The notes under the pieces were generated by a model that worked only from the letters and a program-made list of their open reading frames with translations, did no database searches and was not told the origin of the DNA. From assembly GCA_951406725.2 (NCBI GenBank), contig OX597819.1:6572001-6636000 (forward strand): a DNA stretch of 64,000 nt, written 5' to 3'. This document shows positions 1 through 64,000 of the stretch, one piece after another (positions within the stretch are counted from its first letter, which is position 1; the number at the start of each line of letters is the position of its first letter). The DNA is from Octopus vulgaris. Lineage: Eukaryota. The position numbers were made by a program, and so were the translations under genes.

Positions 1-1050
1 TGTATAGTCCGCCGGAAAGGTTGTGTAAGTATTGTTTAATTTGGGAGAGAAGGAATTGGCCAACATGGTCAGTAACCTGGGCTGAATCTAATGCGCCCAT
101 GGTTATATCGAAGAACTCATTAGAGGAGTTGCGTCTCCAATTATTATTCTTAAAGTGAATCAGGGTTCCGTATCAACCTGGCAAAGGGATGACTCCTGGC
201 CAGAATAATACTGAAGTCCGATCGGGAGATGAGAGCTTATTTTTGGGCAAAGATTAAGGTTTTATTTAGGAGAATTGCTGATATTGATGAATAATAATTT
301 GAGATGTCAAACTGAAGGAAATAGGTGTGTTGTTTATCATGAAAAGTGGAAGCTTAACGTTAGTTCTAACAATGGGTAGAATACGGGCAATGATGCATTT
401 ATTAGTACGACCTAAGTTGCATTTAGTGGGGCAAATGAGTCTAATGGAAGGCTTAGAGTAGAATTTGGTTTGTGGTCCTTCAGGGTGAAGTGGTGGGCTT
501 TAGGTGTATATAGTTCAGTTCTAGTTAGTAAATTAGATCAGCAATGAGCTTACGGTGGACCTTATTAACCTCCTTAAGAGCATTTCTATGTGCATGTTTA
601 TAATTTGTGTTTAGTTCCTTTGATAGTATATGTTTCGAGGGGAAGGGAGTAAAGATGCTAGTTTTGTCAGAAAAGAAGTGCAGGTGTAGTGAAGTCCTTA
701 TTTTATATGTAATTTTGGATAGTTCTTTCTGGAAGGAATTAGCATAATTAGAGAATTCAATGTTTTTTTATCTTATGTAGATCTTTCTCAAAATTAGCCA
801 TTGCAAGGTTTGGAGGGGGGTTTTGTGGGATTTTAGGTTGTAAGTGTCCTTTTCATTAGAATGTTCGGGGTGATTAGATTTGAGGCCATAATATAGGGCT
901 CTCAACATCATTCGAGTGATGAAGTCATTAGTCTTCTGTAGTAAGAGTTCCATGTGTATATCCCTTGGTGGGATCGGGATATTTTTTGTAGACTTTCTTG
1001 AGAATTGCTTATCTATGAGTGTTATCTAACTGTAGCGCTCAGCCGAGCAA
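1..1050 (-). mobile_element. Penelope-like retroelement, degenerate N-terminal/RT region (runs off the window)
   Basis: Minus-strand translation gives STKNIPIPP..MELLLQKTNDFITRM, HFTLKDHKPN/FYSKPSIRLICPTKCNLG and FFDITMGALDSAQVTDHVGQFLL...GGLY, which are PLE RT motifs; frameshifts and stops present. Confidence 0.85.
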
Positions 1051-1324
1051 AAGCTATATAGTTTGTAGATTAGAGGCAGGTATTATCTGCAGAGAAAACA
1101 CCTCGTAGTGCCCAATTCTGGATTGCTGGATTGTCTCGACCGTCAGTGGAACGCACCAAGAAAGTCCTACACAATTTTTAAAAAAACATAATTTAAAAAC
1201 TATATATCGTTTCCATTCTATGCAAGTCGGATTTCATTTATATGCATACATATCTACATTCTTTGTATTAAATGTATTTAAAAATTTTATATATCGACTT
1301 GACTAACTTGCTTCTCCGTATATT

Positions 1325-1356
<32 letters not shown>

Positions 1357-1873
1357 TATATACACAAACACACACACATACATATACACACACACACACA
1401 TATATATATGTATATGTATATATATGTTTTATGTATATATATATATATATATATATATGCATATATATTATATGTGTGCGTGCGTGTAATCAAACACCCA
1501 CAATAAGTGTTTGTATGGCAGATGAATGTGTGGATATGTGTGTTAGCTGTCACTAACAGGTTCTCATTCCTTGGACAAACACTACAACAGATTCCCGACT
1601 AAAGATGCCCTATAGTATTCGATCTTCCACGACCCTCACACACACTTACAACTCTTCTACTAATTTATACAGCCAGGAAACAGTCACGAAGCTAAATTTC
1701 CTGTTCACATGTTGTAAGGAATATTTTACAAGAAATATAAGCTTATTAAATGTTTTTGATTATTAAATCTTTATTCTTATTCATGTTATGTAATGAATCT
1801 TTACTCATGTATATGTGAATTATGCATAGAGAGAGAGAGAGAGATAAGCATGTATATATATATATGTGCACAA

Positions 1874-1918
<45 letters not shown>

Positions 1919-2598
1919 CATATACATACACATACATACACACATACACACATACACACATACACGGAGGACCCTGTGGCTTGAATTCGGTAATTAAGGA
2001 GGAATAAATTAAACGCCGAGTACAATACAATATTAGTTTAGTGAAATTTACCTCTGGGTGGGTGAATACGAAAGCAGAAACCTATCGGCAATCGTAAGGA
2101 ATTCTGAAGAGGATATAATTAATAATAAACTATTGACTGCGCCTGTATGCTTGAGAAAATCGACAGTGTAACCTTAAGTGGCTGGAACAACTATGAACAC
2201 AATGTGCCAGTCTCTGTTTAAACTCATCGACATAAGTGTAATCCTAAAACTACACAAAATTGGTTCTTAACATTTTATAATATAGTAATATTTAATTTTT
2301 TCAGACTTGTGGAATAAAGCGTCAATGGTAAGCAACTCTGAAAGGGAACAAAGATTTGGCTGAGTTAAAAATAGATAAGGTACCTCTATAGAAAAAGTTT
2401 TTGGTAACAATTCAACATCATCTCTGTCTCCCTGCTCTTTAGGATATATAAATCTACCTTATAAGACGCTATCGTACAGATAAATAAATAATTTTATTCT
2501 CAAACGCAGGATAATGCTAATAATATTTTCTTATCTGTATCTTTCAATACGTCTCCACGCTTCTAAATCAAACTTTGTTGACTTTCAATGTAAGGTGA

Positions 2599-2651
<53 letters not shown>

Positions 2652-3622
2652 TCGGGCATAGTACCTATAGAAATATATACTTATGCATGTACACATATAA
2701 TATACGTATATATTTGAAAATTTCGTACATTACAATTTTCTCCAAAATTGTGTTAAATTAATTACTCAGCTAGTATAAATTTTGGTCCTATAATAGAGGT
2801 TCAAATGTGACGAGTTGAATGAAGGAAATAGTCGACCACCTAACTTGCATCCATCATGCAACTGTAGAATTCGTTAAAATTGCCCAGTAGATAGTTACTG
2901 TTTAGTAAAAATGGGTATATATAGCATTAATGTAAAAACAATATACAGCATTGGGTCGGCCGAGAACGGGCTTTCAGATGTAGATGCTTGATATAGATGC
3001 GTTGTTTATTTCGCTCTTGTGTAAAACAATTGTCGTGAGTCCATAAATTCTTGGACGGTTGTAGGCAAATCACAAATGTGTAGTAATAGTAATTTCAAAT
3101 TGAAAATACGGTGAAAACTGTTATTTTAACTAGAAAATATTTTGGTTTTTAACGGTAATGATTTAAACAAATTTACTAGATTATTAGAACCTTATATTCA
3201 TGATGCGAATAATTTTATTCTTTTGTTTATAAAAACTACATCCTTGAATATCCACCTAATTGAAAGGAAGGACATTTTTGGAAGTGCTACTAAAAATAAA
3301 AAGCAATTTCATTAAAGAAGAATGGCTTTTATTGTGGCCTGCATTATATCATGTTTGGACTCTGCTTGCAATGATAAGCAAAAAAGCATTAACGAATTGA
3401 GACTACTTCCTATTTCCACGAGATCCAAGAAGTAGATAGAAAATGTGACCCTGAAGTAGCTGTTTTATTTAAATATCGTGTGCGACACTATAAAATATCG
3501 AGATAAATATTTCGCGATAGATTTAATATAATACATAATATTTTTACATGATTTAAGAGGTATCAGACGCAAATTTACAGCTGAAATAGTGAAAACGCTA
3601 AACACGGTCTGTTGGCATTTTG

Positions 3623-4422
<800 letters not shown>

Positions 4423-6631
4423 GATCCCAAATATGTGTGTGTGTGTGTGTGTGTGTGTATCTCCATTCATACATACATTGAATAACCGTAGACTATGAAT
4501 GCAGCTAGAGTATTGGTTCTTTCAGGAAACTCTTTAAAGGTTTATTCTTTCTTTACCTTTTACGTTATATTAAATATTATCCGATATTAACGATTTTTAT
4601 TGCTTTGTTTCCGTTTCTAAAACAGCGTGGATTGTGATATATTAATATCTATTTGTCTTGTATTGATATACAATGATGGTAGCGTGCTCAGCTAAGGGTA
4701 GCAAAGTTTTTCATAAAGTAATCTTAGATATTTTAAAGTAATGAAGGAAGCCCTCTCATGAAGCTATTTATTACCGCCAGAAAAAAAATATTACCGCAAG
4801 TCTGTAAATATGTTTTAATAGTCTTTTGCGAATTTTCAAGAAGCAAAAAGAAAAATTATATTCATAAAATTGTTAATGATTTAATTTTTATAGTACTCTT
4901 TTAATTTCACGCTTTCCTGTGCATGTTTTATGGAAATTGGCTTCTTATTAAAATAAAACACATGCATTTATCGATATAGCGCTTTCACATACTGACAATA
5001 TATTGGCCTGAATATTAGTGATGCGATAAATTTTACTTAAACTTTCTTCAAACGAATCAATGTTTGGGGCCAACGCTTCCATAATTACAATCGATTGTTT
5101 TCAATCATGAAACAAAGAGGGTAAAAGTGTAAACCTGATATGGACGACCGATAGTCACTAATGAAATTAGCCTGGTGCGTAAGTGTAAAAATAAAAGACG
5201 AAAATATAATAACTAGAAGCAATAAAATCAAAAACTGATTAATCGAGCAAATCCCTTTCTAGAATTGTACGTCTGTTGACTTATGCTAATGAACTTTTCA
5301 TTAAACATTCTTATCACAGCAAACAAGTGAGCAATATGAAGAGCAAAAAAAGAAAGAGCTATTTTTCGTCGATTGAGGGAGCTTTCATTAACAAATAAAA
5401 AGATTATTAATCTTTAGAACAGTGTACATTAAATTATTTTATATTTAAAATAAACATAATTAAACTTAGGTGAAGATGGGTATTAATTCCATATCGAAAA
5501 CAAGCACGCTGAGCTCTGTCTCCTACATTTTTTACTGTTTGTTGTGTATTAGGACTATAAACTCATTTGAATGAAATAATTGCTCTGTTTTGCTTTAGAT
5601 TATCAGTTGAAAATAAGGATCCACACTACGTGATTCTGAATTAAAGAGCCGTCGTTATTTTATTGGTCGGGTGTGAATTCAATGATCGATATTGTATTCA
5701 TTCGAATCGAAAACGCTTTCATATGTTGATAGGACTGCTTAAATTCGGAACACATATATGTGAAATCCTATCAATATCCAGAATCGTTAAATTTGTTACA
5801 CACTCTACACAGCTTTAGTTGTAAGGGACAACAGATGCATGAAGAGTAAATCTTTTGAAAAGGCTTTAAAGGAAAATAGAAATTGACTCACAAGACATTT
5901 GTAATAACATCAGATTTTTGTTCATTTAAGTAGGCCCCGTGTTTAATTGCAAAACAGAATTCACAAAGTAGTAAATGGTTTACTAACAAAGTAAATGACA
6001 CGGAGTTAGACCTATCTTATACATAGTCTGCGTGCACATACAAGACTATATACAGACAGAAGTCGCTTGCTTAGTCACGGAGTGTTCGCGCACGGAGTTG
6101 ATATCTCGAGTAAGACACTCACTTTCCTTCAAGATAACCCCACTTCAAATAGATCAACAACAAGTGAATCATATGTACACGATTACACAGTCTTCCCGTT
6201 GCAAGTGACTTGCTTCATCGAACATCCACCATACCAAAATCTACTGAGTCTACACGAACGACATGATCCAGCATTTTCTTCAATTTGAGAAATATCTGAT
6301 GAGAGCATCTTGCTAGTTGATGAATGTTTCTCGTACGGAATTTTCAGGAATTATTGTTCTAATATGAGATTTACTTCATTCCTACCCTTCAACGGCGGCT
6401 AGACAACCTTATTATCAGCACTGCCTTGTCAAATTTGAGTGCAGATTACAAAAGGTATCTAGAGAAAGTCATGCTCCCACCTTAGACTCGCGAAAAGGCC
6501 CTTGGTGATTCATTATCCTCAATACAACCGAAAACTATATTTTAAACAAAAATCTCATTTTAGTGCCTGCAAAGACGCTCACGTAGATCAACGCTGTTAA
6601 ACACACACACACACACACACACACACACGCG

Positions 6632-6676
<45 letters not shown>

Positions 6677-7319
6677 TTATGTATATACGTTATTCCCTAA
6701 GGCATGTGAGGAACCATTTGAGCTGCGAACTGCGTTCATTGGATCTTATGACGCATAGGTTTCTGCGTTCTTTTGAGCCATCTGCCACGAACACCAAATA
6801 GGAATTTCTCAACTCGTAAAGACCATTCGTTCTTATATTAGAACAGCTAACGCACCGATTACTTATGAGCGTAAAGATTGCTTATACTAGAATTAATTAA
6901 CTAAAGTCACACAAATGAGCGATGGAAAGAAGATAATTGTGTAAAGTCCTATTTAACGCGTTTGAATACAATCAGACGTGGCAAGACAATTCGTTGCGAA
7001 AATAGTCGAAATAGTAAAAAATCTGCTCATAGACATTTTATTTGGACAGCGAAAGGTAAATTTGGTTCTTGTAGTAAATAATGCTAAATAACTCAAAGGC
7101 ATATGCGTCCTACGATTCAGTAACGTCACAGCCCGGGATGTTTTCACTATCCGTTTTCTTCAAGGAAGATAATTTTCTCTAGAGACTATTTCCGCAGTAA
7201 AAGCTCTTCCCACGTCCGAGTGCTCCAGGTCCTGTTAAATATTACTTTACAAGAATCTGCTTTATTCATCTGTTTCGATTGACTTCAGTTTACACATAGA
7301 CACACAGACACACACGCAG

Positions 7320-7351
<32 letters not shown>

Positions 7352-7462
7352 GTATGTGTGTGTATCCTCTTATAGGGATAGTTTTATCTAAAATACCTTG
7401 GTTTGATATGTTAAATTTTGAAGAGATATTTCTTCAATAAATATATTATAAAACATCAAATA

Positions 7463-8526
7463 TCTTTATATATATAAAACTGAGAATGTATGTCTATCTG
7501 TCTGTGTGTTTCCCTAAAACTTGAGAACTACACAACCAATTTCATTCAAATTTTACACATGCCTTACTTAGGGTCCGGGGAGTGTCATCGGCAAAAAAAT
7601 GTTGAACTTTTTGCCTAGGGCGAGCCCACAGCAATATCATATCTTCTCCACTACGATTCCCTAAAACTTGAGAACTATACAACCAATTCTATTCAAATTT
7701 TACACATGCCTTACTTAGGGTCTATGTAGTTTCATGGGCAAAAAAATGTTCAACTTCTTGCCTAGAGCGAGCTCATAGCAATATCATATCTTCTCCACTA
7801 TTTTAGTATTACGTGTTAAAAGTGAAACAAAAACGTTTCTCTATTTTATGTCAGATACTTTCACTTAAACAATAAAAATAATAATAACAATTGAATTATA
7901 TGTAGTAAGTAATAATTAAAATCAAGCTAAAGTATAATATAATCGTAACATAACAAAAGTAAAAATAGCAATTGGTATAAAATTGCATCAATGATTTTAA
8001 CTTGAATAAGTGGTTTCTCATGAATGGGAATAAATTAAAAATAAAATTAGCGTGCAGAAATGGAATAGTCCAGATGAATAATAAAAAATTAAATTAAAGA
8101 AAAGACTATTGTCTATAAAGTATACAATGTAGAGAAAAAAGAAGATTTGAACACATGGAGGAAAGCACCTTCGAAAAGTGTCTTGGTGCGACTATGAAAG
8201 GTATCTAATCAGAGGCGGTAAATTCGCCACAATAGAAGCAAGTTTCGAGTCAACGGAGCGTGCAAGGGAGTACTCGACTCGAACTTGCAAAGTGGAAATA
8301 TTTTATTTTTACCTTTATATCTTGGACGTAGGACGTGACGCACTAGCGATATCAAGATATAACTTTGTATTTTGTATTTTATGTGTATCATGATATAACT
8401 TTGTATTTTGTATTTTATGTGTAGATGTATATATATATAGATGTACATGTAATATGTACACATATATATACACATATATACATGCAGTAGCACTATGACC
8501 CGGCAACGACGGGTCTTAATTGCTAG
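7463..8526 (+). mobile_element. Non-autonomous Helitron (about 1.06 kb)
   Basis: A|TC 5' end, subterminal hairpin GACCCG-gcaacga-CGGGTC (8497-8515), CTAG|T 3' end, no TSD; internal tandem duplication of about 147 bp (7510-7800). Confidence 0.8.
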
Positions 8527-8576
8527 TTATTTATAAGTTTGAAAATGGATAGATTCAATTGATATAAATTAATGTA

Positions 8577-8996
8577 GGAGTAGGAATGGCTGTGGTATAA
8601 GTAGCTTGCTTACGAACCGCATGGTTCCCGGTTCAGTCCCACTGCGTGGCACCTTGGGCAAGTGTCTTCTACTATACCCTCGGGCCGACCAAAGCCTTAT
8701 GTGGATTTGGTAGACGGAAACTGAAAGAAGCCCGTCATATATATGTATTTATACGTTTGTGTGTGTGTGTATATGTTTATGTATCTGTGTTTAGTCCCCC
8801 CAGCATCACTTGACAACCGATGGTGGTGTGTTTACGTTCCCGTAACTTAGCGGTTCGGCAAAAGAGACCGATAGAATAAGTACTAGGCTTACAAAGAATA
8901 AGTCCTGGGGTCGATTTTCTCGACTAAAGGCGGTGCTCTATCTTGGCTACACTCAAATAACTGAAACAAGTAAAAGAGTAAAAGGGTAAAAGAGTA
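8577..8996 (+). mobile_element. tRNA-derived SINE with CORE-like body (family A)
   Basis: A/B boxes (TGGCTGTGG...GGTTCAGTCC), CCTTGGGCAAGT CORE-like motif, internal TA/TG tract, GTAAAAGA tail; many copies in the window. Confidence 0.85.
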
Positions 8997-9007
8997 ATTG
9001 ATATTAT

Positions 9008-9239
9008 TCTTTTATTTGTTTCAGTCATTTGACTGCGGTCATGCTGGAGCACCGCTTTAGTCGAACAAATCGAACCCAGGACTTATTCTTTGTAAGCCTA
9101 GTACTTATTCTATCGGTGGTTTTTTGCCGAACCGCTAAGTTACGGGGACGTGAAAACACCAACGTCGGTTGTCAAGCGATGGTGGGGAGACAAATACAGA
9201 CAAAAACATACACACACACAGACATACACACACACACAT

Positions 9240-9270
<31 letters not shown>

Positions 9271-9434
9271 CGACGGGCTTCCTTCAGTTTCCGTCTACCA
9301 AATCCACTCACAAGGTTTTGGTCGGCTCGAGCCTATAGTAGAAGACACTCGCCCAAGGTGTCACGCAGTGGGTCTGAACCCGGAACCCCGTGGTTGGCAA
9401 AAAATTTACTTACTAAACAGCCACTCCTGCGCCT
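9008..9434 (-). mobile_element. SINE family A, inverted relative to 8577-8996
   Basis: Reverse complement of the family A consensus. Confidence 0.85.
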
Positions 9435-9459
9435 ACATGGCCTACAATTGTTTCACTTC

Positions 9460-9730
9460 ACACTCTTTTGATGAGCTGCTAAGATACAGGAATGTAAACA
9501 CAACAACACCGATTCTCAAGCGGTGATGGGGTGACAAACACAGACACAAAGACACGCACACACTAGATATATACAAATATATACATATATACCACGGGCT
9601 TCTTTCAGTTTCCGACTACCAAATCCACTCAGAAGACTTTGGTCGGCTCAAGGCTATAGTAGAAGACATGCTGAAGGTGTAATGCCGTGGGACTGAATCT
9701 GAAACAACGAGGTTGGGAAGACGCTTCTTA
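9460..9730 (-). mobile_element. SINE family A, partial and diverged
   Basis: Matches the family A 5' two-thirds (ttctttcagtttccgactaccaaatccactc). Confidence 0.75.
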
Positions 9731-9846
9731 CGATTCATACATTATTACATGGGGCAATTTTGAAATATTCCACATTAGAAATGGCAGTAAAACCAACTGG
9801 ATGTTGGCTTTGGCATTGTGAAATTTCTTAGGGATTCAAACGTTAT

Positions 9847-10240
9847 TAAGATAACTTAGATAACTTAGATATGTTTCGACCAAAGATTGGTCCAGGCCAT
9901 GTCTAACTTAATAGCACCACCTGATAAGATTATTCGAATCCTGTTTACGTCAAGTTTTGTTAAAGTCAAGTTTTGTTCAAGTAGTGAGTTCTTGTTGGGT
10001 GAGTTGTATCCAATTATGGGTGGCTTATCTGGTATTCTTTGAAGGTATCTATCCAGACTCCGTTTAAAGTTGATGGGATCCTCTTCCTCTTTGATCTCTT
10101 TCGGGACAATGTTAAATAGGGCAGGGCCTGTTGAGGAAAAGAAATTATGTTGCAGTGTACATATATGTTGTGATCTTGAATTGGGCAGGGGACGTATGGC
10201 CCGTGGTCCCAGTCTTAGATGAACCTTGAAGCTAATGTTA
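9847..10240 (-). mobile_element. 5'-truncated CR1/L2-group LINE 3' end
   Basis: ORF 9865-10275 C-terminus GPALFNIVPKEIK...FKRSLDRYLQRIPDKP, followed by a (TATCTAAGT)n tandem tail. Confidence 0.75.
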
Positions 10241-10791
10241 AGGTCGGAGGCATAAATATAAATACAGATACACATATAGAGGGAGGTAATTATTCACAGA
10301 CGGAACGAGCATTTATATTTACATCTCACACTTTCACAAGCAAAAAAGAAACTTGCCAACACAGGAATGTGTGCATTGAACCACTGCAAAAGTCCACGAA
10401 TGATTGTCTCTTATTACACGTAAATGCTACTGATCATATTTTTATCCAAACCAATGAAGGTTTTAAATCTAGTAAAATCTCACATAACAAATTCCAGAAT
10501 GATGAGCATTTGAAAGTCGAGATAAAGAACGCATGACAACTGAGGTTATGCTCAAAATCCACTCATAAAATAGGTATTTCACTCTCAATACACTTTTCAG
10601 TATTTAATTTCACTGTTAGTGTGCACTGTATACATACTGATGAATATATGCCTGTATCTCTGGGTGCGTTTCCTATATATATATGTATGTGTGTGTATGC
10701 ATTTATGTATACATACGTATTCATATATACATATATATATGTATACGTATTCATATATATATATATATATATGTATACATGCATATATAAG

Positions 10792-10876
<85 letters not shown>

Positions 10877-10985
10877 GTATATAATATATATTATATATAC
10901 GCATATATATGTATTTCAATATATGACCGCGTGTGTATCGTTGGCGATTTTCTTTCTCCGTCATCCCTTCTTCGGACTTTTTCTA

Positions 10986-11021
10986 TATTTCTGACGAAAA
11001 GCTCCACTTGAAACGTGAGAT
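10986..11021 (+). ncRNA. Degenerate minimal hammerhead motif in a TA-flanked unit of about 200 bp (10920-11120)
   Basis: CTGACGA-a-AAG ctcca CTT-GAAA-CG-TG; cleavage position is G and helix I is weak. Confidence 0.4.
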
Positions 11022-11123
11022 CCTCTTTCTTTTCCTTCCTTTCCTGAGCGTCCAATAACACTGTATTTATTCCACGTCCTCGCGTTGTTGTTTTTTCTTG
11101 CTTGTTCATGTTTGGATTAACTA

Positions 11124-11156
<33 letters not shown>

Positions 11157-11419
11157 TGTATAATATATTATATTATAGAAAGATTCTGTGGATGGGAATA
11201 ATACAGATAGCTAGATAGATACATACATACTTACATACATACACACATAATATATACATACACACATACACACATACATGCATACATACACACATAAAAT
11301 CTATGAATATTCTTTATTTATTTGATGATAGATTTGTTTTCTAAATACTTTGCAGTTCTTTCAAAGCTATTCAATATGAAGGTTGTTACTGATAATTTTC
11401 TCTTCAGATTTGCATCTAT

Positions 11420-11541
11420 ATGTTCTGGTATTCAAAGAAAAATAAGAAATATGTCTTTCTAGCGTTCCTTTGTTCTCTTCTGCTTCTTTTCCACAACTTG
11501 TTTCGACCTTTCAACCAATTCAAACCAAACAAAAGATCGCG
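11420..11541 (+). CDS. Candidate first coding exon: basic N-terminus plus hydrophobic signal/anchor (MFWYSKKNKKYVFLAFLCSLLLLFHNLFRPFNQFKPNKRS)
   Basis: Acceptor ttttctcttcAG ending at 11407, ATG at 11420, donor CG|GTAAGC after 11541 (phase 2); unique non-repetitive sequence. Confidence 0.5.
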
Positions 11542-11724
11542 GTAAGCATCAGTACAGTTTTCGCTGATGCTTAGTGTTAAAAAACTACAACTATACATTG
11601 AATGAAATAATCTAGTCTGAGCGTTAATGGCGGTTTGATAATGAGAAGTGCACATACATAGTCGGTAGTTCTTAGATATACTACATGCGCGTCCCTGGGA
11701 CAGGTGGGTATTATACACACACAC

Positions 11725-11777
<53 letters not shown>

Positions 11778-11860
11778 TATACATACACATATACAAATAT
11801 ACATATGTATCTATATAATTTATTATATGCGCAGATGTTTATGTATGTAGGTAGTGTGTA

Positions 11861-12372
11861 TCTATATATATAAAACTGTAGTTGTGTGAGTGTCTGTCCC
11901 CTTCGATTTAGATTCCTAACTACTCCCACATTTTGCGGTGCAGTTTAACCAAATTCGGGTATCTCATAGTCGTGATTCATATCGAGCCCGTCTCGGTATT
12001 AGCGCGCGTCTACAATGAGTCTACGATTTTAAAAATAATTTAACATAATTTTTTATTCCATTTTAATGCATAATTTTTCGTGTGTCGATGGCGGCAGAGT
12101 TGGCGTCCATGGTCACACCTCCACCTGTTTGCTTCTCCCCTTCTTCCCTCCCTCGTGAAGCTGTGGGGAAGGGAGTGTAAGGAAATCAACGTCGTAAAGC
12201 GTTGTCAAGGAGACCAGCGTTCTTTTAGAACAACGACTTTATGGCTTGAAGTCGCCAAAACAGAAATGGCTAAGAAAGCCTGAATTGGCATCTATAAGGG
12301 AAGTAACTCTCTAAAAATGCTTATATAGTTATTTCCCTTACAAACACGAGCAACGCCGGGCGATACTGCTAG
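11861..12372 (+). mobile_element. Non-autonomous Helitron (family H) with an internal GC-richer insert
   Basis: A|TCTATATATATAAAA start, cgagcaacgccggg hairpin, CTAG|T end; shares termini with 23952, 33411 and 61384. Confidence 0.85.
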
Positions 12373-13025
12373 TATATATATAAAACTTACTTGGAAAAGA
12401 ATGCGTGGCGTTCGATCATATAATAATATGAATAATATATATGGGTACAGGACATCAAAAAACGAGGACAGAATGAGAAATGAGACAAGAGAAATGAGGC
12501 ATGCAACATAAAGAAATTTCCTTTCATCAGTTGTACAGTTTTATCTACACCGCATTTTGAAGGTAAGGACAAGACGCGACTTCGTTAAACCAGTCCTTCC
12601 CGCAAAGCAAATTAAAATAAAATTTGGGATATTTTGTGGAGGCTGAAAGTGGTAGCAAACGTAGAACAGTGAGAACAAAACAGTAAAAACAAACGGTGCG
12701 GGCTGTTAAGCCAAGCGTTCGATCAAAAGGGACATACACATAAGCATACACATAGATACACACACACACCCATATATACGATGGGATTCTTTCAGTTTCC
12801 GTCCACCAAGTTCACCCGCAAGGCTGATGTGATGCTGTAGTAGAAGACACATGGCCATGGTGTCATGCAATGGGATTGAACTAGAAACCATGTGGTTTGG
12901 AAGCAAGCTTCTTACTACACGGCCGCGCTTATATGTTGATGTACATACATACATACATACATACATACATGCATGCATGTATGCATGCATACATACATGC
13001 ATGTATACATGCATACATACATACA

Positions 13026-13138
<113 letters not shown>

Positions 13139-13265
13139 TTATCAATTCGTTTTGCAAGATTCCCGATGTGAAATCGTGTATTGAAACAGATATTCTTGTA
13201 CTTCAGGATAGTCATTTTATTTATTTATTGTTACTATTGCTTTTTTCCCGAACAAAGACAAACGC

Positions 13266-13319
<54 letters not shown>

Positions 13320-13368
13320 CATATGACAACTAAGTGTTTGGTTTTTCAAATTATATTGAAACTGGAAC

Positions 13369-13441
13369 GATCGTACTGACGAGTTCTGCGGACGAAGGAT
13401 TACGTAATTTATTCGATGACAGACGAAGCTTGTATACGATT
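13369..13441 (+). ncRNA. Degenerate type-I hammerhead in a TA-flanked unit of about 200 bp
   Basis: Helix I ATCGTA/TACGAT, core CTGACGA, helix II GT(T)CTG/CAGAC, then GAAGCTTG-TA (A15.1 missing; AAGCTT palindrome). Confidence 0.55.
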
Positions 13442-13525
13442 GATCTTGATTTTTATATATATTTAATTTTCATCTGTCTTGCACGCTTATGTTCTGGTGT
13501 TTTTTTTTTGTAGTTCGATCATCCC

Positions 13526-13631
<106 letters not shown>

Positions 13632-13639
13632 CATATATA

Positions 13640-13686
<47 letters not shown>

Positions 13687-14850
13687 CAAAAAGAAGTTTT
13701 TGATAATTACTTATTTAGTGCTTTCATCTTCTCTCAGAGATTGAACTGGGATAATATTTTTACAGAGAATTTATGGTAAGAAGTTGGTTTGTGCACGACG
13801 GAGTTTCCTTTTCAGCGCCACTGTGTGATACATTGAGCTAATACTATAGCCTCGGGCTGACCAAAGCCTTCTGAGTGGATCTGGTCGTAAAATGTAACAG
13901 AGGCGTATGAATAGTACTCAATTTTAGAAGACGCACATATCCTTCCTATTTCGACTTCTCTCTGTCTATGTTTCTCTTTCTCTCGGCTTACCTACCTTTC
14001 TATCATTATATCATTTAAGTTTAAATGCAGAAAGTATTTTATGCCGCGATAAGATGCACCTTTATATACAAAAGTATACAATTTCCTTCACAAGGGACAT
14101 TTTTAACACTTAACTATACTTGTCTGCCATACTAATGAACAAAGCCGAGATAAGCTGCTGCGTAGCTTCGATGGTTTATGCCTCATGAATTGAAACAATG
14201 CTTGCATGACGTCAACAACTCATTCTAGACGAGGAGACATACAAATATGTTGTAGAGACTGGCCTTAATAAGCAGTCGAGACGTTTTTAATAGTTGATTC
14301 TGTTGAAGATTTTACTGAACAAAAGAAATCAGGGACTTAGAATAAAGACAAACCAGTTCGGTGATTATTGTAGATATGGATAGATTGATATTGAGAGACA
14401 GAAAGATAGGAAGGTAGGTATTTGGATTGATATGCAGACTGTTAGACAGATAGGTGGGTAGATAGATAAACAGAGGGAAAGAGATAGACAGGGAGTGCGG
14501 TGGACGGATGAATGAATGGATGGATATGAGTAGATTGTGAAAAAATAAGATGAAGCGTAAGATAGAGAGAAGTGGGAGAGAGACAAAGGAATGAAATGAA
14601 AGTTGATGAATGCGTAAATTCTTTGAGAAAGACAAGACACATTAACTGAATTCGACTGGCGGAAATTGGTTGAAGAATTGACATATTTAATCAGATAAAT
14701 GCAACTAAGCTTTCTCCTCGATAGGATTTTCAATAGATTATAGAGTATTTTGTAGAGTCCTTTGTGTTGCTTTCATAAATGCTAAAATATATCAAATCAT
14801 ATTAGTATTCATCCTCCCAAAATTAATTATTATATGTTGTAAATATAAAT

Positions 14851-14890
<40 letters not shown>

Positions 14891-15059
14891 GCATACACAC
14901 ACACACTCACGCACACACACTCAGTCACACCCACCCACTCACACACGCACACATGTATATACAGAAGTTGTGTCTTAGGCATAGTGAGTTATATTTAAAA
15001 TTATAAAAATATGTATATTCATATATATTCATGTATATATTCATATGTATATGTATATG

Positions 15060-15112
<53 letters not shown>

Positions 15113-15119
15113 ATGTATA

Positions 15120-15179
<60 letters not shown>

Positions 15180-15291
15180 TATAACCATAAGAGTAAATAA
15201 TAAGAGTAAATAATAAAAAGTTACATACCGAAATCTACCAGTAAATAATTGTTGGTTTTTTTGAAAAAAAATCGAAGAAATTATTTACTCT

Positions 15292-15371
<80 letters not shown>

Positions 15372-16435
15372 GTATGTATGTATGTATGTATGTATTCGTA
15401 AAAAATATCATTTAAAACTAAAAGTTTCAATTTCGTTACTCAGAGTTTCAAGTCACACCTTCAACTATACACACACACCTATGTGTATATGTCCGTGTAT
15501 TTAGAAAAGCAGAACTACATAATGAACATATGAGTGTAATTCTTTAGTTATATAAAAATATATGTTAACAAGAAGTTGGTGGCACAGATTTTTTTTATTA
15601 TTATTTATCATTCAGTCCGAGAAAAAGATGCTAATGAAATTTGCTGCACCCATTTAATTTTTGAAGTCAAAATAGTTGAAATTCAGCGTAAATTTTCAAA
15701 TCCTATAGGAAACAAAACAATGGCGGTGGATGAGTTTGTTATGTCCGTGATGCTGAAGAGGAAATATGAACAAGGTGTTTTGTACAGTGTTTTGAAGGGA
15801 GATCTAGAAAGCATAAAGAAATGAGAAGAGGGTCCACAGCGAGAATTTTGAGCAAGGAAGGCCCGTAGCATGTAACTAACATTAGAAAAATAGAAGCCAT
15901 TACAGTAATAAAGATATAACAGACAATGAACAAACACCTGTAGCTAATACCACTCTCAACTCCAGGATGCTTGAGTGTGTATAAACGACTTAGTCTCCCA
16001 AACGGGCAAGCGCACTCTGTACCGCATTAATATCATATACAGAGCCAGTAATTCATTTGGATTTGAATGTTTCCTTCATCTGAACGGAAAGACAATCCCA
16101 TGTGCTGAAAATGTGTTTTCTTCAGTGGTGGCAGTTGCAGGTTGTCCAGACCTTGGACCATTTTAAGGACTCTCCCTTCCCCTTCGAATTTAGGTACCAC
16201 TTTTGCAAAATTTCAAAGCCCTTGCATCACTCCTTCATAATTAGCTTATGAACTTAGCAGCCCACCCTCGTACGGCATGAACTAATTTTTCAAGAGTGGG
16301 AAAGATTCGATGGGTTTCGCACCGACTGCAACATTTAAGAAGAGTTGTGAATGCTTACTTCATCTGGGGCATACATACGATTTATATGGAAGATTAAACA
16401 CACAAACACACACACTCACACACGTATTCGTGCTC

Positions 16436-16789
<354 letters not shown>

Positions 16790-17029
16790 TTTATTTTACT
16801 GGGACACTATCTTTAGCTGAACAAATCGATGCAAGTACTTATTTATTTTTAAGACTAGAACTTATTCTATCGGTTCCTTTTTGACGATATGATAGATTAT
16901 GGGGATGTAAAGAAACCAACACCAGTGGTGCAGGACAGACACAAACACAAAGACACACACTCACACTCAAACAAATACACACACACACATACATAAACAG
17001 AGTGATAGACAAACAGAGACAGATTGGTA

Positions 17030-17075
17030 GATAGCTAGCTAGCTAGCTATCTATCTAGCTAGCTAGCTAGCTAGC

Positions 17076-17150
<75 letters not shown>
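17030..17150. repeat. (AGCT)n/(AGAT)n tetranucleotide array
   Basis: Direct inspection. Confidence 0.95.
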
Positions 17151-17710
17151 GCACAAAATATACTAAAGTTTGAAGTCTCTTCAAGGTTATCACAATAATA
17201 TTTTCTGTGTCATTCTCTTAAATGCTTGACCCCATTCCAAGGCAAGATATGAATATACTTCCGTAAATTTGTGCAATGTATAAATATTTTTGAATGAATT
17301 ACGAAGTGTATATTCCGGTAAATTTAGGTGACAAGACGCTCTTATTTCTCATGTTGTAATTGCTGCAATCATCAGGAATACTACTTATCAAACATTCCAG
17401 CAGTAACCATCTCTACTATAGATATCAGCTCTAACCATACCTAATGTGTCCTAGCGAGATGAATGTGGTGTGATTTGAAGAAAATTTGGCTACTGTTTCT
17501 AGCTTGTCAAGTGACTACATAGAAACTACCCAGTTGGTCTATCCTCAAGTACTTTTGTCATGTGATATGTCATCTTTCTTTTGGTTGTACGACACGGTGC
17601 GTCGCCATGTTGTCATGATCTTTTCCTTAAACCGGAGTTCTCTGATCTTCCAGAAGATCCTTACATCTCGTTTTTTTCCGTTTCCTGTTCATTTCCTTTG
17701 CTTCCTGAAT

Positions 17711-17755
<45 letters not shown>

Positions 17756-18252
17756 GGCGCGCACACACGCATGTACATCTTACCTGCTAGCATTAACTTC
17801 TATATAGCTATACATATGTTGAATTTAATCCAGTGTGACTTGAGTGTGCTGGCCATAGATAAAGTACCCTATCGACTGGAAAGTTTAATACCCTATCGTC
17901 TTGGTCGACTGCAACTCCTTTCTGCCTCAGTAATATTTTAGTTAAAATGTTATCTACCTAGTATATTTCGTAGAATATAGCAGGAAGTTTCCATTATCGA
18001 GTATTAAAAAAAACTTGTGTGTTGCCTTTCGCCTTCTTTCCTTCTTGTTGTAGATGCATTTTGAACGGATTCAAATATTACACATGCTATTACCGTAAAT
18101 ATATGTAATACATTTGCGTATTGCGCATGCGAGAGCTGGTGGAGAAACGGAAAAGGAACTTTTAGGCTCTATTTTTCTTGGACTAGTAAATTTGTTTTAC
18201 CGTTGCTGATTTTGATATTATTATTATTGTTTTTTACAACTACTACTACCAC

Positions 18253-18323
<71 letters not shown>

Positions 18324-18630
18324 TTTACTGTTTAACATTTGGCTGTAGTGATTCACTTGTCGGATTGCTATAGATCACGTTTAATGCATCGCTGCTTCAG
18401 AACAATATCTTTGCAGAAATGTTAAATCTGTTTCTTTTCCTTCCTTGTTTCTTTCTGCATTTCCTTTTTAAAATGCTGTTTTTATGTTGTTTTTTTTTTT
18501 TACTAATACCACAGCTGTAGTTTTGATTTTTTTTTTTTTTTTTTTTTTGTAAATTTTGATAAGTATTAGTAGCAGAAATAATGATGATGTTGATGATGAG
18601 GAGGAGGAAGTGGATTTCTTTTACAACGAC

Positions 18631-18933
<303 letters not shown>

Positions 18934-18997
18934 ATGATGCTATCTGTAATGACTTCAACCGTTATTTTCCAAATGTTTTGTTTTCTCTTCCTCACAG

Positions 18998-19094
18998 TAA
19001 CGTCATACATCTCAGTGACGTATTCAACGTCAATACTGATAAGTGTGATTTAAAAAGACAATCGTTGGGCACCTGTATTCCATTCAATTGCTAG
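18998..19094 (+). CDS. Candidate terminal coding exon (NVIHLSDVFNVNTDKCDLKRQSLGTCIPFNC*)
   Basis: Strong acceptor ttttgttttctcttcctcacAG ending at 18997; open in the phase-2 frame required by exon 11420-11541; TAG at 19092-19094. Confidence 0.4.
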
Positions 19095-19419
19095 CTTGAA
19101 AGAAAGATCACTTCGCTATAATGGTTTTTGTATTGATCCAAGTTGATTTCTCTGAGAGAGATTGTTCGTGCTAGTGTTATTATTTTAAACTATGCGGTTT
19201 CCATTTTAACCTAGATATATTCTAAAAGTTGCAAACGGCAGAATCTATAGACTGAGACATACTCACCAAATTTAATTCAAAAGCTAAAACATGCAGTGGT
19301 CAAGCATTTCTTTTAATCATTTACTAAAATTTCTATTCAATCATTTTGATTACTTAACACAAGTTATATTATGCGTGGTTATATATGTGCGTGTGGCAAT
19401 GACTATGCATACATACATC

Positions 19420-19752
19420 TGTGGCTGTAAGGTAAGTAGCTTGCTTCCCAACAACATTGTTCCGGGTTCAGTTCCACAGCATGGAAACTTAGGCAAGTGT
19501 CTTCTACTATAGCCTCAGGCCGACCAAATCCTTGCGAGTCGATTTCGTTGACGGAAACTGGAAGATGCCAATGTGTGTGTGTTTGTTTGTCCCCGCCCTG
19601 TCATCGCTTGACAACCGATGCTGGTGTGTTTACGTTCTTGTGATTTAGCGGTTTGACAAAATAGACCGATTGAATTTACAAACAATAAGTCCTGGGGTCC
19701 ATTTGTTCCTGCATGGCCGCACTCAAATGACTGGAACGAGTAAAATAAAAGA
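19420..19752 (+). mobile_element. SINE family A (diverged)
   Basis: Matches the family A head, body and tail. Confidence 0.8.
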
Positions 19753-19901
19753 ACACATGTTTTTATGGTTTTTTTTTACTAATACCACAACTGTAGTTTT
19801 GATTTTTATTAATTGTAAATTTTGATAAGTATTAGTAGCAGAAATAATTATGATGTTGATGTATATACATACACAAACACAAACACACACACGCGCGCAC
19901 G

Positions 19902-19980
<79 letters not shown>

Positions 19981-19982
<2 letters not shown>

Positions 19983-20425
19983 CGGAATGGTCATATTGCC
20001 AGTTTAGCCAATAAAAACACACGCTCTATATATTTGGTGTTATTTTGCTTCAGTGATATTTATTTTTTACATTAATCTTAATCTTATTTCGGCCAAAGTT
20101 CTTTCGTCACACTCCTGTGACCGCATCAGTGGTCCTTTGTTTTCTTCTCACTTACTTGTGTCTCTCCTTACTAACCGTCAGCCATTTTGTATTTCTATTG
20201 TATGTCTTCATTTGCGCATGCTTATATCACTATGTGCGTCTATGTTTATTTAGTGTGAAAATTTGCATTTAAGTCTGTTTTTTATTTAAATTTTCATATG
20301 TCCTGCCCGCCAAATTTGGTTCTGGTGTTCGCTGAATTCTTCCTCTAGAGAACTTCCATTGTAGTTTGACCGTTGATGGTCTTCTTCTAGCATTCGGCCG
20401 GTTACCTAGCAGGCCAGCCCTGCCA
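19981..20425 (-). mobile_element. Penelope pseudo-LTR fragment with hammerhead motif at 20091-20135
   Basis: Reverse complement matches 31007-31150: GGACCA-CTGATGC-g-GTCACA ggag TGTGAC-GAAA-GAACTT-TGGCC and the same downstream tail; A9 mutated. Confidence 0.75.
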
Positions 20426-20489
<64 letters not shown>

Positions 20490-20673
20490 TAAATTAATTG
20501 GGTGGCTTATTAGCAATTAGAACCTGAAGGCAAAATTAATAGAGGTCAAAAAATTGACGGAGGGTACTGATCAGCACCGGCTGTTTCTAGAAACAAGAGT
20601 TAAAATAACTCAAAAGCCACAAAGCACTGTACTTAATGACTGACTAAAGAGAGGTAAGTTCCCAGTGTATATA

Positions 20674-20730
20674 GCCCGATCGAACGATTTCGGATTTTGA
20701 TGCACAGCATCTTAATCCTCGTCACCGAGT
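20674..20730 (-). ncRNA. Degenerate hammerhead motif
   Basis: GTGACGA (C3>G)-GGATT aa GATGC tgt GCATC aa AATCC-GAAA-TCG tt CGA-TC; helix I poor. Confidence 0.55.
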
Positions 20731-21439
20731 TTTGAAGCCTAGGGTTAAACTCAACTACTTCTGTCAATCTTATAATGTGTGCATGTACGTATGTACGTAT
20801 ATATGTATTCATGCACACAGCTGCAAATATACGCATAAACATACATAGAATCATTCATTCGGACACATTAATAGAGCGGGTGCACGTGCATACACACGTG
20901 TGTGTACACCATATCTATTTCTTTTTTTCATATACAAAGACTTCAACATTTTGGCTCGAGATAACTGCATTAATATATACATCTTATGAGAATAGCATCT
21001 AGATTTCCCCTAGGGGCAAATATACATATATACAGATGTGTGTGTGTGTGTGTATACATATATGCAGAGAGAGAGAGTGAGAGAGAGAGAGAGAAGGGGG
21101 AATATATATATACACGTATACATACATATAGATGCATATTTATATATCAACATCTGATATGTGTGTATGTCTATATACACAACTATCATGTATATATTTC
21201 ATTCAGGAGTATGAAATGGGTGATGAAATTATTTTAGCTATTTTTCTGACGTATTTAAATTTTATGTGAGTAATATGAAACATTCTTTTTGACACGTTAA
21301 ATCAATAGACACGAATATTAGAAGAGCGCCTGTGTACATTTGTATCTGCATGTGTATCTGTTCCTGTTCATGTCTCTCATTTTTATGAAGACACTTTGTC
21401 TATCTCTTTTTTTCTCTGTTTGTCCATATGAATGTCCGC

Positions 21440-21930
21440 ACGAGGTGCATTCCGACTCTTTCAGGAGAGAAACTTATTAAATTCAAAGACGTTCAAAACT
21501 CTTATCTTCGAAATAGGATTGTCTCACTGCAGTGCACTTGGTACATTGCTCCAGTGAATTCCTGAATGTTCGCGGATGTCCTCCTAAGTGAAGGTGTCCA
21601 GGAACCTAACGGCCCCCTGAGGTTCTCTTTCAAATTGAGGAACAAACAAAAGTTACAAGGAGCAAGGGTTTTACTATAGTGAAAACGAGTAACAGTTTTG
21701 ATACCCATCTCTGTCAAGTATCCCAGGCACAAACTTGGCACGAGTTTTGCGCTTGCTCAGGTCATAATGAATAATTCTGTATGGAATTGTTACATCAATT
21801 CCAAACAGTGTGTTTATTGTCTTTGTGGATACTCAACGGTACTAATCCACAAAACGGCGAATTTTCCCAGGCAACTTGGATATTCTGACGTTCCCCGCCC
21901 TCCTTGTTATGGTTTCTCACTCCCTCTCTA
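21440..21930 (-). mobile_element. Internally deleted mariner/Tc1 relic
   Basis: [36 protein letters not shown] is a degenerate HPPYSPDLAPCDFxLFPKLK motif. Confidence 0.7.
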
Positions 21931-21931
21931 C

Positions 21932-22338
<407 letters not shown>

Positions 22339-22380
22339 ATATAGATATATATATATATATATATGGCATATTTGGCATAT

Positions 22381-22671
22381 GGGTTCAATTCCAGTGCGTA
22401 GAACCATGGGCAAGTGTCTTCTACTATAGCCTCCGACCGACCAAAACTTGTGAGTGGATTTGGTAGACGGAAACTGAAAGACGACCATCGTATGAGTCTG
22501 TGTGTACGTTTGCCCCCTTCCAATTGCTTCAGAAACGGTGAAAAAAGAGAACGATAAGATAAGTAACAGGCTTTAGAAAACAAAGTCCGGGGTCAATTCG
22601 GTCGACTAAAATTCTTTAAGTTGCTAACCCAGCATAGCCGCAGTCTAATGACTGAAGCAAAAGATAAAAGA
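22381..22671 (+). mobile_element. SINE family A (diverged, 5' truncated)
   Basis: gggcaagtgtcttctactatagcc...gactgaagcaaaagataaaaga. Confidence 0.75.
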
Positions 22672-23951
22672 TATATTTGAATGATGAAAGGTAATTTTCC
22701 ACCATCATGTTAATGGATGGGGCATAATGCCCTAAATTTCAATACAACATTGAAAGAAAATGATAAAAGCGAATCTAATCACAACTGAGAAACTCACAAA
22801 TAATTTTTTTTTAAAGAAAAGAAAATTTTTTTTTTTCTTTAAAAAAAAATTATTTGAAGTAAAGATGCGTAAAATGAAGTTTATTGTAATTGTTATTGTT
22901 TGAAATTCTAATTTATTTTCTTCATTGTTTTGTTTTAATTTCGCTCGATTTTACAAAAAAGAAATAAAACTTTAATTACACAATTCCAAGAATTCCATAG
23001 GGATATGTAAAGAACAAAAACAAGGAAAAGAAATTATATAAAATATTTTGATCACAGAGAAAAAAAAACTTATTAAAGGACATATAACGAATTTCAAAGT
23101 ATCCATAATTATTTTCAAATGAATGATACTAGAAGAGAGATTTGCAATCATAAGAATTCTTTTCTCTGTTATTTTTCCTAGTGGATTCATATAGTTGAAC
23201 GATTTCTTTAAGATGTAATTGAATTTCTTTTGTATTTAGATGAAAAAGTTGTTCTTGCACAAATTCTTTACAAAAAAATAAGTATATATTATTTTTCTTC
23301 TATTGTAAAAGTGAAAACAAAGGAGATGTTTATATTTTCCTGTGATTTCTTATAAACTGCTCTAACTTCGCTTAGTTTTCAAGTAAACTTGTATTTTTTT
23401 TTTATTAGTCATTGCTTGTACTTCTTGTTGGTCGTTGTTTATTATATTGGTTGTTCTAGGTAGCTACATGTACGGTATTCATTGCGTGCAAATAAGGCTC
23501 TTTGTTGCATGTGATACCCAGGGACGTCTAACCATAGAATCAGAACAGAATTCTGGAGTGTGTACTATTTTGTTCTCACTACAAACAAATATAACAAATG
23601 CGTTTCATTAAGTAACGGTATATTTCACTGATGATCAGGATAATGACGACGATGATGACGGTGGCTGCGGTGGCATGGCGCTGGTGACGATACCGATGAC
23701 GATGAAAAGGAGAACAAAGTAATTTGTGCTGGATACATGTTTCCAAAAGCCCTGTAGTATAATATTTATCCAGATCTTTGCTTCTACTTTTAGTCTTTAT
23801 AATCAGTCGTCGCTTACAAAGACGATTCATGGTTTTATTTTCAGCCGTATAAGTCAACGATGGGACAAATATTTCCCTGAAAAGAACGCTAGTCTAATGC
23901 AAGTCTCCAGCTGAGAAAACTTAGCGTTTTCATCTAGCATTCAGAAATATA

Positions 23952-24344
23952 TCTTTATATATAAAAGAGAGGTTGTGTGCTGTCTGTCTCCTACGATTTA
24001 GATTCCTAACTACTCCCACATTTTGCGGTGCAGTTTAACCAAAACCGGATATCTTATAGTCGTGATTCATATCGAGCCCTTCTGGGTATTAGCGCGCGTC
24101 TACGATGAGTCTACGATTTAAAAAAATTTACCATCAATTTTTCACATTTTTAATGCATTTTTGGCATATATAAGGGAAGTAACTCACTAAAAATTTATTA
24201 TTAAATCTCAGAACGTAAAAAGCTACAGTAACACCCCCCTTTGTGGTTAGCCATATTGAGATGGCTATTATACTTTACATCTCTAATAATGCTTATATAG
24301 TTATTTCCCTTACAAACCCGAGCAACGCCGGGCGATACTGCTAG
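23952..24344 (+). mobile_element. Non-autonomous Helitron family H
   Basis: A|TC start, CCCG-agcaacgc-CGGG hairpin, CTAG|T end. Confidence 0.85.
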
Positions 24345-24474
24345 TTTTCTATATATTCAAGAAATGTATTTTTCATTCTATTTATATTTAATGAGGAATA
24401 GGTAATATTTCTTATCTGACATTATTGAAAATGCTGTCTTTATACACTTAAAACTAAATTTATTTAACATTCAG

Positions 24475-24888
24475 GGGGCATAGGAGTGGCTTGCTAACCG
24501 AACACATGTTTCCGGGTTCAGTCCCACTGCGTGGCATCTTGGGCAAGTGTATTCTGCTATAGCCCCGGGCCGACCAATGCCTTGTGAGTGGATTTGGTAG
24601 ACGGAAACTGAAAGAAGCCTGTTGTATATATGTATATACATATATATATATGTGTGTGTGTATGTATGTATGTATGTATGTATGTGTGTGTTTGTCCCCC
24701 TAGCATTGCTTGACAACCGATGCTAGTGTGTTTACGTCCACGTCACTTAGCGGTTCGGCAAAAAGAGACCGATAGAATAAGTACTGGGCTTACAAAGAAT
24801 AAGTCCCGGGGTCGATTTGCTCGACTAAAGGCTTTGCTCCAGCATGGCCGCAGTCAAATGACTGCAACAAGTAAAAGAGTAAAAGAGT
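24475..24888 (+). mobile_element. SINE family A
   Basis: Full-length match to the family A consensus. Confidence 0.85.
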
Positions 24889-25599
24889 ATTCATGTTTCT
24901 TCTATATCTATAGCCATAAACAGTTTCTATATTCTCAACAGTCAAATAATTGTTATACTAAAGTAGTCTTTTCAGTCTCTTGTCTTTTATTATACGTCAA
25001 AGAGGAAGTGTGCCGGAGTAGCAGAGAAAGGAGAAAAGAAACATGTAGATTCACGTATGACTTTAGGGATAGATAGCGAGTGGGGTGTGGGTAGCAATTA
25101 TAGAAATAATTTTGGATTTTTCAATTCATTTTTCTTCATCATCGAAGCTCAAAGCGATCAGTCAGCGTTTAAAGTTTTATGTGACATTGAAATTATTCCA
25201 TTTTTATCGCTTTCACTTGGTGTCAATTACTTGATGTATTTGCGAGTTACGGAAAAAAGCTAGCTGGAAACCCACGCGCATATTTTTTTTTTCACGTGGA
25301 TTAATATAAATATCTATATATTTATATTCATGTGGATTGATAATGACGTGTCTCTAATTAAAGCAGATCCGCACTAGCTAAAATATATACGCTTTTAAGA
25401 AAAACAAATACTCACACATTCATGCATAGACATATGTAATTGTGTTTGTATAATGTAATTGTATCTGTTTTGTTGATGTTTGTCCAACTATGCAATAATA
25501 TTGAGACCTACTTCTACTGAAACGAAACTCTGTTGAACTGAACTCTGAGAAAAGTTTTGTTAAACCGATCAAACATTGCCATCTGAGATTTCTCTTGCA

Positions 25600-26060
25600 T
25601 TTCAGGGCTTCTATCTAAGCATCTTTTTCTGCTTATTCCAAAACAGATAACTACTTATTTCTAATAGCCTCAAAACTAAATGGAAGACAATTTATAACAC
25701 TTGTTCGTGGTTTCTTGTATAACGATGATTGCGACTTAGTGACTCGCTCGAAGTAACATATTCGGAAAATAACGAACAGTGTCTACTTTGCTTACAAAAA
25801 CCTGAAGTATCAGATGGATAGTTTGGCTATGCCATCCATCTTGACGATTTCAAACTTCGGAAGCAATCACCTAATGAGCAATTAGTTCTAAATAAATGTA
25901 CCCATCGCAAACCAAAATCTAGATTTTATACTGTCACAAAAAGATTGTTTCAAGTCTTTGAAAATTAGCGTTGTTAATTGGAAACATCTCGTAATGAACT
26001 GAAGTAAATGGCAGTCTGTAATTATGCAAAACATCCAGCAAGATGAGAAAACAATCGAAT
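25600..26060 (+). mobile_element. Highly degenerate RTE-clade LINE fragment
   Basis: TLVRGFLYNDDCDLVTRS (YADD box relic) and LKISVVNWKHLVMN*SKWQ, similar to 54710-56165. Confidence 0.55.
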
Positions 26061-27731
26061 TATCCACGACTAGAAAGTGAAACGGAACACCCAAAATTTA
26101 CAGCTGTGGAAATTTTGAATGATGGGGAGTGTAAAGATAACCTATGCCTTTGAAGTGAAACCGGGTGGAAGCTTGCCGATATATTCTACTTGTAATCCAA
26201 AGGTACTACCATGTTAGACTGTGATACGCTAATTCTACTTCAGAATTACATCAAGTTTACACGTGATTGAAGAAAACTCATCCACTTACTTCCTAATTTG
26301 ACAATCCTGGCAGATCAGTTGACTGAGCAATAGAAAACTCATGGTCATGTCATCCATTAAAGATTACATAATAGAAGACGACGACTCAGGTTGTTTCTAC
26401 ACATACAACTCCGCAGCCATATTATGGAAATATTGTCCTTTATATTTAATGGTGTCCGTATTAACTGCCAGGCTGAAAATATATTTTAGACAAATGCAGA
26501 ATGGCAGTTTCCTGTTGTTAAGATCTATCACAAAATACAGTGCTATATAGGTCACAAAACATTTTAAAATGTCAGCGTTTGCAGTAGGAAAGTGCTTATG
26601 CCCGAGATCCAATTTCGCCCACCCTATATATGTGTGTGTGCATATATGTTTGTATGAGTGGATGTATTTATGTAAATATGTAACGAATATATGCACCTAC
26701 ATCTGTGTTTGTATAGTTGTGTACATGTGTGAATTTACGTTCATATGTATGTATGTGTACGTACAGGTTTGTACAAGGTAACATACACCAACATAAACCT
26801 ATAAAACAAAGTCAAATTAGCTTTGATCAAACTTGTAATCACATTTTCAATATCATCCTCGGAATCAGTGAATATAACAATATTTTATGCTATTGATTGA
26901 TTCCATATTTATTCTGTTTATGCCTTTGGTTCTCTTTGAGTAGGAAACCAGCATCTTTCCAGCATGATACTTAGAGTCTTTTGATAACACTTTTATTATG
27001 TTTACCTAACCAACACCTTCCTCTAGGCGAACCAAACTTCATAGAAAGCTCTGATTTCGGCTAGCTATGGGAGCATGCTGTTAGAAGAAGCAATTCATGA
27101 AATTGGGAAAGCCAATCAAATGTGTTAAATTAAGGTTCCGACAGGATTCACATATTTTGTCTGGTGCGGATGCCAAGTTTTGATCATGAATAGTTGCTAA
27201 CAAGTATCAGTGTACATTTGCCAAATAAAATTTTCTACAGAAATTCAAACCCAATTATTTCCTCGTTGCGAACCCAACTGTTTAACAAACCGTAATTAGA
27301 ATTGACAGAATACGTCAAGGAAAACAGAAGCATAAAACTATCAATTGATTGATTATCAAACATAATAGAATGTAAAGTGATCCATATTAGAGTTTGGCAA
27401 ATATTCTATTACCTCGATTTCTTCATTTTGTGGCATTTTCTTAGCTTCTTGCTTGGTAAAGCAAAGCAAGAATTAAGAGTTATTATTATTTCCCAAACGA
27501 AGATTAGAGTAACGTTGATATGATGGAGAATACTTTACCTCATTGGATTGTAGGTGTACCACTGAATCTTCGTTTCCATATATTTGAAGAAAAAAACAAG
27601 CTTGGCGCAGCTTATCCGTCTATAGACTATACCAGCGCTGGATATAAACTCAGCATGGTAAACTAACTGTATACACGTTGCCTAACAGGAGTTGTTCCTA
27701 TGAATAATATTTATTTATACCTAGTTATATA

Positions 27732-27902
27732 GGCGCAGGAGTGGCTGTGTGGTAAGTAGCTTGTTTACCAGCCACATGGTTCCGGGTTCAGTCCCACTGC
27801 GTGGCACCTTCGGCAAGTGTCTTCTTCTATAGCCTCGGGCCGACCAAAGCCTTGTGAGTGGATTTGGTTGACGGAAACTGAAAGAAGCCCGTCGTATATA
27901 TG

Positions 27903-27945
<43 letters not shown>

Positions 27946-28132
27946 GTGCTTGTCCCCCTAGCATTGCTTGACAACCGATGCTGGTGTGTCTATGTCCCCG
28001 TCACTTAGCGGTTCGGTAGAATAAGTACTGGGCTTACAAAGAATAAGTCCCAGGCTCGAGTTGCTCGATTAAAGGCGGTGCTCCAGCATGGCCACAGTCA
28101 AATGACTGAAACAAATAAAAGAGTAAAAGAGT
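27732..28132 (+). mobile_element. SINE family A (near full length)
   Basis: ggcgcaggagtggctgtgtggtaag...gagtaaaagag. Confidence 0.9.
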
Positions 28133-29479
28133 TGTTCTGGGATTTGTGAGAATTATTTGTCTTCACTACTGACAGTACTCTGTAACATAAGATTGTAAGA
28201 ATTACCGAGATTTCACTTGGGGGTAATGTACACGTTTAAAAGTCGAGGTTCGAAGAAAGACTATTTCGCAGTTAAAATACTGTACTTTTTAACATGAAAA
28301 TATTGTTGCTTTTATAGAAGGTAATACCATATCGTGTATTTTTGCTTCTCTGAAAAACATTGGACTGAACTAGCAATTTTTTTGCTTGTTCGTGTGAATA
28401 AGATTGTGTAATTGTGATATTATGTAAATGTATATGTTTATATTTTTTTGAAAGATAGGGACCAGAGCAAGAGGTAAATTGACTGCAAACCGAATTCATG
28501 AGAGGATTGCAACGAAATAAAAGTATCACCAGAGATCATGGAAACTGGACTTCATCAATCGTTATGATGCATTAAATGTGAGCATCAGTGCCAGATGAGT
28601 TTTATATCACACCCAGGAGAAAGTACATGTATACATACATACATGCATACATAAATACACACAAACAAACGCACTCATGAGTATGTTAATCGTTAAGTAT
28701 GTGTAAATATAAACGTGGCTTGTTGACATACGGTTTTGTATTCTTGAATACTGAGATTATCTCCCCTCCTGAAGTAAAGCTGGTCTTAATTGTTATTTTG
28801 TAATTATTGATACATACTCTAGAAGCGGAGATAATATAAATAAATCAAGACTTTATGTTGTATGAGGTTTCATGTATTTCAATTTTCTTATGTTGTCTAA
28901 ATACATTGCACTGGCCACTTTGAATCATTTCTTTTAGCTCATTTATGTTTAAATTATGCAAATTACCTTCGCCATTAAGTGTCTTCTACTACTTTCTGTA
29001 TAAATCTAAGACGTTTGGATATTAAGGAAACATTGGAAAATTGTCGTGCTCCTGAGCCAAAAACACTTGCCCAAATCTGTTTTCTTACCTTCAGGGGCAT
29101 ACCGACTAGAGAGAATTCTTGAATTATTTCCCATTCTCAAGTAGAGCTGGTCTTAATTACCATTTGGTAATTATGTTAAGCCCTCTACAGACGGAGATAA
29201 TTTTGACTAAGAGTTTACTTTATGTTGTAGGGTATTCTTATATCTGTACAATTACATCTATGGCTAGAGAAATGGACCAGAGCCATATTGATCCCCGAAA
29301 ACCAATATCCAGTAACGATCACATATGCACTAGTAGCTAGATTTAGAGTTACCTAAAAGGTCACACGTTTAAGTTTAGCAACAAAATATACGCCCAGGAT
29401 GAGGGGGCGGTCATTAGGATTAGCGTCGCTGGTGATGTGACCAATGATTTCATGGTATGGTGGGACAGGAGGCTTAAAG

Positions 29480-31150
29480 AACGCCTGACACAGAACTCCG
29501 TACTCATGAGTATGTACTCTCGCTATGTCGATGATTTCAGCATCCCCACAAAAGAGTACTCTCGAAATAGAAATAGAAACTAATCCTATGGAGAGCATCC
29601 AGCAAATACCTAACTCCATTCACCAGAGTATTAAAGTCACGATAGACTAGCCTACGAAACACCATAACCATAGACTACCAGTACTAGATACAGAACTCTG
29701 ACTGAAAACTAGGAATAATAAAACGCAAATCCTCCATTCAAACTACACCAAACCTATGGCTTCCAAATACCTGATCCACTGGAACTCAGCTATCGTGTAC
29801 AATGCCTAGTTCAATATATTGATGGTATACCTCATCAGAGTAATGAGAAATGTGTCTCGCATGTGCGACCCTACAGAGTTAAAGAGACACATACAACACT
29901 TCGTTCACCGCATGCAGTTCTCAGGATACAGCCATAGTGAAAGGATCAGAGTATACAAAGGAGCCATGAGGAAATTTGAAACTATCATACGTAATGATAG
30001 GATTTGCCCACTCTATAGGAGCAAGTCATGGAATACCATTGAAAGGACTAAGAAGAAAATAGGGAAGGCCAACTCATGGTATGATAGCCACAAATACCAG
30101 AGTGTCATGTTCGTAGACACCACTCCTAGAGGCGAAATGGCGTACTGTATTAGAAGTGCCTTAGATAAGCATAAGCTAAGAATTAAGGTTGTAGAAAGGT
30201 TAGGTAACCCTATCAAATCCCTAATCGGTAGAACCTACATTTTTAGTAGAACCCCTGAACGGATAGGAACTGTATTGTATGTAGATTCAGCCCACAAACA
30301 AACTGTAAAGTTAGGAATGTAGTCTATAGTATAAAATGTACAGAGCGAAGGTGCAGAAACAAGACAACGACGTACGTAGGGGAGACAGTACGGAGCATAG
30401 GAGAACGGGTAAATGTACATTGGAGGGAACTTAAGGAAGAGAAGAGCTCATCGGTTCTATACGAGCACGCTGAGTGGGAACAGGAGGTCTCACTCAACAA
30501 CATAGAAGTTAAAATCTTGTCCACACATAGAACAGACGCAACGCTTAGACAAATTACGGAAGCTACACACATAATAGATGAACCTAGCCTAAATAGAAAA
30601 CTAGAATGGAACAGAAGCATACTCCACACACACACCACAACCTATGACAGAACAAGATCCCCATAGACTAATGATAATCTGAAACTAATACAATAGACAG
30701 ATAAATGAATGGAATTAAATAATTACATACATAAACAAAATATAATAAATTAAATTAATACAAACAAGAAAGAAATGAAAAATTAAGTAGATAAAACAAA
30801 TTATTAAGATGAATAAAAGTAAATTAAGCGAACGTATATAAACAGGGGGTACTAATAATGCAGGTACCATACACATTCCCACACACACACTTACTAAACA
30901 TTGACACACAGGGATATACGCATGCGCAAATAAAGGCACATGCAACTGGAATACAAAATGGCAGATTGCTCGTTAAGAGTGAGACAAAAATAAAGAACAA
31001 AGCAAAGGACCACTGATGAAGTCACAGAAGTGTGACGAAAGAACTCTGGCCGAAATACAATTAATATAAAATACAGCTGAAGCAAGTGAACACCAAATAT
31101 ATAGTGCGTGTGTTTTCATTGGCTAAACTGGCAACATGACCATCCCCAAC
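29480..31150 (+). mobile_element. 5'-truncated Penelope-like element: RT C-terminus, GIY-YIG endonuclease and 3' pLTR with hammerhead
   Basis: RLPVLDTEL..YTKPMASKYLIHWNSA; ORF 29819-30322; VVYSIKC...YVGETVRSIGER...LRQITEA...LNRKLEW (GIY-YIG); stops and frameshifts. Confidence 0.85.
31007..31051 (+). ncRNA. Minimal type-I hammerhead ribozyme (Penelope pLTR)
   Basis: GGACCA-CTGATGA-a-GTCACA gaag TGTGAC-GAAA-G aa C-TC-TGGCC; intact core with one extra nt after A9. Confidence 0.7.
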
Positions 31151-31722
31151 AAAGTCGATCGATTCATTTATGTGTAAGTGTGTGTTGTGTGAGTGTGTGA
31201 GTGTGTGTGTGTGTGCGTGTGTGTATGTGCGTGTGTGTGTACAAACATATAAAGAGAGGGATAACTTTGGTTGAAATCTCGGTTTCCAGGTGAGTTATGT
31301 CTTTCTCAGTACCCTAGCATAATTCGAAAATAAAAACCACTTCTAACAAAAACATGCGCACTATTAGAGGGATAAAATTACACAACTATATTCTTACGAA
31401 CACAAAAGATCCAGTAAGCACATACATAAAAGCAATTACAGATAGAGATTAGAGCGCACGTAATTAAATATTAGCAGCCATTTGTGGGGATAACGTATAA
31501 ATGCATACAGAGAATGCTAAAAACCAAAGCTTACAATAAGGTATGTGTGAATATGTGTGCGTGTTTACTTAAAATACATACGTATTTAACTGTGCATGTA
31601 CACAGCGATATATGCATACCCATAATCTGAAACAAACTCATTACAGTACATACCACACATTCATGGTAATGCTATAAAGTATTCATATGCGTATATATGC
31701 ATAATCACATTTATACAAAAAC

Positions 31723-31803
<81 letters not shown>

Positions 31804-31955
31804 CATATATATACACATATATATACAAATATATATATACCTATATATATATGTGTGTGTATATATATATATATATATACATATATACAGATATATATAT
31901 ATGCGTATGTGTATGTATATGTATATATGTATATATATCTATCTATCTCTCTCTC

Positions 31956-31988
<33 letters not shown>

Positions 31989-32549
31989 ATTTATATGTAT
32001 ATGTATATATATATACGTGTGTGTGTGTTTATGTATATACATATATCTATATCTATCTCTCTATATATATGCACAAATGTATATTTATTTACATATAGGT
32101 TATAAATATACGTATGCAAATATTTATAAAAGTGCATGTACAAATTCACACATATTATGGCATGCACGTACAGACACACCTGTAAGAGACTAAACTGCTG
32201 TACCTTGAATTCAAAGCATAACGTATAAAAAAACTATGTAAACTAAAAAAAAAAACAGATAACACAAAAAAATGAGCAAAAATATGAAAAATATAAAAAT
32301 ATGAAAGATTAGAAAATCATAAAAAATGTAAATATAAGTTAAATTCATTCATTCTGAAAATCTGGATTATCACGTGATATTAACGGTTTTCTTTTTCCAA
32401 AGGAGATATCGAAGTTTTTAGCATATTCAGTACTTTGCTATAAATAGGTTTGATGTAGGTTCTCTATAGGGTGAAAAATGATTTGGCACGCTTCTCTAAA
32501 ACCTTAAGTCTCTGTTATAGCTTCGCTGCTTATAAATATAGTATACCTA

Positions 32550-32936
32550 GGAAGCACTCCGTCGGTTACGACGATGAGGGTTCCGGTTGATCCGAATCAA
32601 CGGAACAGCCTGCTCGTGAAATTAACGTGTAAGTGGCTGAGCACTCCACAGACACGTGCACCCTTAACGTAGTTCTCGGGGATATTCAGCGTGACACAGA
32701 ATGTGACAAGGCCGGCCCCTTGAAATACAGGTACAACAGAAACAGGAAGTAAGAGTGAGAGAAAGTTGTGGTGAAAGAGTACAGCAGGGATCACCACCAT
32801 CCCCTGCCGGAGCCTCGTGGAACTTCTTTTAGGAGTTTTCGTTCAATAAACACTCACAAATCCCGGTCTGGGAATCGAAACCACGATCCTATGACCGCGA
32901 GTCCGCTGCCCTAACCACTGGACCATTGCGCCTCCA
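32550..32936 (-). mobile_element. tRNA-Arg-derived SINE, tail type 1, flanked by 114-bp direct repeats
   Basis: Reverse complement of the 56277-56665 type; flanks 32433-32546 and 32937-33050 are duplicates. Confidence 0.9.
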
Positions 32937-33372
32937 CTTTGCTATATATAGGTTTGATGTAGGTTCTCTATAGTTTGAAAAATTATTTGGCACGCTTCTC
33001 TAAAACCTTAAGTCTCTGCTATAGCTTCGCTGCTTATAAATAGAGTATACACTGCATTATGCATTATCATTATTATTCTTCAACATATCTTTTATGATCA
33101 ACATGCAACTGCCACTCCCTTAATTCTGTTTCCTTAACCATGATGACCTGAGTCAACATACCGATCCCCTGTATGTCTTTGAACAACGCGTTTACCTTTT
33201 ACCATATTAGAGTGTCCATTAGCAGACATTTGATTTTATTCAACTCTTATTCATTGGTTAAACCTTTTTTAGTGTATTTGTTGTTTTTTTTCAGTTAATT
33301 TAATTTTTTGTATATTCTGTTGCGATTAGATATGGCTTATATCAATTCGTGTGTTCCTTTTCAACCTTCAAA

Positions 33373-33407
<35 letters not shown>

Positions 33408-33410
33408 AAA

Positions 33411-33813
33411 CTAGCAGTATAACCCGGCGTTGCTCGGGTTTGTAAGGGAAATAATTATATAAGCATTTTTAGAGAGTTATAGCCAAAAAATAGCAAAAAA
33501 AATGCATTAAAAATGGAAAACAAATGATGGTAATTTTTTTTTTTTAAATCGTTGACTCATCGTAGACATTTTTAGAGAATTACTTCCCTTATATAATAGC
33601 GAAAAAATGCATTAAATTGAAAAAAATTATGATAATTTTTTTTAGAAATCGTAGACTCATCGTAGACGCGCGCTAATACCCAGAAGGGCTCGATATGAAT
33701 CACGACTATAGGATACCCGCTTTTGGTTAAACTGCACCGCAAAATGTGGGAGTAGTTAGGAATCTAAATCGTAGGAGACAGACAGCACACAACTTCTCTT
33801 TTATATATAAAGA
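33411..33813 (-). mobile_element. Non-autonomous Helitron family H
   Basis: Minus strand A|TC...hairpin...CTAG|T. Confidence 0.85.
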
Positions 33814-34131
33814 TAAAGCTGAAGCAAGTGAACACACACACGCACAAACGCATACACATGTACATACACATGTACATACACATGTACATACACATGTACA
33901 TACACATGTACATACACATGTACATATATATATAACCGTACACATGTATATCTGCACACACACGTGATCCTACCTATACGCGCATAGTTGTATTCAAAAT
34001 ACCTACATACTATATATGCATACGCTGACTTACACTCGCGTGGAACTCTCGCATGTACACCCACGTATATACACAACCATACACATGTGCATATACATGT
34101 ACGTATATACATACTCACACACCTGCACACA

Positions 34132-34274
34132 CGAGGTCGACTTTGCCTTTCATCCTTTCGGGGTCGATTAAATAAGTACCAGTTACGCACTGGGGTCGAT
34201 GTAATCGACTTAATCCCTTTGTCTGTCCTTGTTTGTCCTCTCTGTGTTTAGCCCCTTGTGGATAATAAAGAAAT
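34132..34274 (+). mobile_element. SINE family B 3' part (Meta-domain-like)
   Basis: gtcgactttgcctttcatcctttcggggtcgattaaataagtacc resembles the MetaSINE central domain; second copy at 46333. Confidence 0.7.
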
Positions 34275-34286
34275 ATATATATATAT

Positions 34287-34586
34287 AAAACGTCGCCCTT
34301 TTCAAGCCTAGCCAGGCTCATGGGCCCAGTTTCCCGGTATGTGTTCCCCCCAGCTGGACGGGACGCCAGTCCATCGAGGCGTTACTCAAGAAACAGGAAG
34401 AGAGAGTGAGAGAAAGTTGTAGCGAAAGAATACAACAAGGGTCGCCACCCCACCCCCTGCCGGAGTCTCGTGGAGCTTTTAGGTGCTTTCGTTCAATAAA
34501 CACACACAACGCCCGGTCTGGGAATCGAAACCGCGATCCTCCGACCACGAGTCTGCTGCCCTAACGACTGGGCCATTGCGCCTCCA
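34287..34586 (-). mobile_element. tRNA-Arg-derived SINE, tail type 3 (V-domain-like)
   Basis: Shared head; 3' part contains GATGGACTGGCGTCCCGTCCAG (34354-34375). Confidence 0.8.
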
Positions 34587-34605
34587 TATATATACATATA
34601 TATAT

Positions 34606-34688
<83 letters not shown>

Positions 34689-34707
34689 CACATATATATA
34701 TACATAC

Positions 34708-34756
<49 letters not shown>

Positions 34757-34788
34757 CATATACATACATACATACATACATACATACA

Positions 34789-34821
<33 letters not shown>

Positions 34822-34891
34822 GTGTGTATTGCGTGTCGGACGAGGTTTCAATGCAATGAAGGGTCGTTCATGTCGTGCAGTTATATAGACG

Positions 34892-35050
34892 TAGGCGCAC
34901 TTCTGTGGTAAGAATTTTGCTTCCCAACCACATTGTTCAGAGTTCAGTCCCACTACATGACACTTTGGTCAGTTGTCTTCTTCTATAATTCCGGGTTAAC
35001 CAAAGCCTAATGAGTGAATTTGGTAGAAGGAGGCTGAAAGAAACCACTGT
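34892..35050 (+). mobile_element. SINE family A 5' half (diverged)
   Basis: aggcgcac...gttcagtcccactac...aaagaaacc, then (TA)n. Confidence 0.7.
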
Positions 35051-35051
35051 A

Positions 35052-35133
<82 letters not shown>

Positions 35134-37308
35134 ATGTATTTATATATATATGTGCATATATACATAAGTATATATACGTACATACACACACATATAGAAT
35201 ATATGTATGCGCGTATGTATGTGTGTATGGATGCATGGTTGGATGGATGGATGGATAGTACAGAATCGCAACCAACTGAATATGCTAATCACATTGCAAT
35301 ATAATATATTTAGACAGAATGGTGTTAATGCTGTAAATCATTACCAAATCTGAAACATAGGCAGCAACATCATAAAACTTTTGAAATGCCGAGTATAAAT
35401 TTACCATGCAGTAAAAAGAAAGTAGTTAAGAACGCATTTTCATTACTGTAGCAATATAGTAAATACACGCTACTGCATGATGGCTGTAGTCCAACTTTGA
35501 AATGAAGCAGTCTTAACCAATTCAAAGAGCCATCATATCCATTCCTCTCCGTCTATCTTTCCCTTCGAATGATCTCGTTCATTTGTTAACGCGTAGAAAT
35601 TTTGCTTTCATTTTGTAAGAGGTTTGTTCATCCACTATCTATAGAAATTCGTTTTAGTTTTCGTTAAATGATTGTCTTATTCTCTTCTGAATTAATTTCA
35701 TATTTTCTACGCCTGATGAATTTCTAAGTTGATTCAACGTTATTAGAGAGAAACCTATTATTCTCCAGAATCCCAGAAATACTCGTAATGAAAGCCATAT
35801 GTTTATAGAATTCTGGACAATTTTCGTATATTACCATTGGAATAGACAATAGCATAGGAACGCTTATACGTATCGTGTACATGAACACATGCCCACGCAC
35901 ACAGAAAATGCGTACACATACAAGTGCATATTCATACACGCAGATACCCTCACATCTTACATCAAAAGGAATAATATCTAACCATAGCTAAAACTTTTAC
36001 TTATTTCACTCATTGAACGAGGGATTCGCCTCCTAGAAATAGCTGCTAAATTCTCCTCAAATTACACAATCGCTTTAAATTAAGGAGCACATATTGTGGA
36101 ATATAATTCTTGATTTACAGAAAATGATAGGATGGTCATGATGAGAACGCTTTTTTTATCATAGTTCCACACAATCAAGACTGAACAGCACCACTTTAGA
36201 AAATTGACTATATGATATCTGCTTTTCATATCATCGCGTCTATGAACCTCACTAGATGCATTTGCTATCGTGATGTGATAAATGACGTGTGAATTGATAC
36301 TTCGACATCAAGCCATATGCGAGACTTACAGTTTTTATGAAACCTTGAAACTGATCTACAGAATAGTCTCCATAAAATAGTACTCCTATCAGAATCTCAA
36401 TGGTCGAAGAAGAAATAAGAAAAGCCAGATATACATCATTAGTAAACATAACGGACATATATTTGTTAGGGGAAATACAGAAGTGTCTCTGACTTTTCAG
36501 ACTCTCCTACGCCAGTGCGACTGTAACAAATGACTTCAAGTAGATTCCAGCAAGAATATTCACTGAGGAGACCTCGCCAAATACTGGCTGCACAATGAGC
36601 TTTGTAAATCCTATATTCAAGGATTACGTACAACCGAAACATTTGAATCTACTTTCTTTTCTATGAGTTTATTAAACATACGCAAATGCTTGTCTTGTCA
36701 AGCCTTACAAAATATATAATTGGATGCCGAGCCGATACAATACGTCATAATTCTGGTGTTAATTTTAACCAACGATTTAAACGCAAGACTTTGGTTTTAA
36801 CTATTATTGTAAAAGAAAAGCTATAAGTAGATACATGTAAATAGATACATTGCTAATTCTTACATTAATACAGACGATCTTAGAATATTAGAGGACATTT
36901 TGTTGTAGATATATTTTAAAACACTGATCACAAGAGATAAATCATTCCAATGTAAATATTTCTTCCCTCACGAGAAAGCTGATAGCCAAGGTCAGAATTT
37001 TAGGCCAATAAGAAACACCAATAGTCGCAAAAGTTAATCCAGATCACACAACGGAAATACGTGTTATTTCCGGTACGGTGAATATATAGGACCTCTTTTT
37101 AGTCAATACCTGGTCAAAAGAAACTTTCTCTATTCTTAAGAAGAAGTGTTTCTGTTTTTTTTTTCTTTTTCCTTCTATTTTTCCCAGCATATCTTTCAGA
37201 ACGCAAAACGTAGATATATTGAGCAAATTCTTACATGCATACATTCACATATTTTTGTGTGTGTGTGCGAGTGTGTGTGTTTGTGTATGTGTTTGTTTAC
37301 ATATATGC

Positions 37309-37409
<101 letters not shown>

Positions 37410-37444
37410 TATATGTATATATATATGTGTGTAATCCCCCCCCC

Positions 37445-38029
37445 TTACTGTCACGTTAAGTTGACAGTATACAACCACTATCTCGATGGAGTAGTTTCTC
37501 CATGGCGCAAGCCTGGGCGGTAGAAACGAAGACACTGGGCTGCCCAGACACCAGAATCTCCTCTCGGCCCCCAGACATAATCCAAAGGAATGCAGTGCAG
37601 TACGTTTGGAGTCTGGTTGGCTGCAGGAGTTGCCGGAAAGGGGTCGAGATTCGACACCCTACCGCCTTCGGGGCTCCACTCCGGATTTTCTGTCTGGGTT
37701 TACTCCCATAGCCTTTCCCTCTCCCAAGAGCATCCGCAAGGCAGCGGAGCGAGGGTTTGGAGTCAGAGTTTTCCTTCTCCTAGACTGGCTGCCAACCAAG
37801 GCTAACGAGCCCAGTCTGCCCACCTGGTTATACCGCCAAGCACCCGGTCGCGCCACACAGCAGGCTCAGTGAGAACAGGGGGTACCGCGTGAAGGTGCTG
37901 CTGTGGACACAGCAGTGCAGGAGAGGCCATTAGCAAGAACTTTCCACAAGGCGCAGCCAAGTAGAAGTTCTGCAGCGATCATTACACCTGGAGAGGAGAG
38001 GCTATGAGTGACGCAATGACTTTCCTTTG
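37445..38029 (-). mobile_element. GC-rich non-coding element resembling an RTE-clade 5' UTR (non-autonomous RTE derivative)
   Basis: Minus strand contains ttagccttggttggcagccagtctaggagaaggaaaactctgactccaaacc, typical of RTE 5' regions; flanked by poly-C runs on both sides. Confidence 0.6.
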
Positions 38030-38117
38030 CCCCCCCCCCAACCATTTATATATATATATATATATATACATATATGCGTATGTGTATATGTATATATATA
38101 TATATACTTATATAAAC

Positions 38118-38204
<87 letters not shown>

Positions 38205-38693
38205 TTTATACAAACACACACACATATTCATCACTGCAAAGAAATATACTTTTTTATTTTGCTTTTTTTTGTTATTGTAAATCAAAGACGATAAAAAAAC
38301 TCTGATTACTATTGGTCTACTCCTCATAACTAATGAAGCGATGACAGGAATTGCAATAACGAACATATCTATGATGAAATTCACCAATGTGGTCTTGTTT
38401 ATTACTTGATGACAATTAGTCTAAGTTCAGGACATTCTGAAAAAAGCCAAAGAGAAAGTAAAAATAGCATAACTATTCAATGGCTCGCTTAAGAAAAATG
38501 ACCCGGAAATTCTTTCGTAAACCTTCGTTTGATTTCTGTTAAGGCCTTGTTGGCTTCTAAAATCAATAGATTTCCACTTTTATGCCGCCATCAAAATAAA
38601 TTAGCGATGTTCTCTACACCCTAATTGGGAAGAACAAGAAGAAAGAACCTAGAAAGAATAGGAAGGAATATTAGTACTACGACTTCCTATTCT

Positions 38694-38769
<76 letters not shown>

Positions 38770-38790
38770 GAAGTAGTAGGAAGTAGTAGT
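38694..38790. repeat. (TAG)n microsatellite
   Basis: Direct inspection. Confidence 0.95.
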
Positions 38791-39141
38791 AGAGTAAGTG
38801 ATGAGAGACGGTACAGAGTAAGTTTTGTGTGTATATCTATCGTTAATCACGTCCACTAACAATGTTTGAATCTACTTAGCTTGGCAGTTCATATTACCTT
38901 GAAAGACAACCAGTCAAAAGATTTATATGTAGTCTTCCAACTAATATCTGCTTTCATTTTGCACTCGTTTCCCAAGAATTGAAGGAAGCAAGTTTATGGA
39001 TGTTTTCCAACTTAACTAATCAGCTGAGCTAACAAAGTAACAGAGTGTCGTGAATTTTAATAAACTTGTAAACTGGGAAGAATTGGTTGGTGACGGCGTC
39101 TTCTTACATATGTAGATAGAATCATCATTTAAATCATTGCG

Positions 39142-39236
39142 CGCATGGAGAGTCTGTATGATTTGATACTCTGCTCAGATATATGCATGCGCTTGTTGAT
39201 ATGTATATGCGTTTGCATGTATGTGCGCCATACTAC

Positions 39237-39278
<42 letters not shown>

Positions 39279-39376
39279 GCATGGAGAGTCTGTATGATTT
39301 GATACTCTGCTTAGATATATGCATGCGCTTCTTGATATGTATATGTGTTTGTATGTATGTGCGCCATACTACATGC

Positions 39377-39410
<34 letters not shown>
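39142..39410. repeat. Tandem duplication, unit of about 136 bp
   Basis: cgcatggagagtctgtatgatttgatactctgc... occurs at about 39142 and 39278, each followed by (TA)n. Confidence 0.9.
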
Positions 39411-39415
<5 letters not shown>

Positions 39416-40029
39416 TACATATATGCATATACATATATATACATATACACACATATATACGCACATATATATATGTGTGTACATATATATGTATGTACGT
39501 ATATATGTGTGCATGCATATGTATAACTACGTATTTGTTTATTGTAATGAGTTGGAAAATGTGAATAATATAATAGATCTTGCTTTAGTCTTTCTTCATT
39601 CGGGCTTTATTCTTTTATTGTTGAGCATCTTATCCATAAAAGTACATATGTATTGGTGTCTGTGTGTGAATTTCTCTGTATATGTATGTGTTTGTGTCTA
39701 GTTGTATGATAAAACAAATTGTTGGTTTCATGTAAAAAAAATGAATATATCATTGTGACGTGTATAGATACATGCACACGCACATACTTACACATACATG
39801 TATGTATGCATCTACACCCAATCCACTCAACTTACACGACTTATGAATATGCATACATATATGCAAACAGATACATATGCGTGTATATATATACAAACAT
39901 GTAGACATATTTAATCTCATGCATAGGTATTCCACTACATACATGGATCATCCCACTTCCGAAGAATAAAAGAATAAAGCCCGAATGAAGAAAGATAGTC
40001 TTCTTTGATCGTGCACTGCTATTATCTGT

Positions 40030-40950
40030 GCTAGGTTACAGCTAGTGGATAAGGCGAGTCGGACATGTGGGACTTAAATTCTTTTAAGGATGAAAAAAGG
40101 ACGAATAATATTAGCCTGAGCAAACTAGTCTAGTCAGTTAAAAACAGGAAACATAGCTATACTGTAGAATGGGAAACAATCAGTGCAGCTAAACCATATC
40201 GGCCGGGGAAAGTGACTTATGTGTAGAAGAATTCTGCCAAATCTTTACATCAAGAAACACGTTACTTAATACCAGACCTGAACAGGCCTGAAGATGATAA
40301 CACAAATACAAGACTTTAAAAAAAATTAAAGAAAGTTCTGAATAACCAATGTCCCAACCACAGTTGAGTGTAAGAGGATGGATAGAAGAACATATCCTAA
40401 ATCCTAGAAATTCATAGCCCTCTTTTTTACAAACTTAGTATGTCCTATCTCCAATGAATACCGCATAACATAAACAATACAGCCAAGATAGAAATATATG
40501 AACAACACACTACAACATCACACTAAAAGAGCTGTACTTGAAAACAATGCTACAACATACCCAACTACCACATTGCACAAGGAGCACTGCATAAACACGG
40601 CGATCAATCTCGGCCTAATTAGACCGAGCCCTGACTTCGGACATTAACAGGTGTGAATTTGAGGTCAACCGCACAAACTCACAAATGGATCAGATTTCAG
40701 TTTCAAAACACCCACACACACACGCGCGCATACACACGCACACATCACTCCGAGCCCTAACAAAAAACTAACTGCACTCAGTTTGTTTCGAAAGTAGCCA
40801 AATAGATGGGCCCTGAAAAAGCTGCACCGAAAATTGTGCCAGGTTGCATCTGCAACACGTCATATGTTCAGTGGAAATACGTGTAGGTCATAAAGACTAT
40901 AACAATATATTTTATATAATAGTAAAATAAGAAGAAATAAATTTTGCGGA
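40030..40950 (+). mobile_element. Degenerate Penelope endonuclease/pLTR with decayed hammerhead at 40809-40889
   Basis: LKNRKHSYTVEWETISAAKPYRPGK...LCVEE; GGCC-CTGAAAA...GAAA-TACGTG-TA-GGTC. Confidence 0.65.
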
Positions 40951-41275
40951 TGAACAAATTTCTATGTTTCTATTTCGTTATAATAATTACTGATATATAC
41001 TCCAGACAATATTACCATCCAGTGAAACGAACACGGAATTACCCATCGGAGGAATGTACAGAGTGATTGACAACTAACAGTAGTCATAGACGTTAAATAC
41101 TGATTAATACGGTTAGCCATAACCTGGAACATAACTTAAAGCCACCACGGAATAAGCCCAGATGATATATCCCTCCAAACGCATGTATGTATATATGTGT
41201 GTGTCTGTGTGTGAGAGAGAGAAAGTTGGTGTGTAAAAGCACGTTGTTGGATGTATAAAACACAAAGTAGAGTGA

Positions 41276-42550
41276 AAACTACTGAATAATTGTGTTATAT
41301 GTTTAAAGAATATATTTAACATAGTTAGAATCGCTTTCTCTAACACTAGAAATCTTTCACAAATTATATCTTCTCACAATACCAAGCTGCTAAATAAAGA
41401 TTCTTCACCCGGGAGTTCCAGCATTAATCTTGCTAATTCCAGCCCATCATACAATCATAATAATAGGAATAGTATTAATAGTAATAGCAATGGTAGTAGT
41501 GATAGTGTTAACAACGATAATAATAACAATAATAGTATTGGTCGTGTTAATAACAATGGTAATGTTAATGGTAATAACAATAACGGTATTATTGTTGATG
41601 GTATTATAGGTTGTATTACCATTAATAATACTAATAATAATAATAGGAATAGTGTAGTTGTTGGTGCTGATAATAATAGTAACAATAATCATAGCAATAA
41701 AAACTTCGTTTCGATCACGGAGGACAACCTCAACATAATTAAATTTTTGTCTAGTAATTCTAAGATTAAGAATTCTATTTACCAGTGTAGAATTTCTTCC
41801 GGTACCGATGACTTCTTCTATATAGGAGCGTCCACTTCCCAGTTATCCAAGAGGATTCCAAACCATTATTCAACATTCAGGGATAGTAAAAAACGACATA
41901 GTACAGGGCTAAGTAAATTAGTTTGGCGTCTTAAAGACAACAATATAATTTTCAAGTTAGATTGGTTCATACTGTCTGTATCCTTTCCCTTTGATAAGGG
42001 CAGGAGATTTTGTAATATTTGCAACTCTGAACTCTTCCATATCCTCTTCTCTAAGGTTCCCCTTGTAAACACACTCATAGAGAAATCGTACAAATGTAAA
42101 CACTGGCAGAAACATACTTGTTACTCATATAAATGATTTCGATAGTCATTATAGTTTGAACAATTAGTTTAACGTGCACTCCACTTCAATAGAGAATTCT
42201 TTCCTAAGCCTTTGAACATTCTTTTAATCAACGTACCCTTCCCTCTCCACTTGTTCCCTACTTATTATTCCTTTAACCCTTCTCTTCCTACTATCTAACT
42301 TTGACGTCAGTTCTACTAACGGTTTTTTTTAAAACACTTATTATCGTTTTGTTTACCATGTAGGCAGTCATCGAAATTTTTGTTTGTCTTGTTGTTGAGA
42401 GAGGTTCCCCTTCTTTCCTAATGAGAAGATTGCATCTTGCACCCTTTATTCCTTTTGAATGAAACCATGTTGTCTTCGAAACATATGTCGAGAATAAAGG
42501 AATTTTGCTAACATCTTCGTTCGACTCCATTCTTTTATTTATTCATATAT
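41276..42550 (+). mobile_element. 5'-truncated Penelope-like element: thumb, Asn-rich linker, GIY-YIG endonuclease and pLTR
   Basis: Stop-free frame 41276-42136: VRIAFSNTRNLSQIISSHNTKLL...SIYQCRI...YIGASTSQLSKRIPNH...CNICNSE...CKHWQKH. Confidence 0.88.
42414..42493 (+). ncRNA. Type-I hammerhead with G5>A core mutation
   Basis: TTTC-CTAATGA-GAAGA...TCTTC-GAAA-CATATG-TC-GAGA. Confidence 0.65.
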
Positions 42551-42564
42551 ATATATATATTACT

Positions 42565-42661
42565 GGTTACGGCTATGCTGGTAAACCTCGTTGGAGTGGA
42601 TTTGGTACACGGGAACTGTTTATGTGTGTATGTGTGTATGTGTGCGCGCGTGTGCGTGTGT

Positions 42662-42720
<59 letters not shown>

Positions 42721-42897
42721 GTCTCTAATCACCACTTTACAACCGGTATTAGTGTATCTATGCGCATCGTACCTTAGCTCCTCGACAAAAAGAATCGTGG
42801 AATAAGTACTGGGATCAATTCATTCGACAAAATTCCCTCAAGGCGATGTCACTAAATGCCCGCAGTCTAACTGACTGAAACAAGTAAAAGTATAAGA
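42565..42897 (+). mobile_element. SINE family A (old, partial)
   Basis: gagtggatttggta...gactgaaacaagtaaaag. Confidence 0.65.
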
Positions 42898-43048
42898 GAA
42901 TGAAAGAAAATCGGTTCATATTTCGTTGTGTTCGATATGGCAGAGCTAAACATATGCGTAGACAATCGTTTTACGTGAGTGTGTATAAATATATTTCACA
43001 CATCTTTGCATGTGTGTGTGTATTATATGTAATTGTTAGTAAATACAT

Positions 43049-43086
<38 letters not shown>

Positions 43087-43355
43087 CATACAGATAAATG
43101 AAGAAAGTGTAGTATAAAGAGAAAAAACTAGTCGCACAGTTGGACACTATTAATAATCACAGCAAGTGAGCTGAATATGTTTTCAATACAACACACTATA
43201 GCAACGCCACCCGCTTTTTGTCTTATATACTTATCTAGAACTACTATTGTCAATAATATGTTAGACACACTGCCGAAATCTATTGTCGCTATAGTATGTC
43301 GCTATACTCATATATATTTATATATATGTATATGTATATATATATATGTATGTAA

Positions 43356-43439
<84 letters not shown>

Positions 43440-43522
43440 ATATGTGCATATATGTGTATATATATGTATAATACACGCATATATATATGTAGACATATAT
43501 ATACATAAATGTATATGTATGT

Positions 43523-43598
<76 letters not shown>

Positions 43599-43766
43599 AT
43601 GTATATATATATATATATATGTGCATATATGTGTATATATACGTATAATACACGCACATATATATATGTAGACATATATATATATATACATAAATGTATA
43701 TGTATGTATACATATATATGTGTATGTATGTGTATATACTTACATGCACACGCACACATACATACA

Positions 43767-43805
<39 letters not shown>

Positions 43806-44459
43806 ATATGTGTATATATATATAAGCGTATGTTTGCGTGCGCATGTTTCTATGCGTATTGTATGTACGCGCACATATATTGGACAGAGAGCAATTTCCT
43901 ATTTATGTTTATTTTTGCTTCAAAGTTTTGTCCTTTGTACCTGTATTTGTTCGACCTCTTTGTTGATGACTACTTATTATATATCTCATACATTATTTCT
44001 TTATATAGTGTTATTGTCAATGTTTCAGACAATATTAAGCTGAATATAAACAACTTCATATAGTTCTACTTTCAAACTTTCTCTAGCGATTTCACTTCCT
44101 CAAATCAACCAGGATCAATAGCTACATTTTCTTACAAAACTTATTTACTCTCAACCCAGAGAGATTCAGAGATTTTTCATAAATGACTGAGACAAAATAT
44201 AATTTATTGATATGAAAACTCAATAAATTCTTTCGTATCAATAATTGTCATTTTTACATTAAAATAGAAAAATGCATAAAGGCATTTTTGATGCTTTGCC
44301 AGGCAGGGAAAATTACATTATTTCTTCTTCATGATGTTTCTAAGGTCTTGCCCTATCTGAACTACAATCACTAAGTAACAATAGTTGCCAGAATGATTCT
44401 TTCTGCAACCATTGAGTTTTACATGCTGACAAAGAAATTATATTCATGGTTACATAGAT

Positions 44460-44518
44460 ACACTCATACACGCATACATACGTACATACATACATGCGTG
44501 CATGCATGCGTACATACA

Positions 44519-44552
<34 letters not shown>

Positions 44553-45160
44553 CATACATACATACATACATACACACATACATACATACATACATACATA
44601 CATACTTACATACATACATATATACACACATACATACATTCATACATACATGCGTACATACATACATACATACATACATTCATACGTACATACATACATA
44701 CATACATACATACATACATACATACATACATACATTCATACATACATACATACATGCATACATGCATACATGCATGCATACATACATACATGCATGCGAA
44801 CATGCATACATACTTGCATACACACATACATGCATACATACATGCATACATACATACATACATACTTACATACATACATACATGCGTACATACATGCGTA
44901 CATACATACATACATTCATACATACATACATACATACATACATACTTACATACATACATGCGTACATACATGCGTACATACATACATGCATGCATACATA
45001 CATACATACACACATACATACATACGCACATACATACATACATACATACATACATACATACATACATACATACATACATACATACATACATGCGTACATA
45101 CATACATGCATACATACATACATGCGTACATACATACATACAATCATACATACATACATT
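44460..45160. repeat. (TACA)n microsatellite of about 700 bp
   Basis: Direct inspection; source of the HTYI/MYVC ORFs. Confidence 0.98.
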
Positions 45161-45572
45161 CATTTTTTATCGGTCAGTCAGTGGAGCAAGAGTAAGGGAC
45201 TGTAGCCATGATCTTTGGAAATATTCCTAGATTGATGACATTGATGTGGCTGATATTCAGTCTGAACATCTGTAGGTTAAGACGGAGGAAGGGCATGATT
45301 GGAGAACATAGATCTCACTCTCACACTCTCTCTCTCTCTCTCTCCCTCGATCTATCCATCTCTCTTTCACACCATCGCTCTGTCTCTCTCGCTCTGTATA
45401 TAATATATATATATAGATATAGATAGATCTGTGTGTGTGTATGTGTGTCTGTGTGCATGTGCCTGTTTGTATCTGTATAACACAATACATTTGTAAACAC
45501 CGATTTTTGATCGTTAAAAAATATCCATCAAAAGTATTCACACGTACGTACGCACACACACAAACACACACA

Positions 45573-45663
<91 letters not shown>

Positions 45664-45679
45664 ATATATAATATAAAAC

Positions 45680-48300
45680 CAAAAAAAGCATTGTGAAATA
45701 CAGCTTCCCAGGATTTCCTGAATGAAATATTAATTTATTTCACCATTTATCAGCCTGGTGAAAACAAGATGGTCTAGTAACAGCGTTCGATACCATCGAC
45801 GTTTGAATGAGAGCCTATATATATAAAAAGAAGGGGAGAAATACAGAGGGTGGGTGATTAACTTCACCGCAAATATAACCAGTGTCTTTCTATTACCAAA
45901 AAATGCATAAACCAAAACTGGAATGGTTTGGGATGTATCCAGTGGTTTATCTTTAATTGCCACTAAGATGTATTTTGTAAAACGTGGACATCAAGAAGAA
46001 ATCTCGCTCTTCATATTTACACAGTAACTGGTGATTTACACAGTAACTGTTTTTTTGAAAGTTATAATTCTTATACGAGTATAAGGAACTTCTTATAGAC
46101 TCGATAATATATGGTTTGGCCTCAGAAAGGATCTTCTCTTTGATGTTGCAGTTGATGTATTCGTCCATAAGTTTCTAGATTAATGCCGAAAGGGATGTTG
46201 CTTGTCTCTTCTCGGGACGTCTAAAGACTGAAAGATGGTTGTTGTATCTAGATTTAAATGTACTTTCCACAGATCAAATATAACGCTTGGTCCCTGTCCG
46301 GCCGTTGCCATAGTTCGCTGATACCTGTACTTCTATTTCTTTACTACCCACAAGGGGCTAAACACAGAGGGGACAAACGGGGACAGACAAACGGATTAAG
46401 TCGATTATATCGACCCCAGTGCATAACTGGTACTTATTTAATCGACCCCGAAAGGATGAAAGGTTAAGTCGACCTCGGCAGAATTTGAACTCAGAACGTA
46501 ACGGCAGACGAAATACGGCTACGCATTTCGCCCGGCATGCTAACGTTTCTGCCAGCTTGCCGCCTTAAACAACGGAGGATATATCGGATGCCCAAGAGGG
46601 CATTTAGATTTAGCTACCCATGTGCATCCATGTCTCAGCCATTAGTTGTTTATTGATATATGCTTTTACATTAGGTGGGGCATGAATATGTGATTTCAGT
46701 GCGCTTATCAAATATTTATTTATACTCAGGATTTCTTAGAAAGTGATTATTTAATAAGTGTAAGAATCATCTACCCATATTTGTCCTAATATTTAGGAAG
46801 AAGGATGGGGGCATAAAATATTGAGAGGGACTATTCTTACGACCACATGGTTGATGAGATGGAGGGTTATAGCCGCTATCCTGTAAAGCCATATAATATG
46901 GGGATGTATTTTCAAATATTTCTGTAAGTGATGAAAAGCAAATAATTCTACGACTAATGTTCTGAATTAAGTTCCTAAATATAACAGATAGTTAGAAAGA
47001 GTGCATTTTGATATATTCTAGATTTTCGTTGGGCTAATAGAAGGATGTATAGGAATTAATTTTGAGATCTGAAAATCCAATCCTACTTAGGTTAGTTTCA
47101 ATAGAAATTATAAGTCCCAAATAGCTAAAGGTTGAAATCTATTGTTTTCTAAGAGAATGGCAATTATTTGATACCCACACCAAAGCATCGTCCTGCTATA
47201 TACCTATGTTTGGGATGGGGAATTTCCAATTTAGCTGGTTTAGTATGTATAAACAACAAAATTGCATATATCTGTGCTATCGAATGAACTCAATTGGCAC
47301 ATCGAATAGTTCATAAACGTTATTTCTTTATCCAGATAGATCCGCCACTAAATAACAGTGTATTACGTGAGTGCATATAGAGGTTTATTTCATATTCATC
47401 GATGGTTACAAACTAATGTGCAATCTCCAATGAAGTCACACAACAGTGATTCAGAAATCAACCGGTAGGAATCCATAATATTAAACTGAATTTTGCTTTA
47501 CTCTTATTGAGGATTTATTTGAACCAAAATATCACAGGGAAACTATTGGTCCACAGTAACAAGATTCCTTAATTTTATTAATATTCTTTAAAATTCTTTT
47601 GCTTGCTAATTCTATTTACGCCATAGTGTGTATTTTGATCGATTATAAAAGTCAGCTTTCTATATGATGAGAGCCCCTCTCTTAATCACACATTCAGTTC
47701 TTTTATCTATATTAAACACTTTTGCGAGGGCTTTACCTTCCGTGTTAATATTGTTGTAAATATCTACGTTAGACTTTTGGCGTTTATCTGTAATGCTATT
47801 AATTAATAATTTATTATGCATACCCCTATCTGCTTCATCCGAAAATATATGATTACTGTTAGAGTTCTTAAATAGATGTAAATCTTTAGTAACTTACATT
47901 GGATCTGGTTAGAGTAAGGGTAATTACTAAATTCAATGGTGAAAATAAGGTACAGCAAATCGGTCTTGAAAGGGACAGAGTCATTGACACATGAGGGAAA
48001 TTTTCGAGATTGTATATCAAAATGCTCATTAAATGCTATAGGTAACTCGTCATCGAACTTTAAGGCCCGCTATTGTTAGCGTTTAACAAAGTGCTCTGTT
48101 TTTTCTATGAGCATCCTCATGTAAAAATAAGGTTTGTATAAGAATGTTCCTAGCAGAGTAATTCATGTGAAAAACAATTCATCATGAAGTTGAATAATTG
48201 CATCGTAGAGCGCTCAACAGTACTGGCTAAGCTTTGCCATTCTTAAGAAAAATCTGCAATGGTTACACCTGTACAGTAGCAATAAACTATGTGGCATGGT
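45680..48300 (-). mobile_element. Degenerate Penelope-like element (RT, GIY-YIG, pLTR with decayed hammerhead at 45701-45757), interrupted by a SINE
   Basis: LFDVP../SFDSTDIC..LYILNQL...NIGI*QDDAL (RT); KRYI*SVESTFKSRYNNH...KILSEAKPY (EN); CTGATAA...GAAA-TCC t GGG-AA. Confidence 0.75.
46333..46565 (-). mobile_element. SINE family B (full length, Meta-domain-like)
   Basis: Head ggcggcaagctggcagaaacgttagc...gagttcaaattc; body as at 34132-34274. Confidence 0.85.
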
Positions 48301-48346
48301 TTCAGCAAGTAGTATACCACTCGATCAGTCGATCAGTTAAGAGAAT

Positions 48347-48778
48347 ACTCTTTTACTCTCTTTTACTCTTTTACTTGTTTCAGTCATTTGACTGCGGCCA
48401 TGCTGGAGCACCGCCTTTAGTCGAGCAAATCGACCCCGGGATTTATTATTTGTAAGCCCAGTACTTATTCTATCGGTCTCTTTTGCCGAACCACTAAGTG
48501 ACGGGGACGTAAACAAACCAGCATCGGTTGTCAAGCGATATTGGGGGGACAAACACAGACACACAAACACACACACACACACACACACATATACATATAT
48601 ATGCATATATACGACAGGCTTCTTTCAGTTTCCGTCTTTCCGTCTACCAAATCCACTCACAAGGCATTGGTCGGCCCTGGGCTGTAGCAGAAGACACTTG
48701 CCCAAGATGCCACGCAGTGGGACTGAACCCGGAACCATGTGGCTGGTTAGCAAGCTACTTACCACACAGCCACTCCTA
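48347..48778 (-). mobile_element. SINE family A (full length)
   Basis: Reverse complement of 27732-28132. Confidence 0.9.
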
Positions 48779-48849
48779 TCTAATAATATAGATATTATTG
48801 TAATGAAACCACATGTCTTGAGAAATAAAGTTACCCAACGTTCCTGATC

Positions 48850-49300
48850 GAAATATTAATTTCGCCATTTAACAGGCTGGTATAAACAAGACGGTTTAGT
48901 AACTGGGTTCGATGCAATCGACGTTTGAAGAATATGCGCATTTAGAAAAAGACAAGGAGAAACACTGTGGATATTATTAACATCAAAGTAAATGTAACCA
49001 GCGGCCAGACGAAGACCAAGCGTTATATTGGAACTGTGGAAGGAAAATTTAAAAGCAGATTTCACAACCTTCTTTTAATCTTTAGACTCTCCGAGAAGAA
49101 ACATACAATTACGTCAGCTACAACACCAAATGGAAGATCTTTATATTAACGGACCAAGAAGACGTTCTACGTGCACACTTGAAAATGCGTATCTTTCAAA
49201 AGCATTAAGGACCTCCATTGAGTGAACCAAATTCCAGGAGTGAGATTTTTATATCTGTATTTTACAAAATGCATTAAGGATAAATTACCGGACGCATCAT
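48850..49300 (+). mobile_element. Penelope GIY-YIG fragment
   Basis: TKRYIGTVEGKFKSRFHN, related to and inverted relative to the EN at about 46180-46320. Confidence 0.7.
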
Positions 49301-50253
49301 AAGCAAATCCAGTGTTGGTTTATACAATTTTTAATATTCATAGGACACTAGTTATATTTGCTGTGAAGTTAATGATCTACCCTGTGCTTCTTTCATTCTA
49401 TTTCTAAATATTGCTTTACAGGAAAAAAATACCCTGCTAACATTTATAGAAAACTGAGTTTCATTTCCATCTCACAAATTAGGTATTCCTTTATATGTTA
49501 ACTTAGTTTTGATCTATTCGATGAAGAATTCGCTGGAACAACGAAATTGGCTGTCAGCTTCTTACCTTATCTGTTGCTCCTTCAGAGATAACCTGTTGAT
49601 TCTGCAACTGAAATACTGACTCTAACATGTACACGGTTAATAAGGATTGTGCTACAAGCAAAAACGCAGTCGAGTTAAGTTCCTTGCTGCACCAAACAGG
49701 AAAATCATGATTAAAATATATATTTGCCCTCATAAGGTGTCGTTTACTCTCGATTTATCGCCGATTCAGCAGATATTTGTTCAAATGCAATTCCAGCGCT
49801 TCATACGCCAAATCTAATGACGATAATTGTTAAAAACTTCGTCTCAAATCTGATGAATTCAGTTGCTAACAACAACCCCTCCAACATCATCTATATCTCA
49901 CCTTCTTAGTAAACACTAGTACAGACTTAGTAATGCCAGCAAATATTTTATCACCTGAGACCAACAAATCATTCTTCATGTGTAGCAGAGAAATGCGTGC
50001 AGTACTGTATCTTGATCCTTAAATCTTTCTCTCGGCCATCGTATATGTATAACTACATAATACATTGAGATCCCCGTCCTATAGAAAACGGTTGGATGAT
50101 ATTTGAGCAAGATATCTATATTTACTGCTAATTCTTCGAGGTTCGGTACTCAGAATATATGCTGCTGGTTCTGATTTCTAATATGCCTTTGGTATTTTTT
50201 AGCGCCCATTAAAGACTTTGAGATATTATTTACACGCTTTGCGTGTAAACAAT

Positions 50254-50284
<31 letters not shown>

Positions 50285-50345
50285 AACACACGCACATACA
50301 CACACACAAACGCACAGACACAAACAAACACACACACTCGCATAT

Positions 50346-50406
<61 letters not shown>

Positions 50407-50464
50407 TAGATATTTGTGTATTTATATATATATATATGCATTTATGTATATATAGATATATATA

Positions 50465-50524
<60 letters not shown>

Positions 50525-50561
50525 TATATACTCAAAATATATATATATATATACTCAAAAG

Positions 50562-50645
50562 TTTGCTAGATAATGTTGTGCGACCTGCCTTATGTTTGAG
50601 CCTAGGCTCAAACATAAAGCAGGTTGCACAACATTATCTAACAAA
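50562..50645. repeat. 84-bp spacerless palindrome
   Basis: 42-bp arms with 3 transition mismatches, centred on CCTAGG. Confidence 0.95.
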
Positions 50646-50912
50646 ATTTGGGAACTAAGAACAAATAATATAGAATTCAACCTAAAATGGGACATAGTAA
50701 GAAGAGCGCAACCTTATAGAAATAGTAGGGATGGTTGTCAACTTTGTTCTATGGAAACTTAAGAAATTTTGAAACATCAGAGTAATACTAATCTGTTGAA
50801 TAACCGTTTGGAGCTGGGAGCATCTTGTACACATCGTACGACCCGAACGTTTAAATACTTTAAATAATAATTTTGTGAATATTCCTATATTTTTCAAATT
50901 TTAATTCATTAT

Positions 50913-51402
50913 AACCAAATAAGAACGGATATACCATACTGGCTTTCAATTTAACATTCATAGATGACTAAAAAACTTCACTGCAAACTTAATATTGAAT
51001 TCTTCTTTTTCTAAAATTAAACTGTATGAATCTAAATAGTTGGAATCCTAAAGAGTATGAATCCCAAATAGTATGAATACTAAATAGTATGAATCCTATA
51101 CCCCTAAGGAAACTATTCGGTTCACCTTGATTATCTCACTTCCATTGCTTAATATATAATTAGGCTAAGATATCTTTACAAAATATATTTAACCAAATAG
51201 GAACGAATATACCATACTGGTTTTAGTTTAACACCCATAAATGATTAAAAAACTTCATTGCAAACTTAGAATTAAATTCTTCTTTTTATAACGTTCTCCA
51301 ATACTAAGTAGTATTAATCCTATGTCCCTAGAGAAACTATTTGGTTCATCTTGATTATCTCACTTCCATTTCGTAATATATAATTAACCTAAGATATTTT
51401 TA
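50913..51402. repeat. Diverged tandem duplication (period about 278 bp)
   Basis: aaccaaata.gaacg.atataccatactgg... at 50913 and 51191. Confidence 0.85.
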
Positions 51403-52190
51403 CCTAACTAATTAACCTTTATCCGCAGGTAGTAAATTTTATTTCCAACAGATCCTATATTTTAATTCATTAATATCAACTCACTATCCATGAAATCTGA
51501 ATAATTTACTCTTCTAAATTACCTCTCTTCATATTTTAAAATCACCTTCTACTAAACCTACGAATATCTTCCTTCTTTGATTTTTCCTCTTCCATCTTTC
51601 TTAGTATATATTTTGACCCCTAATATGTTCACTTAATTAATAAGGCTTTCCCCCCAGTTAATAAGTACTATGCCTACTCATAATAAGTGATAGTCTTTTT
51701 CTTCAAATTGAATAAATTTTAGATTTATATTTTTTCCTTTATTTTAACGTCTCAAAGTACTCGGAATTTATAGACTAACTGAAGGGATGATGTGCATAGG
51801 GCTTGTAAGGTCTCTGCATTCTCTGTGAATGTTATTGTGACCACTTGACATTGACCTAGTTCTCCTAACGCCGGATCTGTTCATCAAATAGTAGTAATTG
51901 GCATTTAGTTGTGACAATGCTGTTTTCTACATAAATTCCTTATATGGAGCTCTGACATCCCCTTTGCCTCATTTCTATAAATAGAAAATCTTTATTGTCT
52001 CCTTTCATTTGTTCTTCCCTCTCAGAACCTTACAGTAGTCTGGAACAACTGAATCTTAGTCAGTCAGTTGATGGGCTCCACTAGCTCAAATGTTCTTAAA
52101 ATTTAAATCCACATCTTTGTCTATATATCTACCTTCTCTATAATGTTGTCACTTGATATGAAAATTTTTGTATTAATGGAAAACCTCTAT

Positions 52191-52281
52191 AATTGGCTGA
52201 TGAGTGCTCAGCATTTTAAAACTGTTATAATACTTACAACATTTAATAAAATGATGTAGTACGAAACGATCGTACCAAATT
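52191..52281 (+). ncRNA. Intact type-I hammerhead ribozyme with extended helix II
   Basis: TTGG-CTGATGA-GTGCT..CATTTTA...TAAAATG..AGTAC-GAAA-CGATCG-TA-CCAA; predicted cleavage after 52274. Confidence 0.85.
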
Positions 52282-52386
52282 ACCGGAGTCATTCTTGTTG
52301 CTTATTTTGATTATAATCACCCCACGGATTTATATGGATAACACCATACAGAATTCTGGTACATCTAAATTAAGTACCATATTCAT

Positions 52387-52429
<43 letters not shown>

Positions 52430-52562
52430 TAAATTAGAGATAAAACCACTATTAGGCAAATCAAACAATGAAAAACATAAGCTAATACATAAAATTAATT
52501 AATTTATATTATTTTAAATATATATCAAAAGTATTAAAAGTTTAATAAAAGATAAAGAGTAA

Positions 52563-52635
52563 AACACTACGATCGTTTCATGGCTGTACAATTCGTAATA
52601 ATTCGAGTTATGGTTACAGTCAATCTTCAGGTTAA
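52563..52635 (-). ncRNA. Type-I hammerhead motif, convergent with 52191-52281
   Basis: AAC-CTGAAGA-tTGaCTGTA...TACAGcCAt-GAAA-CGATCG-TA-GT; core intact, helix I/II mismatches. Confidence 0.7.
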
Positions 52636-52751
52636 TTGAAATATTTATCTTAGCGAGGTTTAGCAAGAATATATATATATATATGTATGTATGTATGTAT
52701 ATATATGTATGTATGTACATATATATGTATGTGTATGTATGTATATATATG

Positions 52752-52790
<39 letters not shown>

Positions 52791-53169
52791 ATGTGTGTAT
52801 GTATATATATATATATGATGAAAAGGATAAATGCTTTTATTTCTCCTTTAGTTTCAGAATTACAACTATTTAGCGGTTTGAGTTTGGCTGCTCTTTCTAG
52901 TGAGTCGAATGGCCTATCAGGGCCATTCCTTAATATTGTTGAATGTTATATATATATATGTGTGTAGATATGTATATGTACTACTTTGGGCCGCATTACT
53001 TTATGCACGGAATATTTGATATTTTGCGTCACACAAGAAAGAAAGAAGTAAAAGGAAGGCAAACAATGTTGAAAGAAAAGTAACACTTAATAGCAAGAAA
53101 TGCATCTTAGTTTTTATTTGCTTTTTCTTTTTATATACAACCTTCCACAAACAGGAAATTTTTATAATC

Positions 53170-53430
53170 AAGCAATATCTGTGTGAGCATCATTTTTTGT
53201 GAATCTAACATTTTCATATTTGAAACACCTAAGGATATTCTCTTCCTGTAGCAAATTCATAAGAAGACTCTTCATATTCGAACGATCACCAATTTTATCG
53301 AGAGCAACACAGAACTGGTTGTGTATCAACACCCGAGTTGAAACATAAATATCACATTCTGATGAAATTTGCTTTTGAATTTTCTTTGTGGAAATGGCGA
53401 TTTTAAGTTTGTAGGAAATGGACGCCATCT
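53170..53430 (-). pseudogene. Possible Helitron/PIF1-like helicase C-terminal relic
   Basis: QISSECDIYVSTRVLIHNQFCVALDKIGDRSNMK...FTKND resembles GQS..VGIYL..PVFSHGQLYVALSRV...TKNVV. Confidence 0.4.
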
Positions 53431-53699
53431 TAAAACAAAGGGCAAAACTGTGGATGTTGGTCGATATGGGAAAGTATGGTCTGTATCAGCAAAATGTGGT
53501 CTGTATCGACGCCACTAATTTTACTTGATATTATGGAAGTGCAGGCAGCAGATTTCTTGAATATGGCGTGAAAAGAAAGGAGAACAAGAAACAGAATTAA
53601 AGAAATAGAAAGAGAAAAGATACATTGATAGATACAATAGAAAGAGAAAAGAGAGAGAGAGAGAGAGAGAGGGAGGGAGAGAGGGAGTTTTAGACAGGC

Positions 53700-53746
53700 A
53701 GACAGCAGACAGACAGACAGACAGACATACAGACAGACAGACAGAC

Positions 53747-53840
<94 letters not shown>
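53700..53840. repeat. (AGAC)n/(AGAT)n array
   Basis: Direct inspection. Confidence 0.95.
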
Positions 53841-53841
<1 letters not shown>

Positions 53842-54029
53842 GAATATTATTAAACAAAAGTAACTCACTACGAAAAGTAAATAAAGAAACCGAAGTTATC
53901 TGAAAAGCGCTTTATGAATGGATATTCATATTTTTGTTTACTTTTAAAAATAAGGAAGAAGAAATAGAGAAACAAAGATGAAAAGAAACAAAGAGAGAGG
54001 GAGTCGAATATAAGATACAGAAAGTATAT

Positions 54030-54275
54030 TTGTTCAAGACTCCTGGTGTGAAATCGTGTGTTAAAACAGATATTAATGTATTTCGGGACGGTCATTTTGT
54101 TTTTGCCAAATACACACACGCACTATATATTTTTTTCTTCACTCGTTTATTACTGTTCTAATTCCAACTCATGTCCATTGTCTGGAAATCTTTCGTCACA
54201 CATCTGTGACCTCTTCAGAGACATTTCCGTCTATGTATGTACTCTTGCTCCGCTTAGTTCATTCTAGTTGTTCTG
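54030..54275 (-). mobile_element. Penelope pLTR fragment with hammerhead motif at 54179-54223
   Basis: TGTCT-CTGAAGA-g-GTCACA gatg TGTGAC-GAAA-GATTTCC-AGACA; same helix II and tail as 31007 and 20091; also similar to 13150-13215. Confidence 0.7.
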
Positions 54276-54709
54276 TGATGTGTATCTTTATGTGCGCATG
54301 CCTTTGCGTCTGTGTATGTGTGTGTGCATGTATGTTGTGTGTGTGGCGTGTATGCATGTATGCGTGTGTGCATGTAGTCGTGTGTGCATGTATGTGTGTG
54401 TGAATGTATGCGTGCATGCGTGCATGTGTGTGTGTTTCATTGTTCTTAATAGCAGTATGGCCTTCCCCTCAGCTCCATCCTCTGTCCCCGTTGTCGCTGC
54501 AGCTGTCATAGGACCCGAAAACTTGATATAGTTTCTGTATCTCTATGTTTGCGTGTTCGCCCATGGTGTTGCCATCGTGGTGGTAGTAGTAGTAGTAGTT
54601 GTTGTTGTTGTTGTCGTTGTTGTTGTCATTACCGCTGCTGCTGTCGTTGTTGGTTGAAGATATCCTTGTTCAAATTCTCCTCCACGGAAGTAATAGGCTT
54701 GCTGAAGAG

Positions 54710-56165
54710 ATCCAGAATCTTTTTGCAGAACTTTTACTTAATCGGCTAACAATGTGGATATGCCCCTCTGTCATCCCGGGGTGTCAGTGTGATTTTAAAT
54801 CAAGACGTGGCACAATAGACTCTTTACTATGTATCTGTGGATTTACTATGTATTTATCGATTTAACAAAAGCCTTCGACATTGTTAATAGGACGTTCTCT
54901 AGACCATTCTTGGTAAACTTGGATGTCGACCTCAATTTGTCAACCTTTTTAAGCAACTTCATAATGATATGAAAGCTCGTCTTAACTTCAATAAGACACT
55001 ATTGGAACCAATTTCCATCAATAACAGAGTTAAACAGGGTGATATTGCTGCTGCAACACTTTTTTCCATATATTTCGCTGTAACTATCTTGCACGTTTTC
55101 CAAGACTGTGATATCGGCGTCTATAGTCACTTCAGAACCACAGGTAAGATCTTTAATGTTAAACGCTTTAATGCAAAATCGAAGACATTCCAGGCCCTTG
55201 TTTGAGAGCTCCTTTACGCTGATGATGTAGATATCGTTGCTCACACCGAGGAGGAATGCAAGCTATACTGGATCTCTTCTCTACAGCTTGTATTGCTTTT
55301 GGACTTTCCATCAGTCTAAAGAAAACAAAGATCGTGTTCTCTCAGCTACCAGGCCAACACTACGTGCAAACTAACACTTTCGTCCAAGATACAAAATTAG
55401 ATGTAGTTGACACGTTCATCTACCTTGACAGCACACTCTCTAGAGATGGATCCCTTGATTCTAAAAGAAACCTGATAATTGAAAAAGCCAGTAAAGCATT
55501 TGGAAGGCTTGAAAATCGTGTGTGGTCTGATAGAGGCATTACCTTCAAAATGAAGCTTAGTATCTATGAATCTTGCATTTTAACGATCCTCCTGTACTCT
55601 TCTGAGATCTGGACGACATATCGGTGCCACGTCAAGGCTTTAAAAAGATACTATCATACTTGCCTAAGGAGGATACTAGACATCAAATGGGAGTCTTTAA
55701 CACCAGACACCATTGTTCTTCAGCAAGCTAACACATCCAGTATTGAAATGATCCTCATATGCAATCAGATGCATTGGGTTGGGTACCTTGCTAGGATGCT
55801 GGATGACAGGTTGCCAAAGCAGTTGTTTTACGGGGAGTTGCGGCGTGGCAAACGTCCGAGGCATAAACTTAGGAAACGTTTTAGGAATGCTGTCAAAAGC
55901 AACGTTAAGGCTCTTAATGTGAAAGTTGAAGACTGGGAGCAGGTGACGCAAGATCGATTGGTTTGGAAAGAAATGATCTACAATAGGTGTAAAGCATCTA
56001 TCTTGAAACGAGCACTTCGTAGACAGGAATTAACTACAATCCCAGGCACTTTTCTACTTTAAAATATTTGTAAGATCTGCAATAGAGTTTATCAAGAGCA
56101 GGACTTGCTAGTCATATAAGATCTCATGACAGTATTTATTAATTGAAGAGATGGCCTTCTTCTAT
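54710..56165 (+). mobile_element. RTE-clade LINE, 5'-truncated and frameshifted RT
   Basis: QCDFKSRRGTID, FIDLTKAFD, VKQGD, RELLYADD, GLSISLKKTK, RLPKQLFYGEL and a C-terminal CKIC...H..SH finger. Confidence 0.92.
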
Positions 56166-56276
56166 AAAGAAGTAGCAATCATCATATATGTATGTATGTA
56201 TGCATGTATGTATATATGTATGTATGTATGTACGTATGTATATATGTATGTGTGTATGAGTGTATGTATTATATTG

Positions 56277-56665
56277 TGGAGGCGCAATGGCCCAGTGGTT
56301 AGGGCAGCGGACTCGCGGTCGTAGGATCGCGGTTTCGATTCCCAGACCGGGCGTTGTGAGTGTTTATTGAGCGAAAACACCTAAAGCTCCACGAGGCTCC
56401 GGCAGGGGATGGTGGTGATCCCTGCTGTACTCTTTCACCACAACTCTCTCTCTCTCTCTCTTACTTCCTGCTTCTGTTGTACCTGTATTTCAAAGGGCCG
56501 GCCTTGTCACTCTCTGTGTGTCACGCTGAATATCCCCGAGAACTACGTTAAGGGTACACGTGTCTGTGGAGTGCTCAGCCACTTACACGTTAATTTCACG
56601 AGCAGGCTGTTCCGTTGATTCGGATCAACCGGAACCCTCGTCGTCGGAACCGACGGAGTGCTTCC
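56277..56665 (+). mobile_element. tRNA-Arg-derived SINE, tail type 1, 13-bp TSD
   Basis: TSD ATGTATTATATTG at 56264-56276 and 56666-56678. Confidence 0.93.
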
Positions 56666-57031
56666 ATGTATTATATTGGTAAGATTATTTTCATTCCATT
56701 CACTTTCTTCACATTGTTGTTCGATTAATAATTTTTAATTATCATCACTTTCAATGAGTTTTAAAAAAACATTCAAAGATTTCATTAGACTCCTGCGTAG
56801 CGCATGAGCATGTCATTCCTTGTTTTGTTTCAACTAAGATATTAGCACCCTAAGACAGCATTTAAATTTAGCTATAAAACAGCATTAATTCACCCCTGTT
56901 ATTAGATTCGTGATGATCCGTGGTGGTCGAAATGTATTGTATATTTAAAATTGTATTTCTAATCATATTCACTTCCGGCTGCTTATATATATTTGTGTGA
57001 GTGTATCTGTGTCTGTGCGTGGTTGTGTGTG

Positions 57032-57127
<96 letters not shown>

Positions 57128-57185
57128 TGTATGTATGTATGTATGTATGTATGTATGTATGTATGTATGTATGTATGTATGTATG

Positions 57186-57229
<44 letters not shown>

Positions 57230-57235
57230 GTGTGT

Positions 57236-57290
<55 letters not shown>

Positions 57291-58128
57291 GTTTGTATGA
57301 TATATTCCATATTCCTACATTCTGTGTCCTAGTTCCATCACAACACTAATTAATTTTTAATTGTTTATTGATTATTCTCAGAGAAAAAAAAACACGCATA
57401 ATATACCTCGGTTTTTGGTGAGTTGAAATAATGTGTTGTGGAGAACTTGTGCATCCCTTATCTAAATATATATGTTTAAGTATATGTGCGTGTATGCGTG
57501 AGAGTGGCAGAAAGAGAAAAATACAGGCAGAGTAAGAAGTAGATGAAGTAAAATGTGCACTAACACACTGATTTATGAATGTTAATAGCCAAGAAATATT
57601 AATTAATTCAAATTATATCCGAAAAGAGAATAAAAATTCGTTAGCTTAATTATTAATTCTGGTCAAAAAAGATACGGTTCGTATAAATTTGGTATATAAA
57701 AATATTAATATTATGCATAAAACGTATTTATAGTTTAAATGCAACTACTGTTATAAGAATGTATTGAACAGTTTTAGTTACTGATAACTAAACACACACA
57801 CACACATACATGCATGCATGCATACATACGTATATACGTACATACTAATATATACACTCACATGTAAATATATGTGTGTATGTCTCTGTTTATTTGAGTT
57901 TTTCTGCATATATGGATATATGTATAGTTGTATATATATATATATATCTGCATGTAGGTATGTATCTATTTATGTATTAATATATGTGCGTGCGTGTGCG
58001 TGTATATATATATATATATATATACCTATATGTACACATATACATATATATATACCTATATATATATACATATGTGTGTATATATATAAACATATACACA
58101 TGCATATATATGTGTATGTATATCTCTA

Positions 58129-58174
<46 letters not shown>

Positions 58175-58176
58175 CG

Positions 58177-58224
<48 letters not shown>

Positions 58225-58852
58225 CATATATATATATATGCATATATATATATTATGTATGTATACACTCACAACCACACACACACATTTTACGGTCAAT
58301 GGAAACCACAATGAATATGAGATCAGTTGAATTGTCGAAAACAACAAAATTTAGAAATATGAAGAAATACTGAGGTGAGGAATAATACTAATATTAAATA
58401 AATAAAAAAAAATAAGTATTGTATTTTCGGTCACCAGTGAAATTAACAAATCTACCAACATTAACATTGAACGTTTGATGTGAGATCAACAGATATATTT
58501 CTACTTCCGTTAAACGCCTGTTTTATTGATTCTTCCGTATTATTTATGCTATGCATCATTCTACTTTGATTCAAGTTATCAGTAGATCGTCAAATAAATT
58601 CATCTTTTTATTCTTTGGCGCCCCACTCCTTCCTATAAAATCTCTCTCATATATATAACTCGTTTCTTTAAAGTTTCGCTCACTCCATCGCAAGGGCCAT
58701 ATTATATGAAAGATTATATGTATTTATGGTTGTGTATGTTTATATATGCAAATATATAATTTAAGTTTGTATTCAAGCGTATATAAGCTAATGTATACAT
58801 ACACATATATACATAGGAATATACATACAAACATGCATACATACATATAAAC

Positions 58853-58883
<31 letters not shown>

Positions 58884-58931
58884 TACATATATACATATAT
58901 ACATATATACATATATACATGTATACATATG

Positions 58932-58979
<48 letters not shown>

Positions 58980-59025
58980 TACATGCATATATGTGTATAT
59001 ATGTATATATATATATATATATATC

Positions 59026-59064
<39 letters not shown>

Positions 59065-59149
59065 ATACACCAGTCTGGAGAAAAGTATGCGGTTCATATT
59101 TCTCTATATATGAGTGCTTCTGTATGTACATATGCATGTATAAAGAGCA

Positions 59150-59150
59150 T

Positions 59151-59216
<66 letters not shown>

Positions 59217-59266
59217 CAGATAAACAGACAGATGGAGAGATAGATAGAAAGACAGATGGACAGATT

Positions 59267-59340
<74 letters not shown>
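59150..59340. repeat. (AGAT)n array
   Basis: Direct inspection. Confidence 0.95.
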
Positions 59341-59352
<12 letters not shown>

Positions 59353-59414
59353 CAGATAGATAGGTAGATAAAGATAGAGGGCGAGATAATTTTGTGTTCC
59401 TGCATTTTATACAC

Positions 59415-59459
<45 letters not shown>

Positions 59460-60167
59460 CATATATATGCACAACTATATAAAGGTGTGTGTGCGTATGT
59501 TACGTATGTAAGTAATGAATGTAGACATGTATGTAAGTATGTATGTACGTATGTATGTGTTCAATATGAGTATATGTGCGTGTATGTTTACGTATATGTA
59601 TGTGTGTAATGTTTGTTCATTGATTTTGACTACATTTCCCTCAATCCGAATTTTCTACCATTCTAAAATTCTTTTTCTTTCCAATCGTTCGTTCAATGAA
59701 CTGCGGCAGATACAACAAAAAATCCGATTTCCTAATCATGTGATTATCTTTAATACTCTTCTTCTACCAATATAACTGTGGTGAACCTATATAATTTTCT
59801 TGCTCCTTTTATCACTGTTGAAATCCATGCGAGCTGGATTCCTTTATTTTCCAGGAATTTTCCTATCTTAGACATCATCCTATCAATAAAAATAAAAAGC
59901 ATAAAGTGAGCATAGGTAATACTCATTGTTTCTGTGCTTTACTTCTCGTTGTAGCTCTCTGGGATTTGTGAGTATATATCTCTGTTGTTTTGAATGCTGA
60001 AAGCGTGTAACGTAATGCCAAGTGTATATATGTATGTATGTGTGTGTACCAAGCTGTCTCTTTGTATATTACGAGGTCTGCTTATATACGTGGATTCTTT
60101 TGTGTGTCTTTGTACACCTGTGTAAAGGAACCATGGGTTTTGTTGCTTTGAGAAGTGCAAACTCGCA

Positions 60168-60223
<56 letters not shown>

Positions 60224-60264
60224 TTCTGCATATATATATACATATATGTGTGGTTGTAAATATA

Positions 60265-60676
60265 ACTCTTTTTTCTTTTTTACTTGTTTCAGTCATTTGA
60301 CTGCGGCCATGCTGGAGCACCGGCTTTTAGTCGAGCAAATCGATCCCAGGTCTTATTCTTTGTAAGCCTAGTACTTATTCTATCGGTGTCTTTTACCGAA
60401 GCGCTAGGTAACGGGGACGTAAACATACCAGCATCGGTTGTCAAGCGATGTTGGGGGGACAAACACAGATACACAAACATACACGTACACATACATATAT
60501 ATACATATATATATACGACAGGCTTCTTTCAGTTTCTGTCTACCAAATCCACTCACAAGGCTTTTGTCGGACCGAGGCTATAGTCGAAGGCACTTTCCCA
60601 AGGTGTCACGCAATGGGACTGAACCCAGAACCGTGTGGTTGGTAAGCAGGCTACTCACCACACATCCACTCCTGTG

Positions 60677-60678
<2 letters not shown>
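60265..60678 (-). mobile_element. SINE family A
   Basis: Reverse complement of the family consensus. Confidence 0.88.
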
Positions 60679-60748
<70 letters not shown>

Positions 60749-60966
60749 TTTTTGTTTTTTTGTTTTTTGTACATCTTTAAATATGAGAACTTTAATAATA
60801 GGTTTCTTTATATTCAATTGTTTATAGGGTTTATTTTAGATTATATATTGATTATATATAGATTATATATAGATTATATATAGATTATATATATTTATAT
60901 TTTTTCATTGATAATTTTATTATGTTAAACTTATATTTTAAAATATTGATATTTTAGATCGGAATT

Positions 60967-61010
60967 CCACCTGACGAATGTCATTTGCGGACATGAAACA
61001 ATTGTAGTGG
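60967..61010 (+). ncRNA. Intact minimal type-I hammerhead ribozyme
   Basis: CCAC-CTGACGA-ATGTC atttgcg GACAT-GAAA-CAATTG-TA-GTGG; all three helices Watson-Crick; predicted cleavage after 61006. Confidence 0.9.
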
Positions 61011-61186
61011 CGGTTTATTTATTTTATATTAAAATTTTTATGTATTGATTAAGTCTTTCCTTGTTTGTTTTGCAAAATAGTGGTTTTGTCTCGAATTAAT
61101 ATTATATAATATTTTACTATAAAATTGGATTTAATCCTAAATCTGATTTTTTCCCTGTAAATTTGGATTTATTCCCTAATATTTAT

Positions 61187-61257
<71 letters not shown>

Positions 61258-61383
61258 AAGCAATTGATACGGAAGGCAGGGTGTACTGGAAGCTTTATTT
61301 ATCATAACAATCGTTTCGACATGCTTCTGTACTGGATGCTAAATTTTAAAATTTCCTACCTAAACTTTAATTTTAATAACTTA

Positions 61384-61685
61384 CTAACAGTATCGCCCGG
61401 CGTTGCTCGGGTTTGTAAGGGAAATAACTATATAAGCATTTTTAGAGAGTTACTTCCCTTATATAAACCTAGCAAAAATACATTAAAAATGCGGAAAAAT
61501 TATGGTAATTTTTTTTTAAATCGTAGATTCATCGTAGACGCGCGCTAATATCCAGAAGGGCTCAATATGAATCACGACTATAAGAAACCCGGTTTTGTTT
61601 AAACTGCACCGCAAAATGTGGGAGTAGTTAGGAATCTAAATCGTAGGAGACAGACACCACACAACCTCACTTTTATATATATAGA
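61384..61685 (-). mobile_element. Non-autonomous Helitron family H (short variant)
   Basis: TC start, hairpin, TTAG end (CTAG variant). Confidence 0.8.
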
Positions 61686-61974
61686 TATACATTTATGTGC
61701 ATGTGTGCGTTTGTGCGTGCTATATATATAATGCAAGTATACGTGTGTGTGTATTGTGTGTGTGAATGTGGTGTGTGTGAGACAGAGAGAGGGAAGGAGT
61801 GTGTGTGTGTGTGTGTGCTAAATATTAGCTAAATATTAACGACACGAACTATTGTGATTCATACACGTGTATATTGGTTATTACTATCATAGGGATCTTC
61901 TGGGTGGCAAGTTATAGTATCTCAGTGAGAAAATAGTATAATAGAGCATCAGTGAATAGGTTGTAGCTCTTTAG

Positions 61975-62361
61975 TGGAGGCGCAATGGCCCAGTGGTTAG
62001 GGCAGCGGACTCGCGGTCGTAGGATCGCGGTTTCGATTCCCAGACCGGGCGTTGTGAGTGTTTATTGAGCGAAAACACCTAAAGCTCCACGGGGCTCCGG
62101 CAGGGGATGGTGGTGATCCCTGCTGTACTCTTTCACCACAACTTTCTCTCACTCTTACTTCCTGTTTCTGTTGTACCTGTATTTCAAAAGGCCGGCCTTG
62201 TCACTCTCTGTGTCACGCTGAATATCCCCGAGAACTACGTTAAGGGTACACGTGTCTGTGGAGTGCTCAGCCACTTACACGTTAATCTCACGAGCAGGCT
62301 GTTCCGTTGATTCGGATCAACCGGAACCCTCGTCGTCGTAACCGACGGAGTGCTTCCTCCC
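61975..62361 (+). mobile_element. tRNA-Arg-derived SINE, tail type 1, 13-bp TSD
   Basis: TGTAGCTCTTTAG (61962-61974) and TGTAACTCTTTAG (62362-62374). Confidence 0.93.
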
Positions 62362-62559
62362 TGTAACTCTTTAGTGTCGAACTGCTAATCTGTTTGAAAG
62401 ACACGAATACGAATTCTTCCTTGGTGCACTTACAACCAAATAATCTCTGCTCAAATTTATCAGGATTTCTATGTTTCGAATTTACCTCCATCTGTGTACT
62501 ATCCGGTTTGTTTATATGTGTGGTCTGTATTTTTAGCCGAATGTTTTATTACAAACCTC

Positions 62560-63274
62560 TCCTCTTGATCCTGGTCCGCGATCATCTTCCATACTTTTCC
62601 TGCCACGCTTGAATTCATTTACCCAGCGTTTCACTGTTAGTTAGTTAGTTACTTAATTTGGCTCAAAAGCAAGTAGCAAGGCCATGTAGGGGGACATGGA
62701 GTTAAGTACAGGGTGGTGTTCATGTAAAGAGTTCAGGCCACTTGAGGTCAAGGGAGGCTTTGAACAAAACGGTCCTCGGCATCTTCACCATCTCGTCTGG
62801 CAGCTTGTTCCACGGATCCGCAACCCGGACGGAGAAAGTTCCTCTCCTTCGATTGAGATGAAATCGTCGCAGGTAGAGCTTTTCGGAATGACCCCGCAGC
62901 CGACGCTCTGGAGCAGGAGTGAAGAACAGCTCTTTCGAGAGGTTACACTTTCCGCTTATGATGTTGTGGGCGAGAATGAGATCACCTGTTGCATATGAAG
63001 GAGCATTGTCTGTTAAGTTTCTCACCATATCTTCATGGATTTCTGATGGAGTCATGCCTTTCAAATGAAGGTACTTTATAACAGCACGATACTCACTTTT
63101 CTCCATTTTCCTTGTAAATTCGAAGCTTGTTTATTCATAAATCTGCAGCAAAAATGATTAAAATATCAGAATCATGAAAATGAGCAAGAATACTCCGAAA
63201 AGACTGTACTTACCAGAAAAAGCTGTTTCAGCTATATAGCAGCCCCGTTTCTTGGTTAGACTCAAATCTTTTCA

Positions 63275-63280
<6 letters not shown>
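62560..63280 (-). mobile_element. Mariner transposase N-terminal relic split by a LINE insertion
   Basis: MEKSEYRAVIKYLHLKGMTPSEIHEDM...APSYAT (63106-62986) resumes as VKRWVNEFKRGRKSMEDD below 62638. Confidence 0.85.
62639..62985 (-). mobile_element. 5'-truncated CR1/L2-group LINE with (TAAC)n tail
   Basis: GDLI...RLRGHSEKL...FSVRVADPWNKLP...FKASLD; CTGTT direct repeats at 62634-62638 and 62986-62990. Confidence 0.88.
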
Positions 63281-63323
<43 letters not shown>

Positions 63324-63365
63324 ATGGATTTATGCATTTATGTAGATATTTGTATTTAATTGTGA

Positions 63366-63513
63366 CCGTCACTTAGCGGTTCAGCAAAAGAAACCGATAG
63401 AATAAGTACTGGGCTTACAAAGAATAAGTCCCAGAGTCGATTTGCTCGACTAAAGGCGGTGCTCCAGCATGGCCGCAGTCAAATGACTCAAACAAGTAAA
63501 AGAGTAAAAGAGT
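63366..63513 (+). mobile_element. SINE family A 3' part
   Basis: ccgtcacttagcggttc...gagtaaaagag. Confidence 0.85.
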
Positions 63514-64000
63514 ATATTATATGTGTCTGTGTTTCCATATAGTATATTACACTGCCCTCGTGAGACACGATACAATTTGCGTTCGAAGTTTCAAAATCGA
63601 TATGAAGCTGATGATATCCATACTAGATTTATTTATATTAAATGTTGTTTTATTGGCAGCTTATTTGATTTCTCATATTTATATAGTTGTTTTTTTTGTG
63701 ATATTCCAATGTGCTTTGCTGTTAACGGCTCTTGTTTGATTCTTACTCTGGGTTATATATCTTCCGGTAAACCAGATTAAATAAGATTTCTTAATTTCAC
63801 TGCTGTTTGTAAATATCTTGTTAACTTCCAGCATTATAGCCAATTGGCGATCTGCCTCACACATTTGGAAATCTTAACGGTTTCGTTAAATATCAAGTAT
63901 TCCGTTTGTACGATAATCTTAGATAACTTCGATTTAATTTGGTGAGATTGTTCAAACTGTTGCGGACATACACACACGGTAGTGATATTGCCTTTCCGCC

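What the first reader, a model, noticed from the sequence alone, without database searches (positions are those of the whole stretch)
60745..61195. Non-coding unit of about 450 bp between (TA)n arrays carrying a perfect 44-nt hammerhead
Seen: in a very AT-rich unit bounded by long TA arrays, the only GC-containing island is CCAC-CTGACGA-ATGTC-loop-GACAT-GAAA-CAATTG-TA-GTGG, with every helix perfectly paired and no coding remnant nearby. The same layout (200-450 bp, HHR, TA flanks) recurs at 10920-11120, 13325-13525, 20490-20775 and 52430-52670. Inference: these are either solo/truncated Penelope pseudo-LTRs or a retrozyme-like class of non-autonomous elements that insert into (TA)n microsatellites.
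Basis: partly seen in the sequence, partly recalled or inferred. Interest (0 to 1): 0.75.

Follow-up and report, generated by a model that had tools for sequence, protein, structure and literature searches.

The report
Penelope retrotransposon end, with spliced siblings
The 450-base unit is a cut-short end piece of a protein-coding jumping gene (a Penelope-like element) whose copies sit in TA repeats, not a separate class of element; hundreds of its sister copies have lost an intron exactly at the splice sites, which likely means the element's enzyme starts copying in the middle of its own spliced messenger RNA.

Summary
The hammerhead at 60967-61010 is real, but the unit is not a new non-autonomous class. 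It is the last ~445 nt of the terminal repeat (pLTR) of a young Penelope-like element (PLE) with Hydra-clade motifs. Full copies carry an ~840-aa RT/endonuclease ORF between two such repeats. Copies share a fixed 3' end: 53 of 56 run into (TA)n and 3 run into the ORF. Their 5' ends vary. Helix III has only 2 bp and a palindromic loop, the known dimer type; cleavage is untested. Of the four other units, one is a sister-family pLTR and three are unlinked repeats; all four have damaged hammerheads.
The interesting part: the pLTR holds a ~1.1-kb GT-AG intron ending 9 nt before the ribozyme. The genome has 255 exact intron-less junctions. The 36 intron-less arms I read stop within 27 nt upstream (likely the transcription start), whereas 30 of 30 intron-bearing copies run on. 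A 2.67-kb intron is also precisely missing from some ORF-bearing copies. Spliced sense RNA is therefore likely a template, primed internally. I did not find this in print. Earlier scan notes on this genome already read such hammerheads as PLE ends.

The parts
60679..60745 (.). Left (TA)n array, likely the 5' half of the target microsatellite
   Evidence: directly follows a different repeat (a SINE, label recalled) at about 60290-60678
60746..60957 (+). 3' part of the pLTR intron (whole intron 1078-1159 nt in L031, L003, L007, L008). Begins in a T-rich (T5-7G)n tract and ends at the acceptor AG 60956-60957
   Evidence: the same stretch is absent from 255 exact exon-exon junctions
60958..60966 (+). 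First 9 nt of exon 2, between the splice acceptor and hammerhead stem I
60967..61010 (+). Type I hammerhead with 2-bp helix III and palindromic loop; predicted cut after 61006
61011..61104 (+). Rest of the pLTR up to the 'short' 3' end at about 61100-61104, where inverted arms and many solo copies stop; inferred first priming site
61105..61190 (+). The ~80-nt 'tail' up to the 'long' 3' end; inferred second priming site, 55-65 nt upstream of the ATG in ORF-linked copies
61191..61254 (.). Right (TA)n array, likely the 3' half of the target
52430..52666 (-). Intron-less solo pLTR of a sister PLE family. Exon-exon junction at 52645|52644, damaged hammerhead at 52630-52568, ends at the short end
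52192..52278 (+). Intact type I hammerhead (palindromic loop) of another repeat family, not listed in the finding
10920..11121 (+). Multi-copy repeat with a damaged minimal hammerhead core; no ORF link found
13325..13525 (+). Multi-copy repeat with a damaged hammerhead; no ORF link found
20490..20775 (-). Multi-copy repeat, often in inverted pairs, with a damaged hammerhead; no ORF link found

Best explanation
The unit is the 5'-truncated last ~445 nt of the terminal repeat (pLTR) of an RT/endonuclease-coding Penelope-like element with Hydra-clade motifs, likely written into a (TA)n tract by target-primed reverse transcription that began at an internal site of an unspliced element RNA and stopped in the U-rich part of the intron. 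Shown: identity to ORF-flanking repeats, two fixed 3' ends 80 nt apart, variable 5' ends, TA flanks, and precise loss of two GT-AG introns in sister copies. Inferred cycle: (1) RNA polymerase II starts in the pLTR 25-27 nt before the donor. The RNA is exon 1, intron, exon 2 with the hammerhead, ORF, long 3' UTR, then the next pLTR. (2) The protein nicks (TA)n and primes cDNA at one or both internal sites, which lie about 145 and 60 nt upstream of the ATG and recur in the downstream pLTR. Two primings give head-to-head arms, one with the tail and one without. (3) Priming in the 5' UTR of spliced mRNA runs off the cap after ~170-260 nt and leaves intron-less solo pLTRs, likely dead ends. (4) Priming in an unspliced pLTR gives copies like this one and, rarely, full elements that keep promoter and intron. 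(5) The hammerhead was uncut in every RNA that gave a copy spanning the site. It is predicted to cut only when two copies pair through the palindrome, as in tandem read-through RNA.
For: Link to the ORF: L031 has 1352-nt direct repeats (99.1%) around an RT ORF, and the unit matches their last 450 nt at 93%. Eight of 12 further loci chosen for long frames hold Met-started ORFs of 820-851 aa, and all 12 match the unit at 82-93%. The model of the 837-aa ORF (pLDDT 81) has telomerase RTs as its five best structural matches. Ends: of 56 distinct loci, 53 reach (TA)5 within 25 nt and 3 continue into the ORF; the window background is 7.9%. 5' extents run from ~130 to more than 1780 nt. Splicing: 255 exact exon-exon junctions, control 0. 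All 36 distinct intron-less arms stop 9-27 nt upstream of the junction and none enters the ORF, whereas 30 of 30 intron-bearing donors run further upstream. Three exon-1 alleles each occur both with GT and joined to exon 2. The commonest exon-2 haplotype is shared by 16 spliced and 12 unspliced arms. On contigs C1-C7, head-to-head pairs are 14 spliced/spliced, 10 unspliced/unspliced and 0 mixed. The sister family has 23 intron-less and 7 intron-bearing copies among 30 read and is ORF-linked. L243 is 98.2% identical to L031 over 1511 nt but lacks exactly L031's 2666-nt GT-AG intron.
Against: No cleavage, transcription start or splicing was observed in RNA; the steps are read from DNA copies. 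Hydra membership rests on motifs and by-eye comparison, not on a tree, and the RWK motif reads KWK. Pfam found no RT or GIY-YIG domain in the L031 ORF pieces, and no solved structure matched by sequence. The loci are best-scoring or first-listed subsets, not random samples. The 255 versus 127 counts use patterns of different strictness, and short spliced copies need less reverse transcription, so the ratios do not measure template preference. In the sister family 3 of 7 intron-bearing copies also stop near the presumed start, so the contrast is less sharp there. In the one PLE tested in vitro the priming sites lie inside the ORF and share no homology with the target (PMC11167929); here they lie upstream of the ATG and are AU-rich.
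Confidence: 0.9

Rival explanations
1. The unit belongs to an independent retrozyme-like non-autonomous class with fixed ends that spreads through small RNA circles.
For: It is short and non-coding, carries a type I hammerhead, and has many near-identical copies (1896 first-look candidates). About 8 of the 30 best copies end 5' in the same T-rich tract (read by eye), so a ~450-nt size recurs.
Against: It is colinear with ORF-flanking repeats and its 5' part is intron sequence. 5' ends vary widely. On C1-C7 no same-strand neighbour of a spliced junction lies within 10 kb, and only two same-strand unspliced pairs occur, kilobases apart. Retrozymes are defined as tandem hammerhead units (PMC7229834, passages; bioRxiv 10.64898/2026.07.22.740005, part 1).
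Confidence: 0.04
2. The intron-less solo pLTRs are not dead ends. They keep the start site and both priming sites, and act as SINE-like masters mobilised by the PLE protein.
For: Both ends are near-fixed, copies are numerous (255 exact junctions), and they keep an initiator-like start sequence (consensus recalled). It would give a route from pLTR to retrozyme.
Against: The main exon-2 haplotype is identical in spliced and unspliced arms, and each of three exon-1 alleles has intron-bearing masters. No tandem spliced units were seen on C1-C7. In the anole element the RNA segment needed for activity extends beyond the priming sites (PMC11167929), and solo copies would lack the equivalent.
Confidence: 0.15
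3. The 'spliced' junctions are DNA-level deletions in one or a few ancestors, or template jumps, not products of splicing.
For: Two of the exon-1 alleles end in AG, a 2-nt match to the acceptor.
Against: The third allele, the sister family and the 2.67-kb intron lack that match, yet all are cut exactly at GT and AG. An ancestral deletion would not explain the stop at 27 nt or less.
Confidence: 0.04

Closest known systems
Hydra-clade Penelope-like elements, including Hydra-1_Obim of Octopus bimaculoides (Craig et al. 2021, PMC8557442; section 11, passages and supplement rows read)
   Same: Single ORF with RT and a C-terminal endonuclease, DKT and CxCx5C motifs, CxxC and CxH at the C-terminus, a hammerhead, and (TA)n insertion.
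   Different: A different family from Hydra-1_Obim (protein N-terminus and hammerhead differ, compared by eye). It has clear pLTRs, KWK for RWK, an Asn-rich insert, and 5.5-6.8-kb units in its long form (2979 nt in a compact form). No intron is mentioned for Hydra in what I read.
Penelope of Drosophila virilis (PMC2377424, passages; PMC4209133, parts 1-2 of 4)
   Same: Start site in the pLTR, short exon 1, 5'-UTR intron ending beside hammerhead helix I, palindromic helix III; both spliced and unspliced RNAs exist.
   Different: Its intron is 75 nt against ~1.1 kb here. Its genomic copies are described as keeping the intron; here intron-less genomic copies are common.
Poseidon of Anolis carolinensis, PAc (Frangieh et al. 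2024, PMC11167929; parts 1-2 of 4)
   Same: Two internal priming sites that define the tail, AT-rich targets, and uncut RNA as the main template.
   Different: PAc primes 111-118 nt inside the ORF, with a tail described as 30-40 nt. Here the two ends are 80 nt apart and upstream of the ATG, and the evidence is genomic, not biochemical.
Metazoan non-LTR retrozymes (PMC7229834, passages; bioRxiv 10.64898/2026.07.22.740005, part 1 of 5 and passages)
   Same: Short, AT-rich, non-coding, with a type I hammerhead, related to pLTRs.
   Different: No tandem units were seen, the sequence is part of an autonomous element, and circles are untested.

Membership tests
Penelope-like elements (EN+) | Single ORF with telomerase-like RT | tested here: met
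   837-aa ORF; five best structure matches are telomerase RTs; Pfam silent on the L031 pieces
Penelope-like elements (EN+) | pLTRs, head-to-head inverted truncated copies, tail on one arm | tested here: met
Penelope-like elements (EN+) | Type I hammerhead in the pLTR with short palindromic helix III | tested here: met
   100% of cells paired in 7 copies, one compensatory pair, weak statistics
Penelope-like elements (EN+) | Hammerhead self-cleavage (as a dimer or protein-assisted) | not testable with these tools
   only a computed palindrome duplex of -6.4 kcal/mol
Hydra clade | C-terminal GIY-YIG endonuclease without CCHH, with CxxC and CxH around the conserved E and N | tested here: met
   VVY..YIG..R..H, CYLC and CRH motifs read; motif-level only, no profile hit
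Hydra clade | CxCX5C linker before the endonuclease | tested here: met
   C-T-C-x5-C in L031, L079 and L081
Hydra clade | DKT in place of DKG | tested here: met
Hydra clade | RWK motif | tested here: inconclusive
   reads KWK at the aligned place; most homologues have RWK
Hydra clade | Insertion into (TA)n | tested here: met
   53 of 56 loci, the other 3 continue into the ORF; background 7.9%
Hydra clade | Placement inside the clade in an RT tree | not tested
   reference sequences were seen only as cut text
Non-LTR retrozymes | Tandem array of short units, each with a hammerhead | tested here: not met
Non-LTR retrozymes | Stand-alone non-coding unit, not part of a coding element | tested here: not met
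Non-LTR retrozymes | Expressed as small circular RNA | not testable with these tools
   only contigs of uncertain kind were available

The most novel reading that the evidence does not exclude
In this element the spliced, sense-strand mRNA is a major template. The protein primes inside its 5' UTR and copies back to the cap, scattering hundreds of intron-less solo pLTRs that map the transcription start and both priming sites, and sometimes whole elements stripped of a 2.67-kb intron. PLE 'intron retention' would then need no antisense template: it is a filter, because only copies primed in an unspliced downstream pLTR regain promoter and intron. The processed solo pLTRs are ready-made precursors of retrozymes.
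Probability: 0.6. Interest if true: 0.68.

Novelty: new member of a known kind. Interest (0 to 1): 0.47.

Why it matters
The unit itself is ordinary transposon debris. [quoted passage not shown] Precise intron loss can only come from a sense RNA. The near-fixed 5' limit and the two fixed 3' ends give genome-scale support, in a second clade, for the internal priming so far shown in vitro for one element. Young copies with open ORFs make a direct test possible.

Tried and rejected
Rfam over the whole window was swamped by microsatellite matches; the local scan gave only a sub-threshold hit. Pfam and the sequence search of solved structures did not identify the ORF. Sequencing runs: no RNA holder listed. 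Contigs of four runs only guessed to be RNA were laid on an ORF-linked copy. One contig (run X10) carries exon-1 letters at the acceptor, but the genome itself holds such junctions, so this is not independent evidence of splicing. Contigs show no ends, so cleavage and circles stay open. A possible donor just inside the ORF start showed no joint (inconclusive). No ORF link was found for the 10920, 13325 and 20490 families in the 10 loci held for each, nor in three longer stretches for 13325. My working idea that every ORF-bearing copy keeps its introns was wrong. An extra 5' G from the cap could not be judged because of microhomology with the inverted arms. Literature searches for intron-less genomic PLE copies and for octopus PLE hammerheads showed no such report in the listings or passages read. 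Arkhipova 2003 and 2006, Pyatkov 2004 and Lunse 2017 were not read and may bear on this, as may the closed supplements of the bioRxiv preprint.

Full report
Observation. The motif is at 60967-61010 with the predicted cut after 61006, between TA arrays at 60679-60745 and 61179-61254. It is not chance: 2 descriptor hits in the window against 0 in each of 100 Markov windows. Helix III has 2 bp and a self-complementary loop, and the monomer's best fold is not the hammerhead. This is the arrangement that Cervera and de la Pena describe as needing a second copy (PMC4209133, parts 1-2 of 4 read). The four other units fail the descriptor; each has a lesion and each is a separate multi-copy repeat. The genome is a 2.8-Gb animal assembly, probably an octopus: named homologues are from Argonauta and Octopus and earlier scan notes say so.

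What it is. The 281 nt around the hammerhead gave 1896 first-look candidates, of which 40 were scored, at 91-98% identity apart from the window itself. Two neighbouring hits bracket an element with 1352-nt direct repeats (99.1%) around an RT ORF with one frameshift; the unit matches the last 450 nt of both at 93%. A 212-aa probe gave 153 matches. I fetched 12 loci chosen for long frames or neighbouring hits; 8 hold Met-started ORFs of 820-851 aa and all 12 match the unit. The modelled protein resembles telomerase RT most. It carries DKT, CxCx5C, CxxC and CxH as listed for the Hydra clade, with KWK for RWK. It is not the published Hydra-1_Obim (by eye). No tree was built.

Ends. I took the 30 loci and the 30 and dropped 4 duplicates. 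Of the 56, 53 reach (TA)5 within 25 nt of a fixed point and 3 run on into the ORF; background is 7.9%. 5' extents run from ~130 nt to the locus edge at ~1780 (my chaining stopped early at a T-rich tract in a few long copies). About 8 of the first 30 really end in that tract, which explains the recurring ~450-nt size. Many copies have a head-to-head inverted arm that stops 80 nt earlier. This is the PLE tail, which in the anole element lies between two internal priming sites (PMC11167929, parts 1-2 of 4).

Introns. The pLTR contains a GT-AG intron of 1078-1159 nt in the four loci measured first (1006-1174 nt in most), ending 9 nt before stem I. The unit's first 212 nt are its 3' part. The genome has 255 exact exon-exon junctions for two alleles, 127 exact acceptors of one spelling and 38 exact donors for three alleles. 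Of the 30 loci picked on the last 131 nt alone, 11 are spliced, 1 probably spliced, 4 unspliced and 14 end before the acceptor. All 36 distinct spliced arms in 29 held loci stop 9-27 nt upstream of the junction, and none enters the ORF. All 30 fetched of the 38 donors run further upstream. The stop lies at an initiator-like sequence (consensus recalled); I infer the transcription start. Each of three exon-1 alleles occurs with GT and also joined to exon 2, and one exon-2 haplotype is shared by 16 spliced and 12 unspliced arms. Using the 93 spliced and 62 unspliced places listed for C1-C7, head-to-head pairs are 14, 10 and 0 mixed, as expected if both arms come from one RNA.

The window's own 52430-52666 unit is such an intron-less copy of a sister family. 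Of 30 fetched among 159 matches, 23 lack and 7 keep a ~0.9-kb intron (one with a changed donor); 3 of those 7 also stop near the start. Two further copies lie behind ORFs 82-91% identical to the first family.

Against my first idea, ORF-bearing copies can also be spliced. A second donor lies 182 nt after the stop codon and uses the same acceptor, 2666 nt away in L031. Eighteen junctions of that type occur at 13 loci, 5 of them with ORF sequence upstream. L243 is 98.2% identical to L031 over 1511 nt and lacks exactly this intron. L240 is a whole 2979-nt unit with the junction in both repeats. For the diverged subfamilies among the 13 loci the compact form may be ancestral rather than spliced; I did not resolve this.

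Mechanism. Shown: structure, ends, TA flanks, precise intron loss. Inferred: Pol II start in the pLTR; nicking of (TA)n by the element's protein; priming at two AU-rich internal sites about 145 and 60 nt before the ATG; run-off at the cap for spliced mRNA; stalling in the U-rich intron tract for this copy. Copies span the cut site, so their templates were uncut or re-ligated; the anole study found uncut RNA to be the main substrate. Dimer-dependent cutting of tandem RNA is predicted, not tested.

Comparison. The layout of start site, short exon, intron and hammerhead is known from D. virilis Penelope (PMC2377424, passages; PMC4209133). (TA)n insertion with hammerheads is known for Hydra (PMC8557442, section 11 and passages). 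An antisense template was proposed to explain intron retention, with unspliced sense RNA left open (PMC3846280, Discussion read whole). I found no report of intron-less genomic pLTR copies; key older papers were not read. Earlier notes of this scan on other DNA of this genome already read such hammerheads as PLE ends, and one reports the acceptor being spliced to host exons. I did not check those loci.

Verdict. A new member of a known kind, and an ordinary fragment in itself. Interest 0.47, carried by the spliced sister copies.

Noticed in passing
L240 (G000:C10:100766000-100775999) and L243 (G000:C4:13367870-13370897): ORF-bearing copies lacking the 2.67-kb 3'-UTR region exactly at GT-AG; L240 is a compact pLTR-ORF-pLTR unit of 2979 nt that also lacks the presumed promoter.
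   Followed up: partly
G000:C5:119297562-119300912 (L156-L168): A tandem array with an 85-nt period made from the stretch between the tail and the ATG, beside an inverted hammerhead arm: a satellite derived from the element.
   Followed up: no
L079 ORF, about residues 490-600: Asn-rich, low-confidence insert between RT thumb and linker, absent or short in most homologues; similar inserts are described for rotifer Penelopes (PMC3846280).
   Followed up: no
window 52192-52278 and 50540-52390: Intact hammerhead with a long helix II at the end of a ~1.8-kb AT-rich unit that starts with an endonuclease remnant (50610-50861); it shares a TA tract, tail to tail, with the 52430 unit.
   Followed up: partly
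window 2-1016 (-), 40074-40208, 41276-42136 (+), 46866-47327 (-), 29810-30666 (+): Further PLE ORF remnants: Hydra-like by tblastn, and a weak GIY-YIG Pfam match at 30259-30663.
   Followed up: no
hammerhead helix II, first pair, across subfamilies: A-U, U-A, A.A or U.U instead of the usual G-C; may lower intrinsic activity.
   Followed up: partly
window 55226-56062 (+), 9865-10293 (-), 62720-63130 (-): ORF remnants that look like a LINE RT end (first two) and a mariner-type transposase start fused to a LINE end (third); labels recalled, not tested.
   Followed up: no
window about 60290-60678 and 61984-62360: Two abundant short repeats flanking the unit, likely tRNA-derived SINEs (label recalled).
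   Followed up: no
L235 (G000:C32:58300-68299): The 13325 family occurs twice, 8.4 kb apart, each with an inverted arm and no ORF between; probably a segmental duplication.
   Followed up: partly
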